From: Candidatus Eiseniibacteriota bacterium
Lineage (GTDB): Bacteria; ARS69
Assembly: GCA_052390515.1 (NCBI GenBank)
Contig: JBQTGV010000096.1
Location: 1-14,744, forward strand
DNA length: 14,744 nucleotides
Reading direction: 5' to 3'
Of the stretch, positions 1 to 14,744 are shown in pieces. How positions within the stretch are numbered: the stretch's first letter is position 1; each line of letters starts with the position of its first letter. The notes beneath the pieces were generated by a model, which searched no databases, was not told where the DNA came from, and saw only the letters and a program-made list of their open reading frames with translations. The position numbers and the translations under genes were made by a program.

Positions 1-110
1 GTCCGGAGCCACGGACGGCGGAGGCCGGCGGCCACGAAGCGAGCGAGGCACGGATGCCGAGCGAGCGTAAGCGAGGCCATCTGATCAGTTCTTTCGAGAC
101 GGAACACTAG
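1..110. repeat. Probable right end of a MITE-like or IS630-related structured repeat (left part outside window)
   Basis: Ends in ...GAGACGGAACAC-TAG (CTAG at 107-110), resembling IS630-type termini with TA targets. Interior has ACGGA-loop hairpins (8-19, 47-58) and GCGA reiterations. The + frame is open from base 3 to TAG 108-110 (...LISSFETEH*). The other end is not visible. Confidence 0.4.
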
Positions 111-334
111 TCCGAGGTGCCCTGCTCGCCCTGGCTGGCCCACGCGCGTCGCGCGGCCGCCGCCCGCGCGGCGACGACCGATGTCCGGCTGTCGACTTCG
201 AGCGTGGCTCCGGTCAGGGTCCCGAGCGTCGCGAGGTCCGAGCCGCGGAAGCCGATGGCGTCACAGTCGGGAACAGTGATCAGGAATCCGTACCTGCCGC
301 GGCGGGCCATGAGCGCGCCGTAGAACCTCGCCAT
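107..334 (-). CDS. Small hypothetical protein (75 aa), weak HicB-like N-terminal pattern
   Basis: MARFYGALMARRGRYGFLITVPDCDAIGFRGSDLATL...; third codon positions mostly G/C. No clear SD before ATG 334; an alternative in-frame GTG at 361 has AGGAG 4 nt upstream. Confidence 0.4.
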   Translation of the reverse strand: MARFYGALMARRGRYGFLITVPDCDAIGFRGSDLATLGTLTGATLEVDSRTSVVAARAAAARRAWASQGEQGTSD

Positions 335-345
335 CGGCGACCGAG

Positions 346-375
346 TTGAACTGACCCCCACGAGGCTCCTAGAAT
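346..375 (+). promoter_or_regulatory. Sigma70-type promoter for the 458-1312 gene
   Basis: TTGAAC (346-351), 18-nt spacer, TAGAAT (370-375): near-consensus -35/-10 in an otherwise very GC-rich region. SD GGAGGAG at 443-449 precedes TTG 458. Confidence 0.6.
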
Positions 376-457
376 CCGGCGGCTCGATCGAATCCCGAGT
401 GCCCCACCCGCGCCGCCCCACGGCGCGGTTCCCCCGTCCTCTGGAGGAGATGCCGCT

Positions 458-1312
458 TTGAAGCTGACCTACCCATTGTCCGCCCGCACTGCGCGGCTGC
501 TTCGACCCGTCACCCCATGGCTCGGCCTGCTGATGCTGACCGCCCCACTGGTCGCGCCACGGCCCGCCGATGCGCAGATCCAGATCGGATTCTGCCAGGG
601 CCCTCCCGGCCTCGTGACCGTCACCGTCGAGTTCGTGATCTGCTGTCCGCCGATCGGCGCCATCTCCACCGTCTCGGCAACAGCGGGGCCGGTGGACTGC
701 ACCTCCCCTCCCGCGGTGATGGCCGCTCTCGGCACCGCGATCGGCGGGATCATGTTCGGCGGCGCGCCCGTCTTCGGTGCCCCGTTCCCCGTCCCGAGTC
801 CGGTGCCCGGCCAAGGTCGCATCGAGATCCCGCTGGCTCCAGGATTCGCCGCGAGCGGTTGCTGCGTGATCGGCGGCGGGATCGACTTCGACTGCGGAAC
901 GTTCTCTCTGCGCATCGATTCGCCGTGCGCGAAGACCGGTGATCCAGGCGACCGCGGGCGGAAGACGAAGATCTGCTTCCTCGCGCCCCCGCCGGGACCG
1001 TCGACGTTCGCCGTCATGTTCGAGGGCTGTCCGATCATCCTGGTGCCGCTCGACGGCACGGAGACCGCGGCCGGAGCACGTGACAAGGTGCTGGCGGCGC
1101 TGCTCGCCGCCGGGTACACGGCGTTCATCAACTCCGATGGCAAGCTCGAGGTGACCCTCGACTGCGACGGCACGCTCCCCGCGGGGGTCGACGAGGTCGG
1201 GCTGGCGGGCGGACTGCCCATGCCGCTCGGGGTGATCATCTGCCCGCCGGAGCTGCCGGTCGGCGTGGAGGATCGCAGCTGGGGTCGGGTCAAGGACTCC
1301 TGGGGCCGCTGA
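458..1312 (+). CDS. Secreted cysteine-rich hypothetical protein with C-terminal SWGxxK motif
   Basis: TTG start 8 nt after GGAGGAG; basic n-region, hydrophobic h-region and A-D-A|Q cleavage site; 12 Cys in the mature part; ends PVGVEDRSWGRVKDSWGR; high GC3. Confidence 0.85.
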   Translation: MKLTYPLSARTARLLRPVTPWLGLLMLTAPLVAPRPADAQIQIGFCQGPPGLVTVTVEFVICCPPIGAISTVSATAGPVDCTSPPAVMAALGTAIGGIMFGGAPVFGAPFPVPSPVPGQGRIEIPLAPGFAASGCCVIGGGIDFDCGTFSLRIDSPCAKTGDPGDRGRKTKICFLAPPPGPSTFAVMFEGCPIILVPLDGTETAAGARDKVLAALLAAGYTAFINSDGKLEVTLDCDGTLPAGVDEVGLAGGLPMPLGVIICPPELPVGVEDRSWGRVKDSWGR

Positions 1313-1325
1313 GCGGAAGACCTAC

Positions 1326-1353
1326 CCGGGCGCGGGCTCGGTCCCGCGCCCGG
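1326..1353. terminator. GC-rich hairpin between convergent genes (possible bidirectional terminator)
   Basis: Perfect 11-bp inverted repeat CCGGGCGCGGG/CCCGCGCCCGG with a 6-nt loop, between stops at 1312 and 1389. No U-tract on either strand. Confidence 0.5.
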
Positions 1354-1388
1354 TCCTGCCCCCCGGGCGCACGGAGCGCCGGACCAGC

Positions 1389-2525
1389 TCACTCGAACCG
1401 GAACACCCGGGCCGCCAGCGCGGTGACCGCCGCCGCCAGCGCCAGGATCACCGCCAGATGCGGCAGCGCGCTCGCGGCTCCCGCGCCGAACGTCACGAGC
1501 CGATGCATCGCGTCCATCGTGATCCCCGTCGGCAGGAACAGCTGCAGCTTCTGCATCCACTCCGGCGTGATCTCGATCGGCCACCAGCAGCCGCCGAGCG
1601 CGGCCAGCACGTTGGACGAGATGACGCCGACGGCCGCCGCCTGACCCTCGGAACGCGCCAGGCTCCCCAGCAGCACGCCGATTCCCGCGGTGAGGACCCC
1701 GTAGGCGAGCAGTACGACGATCACCATCGGTAGGTCCGCACCCCAGCGCATGCCGAAGAGCGCGCTGCCGGCACCCATGGCGAACGCGATCTGGACGACG
1801 CCCAGCGCGAACTTGCCGAGCAGCTTGCCCACCACCACCGCCAGCCGGCTCATCGGCGCCGACGCGAGCCGGCGCAGCAGCCCCTGCTCCCGCTCCACCA
1901 CCAGCATGATCGCGCCGCTCGTCGTCATCACCAGCAGGATGAACATCACCATCGTCCCAGGAATCGCCTGCTCGAATCCGGTCGGCGCGAGCTGCTTCTT
2001 GCCAGCCGACTTCACGTCCAGAGTGAGCGCCCGCGGCGTCGCGTCCAGCTCCGCGAACGCCGCCGCGAGCGTCGACTCCGGACGCTCGCGCGCCACCACG
2101 AGGTCGGCCAGCACCGCGTACACCGCCCGGCCGGCGCGCACGTTCTCGTAGCTCGCGCCCATGCCTTCGCCGCGGTGCTCGTACTCGACCTTCGTGCGCA
2201 CGCCGGCCAGCACGGAGTCGGTGAACGCCGCCGGCACCCGCAGCCGCCGCGAGAACTCCCGCTCGGGGTCATCCTGCGGACCGACGACGACGTACTCCTG
2301 CCCCTCCAGCCGCATCGCCAAGCGCTCCGCAAGCAGCCCGGCCGTCGAATCCGCGTCCACCACGATCCGCGTCGGTGACGTCCCGCCCGAGCCGAATCCG
2401 CCGGTGATCGTCCCGATGAAGAAGAAGAACACGATCGGCATGACGAAGACCCAGAGAAGCGTCTCGCGCCGGCGCAGCATGTACTGTACGTCCTTCCCGG
2501 CGACGAAGAGCGCGGCGCGCAGCAC
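1389..2525 (-). CDS. ABC-2 type exporter permease (ABC2_membrane_3-like)
   Basis: Likely GTG start at 2525, 5 nt after the upstream stop (MLRAALFVAGKDVQYMLRRRETLLWVFVMP). One TM helix, a large soluble loop, then EREQGLLRRLASAP, GKLLG and LGGCWWPIEITPEWMQKL, typical of ABC-2 permeases. Confidence 0.92.
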   Translation of the reverse strand: MLRAALFVAGKDVQYMLRRRETLLWVFVMPIVFFFFIGTITGGFGSGGTSPTRIVVDADSTAGLLAERLAMRLEGQEYVVVGPQDDPEREFSRRLRVPAAFTDSVLAGVRTKVEYEHRGEGMGASYENVRAGRAVYAVLADLVVARERPESTLAAAFAELDATPRALTLDVKSAGKKQLAPTGFEQAIPGTMVMFILLVMTTSGAIMLVVEREQGLLRRLASAPMSRLAVVVGKLLGKFALGVVQIAFAMGAGSALFGMRWGADLPMVIVVLLAYGVLTAGIGVLLGSLARSEGQAAAVGVISSNVLAALGGCWWPIEITPEWMQKLQLFLPTGITMDAMHRLVTFGAGAASALPHLAVILALAAAVTALAARVFRFE

Positions 2526-2530
2526 GTCGG

Positions 2531-3778
2531 TCAGCCCCTGGCGAAGTCGTGGAGACGCCGTACGCTCCACAGGAAGAGGACACCGCCCACGGCGAAGAGC
2601 CCGGCAAGAGCGACGAGGAACGACGATGCCACCATCTCGCCCTCGAGAATCGCCTGGAGCTGCGCCAGCGCCCATCCGTTCGGGGTGAGCTTCCCGACGG
2701 CCGCCATGCCCTCGGGCATGATCTCGAAGGGGAAGAAGTTCCCGCCCACCATGAGCAGGGGGAACACGAGGGCCATGGCGAGGACGCCGGCGGTCCGCTC
2801 GCTGGAGGCGTGCAGCATGATCACGAGCAGGATGGTGATCAGCACGACGCCGGAGAACGTCGCCCAGAGGACGGCGAGCGGGAAGCGAGCAGCCGGCAGC
2901 CCGAAGTAGGCCCACGCTACGCCCAGCGCCACCACGACCACGCCGAGCATCAGCCCCGCACCCGCGATCAGCTTGCCGGCCAGGAACTCGGAGATCGACC
3001 TGGGCGAGACGACGACGCGACGGAGCGTGCGCCGGTTGCGCTCGCGCCAGAAGTCCTGCGCCAGCCCCTGCGCCATGAACACCAGCGCCATGAACAGGAG
3101 CCCCGGCACGAAGAGCTGCGCTGTGGACGCGGTCGCCTCGGTCTCCCCCTCGGACTCCTCGCCGGTGGTCACCTCCAGCTCGATCACCGGCGGAAAGAGC
3201 AGGTCACCGAGCCGCTCCATCGTCTGATTGATCCGCGTGCTGAACGCCGCGATGCGCTCGTCGGGGAACGTCGTGGCGCCCTCCGGCGGCCCTTCCGCGA
3301 ACGCACGCAGATCCTCCCCGATGAGGCGGTGCAGGTAGAACGTCGCGTCGGTGAGCAGGGACAGCGCTTCCTCCACGATGTCGGGAAGGATGCGCTGCGC
3401 GGGGTTCTTGACCAGCTCGAGCGCGGCCGGGTCCTCCCGCAGGACGGCCTCGGAGAAACCCGTGGGGATGACGAGGAGCGCGGAGACTTCGCCCTTCTCG
3501 ATGCGGCGGCGACCCTCCTCCTCGGTGACCGACTCTGCCGTGAGGAAGCTGCCGGCGGCGTCCTGGCTCAGCGCGCCGACGAGGAAGTTCGAGAGGAACG
3601 TGTCGTCGAGGTCGGCGACGAGCACGTGCGCCTTCGGCTCGGGACCTTCGCGGCCGCCGAACGCCAGCGTCATCAAGAGCCCCACGATGAGCGGCAGCCC
3701 GATCCACAGCAGGAGCGAAACGGGATCACGGAGGAGCCGCTGCCAGTCCTTCTTCGCGGTGTCCCAGGCGAAGGTCAA
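2531..3778 (-). CDS. ABC-2 type exporter permease (ABC2_membrane_3-like)
   Basis: AKKDWQRLLRDP..LLLWIGLP N-terminus, large extracytoplasmic loop, ERNRRTLRRVVVSP, GK, GGNFFPFEIMP and TPNGWA motifs. The TTG start is uncertain. Confidence 0.92.
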   Translation of the reverse strand: MTFAWDTAKKDWQRLLRDPVSLLLWIGLPLIVGLLMTLAFGGREGPEPKAHVLVADLDDTFLSNFLVGALSQDAAGSFLTAESVTEEEGRRRIEKGEVSALLVIPTGFSEAVLREDPAALELVKNPAQRILPDIVEEALSLLTDATFYLHRLIGEDLRAFAEGPPEGATTFPDERIAAFSTRINQTMERLGDLLFPPVIELEVTTGEESEGETEATASTAQLFVPGLLFMALVFMAQGLAQDFWRERNRRTLRRVVVSPRSISEFLAGKLIAGAGLMLGVVVVALGVAWAYFGLPAARFPLAVLWATFSGVVLITILLVIMLHASSERTAGVLAMALVFPLLMVGGNFFPFEIMPEGMAAVGKLTPNGWALAQLQAILEGEMVASSFLVALAGLFAVGGVLFLWSVRRLHDFARG

Positions 3779-3820
3779 GGTGACCCCATTGCTTCCGCAC
3801 CGCCCCAGGCGAAGGTCAAG
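3763..3820. repeat. Perfect 17-bp direct repeat (CCCAGGCGAAGGTCAAG x2, 41-bp period)
   Basis: Copies at 3763-3779 and 3804-3820, spanning the permease start and the intergenic region after the ATPase. Confidence 0.9.
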
Positions 3821-3829
3821 ATGGACGCC

Positions 3830-4759
3830 TCACTCGCGGAGCTCCTTGCCGGTCAGCTTGATGAAGAGCGTCTCCAGGCTCGGCTGGGTGAGCGTCGTCT
3901 CCCGCACGTCCGAACCCGCAGCGGCCAGCGCCTCGAAGATGACCGGCAGCCGCGCCGACGCGCGCGACGCCGCGAGCGTCACGCCGTCCGCCTCGGCCTG
4001 CACGACTTCGACGTCGCCGAGCCGGGACACGGCGCTCGTGACCTTCGCCGGATCGAAGACGCCGGCGAGCCGCAGCAAGTCCCGCTCGCCCATGAGCGCG
4101 CGCAGCTCGGCGAGCGTTCCCGCCGCGATGATCTTTCCGTGGTCGACGATGGCGAGCTTGTCGCAGAGGGTCTCCGCCTCCTCCATATAGTGGGTCGTGT
4201 AGAGGACGCTGGTGCCCTTCGTCGTCTCCGCGCGCACCAGCTCGAGCAGTCGCACCCGGCTCTGCGGGTCCACCCCGACGGTCGGCTCGTCGAGCAGGAG
4301 CACCGCGGGCTCGTGCACGATACCGCAGGCGAAGTTGAGGCGGCGCTTCATGCCTCCGGAGAAGCGCTTCACCGCTTCCTTCGCCCGGTCGGCGAGCCCT
4401 ACCGTCTCGAGCACGGCGTCGATGCGCCGCTCGAGCCCGTCGCCGCGCAGGCCGTACGCCGCGCCCCAGTAGGCGAGGTTCTCGCGCGCGGACAGGTCCT
4501 CGTAAAGAGCGAGCTCCTGCGGGACGATGCCGAGCCGCTCGCGCGACGCGCGCGCATCGGTGACGACGTCATGACCGAGCACACTGACCCGGCCGGAGCT
4601 TGGCTTCAGCAGCCCGGAGATGCAGCCGATGGTCGTCGTCTTTCCGGCGCCGTTCGGACCGAGCAGGCCGAAGACGGCGCCCGGCTCCGCGGTGAAGCTC
4701 ACGTCGCCGACGGCGACGAGATCCCCGTACTGCTTGCGCAGGCCCTCGACTCGAATCAC
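3830..4759 (-). CDS. ABC exporter ATP-binding protein (DrrA/LnrL-like)
   Basis: Walker A GPNGAGKTT, signature FSGGMKRR, Walker B LLLDEPT, H-loop TTHYM, C-terminal PSLETLFIKLTGKELRE; GGAGG SD before the GTG. Confidence 0.96.
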   Translation of the reverse strand: MIRVEGLRKQYGDLVAVGDVSFTAEPGAVFGLLGPNGAGKTTTIGCISGLLKPSSGRVSVLGHDVVTDARASRERLGIVPQELALYEDLSARENLAYWGAAYGLRGDGLERRIDAVLETVGLADRAKEAVKRFSGGMKRRLNFACGIVHEPAVLLLDEPTVGVDPQSRVRLLELVRAETTKGTSVLYTTHYMEEAETLCDKLAIVDHGKIIAAGTLAELRALMGERDLLRLAGVFDPAKVTSAVSRLGDVEVVQAEADGVTLAASRASARLPVIFEALAAAGSDVRETTLTQPSLETLFIKLTGKELRE

Positions 4760-4795
4760 CGCCAGCCTCCGGAGGCGGCGGCAGTGTACGCGCGG

Positions 4796-7204
4796 CTACG
4801 AGCTCCTGTCCACGCGCGGCAGCAGGAGCTCCACGACGAGCGGCAGGTGATCCGACGCCACGCGCGTGAGTCTCGACCGCGGCACGTGCGCCCCGGCGAC
4901 GCGGACGTCCTCGCTGACGAAGACGTGATCGATCCGGCGAAGGGGGACGCGCCCGCTCCAGGTGTGCGCGGCGTCGCGGGGTCCGTCGGCGGCGACGTTG
5001 CGAAGGACCCGCTCGATCGTGCGGGCCGTCCACGAGCCGGCGGACGCATTGAAGTCTCCGGCGAGCACTCGTGTGTCGCGGCCCTCCGAGCGCCGGAGCC
5101 AGTTGTCGACCAGGTCGGCGGCCTGGAGCCTCCGCTCCCGCTCGTGGATGGAAAGATGCGTGTTCAGCACCTGCACCACGACGCCGTCGAGGTCGACCTC
5201 CACCCACAGCACGCCGCGCGCCGGCAGGGCGATCCGGGAGTCGAGGCGCGGCAGGGCGCCCGAGGCCCGCAGCCGCAGCGCGTGCGAGGACAGCACCGCG
5301 TTCCCGAAGAGTCCGTCGTCGATCTCGGCGACCGCGTGGAACCGGAACTCCTTCTCCAGTTGCCGCGCGATCTCCACCGCCTGCTCCACGCCGCCGGAGC
5401 GCGTCCGCCCGTGATCCAGCTCCTGCAGGCAGACGACGTCGGCGCTCGCCCGGGCGATCACCCGTGCGATGCGCTGCGTCGAGTACCGGCCGTCCATGCC
5501 GCGGCAGCCGTGCACGTTGTACGTCATGACGCGGATGCGCCGGATGCGTGGATCCGGTTCTGATCGCCGGGCGCGCGCCCGCCGGATGGAGATGTGCGGC
5601 GTCCGCGGATCCAGCACGTCGCGGGCCAGGGAGCGGAGGTCGAGCGGGCGCAGCGCCGCGCCGGCCGGCAGCCGGTGCGACATCTCCGGAGGGAGCAGCA
5701 GGAACGCGGAGGTCTCGCGCGGGCCCGCGCTTCCGTGCGCGCCGTTCTCGATCTTGAAGGAGATCGAGCCGTTGCGGCTCCACCCGAGCAGGGTCAGCTC
5801 CCCGGCGCTCTCGTGATGCACCACGCGCAGCACGTCCTCGGCCACCTGCTCGCGGTACGGATGATCGCCCAGGATCTCCGCGGAGTCGGCCGGGAGGCGA
5901 AGAGGCCGCGCGCTCCCGGTCCAGACGAGTGCCGCCCCGTCGGCGTCCGCGGCCAGCACCATCGGCACGCCGCCCTCGGTGGCCATCGCCAGGGCGAGCT
6001 CGTCCCGCCGCTGCACCGCCGTGCCCCGCGGCAAGTACACGAACCCGACCGAACCGCGGTGCACCACTCGCGGCGCGCCGGGCTGCCCGGCGGGCACTGG
6101 CTCCGGACCGGACTGCTGCCGGCGCAGCCACTCGGAGCGCGACCGCGCGGCCGCCTCCGCGAGCGCCCGGGGGTCCGGTGCCGCGGGCGGATCCTGCCTC
6201 CCCTCCAACCGGTCCCAAATGCGGGTGACCACGTCGGCGACGTCGCCGTGACGCTTGCGATAGGCCACGACCGGCTCCTGCCCGTGATCCGAGTAGATCC
6301 ACACCTGGTAGTCGCGGCGTGGCGAGCGGTGCGCAGCGAGCCAGATCCTGCGCATCGAGCGGTCGATCCCCTTGAGCGTCCAGAGGGCGAACGCCGAGTC
6401 GGGCCCCCGGCGATGACCGTGCTCGTCGTAGCCCAGGAAGTTGACGTGAATCACGGGAAGGCCGCGCTCCGCGTCGACGGCGGCTCCGGCGGTGACGATC
6501 TCGCGCATGACCGCGGTCACCGCCACGCGCTCGAGGATGAAGCGCAGCTCCGCGCGAACCTGGCGGCCGGCCAGCGTGCCCCGGACGAAGTCGAGGACGG
6601 CGAGGCCGAGTTCCACGACGAAGTTCGCGACCACGCGGATGGCACTCCACGTGTGCCACACTGCCAGCGCAGCGAGGTGCAACGGATTCAGCGCGCCCAG
6701 GAGATGACCGAAGCCCGTGGTCGACGCGCAGAGGTGCGACTCGGCGGCGCCGCCGGCGTAGATGTCGGACCACGCAGAGCCGCCGGCGAGCAAGCCCTTG
6801 CCCCGCGCCTCCAGCCGCCCCTGGATCTCCCGGCTGTCCGCCCAGCCGTTCATGACCATCTCGCGGCCGGTCTCTCGGTCCAGGAACCCGAAGCCGGGGA
6901 CGACGGCCTTCACGCCGTAGAAGAGCTCGCCCTGGAAGGCGGGAGTGTTGCTCGGCATCCCCGAGTACAGCGCATGAAGGCCGTACCCCTCGTCCTCGAC
7001 GAGGTGGCGAAGGAAGGGCATCTTGCCCTCGGCCATCGCGCGGGTGAGGACCGCTTCGCCGAGGCCGTCGATCTGCAGGAGCACGAGCCCCGGCTCGTCT
7101 CCGCGTCCCGCCTCGGGTCGGTGGCCGAGGAGCCGCGCGCTCCAGCGGTTGCGGCTGACCAGCCGGCGGATGTGGCTGCCCAAGATCTCGAACCGGTCGA
7201 TCAT
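4796..7204 (-). CDS. Fusion of alkaline-phosphatase-superfamily (type I phosphodiesterase/NPP-like) and endonuclease/exonuclease/phosphatase (EEP) domains
   Basis: Start set to ATG 7204 (GGGGGA upstream; MIDRFEILG), which avoids overlap with the divergent gene. AlkP motifs: QIDGL, PSNTPA, YDEHGH, SDHGQ, GAHG. EEP motifs: TYNVH, LQELD, GNAVLS, NTHL, GDFN, IDHVF, SDHLP. Confidence 0.9.
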   Translation of the reverse strand: MIDRFEILGSHIRRLVSRNRWSARLLGHRPEAGRGDEPGLVLLQIDGLGEAVLTRAMAEGKMPFLRHLVEDEGYGLHALYSGMPSNTPAFQGELFYGVKAVVPGFGFLDRETGREMVMNGWADSREIQGRLEARGKGLLAGGSAWSDIYAGGAAESHLCASTTGFGHLLGALNPLHLAALAVWHTWSAIRVVANFVVELGLAVLDFVRGTLAGRQVRAELRFILERVAVTAVMREIVTAGAAVDAERGLPVIHVNFLGYDEHGHRRGPDSAFALWTLKGIDRSMRRIWLAAHRSPRRDYQVWIYSDHGQEPVVAYRKRHGDVADVVTRIWDRLEGRQDPPAAPDPRALAEAAARSRSEWLRRQQSGPEPVPAGQPGAPRVVHRGSVGFVYLPRGTAVQRRDELALAMATEGGVPMVLAADADGAALVWTGSARPLRLPADSAEILGDHPYREQVAEDVLRVVHHESAGELTLLGWSRNGSISFKIENGAHGSAGPRETSAFLLLPPEMSHRLPAGAALRPLDLRSLARDVLDPRTPHISIRRARARRSEPDPRIRRIRVMTYNVHGCRGMDGRYSTQRIARVIARASADVVCLQELDHGRTRSGGVEQAVEIARQLEKEFRFHAVAEIDDGLFGNAVLSSHALRLRASGALPRLDSRIALPARGVLWVEVDLDGVVVQVLNTHLSIHERERRLQAADLVDNWLRRSEGRDTRVLAGDFNASAGSWTARTIERVLRNVAADGPRDAAHTWSGRVPLRRIDHVFVSEDVRVAGAHVPRSRLTRVASDHLPLVVELLLPRVDRSS

Positions 7205-7298
7205 CGGGAAATCCCCCGCATGTCTCCAGGATACGCTACGATGCTCCGGTCGACCGCCGGTGCTGGGCCCTTCGCCCGGGAACGGCTCGAGGAGGCGA
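7205..7298. promoter_or_regulatory. Divergent promoter region
   Basis: 94-bp gap between divergent starts. TAnnnT -10-like hexamers on both strands: TACGAT (+, 7237-7242) and TATCCT (-, 7233-7228). SD GAGGAGG at 7289-7295. Confidence 0.45.
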
Positions 7299-8096
7299 AT
7301 GAACGCGATCAAGAAGAGCTCGGACGAGCGCAATCTCGCCGTCTATATCGACTTCGAGAACCTGGCGCTCGGCTTCCCGGCGGACAGTCGCACGACCTTC
7401 GACGTGCACCGCGTGCTCAACCGGCTGCTGGACAAGGGGAAGGTGATCGTGAAGGTCGCCTACGCGGACTGGAGCCGCTTCCGCAACTACACGAAGCTGC
7501 TTCACGAGGCCGGCATCGCGCTCGTGGACATTCCCAAGCGGTCCATGACCGGGAAGAACTCCGCCGACATCCGCCTCGTCGTCGACGCCATGGACCTGTC
7601 GTCTTCCAAGGAGCACATCGACACCTTCGCCATCGTTTCCGGCGACAGCGACTTCTCGCCGCTGGTGGCGAAGCTCCGCGAGAACGGGAAGTACGTGATC
7701 GGTCTGGGGATGAAGCAGTCCACGTCGAAGCTGCTCGCCGACCACTGCGACGAGTTCCTGTACTACGAGGAGCTGGAGGCGGAACGGGCTCCCCTGCCGC
7801 AGGAGGGCACGGAAAAGATCTCCGGCGAGGACAAGGAGGCCTTCGCGCTGCTTCTCGACGCCACCCGCGCGCTGCTGCGCGAGAACGACCGCGCGCTCGC
7901 CTCCCGGATCAAGGAGACGATGAAGCGCAAGAGCCCCGCGTTCACCGAGTCGGCCTACGGCTATCGCAGCTTCAGCGAGCTGCTCGAGGAAGCCCAGGAG
8001 GCCGGACTTCTCGAGCTCAAGGTGGACGAAGCCAGCGGCACGTACGTGGTCACCAAGATCACGACGACCCGGCGCCGGCGGCGACGCGGACGGTAG
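7299..8096 (+). CDS. NYN domain (LabA/DUF88, PIN-like) ribonuclease with C-terminal OST-HTH/LOTUS domain
   Basis: ATG 7299 after GAGGAGG. Acidic motifs YIDFEN, GKNSADI and VSGDSDF; OST-HTH-like KETMKRKSPAFTESAYGYRSFSELLE; Arg-rich tail. Confidence 0.93.
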   Translation: MNAIKKSSDERNLAVYIDFENLALGFPADSRTTFDVHRVLNRLLDKGKVIVKVAYADWSRFRNYTKLLHEAGIALVDIPKRSMTGKNSADIRLVVDAMDLSSSKEHIDTFAIVSGDSDFSPLVAKLRENGKYVIGLGMKQSTSKLLADHCDEFLYYEELEAERAPLPQEGTEKISGEDKEAFALLLDATRALLRENDRALASRIKETMKRKSPAFTESAYGYRSFSELLEEAQEAGLLELKVDEASGTYVVTKITTTRRRRRRGR

Positions 8097-8109
8097 CGTG
8101 GAGGTCGTG

Positions 8110-10062
8110 GTGAATCGCCTCGCCGCCGCCCCGGTCCGCGAAGTCGTCCGCATCTCGGTGGAAGGCGACCTGCTCGACCCCAGCCTGCGTCGCTGGCACT
8201 CCGCCTTCCTCCGCCGCGCGCGCGGCCTTGCGGGATCGGTGCGGGGGCGAAGCCGCGACCGGCTCGACGCGCTCGGCGAGGTGTTCTTCGAGGAGCGGTT
8301 GAAGCCGCGCCTCCTCTTCGCCGGAGTCGAGCGCGTGCGGGCCGCGCGACGCGCGGGTCGAACCCTTCTGCTGGAGAGTCACGGATCCGAGCACGTGGTG
8401 CGGCCGCTCGCGCGGCACCTGGCCGCGGATCGGATCGTTGCGCAGCGGTTCGAGTTCCGCGACGGCGTGGCCACAGGGCGAAGCCTGCCGGCGCCGGTCG
8501 AATCGGACTCGCTGCGTCTGGGAGTGCTGCCCGTGGCGACGATCGTCATGGACCGTCCGGTTCCTCCGGCCCCGCTCTCCGTCACCGCCGCGTTGGCCGA
8601 CCGGGAGATCCTGCTGCTCGGAGCCAGCGGCTTCATCGGCAAGGTCTGGCTGGCGAGCCTGCTCGAGCACCTGCCCGAGCTCGGCACGGTCCACGTGCTG
8701 CTGCGCCGTCGCGGGGCGAGGGAACCGGAGGCGCGCTTCGCCCGGATGCTCCGCGAATCGCCCGCGTTCGAAGGGCTGCGCCGCCGCGACGGACCGTCGC
8801 TCGAGGCGCTGGCCGCGCGGATCCGCGTCCACGAAGGGGACGTGCGAGAGCCGGATCTCGGGCTTCCGCCGGCCACGGCCGCACGGCTTCGCGAGACCGT
8901 GGACCTCGTCGTCAACTCGTCGGGGCTCACCGAGTTCAATCCGGATCCGAGGGATGCGCTCGCCGTCAACGTCGACGGCGTGCTGCACCTGCTCGACTTC
9001 GTCTCCCGCTCCCGGACGGCCGCGCTGCTGCACGTGTCCACGTGCTTCGCGGCGGGTTGCCGCGAAGGCCGCATCCCCGAGGAGTGTGATCCGCGCGCGA
9101 CGCCGTCGGGCCGCGCCGGGTTCGATCCGGAGAGCGAGCGGCTTCAGCTCGAGCGCACGCTGCAGGAGTACGCCTCGACCCGCACCACCCGACGCCCCGC
9201 CACCTGGGCGATCACCGAGCGCGCCCGGGAGCTCGGCTGGCCGAACATCTACACGTTCACGAAGGCCCTCGGCGAGCGTCTGATCGCGCTGCGCCGCGAG
9301 CGGGACCCGCGCCTGGCCGCCGCCATCGTGCGGCCCTCCATCGTCGAGTCGGCCGTGGCCTTCCCGATGCGCGGTTGGAACGAGGGCGTGAACACGTCGG
9401 CGCCGCTCTCGCACCTGCTGGGCACGCACTTCCGCCAGCTCCCCGTCAACGAGCGCAAGCGCCTGGACGTCGTTCCGGTGGACCTCGTGGCGCGCGGTCT
9501 CACGCTGGTGACGGCGGCGCTGCTCGAGAACCGGCATCGCCTCGTCTACCAGCTGGCCACCTCGGCGACGAACCCGCTGGACCTTCGCCGCGCCGTCGAG
9601 CTGACCTCGCTCGCGCATCGCAAGCACCATCGCTCGCGGCCGGGGTGGCGGAGCCGGATCCTCGCGCGTCTGGAGGCGGTCCCGGTCTCCCGCGAGCGCT
9701 ACGGGCGGCTCTCCGTGCCGGCGCAGCTCCGTGCCGTACGCGCGCTCAACGGAGTGCTCGCTCCCGCCGGCCGCCGCGGACCGCTGGCACGGGCCGAACG
9801 GATGCTGCAGCGAGTGAAGGAGCTGATCGACCTGTACGAGCCGTTCCTGCTGGGGCACGAACCGGTCTTCGAGGCGAACCACATCGAGGAGCTGGCCGCC
9901 GCGCTGCCGCAGGACGAGCGCGAGTCGTTCGGCTACGACGTGCGCAGCCTCGACTGGTACGACTACTGGATCGACGTGCACATCCCCGGCCTTCGCCGCT
10001 GGAGCTATCCTCTCATCGAGGGACGGCCGGTGCGGCCGGACCGCGAGCCGGCGGGACTTTGA
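8110..10062 (+). CDS. Fatty acyl-CoA reductase (male-sterility type extended SDR) with degenerate N-terminal HAD-like region
   Basis: GASGFIGK, HVSTCF, GWPNIYTFTKALGE (YxxxK), RPSIVES, GWNEG, DVVPVD and C-terminal LDWYDYWIDVHIPGLRRW. Start is GTG 8110 (GGAGG at 8100-8104) or GTG 8098. Confidence 0.88.
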   Translation: MNRLAAAPVREVVRISVEGDLLDPSLRRWHSAFLRRARGLAGSVRGRSRDRLDALGEVFFEERLKPRLLFAGVERVRAARRAGRTLLLESHGSEHVVRPLARHLAADRIVAQRFEFRDGVATGRSLPAPVESDSLRLGVLPVATIVMDRPVPPAPLSVTAALADREILLLGASGFIGKVWLASLLEHLPELGTVHVLLRRRGAREPEARFARMLRESPAFEGLRRRDGPSLEALAARIRVHEGDVREPDLGLPPATAARLRETVDLVVNSSGLTEFNPDPRDALAVNVDGVLHLLDFVSRSRTAALLHVSTCFAAGCREGRIPEECDPRATPSGRAGFDPESERLQLERTLQEYASTRTTRRPATWAITERARELGWPNIYTFTKALGERLIALRRERDPRLAAAIVRPSIVESAVAFPMRGWNEGVNTSAPLSHLLGTHFRQLPVNERKRLDVVPVDLVARGLTLVTAALLENRHRLVYQLATSATNPLDLRRAVELTSLAHRKHHRSRPGWRSRILARLEAVPVSRERYGRLSVPAQLRAVRALNGVLAPAGRRGPLARAERMLQRVKELIDLYEPFLLGHEPVFEANHIEELAAALPQDERESFGYDVRSLDWYDYWIDVHIPGLRRWSYPLIEGRPVRPDREPAGL

Positions 10063-11228
10063 TGGCCATCTTCCTGACCGGAGCCACCGGCTACCTCGGG
10101 GCCTACGTCGCGGCCGAGCTGCTCCGCGAGGGCGAGACGCTCAACCTCCTGGTGCGGGCGCAGGGCCCCCGCGACGCGGAACGTCGCCTCTGGCGCGCGC
10201 TGCAGTTCCACGCGGAGTTCGCGGACTTCGAGCGCTGCCTGCGCGAGCGCATCCACCTGTTCGAGGGCGACATCACCGCCCCGGATCTCGGGCTCGACCC
10301 CGACGCCCGCCGCCGCCTGGTGGAGACGACCGAGTCCATCGTGCACTGCGCGGCCTCGTTGAACCGTCGCTCCGAGCAGGCCTGCATCGACGGCAACGTG
10401 CGCGGCACGCTGGCGGCGCTTCGCATCGCGCGGGAGGCGGGCGAGCAGCACGCGTTCCGCCGCTTCAGCCTGGTGAGCACGGTGGCCGTCGCCGGGGAGC
10501 GGTCCCACGAGATCGTGCACGAGGACGACGCCGTCGACTGGGGCCGCCGCGACTACGACCCGTACGGACGGACCAAGAAGCTCGCCGAGCTACTGGTGCG
10601 CGATCTCCTGCCCGACGCCGCCGTCACCGTCTTCCGCCCGAGCATCGTGCTGGGCGACTCGATGCGGTCGGAGACGACGCAGTTCGACATGGTCCGGTCC
10701 TTCTCGTTCCTCGCCGACCTGCCCGCGCTGCCCATGCGCGCGACGGACCGTCTCGACATCGTTCCCGCGGACTGGGTCGCCCGCGCGATCGTGCTGCTGC
10801 ACCGGAAGCCCGAGCCGCGCCACGTCACCTACCACCTCTCCGCCGGAGCGGCCTCGCCGATGTGCCACGAGATCGCCGGGGCCGTGGCCGCGGCGGTGGA
10901 TCGCCGCCCGCCGGTCTTCGTGCCGGCGCTGGCCTGGCCGGCGGACGCTCTCGCCGCGGTCACGGAGCGTGTCGGGCCGCTCTCGGCGCGCCGCGGGGCC
11001 GCGCTCCTGCGGGTCTTCCTGCCCTACCTGACCTACGACACCGTCTTCGACAACTCGCGGGCCGTCGCGGAAGTCGGCGAGGAACCGGCGCCGTTCGTGC
11101 CCCGCTGCATCGCCCTGCTGAAGTGGGCGCGCGAAGCCGGCTTCCGCTATCCTCACGTCCCTTGGCCGGGCGAAGCGGAGCCCGACGCGACGCCCGCGCC
11201 CCGCTCCACCGGGAGCCTCGCGCAATGA
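10062..11228 (+). CDS. Extended SDR, thioester-reductase/NAD_binding_4-like oxidoreductase
   Basis: ATG overlaps the upstream stop (TGATG). IFLTGATGYLG, GDITAPDLGL, HCAA, NVRGT, VST, YGRTK (YxxxK), RPSIVLGD and DIVPAD motifs. Confidence 0.9.
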   Translation: MAIFLTGATGYLGAYVAAELLREGETLNLLVRAQGPRDAERRLWRALQFHAEFADFERCLRERIHLFEGDITAPDLGLDPDARRRLVETTESIVHCAASLNRRSEQACIDGNVRGTLAALRIAREAGEQHAFRRFSLVSTVAVAGERSHEIVHEDDAVDWGRRDYDPYGRTKKLAELLVRDLLPDAAVTVFRPSIVLGDSMRSETTQFDMVRSFSFLADLPALPMRATDRLDIVPADWVARAIVLLHRKPEPRHVTYHLSAGAASPMCHEIAGAVAAAVDRRPPVFVPALAWPADALAAVTERVGPLSARRGAALLRVFLPYLTYDTVFDNSRAVAEVGEEPAPFVPRCIALLKWAREAGFRYPHVPWPGEAEPDATPAPRSTGSLAQ

Positions 11229-12682
11229 CCGACCTGCTGCTCCAGACCTGGACCGCGCTCGCGATCGAGGCCGCGCGGCTCGGTCACGCGCGTGACCGCG
11301 CCGAGCCGTGGATGCCCGGCCGTCCGCTCCGCCTGCTCTTCGCCGGCTACAACGGAGCGCGCAACACCGGGTCCGACGTGCGCGTCGAGGAGATGCTGCG
11401 TCAGGTACATCGCGTGCTGGGAGCGGATCGCGTCGTCGCTTCGGTGCTGACGCAGGATCCGCGGCTCACGCGCGGCTACTTCGCCGGGGCCAGGCAGGTG
11501 CGTCTCCCGGACGTCTTCCCGCCTTTCCTCGCGCGGGAGGTACCGCGCCACGACGGAGTGATCGCCTGCGAGGGCTCGATGTTCAAGAGCCGCTTCGCCG
11601 ACGCGCTGACCACCATGATGGTCGGCGCTCTCGGCATCGCCGCGGCCCGGAACCGCCTGTCGGTGGGGTACGGCGCCGAGGCCGGCGAGATGTCGGCGAG
11701 CCTGCGTCGCCTGGTTCGCCGCTACTGCGGCACGTCGCTCGTGATCACGCGGAACGAGGAGTCCGCCCGGATCCTCCGTGAGCTGCGCGTCCCGACCGAG
11801 CCGGGCGCGGATACGGCCTGGACCTTCCGCCCGCATCCGAGCGAGCACGGCCGTCGCCTGCTCGCCGCCGCCGGATGGGATGGGACGACGGACGTGCTGG
11901 CCGTCTGCCCGATCCATCCGTTCTGGTGGCCGGTGAAGGCCGAGCCGGCGAAGTGGGCGGCGCTCGCTGCTACCGGCGCCTTCCGCGAGAGCCACTACCG
12001 CTCGCTCTACTTCCACCGCTCCGGCGCGAAGGTGACCGACGCGTTCCGCCGCTACGTGGATGCCGTGTCCGGCGCGGTGGATGCATTCCGGCGAGAGCGT
12101 CGCGTCTTCCCCGTCCTCGTCGCCATGGAGCGCCTGGACGAGGGCGCGTGCCGGCGGATCGCCGCGAAGCTCGGCGGCGCCCCCGTGTTCAGCTCCGCCG
12201 GCCACGACATGTACGAGATCGTCTCGATCCTCCGCGAGAGCCGGATGCTGCTCTCGTCCCGCTTCCACGCCCTGGTCACGACGATGCCCGCGCTCGTGCC
12301 GGCGGTCGGCGTGACCATGGACGAACGCATCCGCAACCTGATGAAGGACTGCGGCCGCGAGGATCTCTCGATCGAGGCGGATGAGCCGGATCTCGAGGCG
12401 CGGCTGCTCGACGCGCTGCGACGGATCCGCGCCGAGGAGGACGCGCTGCGTCCCGCCCTCGGCGGCGCCGTGGTCCGCAATCTGAAGCGAATGGCGCAGA
12501 TGGGACTGTTCCTGGAAGAGGAGGTCGCGCGGCGGTTCCCCGGGTTCGAGACGCGGCGCGGCCTCGTCCGCTGGGAGCAGTACCTCCCGGAGCTTTCGCC
12601 GGACCTGCTGAGCCTCGTGGAGCGCCACGGTGACGCCGCGGCGCCGCCGGAGCCGGTGCGCGTGGCGGAGCCGGCACGATGA
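11225..12682 (+). CDS. Polysaccharide pyruvyl transferase family protein
   Basis: ATGA overlap. GYNGARNTGSD (GYyGxxNxGD-like), ITRNEES, GADTAW and SSRFHAL match the CsaB/WcaK family pattern. Confidence 0.82.
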   Translation: MTDLLLQTWTALAIEAARLGHARDRAEPWMPGRPLRLLFAGYNGARNTGSDVRVEEMLRQVHRVLGADRVVASVLTQDPRLTRGYFAGARQVRLPDVFPPFLAREVPRHDGVIACEGSMFKSRFADALTTMMVGALGIAAARNRLSVGYGAEAGEMSASLRRLVRRYCGTSLVITRNEESARILRELRVPTEPGADTAWTFRPHPSEHGRRLLAAAGWDGTTDVLAVCPIHPFWWPVKAEPAKWAALAATGAFRESHYRSLYFHRSGAKVTDAFRRYVDAVSGAVDAFRRERRVFPVLVAMERLDEGACRRIAAKLGGAPVFSSAGHDMYEIVSILRESRMLLSSRFHALVTTMPALVPAVGVTMDERIRNLMKDCGREDLSIEADEPDLEARLLDALRRIRAEEDALRPALGGAVVRNLKRMAQMGLFLEEEVARRFPGFETRRGLVRWEQYLPELSPDLLSLVERHGDAAAPPEPVRVAEPAR

Positions 12683-14328
12683 GCTTCCTCCGGCGGATCC
12701 TGGACCGCTTCGATTCCGAGCCCGAGCACCCTTTCCTGCAGACCGCGCGGGACGGGACGCTCGCCGCCACGACGGGCGCGGATCTTCTCGCCGCGGTGGA
12801 CCGCGTCCGCGATCTCGCGCGTGCCGCCGGTCTCGCGCGGGGAGATCGCTGCGCGCTGCTCGCGGCCAACTCCGCGGAGTGGGTCGCGGTCGATCTCGGG
12901 CTGCTCGCCGAGGGCGTCGTCGTCGTGCCGCTCTGGTCGCGGCAGACTCCCGGTGAGCTGGCGCGCATCCTCCGCGACTGCTCGCCCAAGCTGCTCCTTT
13001 GCGACGACGACGTGGCCGAGGCGCTGCGCCGGGAAATGCCGGACCTGCCTCCGGTGCACCGGCCGGCCGAGGCTTTCGGCTCTCCCGCCACCGCGCGGCG
13101 CGCGCCCATCCTGGTGGGCCCGCACGATCCGGTCGCGGTGATCTACACCTCGGGCACCTCCGGCGAGCCCAAGGGCGCGGTGATCTCGCGCGGGAACGTG
13201 GACTTCCTGCTGGACCGCACCGGCGAACGTCTCGACCTGCTCATGGAGGGGTGCCCGGAGCGAGAACGCGTGCTCTGCTACCTGCCGTGGTGCTTCGCCG
13301 GCGCCTGGATCGCCCTGCTCGCCGGCCTTCGCCGCGGCAGCGTGCTCACCATCAACACCGATCCTTCACGCATTCCCGACGACGCGAAGATGATCCGACC
13401 GCACTGGTTCCAGAACGTGCCGCTCGTGCTCGAGCGGATGCGCGAGGGCGTGGAGCGGGCGATGTCGCGGAAGGGCCTGGTCTTCGCCTCGCTCTTCACC
13501 GGGGCGATGCGTGCGGTGCACGACTCGGCCGAGGGGCGCCGGACCTCACGCCCGGACGCGGCGAAGCTGGCCGTGGCCCGCCGGCTGCTGTTCCCCGCCA
13601 TCCGCAAGCGTCTCGGCCGTGACCTCCGCGCGCTCGTGTGCGGTTCCGCGCCGCTCGACGCGCGGACGCAGCGCTTCTTCGAGACGCTGGGCCTGCCGGT
13701 CCTTCAAGTGTACGGCCTCACCGAGACGACGGCCGTCTGCACCATGGACGTCCCCGGCGACGCGAAGCCGGGGACCGTCGGGCGTCCGATCGCCGGCGTC
13801 GAGATGCGCTCCGACGACGACGGCGAGATCCTGGTGCGCGGGCCGAACGTCTTCGAGGGGTACTGGAACCGGCCGGAAGCGACCGCGCGGGTCTTCACCG
13901 ATGGATGGTTCCGTACCGGAGACCTCGGCGAGCAGGCCGACGAGGGACGCTGGCGCATCACCGGCCGAAAGAAGAGCCTCATCGTGCTCGGCTCCGGACA
14001 GAACGTGGCGCCGGAACCGATCGAGGCGGAGCTGGCCCGCCTGCTGCCCGTCGCGCAGCAGATCGTGCTGGTCGGAACGGGTCGCCCGCATCTCGCCGCG
14101 GTCCTCACCGGACCGCTCACCCGCGAGGCAGCCGAGGAGGCAGTCGCGCGAGTGAACGAGGATCTCCCCGCCCGGCAGAGGATCCGCGGCTGTCTCGTAC
14201 GCCGAGAGCCCTTCACCGTCGAGAGCGGCCTCGTCACGGCGAACGGCAAGCTGCGCCGGGACGCGATCGCGCGGGCGCTCGATTCGGAGATCGGGGAGCT
14301 CTACGCGCGCGAGGAGGTGGGCGTGTGA
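12679..14328 (+). CDS. Long-chain fatty acid-CoA ligase (AMP-dependent synthetase)
   Basis: ATGA overlap. YTSGTSGEPKG, CGSAPL, YGLTE, GWFRTGDLG, ITGRKKSLIVLGSGQNVAPEPIE and TANGKLRR motifs. Confidence 0.93.
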   Translation: MSFLRRILDRFDSEPEHPFLQTARDGTLAATTGADLLAAVDRVRDLARAAGLARGDRCALLAANSAEWVAVDLGLLAEGVVVVPLWSRQTPGELARILRDCSPKLLLCDDDVAEALRREMPDLPPVHRPAEAFGSPATARRAPILVGPHDPVAVIYTSGTSGEPKGAVISRGNVDFLLDRTGERLDLLMEGCPERERVLCYLPWCFAGAWIALLAGLRRGSVLTINTDPSRIPDDAKMIRPHWFQNVPLVLERMREGVERAMSRKGLVFASLFTGAMRAVHDSAEGRRTSRPDAAKLAVARRLLFPAIRKRLGRDLRALVCGSAPLDARTQRFFETLGLPVLQVYGLTETTAVCTMDVPGDAKPGTVGRPIAGVEMRSDDDGEILVRGPNVFEGYWNRPEATARVFTDGWFRTGDLGEQADEGRWRITGRKKSLIVLGSGQNVAPEPIEAELARLLPVAQQIVLVGTGRPHLAAVLTGPLTREAAEEAVARVNEDLPARQRIRGCLVRREPFTVESGLVTANGKLRRDAIARALDSEIGELYAREEVGV

Positions 14329-14744
14329 GCACGGTCCGGGGAACGGCTCTCTCGTGGACGGCAGCGGACCGGATCGTCCGCGTCGAGCTGCACCGTCCGC
14401 CCGCGAACGAGATCGGCACGGCGACGCTCGCGGATCTCGAGCGTCTCGCCGCCGCCCTTCCCGAGCTCGAACGGGAAGCGCGCGCTCTCGTCCTGCACAG
14501 CTCGCTCGACGCCGGCTTCTCGGCGGGCGCGGATCTCCGCGAGCTCTTCGCCGGGATGCGTCGGCTCGGCGCCGCGGACAGCGCGGCCGGCGTACGCGAC
14601 TTCCTCGAACGGATCCACCGCGTCCTCGATGCGCTGGACGCGACGCCGCTCACCACAGTCGCAGCGGTGCACGGCGTCGTCTTCGGGGGCGGCTTCGAGC
14701 TGGCGCTGGCCTGCGACCTGATCGTCGCGGACCGCTCGGCACGC
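14325..14744 (+). CDS. Enoyl-CoA hydratase/isomerase (crotonase) family protein, runs off the window
   Basis: Not in the ORF track. GTGA overlap with SD GAGGAGG; translation MSTVRGTALSW...LHRPPANEI...FSAGADLREL...VAAVHGVVFGGGFELALACDLIVADRSAR carries both crotonase oxyanion motifs. Confidence 0.92.
   Translation, partial: MSTVRGTALSWTAADRIVRVELHRPPANEIGTATLADLERLAAALPELEREARALVLHSSLDAGFSAGADLRELFAGMRRLGAADSAAGVRDFLERIHRVLDALDATPLTTVAAVHGVVFGGGFELALACDLIVADRSAR

Follow-up and report, generated by a model that had tools for sequence, protein, structure and literature searches.

A pyruvyl-transferase-superfamily protein in a conserved lipid operon of Candidatus Eiseniibacteriota, a tentative candidate for ether-bond formation

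The window, meaning the whole stretch of 14,744 nucleotides that was analysed (contig JBQTGV010000096.1 of a Candidatus Eiseniibacteriota bacterium), ends in a run of forward-strand genes for fatty-acyl enzymes, and a gene for a pyruvyl-transferase-superfamily protein lies in the middle of this run (Table 1). The reductase fusion and the short-chain reductase (SDR) meet in TGATG (10060–10064, with the ATG of the SDR at 10062). The SDR stop and the transferase start share an ATGA (11225–11228), the transferase stop and the start of ligase 1 share another (12679–12682), and ligase 1 and the hydratase overlap by 4 bases (14325–14328, from the ORF coordinates only). The initial annotation was therefore right that the transferase gene overlaps both the SDR and the acyl-CoA ligase. 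Its start was placed at 11225 instead of an earlier GTG at 10862, based on an N-terminus (M-T/S-D-L) conserved among 27 aligned homologues; the annotated ORF is real.

Table 1. Genes of the lipid operon found in the window
Feature	Length	Position	Strand	Domains and fold
HAD-like::fatty acyl reductase fusion	654 aa	8098..10062	+	Pfam NAD_binding_4 1e-46, Sterile 5.7e-11, HAD 2.3e-8
Stand-alone thioester-reductase-type SDR	388 aa	10062..11228	+	Pfam NAD_binding_4 1.4e-44
Pyruvyl-transferase-superfamily protein	485 aa	11225..12682	+	GT-B-like fold, N-terminal helix, C-terminal helices
Ligase 1, long-chain-type acyl-CoA ligase	549 aa	12679..14328	+	Pfam AMP-binding 3.9e-60, AMP-binding_C_3 1.2e-7
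Crotonase-type enoyl-CoA hydratase, cut by contig end	N-terminal 140 aa	14325..14744	+	Pfam ECH_1 1.1e-19, model 5-120

The HAD-like domain of the fusion is truncated and lacks its C-terminal half, and the nucleophile Asp of motif I was missing in 8/8 fused sequences, so that this domain is catalytically degenerate. The SDR matched the NCBIfam thioester reductase domain TIGR01746 with 137 bits (E 8e-40; cut-off 213), and the top NCBIfam model for ligase 1 was the FadD11 ligase, with 205 bits, below its cut-off. The hydratase continues on another contig of the source genome (G000:C63), where bases 3–398 match ECH_1 positions 124–246; it carries GGGFELAL and PELRLG, which we take to be the two crotonase Glu motifs. 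The rest of the hydratase is followed there by an acyl carrier protein (ACP) with a DSL motif, a second AMP-ligase (ligase 2) and then a convergent histidine kinase. An ORF of 238 aa after ligase 2 had no Pfam match, is Arg/Pro-rich and is probably non-coding; an ORF of 208 aa at the same place in another locus (L012) is unrelated to it and belongs to no family.

Domain scans of the window ORFs revealed no glycosyltransferase, flippase or nucleotide-sugar domain, as initially annotated, and the continuing contig showed no glycosyltransferase just downstream and no sugar gene. The other genes of the window encode an ABC-2 transporter, a phosphodiesterase/EEP fusion and an NYN protein. By tblastn, the phosphodiesterase/EEP, NYN and permease genes were found beside 0/80 other transferase loci, and the ABC ATPase had two weak matches among these 80 (27–30% identity, several kb off, in L003 and L051).

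With the NCBIfam model of CsaB (TIGR03609), the transferase scored 64.9 bits (E 7.3e-18, residues 37–380 on model positions 2–293 of 301), far below the equivalog cut-off of 213.1 bits, and on this score we regard it as a homologue of CsaB and not as its orthologue. The match to Pfam PF04230 (PS_pyruv_trans) reached 23.7 bits (E 5.5e-5), 1.6 bits short of the gathering cut-off of 25.3. Among the homologues listed (58–100% identity), 112 of 120 carry a precomputed PF04230 match, and family members scored 58.4 (P0173), 48.8 (P0132) and 42.7 bits (P0244). Comparison of the family with E. coli WcaK by hhalign gave a probability of 66% (E 5.7e-5); the alignment spans 316 columns and keeps the motifs of the family in register. 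Searches of the PDB with the single protein and with the family profile returned chance matches only and no solved structure. These profiles place the protein, at superfamily level only, as a distant branch of the polysaccharide pyruvyl transferases, and in this sense its first assignment was borne out. The family is unusually well conserved, with 50–67% identity between phyla and 50–88% among close homologues.

The PEP binders of CsaB/Pvg1p are given as R148/R217, R306/R337, H308/H339 and K328/K361 (PMC10435577). In the window transferase, R176, R346, H348 and R368 were invariant in 27 sequences and align with the WcaK motifs LRESVS, TRLHS and EHK, an Arg (R368) standing in place of the CsaB Lys. 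The spacing from His to Lys/Arg is 20 residues in both CsaB and the window family. From this spacing, by which the WcaK motifs were linked to the CsaB numbering, we infer that the four residues are the counterparts of the CsaB PEP binders; the CsaB/WcaK-like motifs named in the initial annotation thus held, with Arg, Arg-x-His and Lys/Arg positions all invariant. For the essential loop-1 arginine of CsaB (R207; R266 in Pvg1p), no obvious invariant Arg was found in the corresponding stretch of about residues 228–265, a low-confidence loop with invariant C228 and W235-P236-V237 inside a conserved CPI-x-PFWWPV.

The AlphaFold2 model of the transferase (pLDDT 87.6, pTM 0.88) aligned by VIA-align with yeast Pvg1p (5ax7_B) with Z 16.6 and rmsd 3.7 A over 256 residues (model range 32–405). 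Many GT-B chains fell at Z 15–20, and about 23 GT-B glycosyltransferases or UDP-GlcNAc 2-epimerases ranked above Pvg1p, the highest being the nucleotide-sugar enzymes 4nes (Z 20.3), PimA 2gej (Z 19.8) and BshA (Z 19.5). Among the Foldseek matches listed from the PDB there were generic GT-B enzymes only, and 5ax7 was absent. The expected structural likeness to known pyruvyl transferases was therefore recovered as a predicted two-Rossmann GT-B-like fold, but the match is unspecific: the modelled fold agrees with Pvg1p and does not single out pyruvyl transferases. These top matches, together with the sub-threshold PF04230 score, would suit a GT-B enzyme that has moved past PEP chemistry and modifies a fatty alcohol or lipid with another donor (nucleotide sugar, CDP-glycerol, acyl or phosphoryl). 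However, only pyruvyl transferase profiles matched the protein, with no glycosyltransferase Pfam family at E <= 0.01, its four PEP-site residues are invariant, and relatives reach up to 58 bits on PF04230. We hold a different donor to be quite improbable, and PEP is probably the donor.

The gene order HAD-like::fatty acyl reductase, thioester reductase, transferase, acyl-CoA ligase, enoyl-CoA hydratase, ACP and second ligase is shared by close homologues in 67–72 of about 70 informative loci, and the carriers span no fewer than five phylum-level labels (Acidobacteriota, Myxococcota, Planctomycetota, Verrucomicrobiota and the small phylum to which the window belongs). In 80 genome loci, counting neighbours whose strand and order agree and taking as denominators the loci with enough flank, the transferase was accompanied by the SDR in 72/74, the upstream HAD–reductase fusion in 67/69, ligase 1 in 68/71, the hydratase in 68/69 and ligase 2 in 59/64; the same set and order occurred in 6 Myxococcota loci. 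The close homologues therefore lie in a fatty-acyl operon and not in polysaccharide loci, in line with the initial reading. In one locus (L018) the rest of the operon is missing, and the transferase adjoins an AAA_14/DUF4143 gene and long ORFs that match no Pfam family. A minimal locus (L105) is reduced to reductase, transferase, hydratase, ACP and a single ligase. In one homologue of 967 aa (P0173), the one such fusion seen, the transferase is naturally fused to an AMP-binding enzyme of the ligase 1 type.

A lipid kinase and an acyltransferase often come after the second ligase: the downstream genes of 86 loci included a YegS-type lipid kinase in 58, a PlsC-type acyltransferase in 30 and a CDP-alcohol phosphatidyltransferase in 21, and the source lineage has neither kinase nor acyltransferase after the operon. 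No conserved sugar-handling gene was found among the conserved neighbours within the operon surroundings of these 86 loci; the sole glycosyltransferase family among conserved neighbours was GT87 (10/86 loci, about 9 kb off, on the other strand). An ordinary polysaccharide pyruvyl transferase that stands beside lipid genes by chance would agree with the label 'polysaccharide pyruvyl transferase WcaK-like' given to relatives by annotation pipelines. Against this stand the gene order kept across phyla at the identities given above, the lack of sugar genes nearby, and a six-frame search of the source genome in which no other PF04230 gene was found (no match at E <= 0.01). A chance neighbourhood is extremely unlikely, and we consider this reading close to refuted.

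The distribution of the operon is patchy (9/251 sampled Acidobacteriota genomes, 20/201 Myxococcota and 6/10 in the window's phylum), and it is therefore not the general ether-lipid route of these phyla.

The operon resembles the elbA-E ether-lipid operon of M. xanthus (Lorenzen et al. 2014, as cited in the review PMC9131029), whose ether-bond-forming step is described there as unknown. From gene content and similarity, the two are related but distinct. They have in common a HAD-like domain (ElbB) and, as domains of ElbD, a FAR-type reductase with Sterile, an adenylation enzyme, an ACP and a PlsC-type acyltransferase; the similarity of the SDR to ElbE is weak. By tblastn against elb loci, the fusion showed 32–35% identity in its reductase part and 33–37% in its HAD part, and it is a homologue of both ElbB and the N-terminal ElbD reductase. 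Ligase 2 (31–40% identity), and not ligase 1 (25–32%), is nearer to the ElbD adenylation domain; compared with elb, the added parts are therefore the transferase, ligase 1 and the hydratase.

The domains that ElbD combines in a single protein of about 1570 aa are separate genes in the transferase operon. The true ElbD architecture was confirmed in one locus (L114), and 59 Myxococcota genomes had an ElbD-like match in a long open frame. ElbB of L114 keeps an intact DxDxT motif (DVDGT), in contrast to the operon's HAD domain, which is fused to the reductase and has lost the nucleophile Asp. ElbC proved to be a LarA-family (Lar_N) NPN-dependent hydroxyacid isomerase (NF052592, 791 bits), found by tblastn in 5/6 elb loci and in 0/87 transferase loci and the window; NF052592 had no match in the source genome (95% complete). 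The transferase, ligase 1 and the hydratase occupy its place in the transferase operon. ElbC was rejected as a counterpart of the transferase, being of the LarA family, and tblastn with the transferase found nothing in the 6 elb loci. An ElbD-like match in a long open frame was present in 1/20 transferase-positive Myxococcota genomes (G077) against 58/181 negatives, a hint only that the two operons are nearly exclusive, since long frames are a crude measure in GC-rich DNA and related genomes are not independent. The term 'pyruvyl' is absent from the sponge elb preprint.

The initial annotation had proposed that the acceptor of the transferase is a fatty alcohol or diol, to which a PEP-derived C3 unit is joined; this fits the operon anatomy and is the reading we prefer. 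A lipid acceptor is very probable. The operon would then combine two modules. One has four enzymes, with the transferase as the central one beside the acyl-CoA ligase, the enoyl-CoA hydratase and the thioester reductase. The other resembles elb and would make the fatty alcohol (ligase 2, ACP and fatty acyl reductase); in many genomes it also includes a lipid kinase and a PlsC-type acyltransferase. A PEP-dependent enzyme that works on lipid and not on polysaccharide, and that opens a path from an enol ether to an alkylglycerol, is our best explanation, offered tentatively. Ligase 2 would charge the ACP with a fatty acid, which the FAR domain would reduce to the fatty alcohol. The transferase would then add this alcohol to C2 of PEP with expulsion of phosphate, and the product would stay an enolpyruvyl ether (2-alkoxyacrylate) because there is no second hydroxyl to close a ketal. 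Ligase 1 would turn the 2-alkoxyacrylate into its CoA thioester, and the hydratase would add water to the terminal methylene to give 2-O-alkylglyceroyl-CoA; a parallel is the hydration of methacrylyl-CoA by crotonases. Reduction by the thioester reductase would yield the alkylglycerol, and the kinase and acyltransferase, where present, could lead on to an ether analogue of phosphatidic acid.

The fusion in P0173 fits a ligase that acts on a carboxylate installed by the transferase, and an ordinary enoyl-CoA would lack a source in the operon, where no acyl-CoA dehydrogenase is encoded; we count both points in favour of the route. We know of no member of the pyruvyl transferase family that stops at the enol ether, and known bacterial monoethers are mostly 1-O-alkyl, while the route predicts 2-O-alkylglycerol. 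The full sequence of steps is somewhat doubtful.

Ketal formation is the normal chemistry of the family, and when a hexose carries a 4,6-ketal, this is a 1,3-dioxane formed on a 1,3-diol. A lipid pyruvyl transferase might likewise place a pyruvate ketal on an alkane-1,3-diol (or 1,2-diol): the hydratase and reductases would give a 3-hydroxyacyl thioester and then the diol, and the product, a 1,3-dioxane or dioxolane carboxylate, would be an anionic, glycerol-free lipid head, perhaps further activated by ligase 1. The hydratase and two reductases of the operon could make such a diol, and the minimal locus L105 is also compatible. DxpH, the dioxanopeptin pyruvyltransferase of Chitinimonas koreensis, was described in 2026 as installing a PEP-derived ketal on a lipid-chain diol in vitro (Chem Sci, PMC12964715). 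However, an enoyl thioester would be required, and the conserved genes of the operon include neither an acyl-CoA dehydrogenase nor an oxidase. The coupling and fusion of transferase and ligase would have no role unless the ketal carboxylate is activated, and in that branch the hydratase would be idle; the ketal also offers no free hydroxyl to the conserved lipid kinase and acyltransferase. We consider this reading, the main rival, unlikely.

The initial annotation also allowed for a lipid head group as acceptor. The transferase would then pyruvylate the free diol of a glycerolipid (monoalkyl- or monoacylglycerol, or the phosphatidylglycerol head) or a lipid-linked sugar made elsewhere, and the other genes would only supply lipid. 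Phospholipid genes often end the operon, and lipid-linked saccharides are established acceptors in the family, among them the undecaprenyl-PP-bound substrate given for CsaB (PMC10435577). This seems improbable, as no conserved sugar-handling gene lies nearby and the transferase is mid-operon, with translational coupling to both neighbours and, in P0173, a fusion with ligase 1; because of this position, coupling and fusion, our preferred reading places it within the carboxylate/thioester chain and not at its end.

Compared with CsaB of Paenibacillus alvei, Pvg1p of S. pombe (PDB 5ax7) and WcaK of E. coli, the window transferase is homologous at superfamily level with conserved PEP-site positions, but it is about 100 residues longer (N-terminal helix and C-terminal helices) and lies in a lipid operon without sugar genes instead of a polysaccharide or glycoconjugate locus; its acceptor, unlike theirs, is presumably a fatty alcohol or other lipid. 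With DxpH, as described in PMC12964715, it would share the PEP donor and an acceptor that is a lipid chain and not a sugar. On that description DxpH tailors a finished PUFA-NRPS lipopeptide by a ketal on a diol, whereas the window enzyme lies in an operon of primary-lipid type. The expectation of chemistry new to the family is thus weakened for a ketal on a lipid diol, which DxpH already provides, and would still apply to an enol-ether or ether outcome. MurA and EPSP synthase, as summarised in PMC10435577, join an alcohol to C2 of PEP and release phosphate, so that the product is an enol ether. The proposed reaction is of this type by analogy of mechanism only, since fold and family are unrelated: the Pfam scan of the GT-B-like window transferase gave no EPSP_synthase match.

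A homologue of tetraether synthase (Tes) was found 0.2–4 kb upstream on the same strand in 13/86 loci. Tes homologues were present in 9/9 transferase-positive Acidobacteriota genomes against 152/251 overall, a weak association given the relatedness of these genomes. It is doubtful, though conceivable, that the operon is a de novo, glycerol-phosphate-independent ether-lipid route in which PEP provides the glycerol backbone, assembled on the fatty alcohol to give 2-O-alkylglycerol lipids, and that, with the neighbouring Tes of some Terriglobia, it supplies the missing aerobic ether-bond step toward branched tetraether (brGDGT-type) lipids.

A limited literature search found no description of the operon in print, and no pairing of pyruvyl and lipid among the matches listed. 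In the sources consulted, ether-bond formation in aerobic bacteria, Acidobacteria above all, is treated as unresolved, with the Ger/PlsA route tied to anaerobes, the elb route known only genetically, and the biosynthesis of the brGDGT palaeoclimate-proxy lipids still open (PMC13159169, PMC10087280, PMC9131029). The operon offers a concrete candidate for this bond formation, with a soluble-looking enzyme, clear predicted intermediates and a small gene set. Should the product instead be a pyruvate-ketal lipid, anionic membrane lipids would gain a new class, and a family so far treated as sugar-specific would have its second lipid substrate. The name 'polysaccharide pyruvyl transferase WcaK-like' is probably wrong for thousands of database entries.

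The window is the whole of contig C96 (14.7 kb, 72% G+C) of a genome of 4.27 Mb that is 95% complete. A series of five genes on the plus strand begins at 8098 and fills the rest of the contig, neighbouring genes overlapping at stop and start: a HAD-like/fatty acyl reductase fusion (HAD-FAR), a stand-alone SDR, the pyruvyl-transferase-superfamily protein (the transferase), an acyl-CoA ligase (ligase 1) and a truncated enoyl-CoA hydratase. The junctions are TGATG at 10060-10064 and ATGA at 11225-11228 and 12679-12682, while the four-base overlap of ligase 1 and hydratase is taken from ORF coordinates only. Contig C63 of the same genome begins about three residues past the window end and carries the hydratase remainder, an ACP, a second AMP-ligase (ligase 2) and then a convergent histidine kinase; no glycosyltransferase stands just downstream. 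The initial annotation had placed the transferase in a fatty-acyl operon, coupled to the SDR and the ligase, and this was borne out by the ATGA overlaps on both sides and by the neighbour counts in the table. With tblastn, none of the 80 other loci showed a phosphodiesterase/EEP, NYN or permease gene nearby, and the ABC ATPase gave only two weak matches several kb off (loci L003 and L051).

Features of the transferase operon, its conserved neighbours and the comparison loci (fractions out of 64 to 74: gene beside the transferase, among those of the 80 loci with enough flank; fractions out of 86: clustering of all ORFs in 86 loci)
Feature	Position	Strand	Description	Loci
ABC-2 transporter	window 1389-4759	-	5' of operon, opposite strand	
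Phosphodiesterase/EEP fusion	window 4796-7333	-	845 aa; type I phosphodiesterase/nucleotide pyrophosphatase + endonuclease/exonuclease/phosphatase domain; adjoins ABC-2 transporter	
NYN gene	window 7296-8096	+	NYN ribonuclease-like + OST-HTH/LOTUS domain; ends one base before operon's first gene	
HAD-FAR	window, from 8098	+	654 aa; HAD-like N-terminus + fatty acyl reductase (NAD_binding_4 + Sterile)	67/69
SDR	second of five operon genes	+	388 aa; thioester-reductase type	72/74
Transferase	window 11225-12682; third of five operon genes	+	485 aa	
Ligase 1	window, end 14328	+	549 aa; long-chain-type acyl-CoA ligase	68/71
Enoyl-CoA hydratase	window, 14325 to contig end	+	first 140 residues	68/69
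Ligase 2			second AMP-ligase	59/64
Lipid kinase			YegS type	58/86
Acyltransferase			PlsC type	30/86
Thioredoxin-like genes				30/86
VKOR genes				29/86
Esterase				25/86
CDP-alcohol phosphatidyltransferase				21/86
Radical-SAM protein	L036:4062-6281; also L020, L037, L042, L052, L055, L061, L063, L066, L068, L071, L073, L080			
L114 HAD protein			DVDGT motif intact	
L114 ElbC	2474-4084		NCBIfam equivalog NF052592, LarA-family NPN-dependent hydroxyacid isomerase (LarAH14/15/16), 791 bits, cut-off 740	
L114 ElbD-type protein			1574 aa; NAD_binding_4, Sterile, AMP-binding, PP-binding, Acyltransferase	
L114 SDR			Epimerase type	

The transferase family is large, with more than 7000 matches in one search, 3365 matches to the family profile and 298 clusters at 50% identity (E <= 1e-30). 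Its members share 50-67% identity across phyla, an unusual degree of conservation. The order and strand of the operon neighbours were kept in 80 loci from species-representative genomes, mostly Terriglobia and other Acidobacteriota, with records labelled Planctomycetota, Verrucomicrobiia, Gemmatimonadota, Sandaracinaceae and Blastocatellia; six more loci, from Myxococcota, showed the same gene order. A small ACP gene precedes ligase 2. As exceptions, the transferase stood alone in L018, the sole such locus among the 80, the upstream genes were missing in L062, and L004 and L029 gave no ligase-1 match at the required coverage. Chance placement of the transferase beside lipid genes is an unlikely explanation. 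The operon was present in 6 of the 10 genomes of the window's small phylum, in 20/201 Myxococcota and in 9/251 Acidobacteriota; it is conserved where present and patchy across genomes. That no sugar genes accompany the enzyme was also upheld in its relatives, which lie in the lipid operon; GT87, found in 10/86 loci about 9 kb off and on the other strand, was the only glycosyltransferase family among the conserved neighbours.

Several further arrangements were observed. The L018 transferase (L018:10001-11407) stands next to an AAA_14/DUF4143 gene and ORFs of up to 2203 aa without Pfam match. One Myxococcota genome holds a second, reduced operon copy (L105, G187:C21:166000-185263) with reductase, transferase, hydratase, ACP and one ligase, and without the stand-alone thioester reductase and ligase 1. 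In 25-30 Terriglobia loci (e.g. L055:17029-18780), the lipid kinase gene is succeeded on its strand by thioredoxin-like, VKOR and esterase genes.

By sequence, the 485-aa protein belongs to the pyruvyl transferases at superfamily level, as had been proposed. The match to the CsaB model TIGR03609 (64.9 bits, E 7e-18) covered almost the full model but scored far under the equivalog cut-off. Its PF04230 score of 23.7 bits fell just short of the cut-off (25.3), and the domain was carried by 112/120 closest database homologues and scored 43-58 bits in more distant family members. When a 27-member family profile was aligned to E. coli WcaK, the family motifs fell in register (ACEGSMFK with QVGGSFFV, TRNEES with LRESVS, GTDTAW with GVDTAW, SSRFHA with GTRLHS, and DER with EHK). 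According to the available text of PMC10435577, mutagenesis and docking of CsaB identified R148, R306, H308 and K328 as PEP binders, with R217, R337, H339 and K361 as counterparts in Pvg1p. The matching residues R176, R346, H348 and R368 are invariant in 27 family sequences, so the comparison of PEP-binding residues agreed with the proposed family. A cluster of aromatic residues is also invariant (W199, F201, W218, F233-W235, Y262-F263).

The AlphaFold2 model was confident (pLDDT 87.6, pTM 0.88) with a GT-B-like fold and matched Pvg1p (5ax7_B) at Z 16.6; many glycosyltransferases and UDP-GlcNAc 2-epimerases ranked above it at Z 17-20, so that the modelled fold is in keeping with the family but is no proof of membership. 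When solved structures were searched by sequence, the transferase gave no match. A non-PEP GT-B activity would fit these higher-ranking folds, and is less likely alongside the invariant PEP-site residues.

We found a natural 967-aa fusion (P0173), a metagenome protein from a low-GC organism, in which the transferase is joined through a continuous linker to a ligase-1-type AMP-binding enzyme. In another family protein, P0132, the transferase is preceded by a fragment of a Sterile domain. Because ligase 1 is tightly coupled to the transferase, the two are fused in P0173, and the ElbD-like fatty-acid loader is ligase 2 and not ligase 1, these three facts point to a transferase product that is a carboxylate later handled as a thioester.

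Pyruvyl transfer from PEP would install a carboxylate of the kind that ligase 1 would activate. On a mono-alcohol acceptor no ketal closure would be possible, and the reaction should end as an enolpyruvyl ether, the type of product formed by MurA; as MurA has a different fold, it serves only as an analogy. The CoA ester would be a 2-substituted acrylyl-CoA, a crotonase-type substrate hydrated at the methylene; crotonases add water at this position of such compounds, for example methacrylyl-CoA. The operon hydratase retains both motifs that hold the catalytic Glu residues of crotonases. The stand-alone thioester reductase could then convert the 2-O-alkylglyceroyl thioester to an alkylglycerol. 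This would suit the lipid kinase and acyltransferase as a substrate, both of which are encoded next in the majority of Acidobacteriota loci and in some from Myxococcota. This predicted route would give every conserved gene a role and would need no acyl-CoA dehydrogenase, a gene absent from the operon.

The strongest rival, by analogy with the dioxanopeptin pyruvyltransferase DxpH, is that the transferase may form a ketal on a lipid 1,3- or 1,2-diol. In vitro, DxpH uses PEP to turn dedioxanopeptin into dioxanopeptin (PMC12964715, available text), and the hydratase and reductases would be explained as diol makers. However, an outside source of the enoyl thioester would be needed, and no hydroxyl would be left for the kinase and acyltransferase. 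Head-group tailoring, with the transferase acting on a lipid head group, is less likely.

The transferase operon may be compared with the Myxococcus xanthus ether-lipid operon elbA-E. In the available text of PMC9131029, ElbB is a HAD protein, ElbC of unknown function, ElbD a combination of FAR-like, ACS, ACP and AGPAT parts, and ElbE a member of the NAD epimerase family, and the ether-forming chemistry of myxobacterial plasmalogen synthesis is described as unresolved. A ligase-2 search in 201 Myxococcota genomes gave two groups, transferase-operon orthologues and 59 weaker matches, the latter within reading frames that stay open for about 1300-2400 aa. Six of the 59 loci were fetched and one, L114, was annotated with Pfam and NCBIfam and proved to be a true elb cluster. 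ElbC was considered as a candidate for the transferase and rejected, since it is a LarA-family protein; this family match hints that the elb pathway may also handle a 2-hydroxy acid. The two operons have the fatty-alcohol and acylation parts in common, whereas elb has the LarA-like ElbC and the other has transferase, ligase 1 and hydratase; locus by locus, the two cassettes exclude each other. No LarA-type gene was found in the window's genome (95% complete). The reductase-fused HAD-like domain (window 8098-8600) had lost the nucleophile Asp and the C-terminal half of the fold in 8/8 sequences. Its motif I reads SVEGD here and RVEGS in Acidobacteria, where ElbB has DVDGT; the domain probably derives from an ElbB-like gene as a remnant without catalytic activity.

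In 13/86 loci, all Terriglobia MAGs, a gene for a radical-SAM protein of about 715 aa stands upstream on the operon strand, at a distance of 0.2-4 kb, and in five of them it directly adjoins the operon. The protein contains Radical_SAM and Zn_ribbon_HMPTM domains and matched NF045702, the model for the tetraether lipid synthase (Tes), at 322 bits, where the cut-off is 450. Tes homologues occurred in 9/9 transferase-positive Acidobacteriota genomes, but also in 152 of all 251; three unpublished genomes are included in this count. In the available text of two papers on brGDGT biosynthesis (PMC10087280, PMC13159169), the candidates under discussion are Tes homologues, elb and PlsAR/Ger; the transferase operon is not mentioned.

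Superfamily membership and the lipid-operon context of the initial annotation thus stand, and its interpretation is supported in part. Its suggestion of new chemistry has to be moderated, as DxpH already acts on a lipid diol (PMC12964715, available text), although an enol-ether or other ether product would still be new for the family. Judged from sequence, the transferase is a variant within a known family, and its lipid operon is to our knowledge undescribed; the reaction is predicted only.
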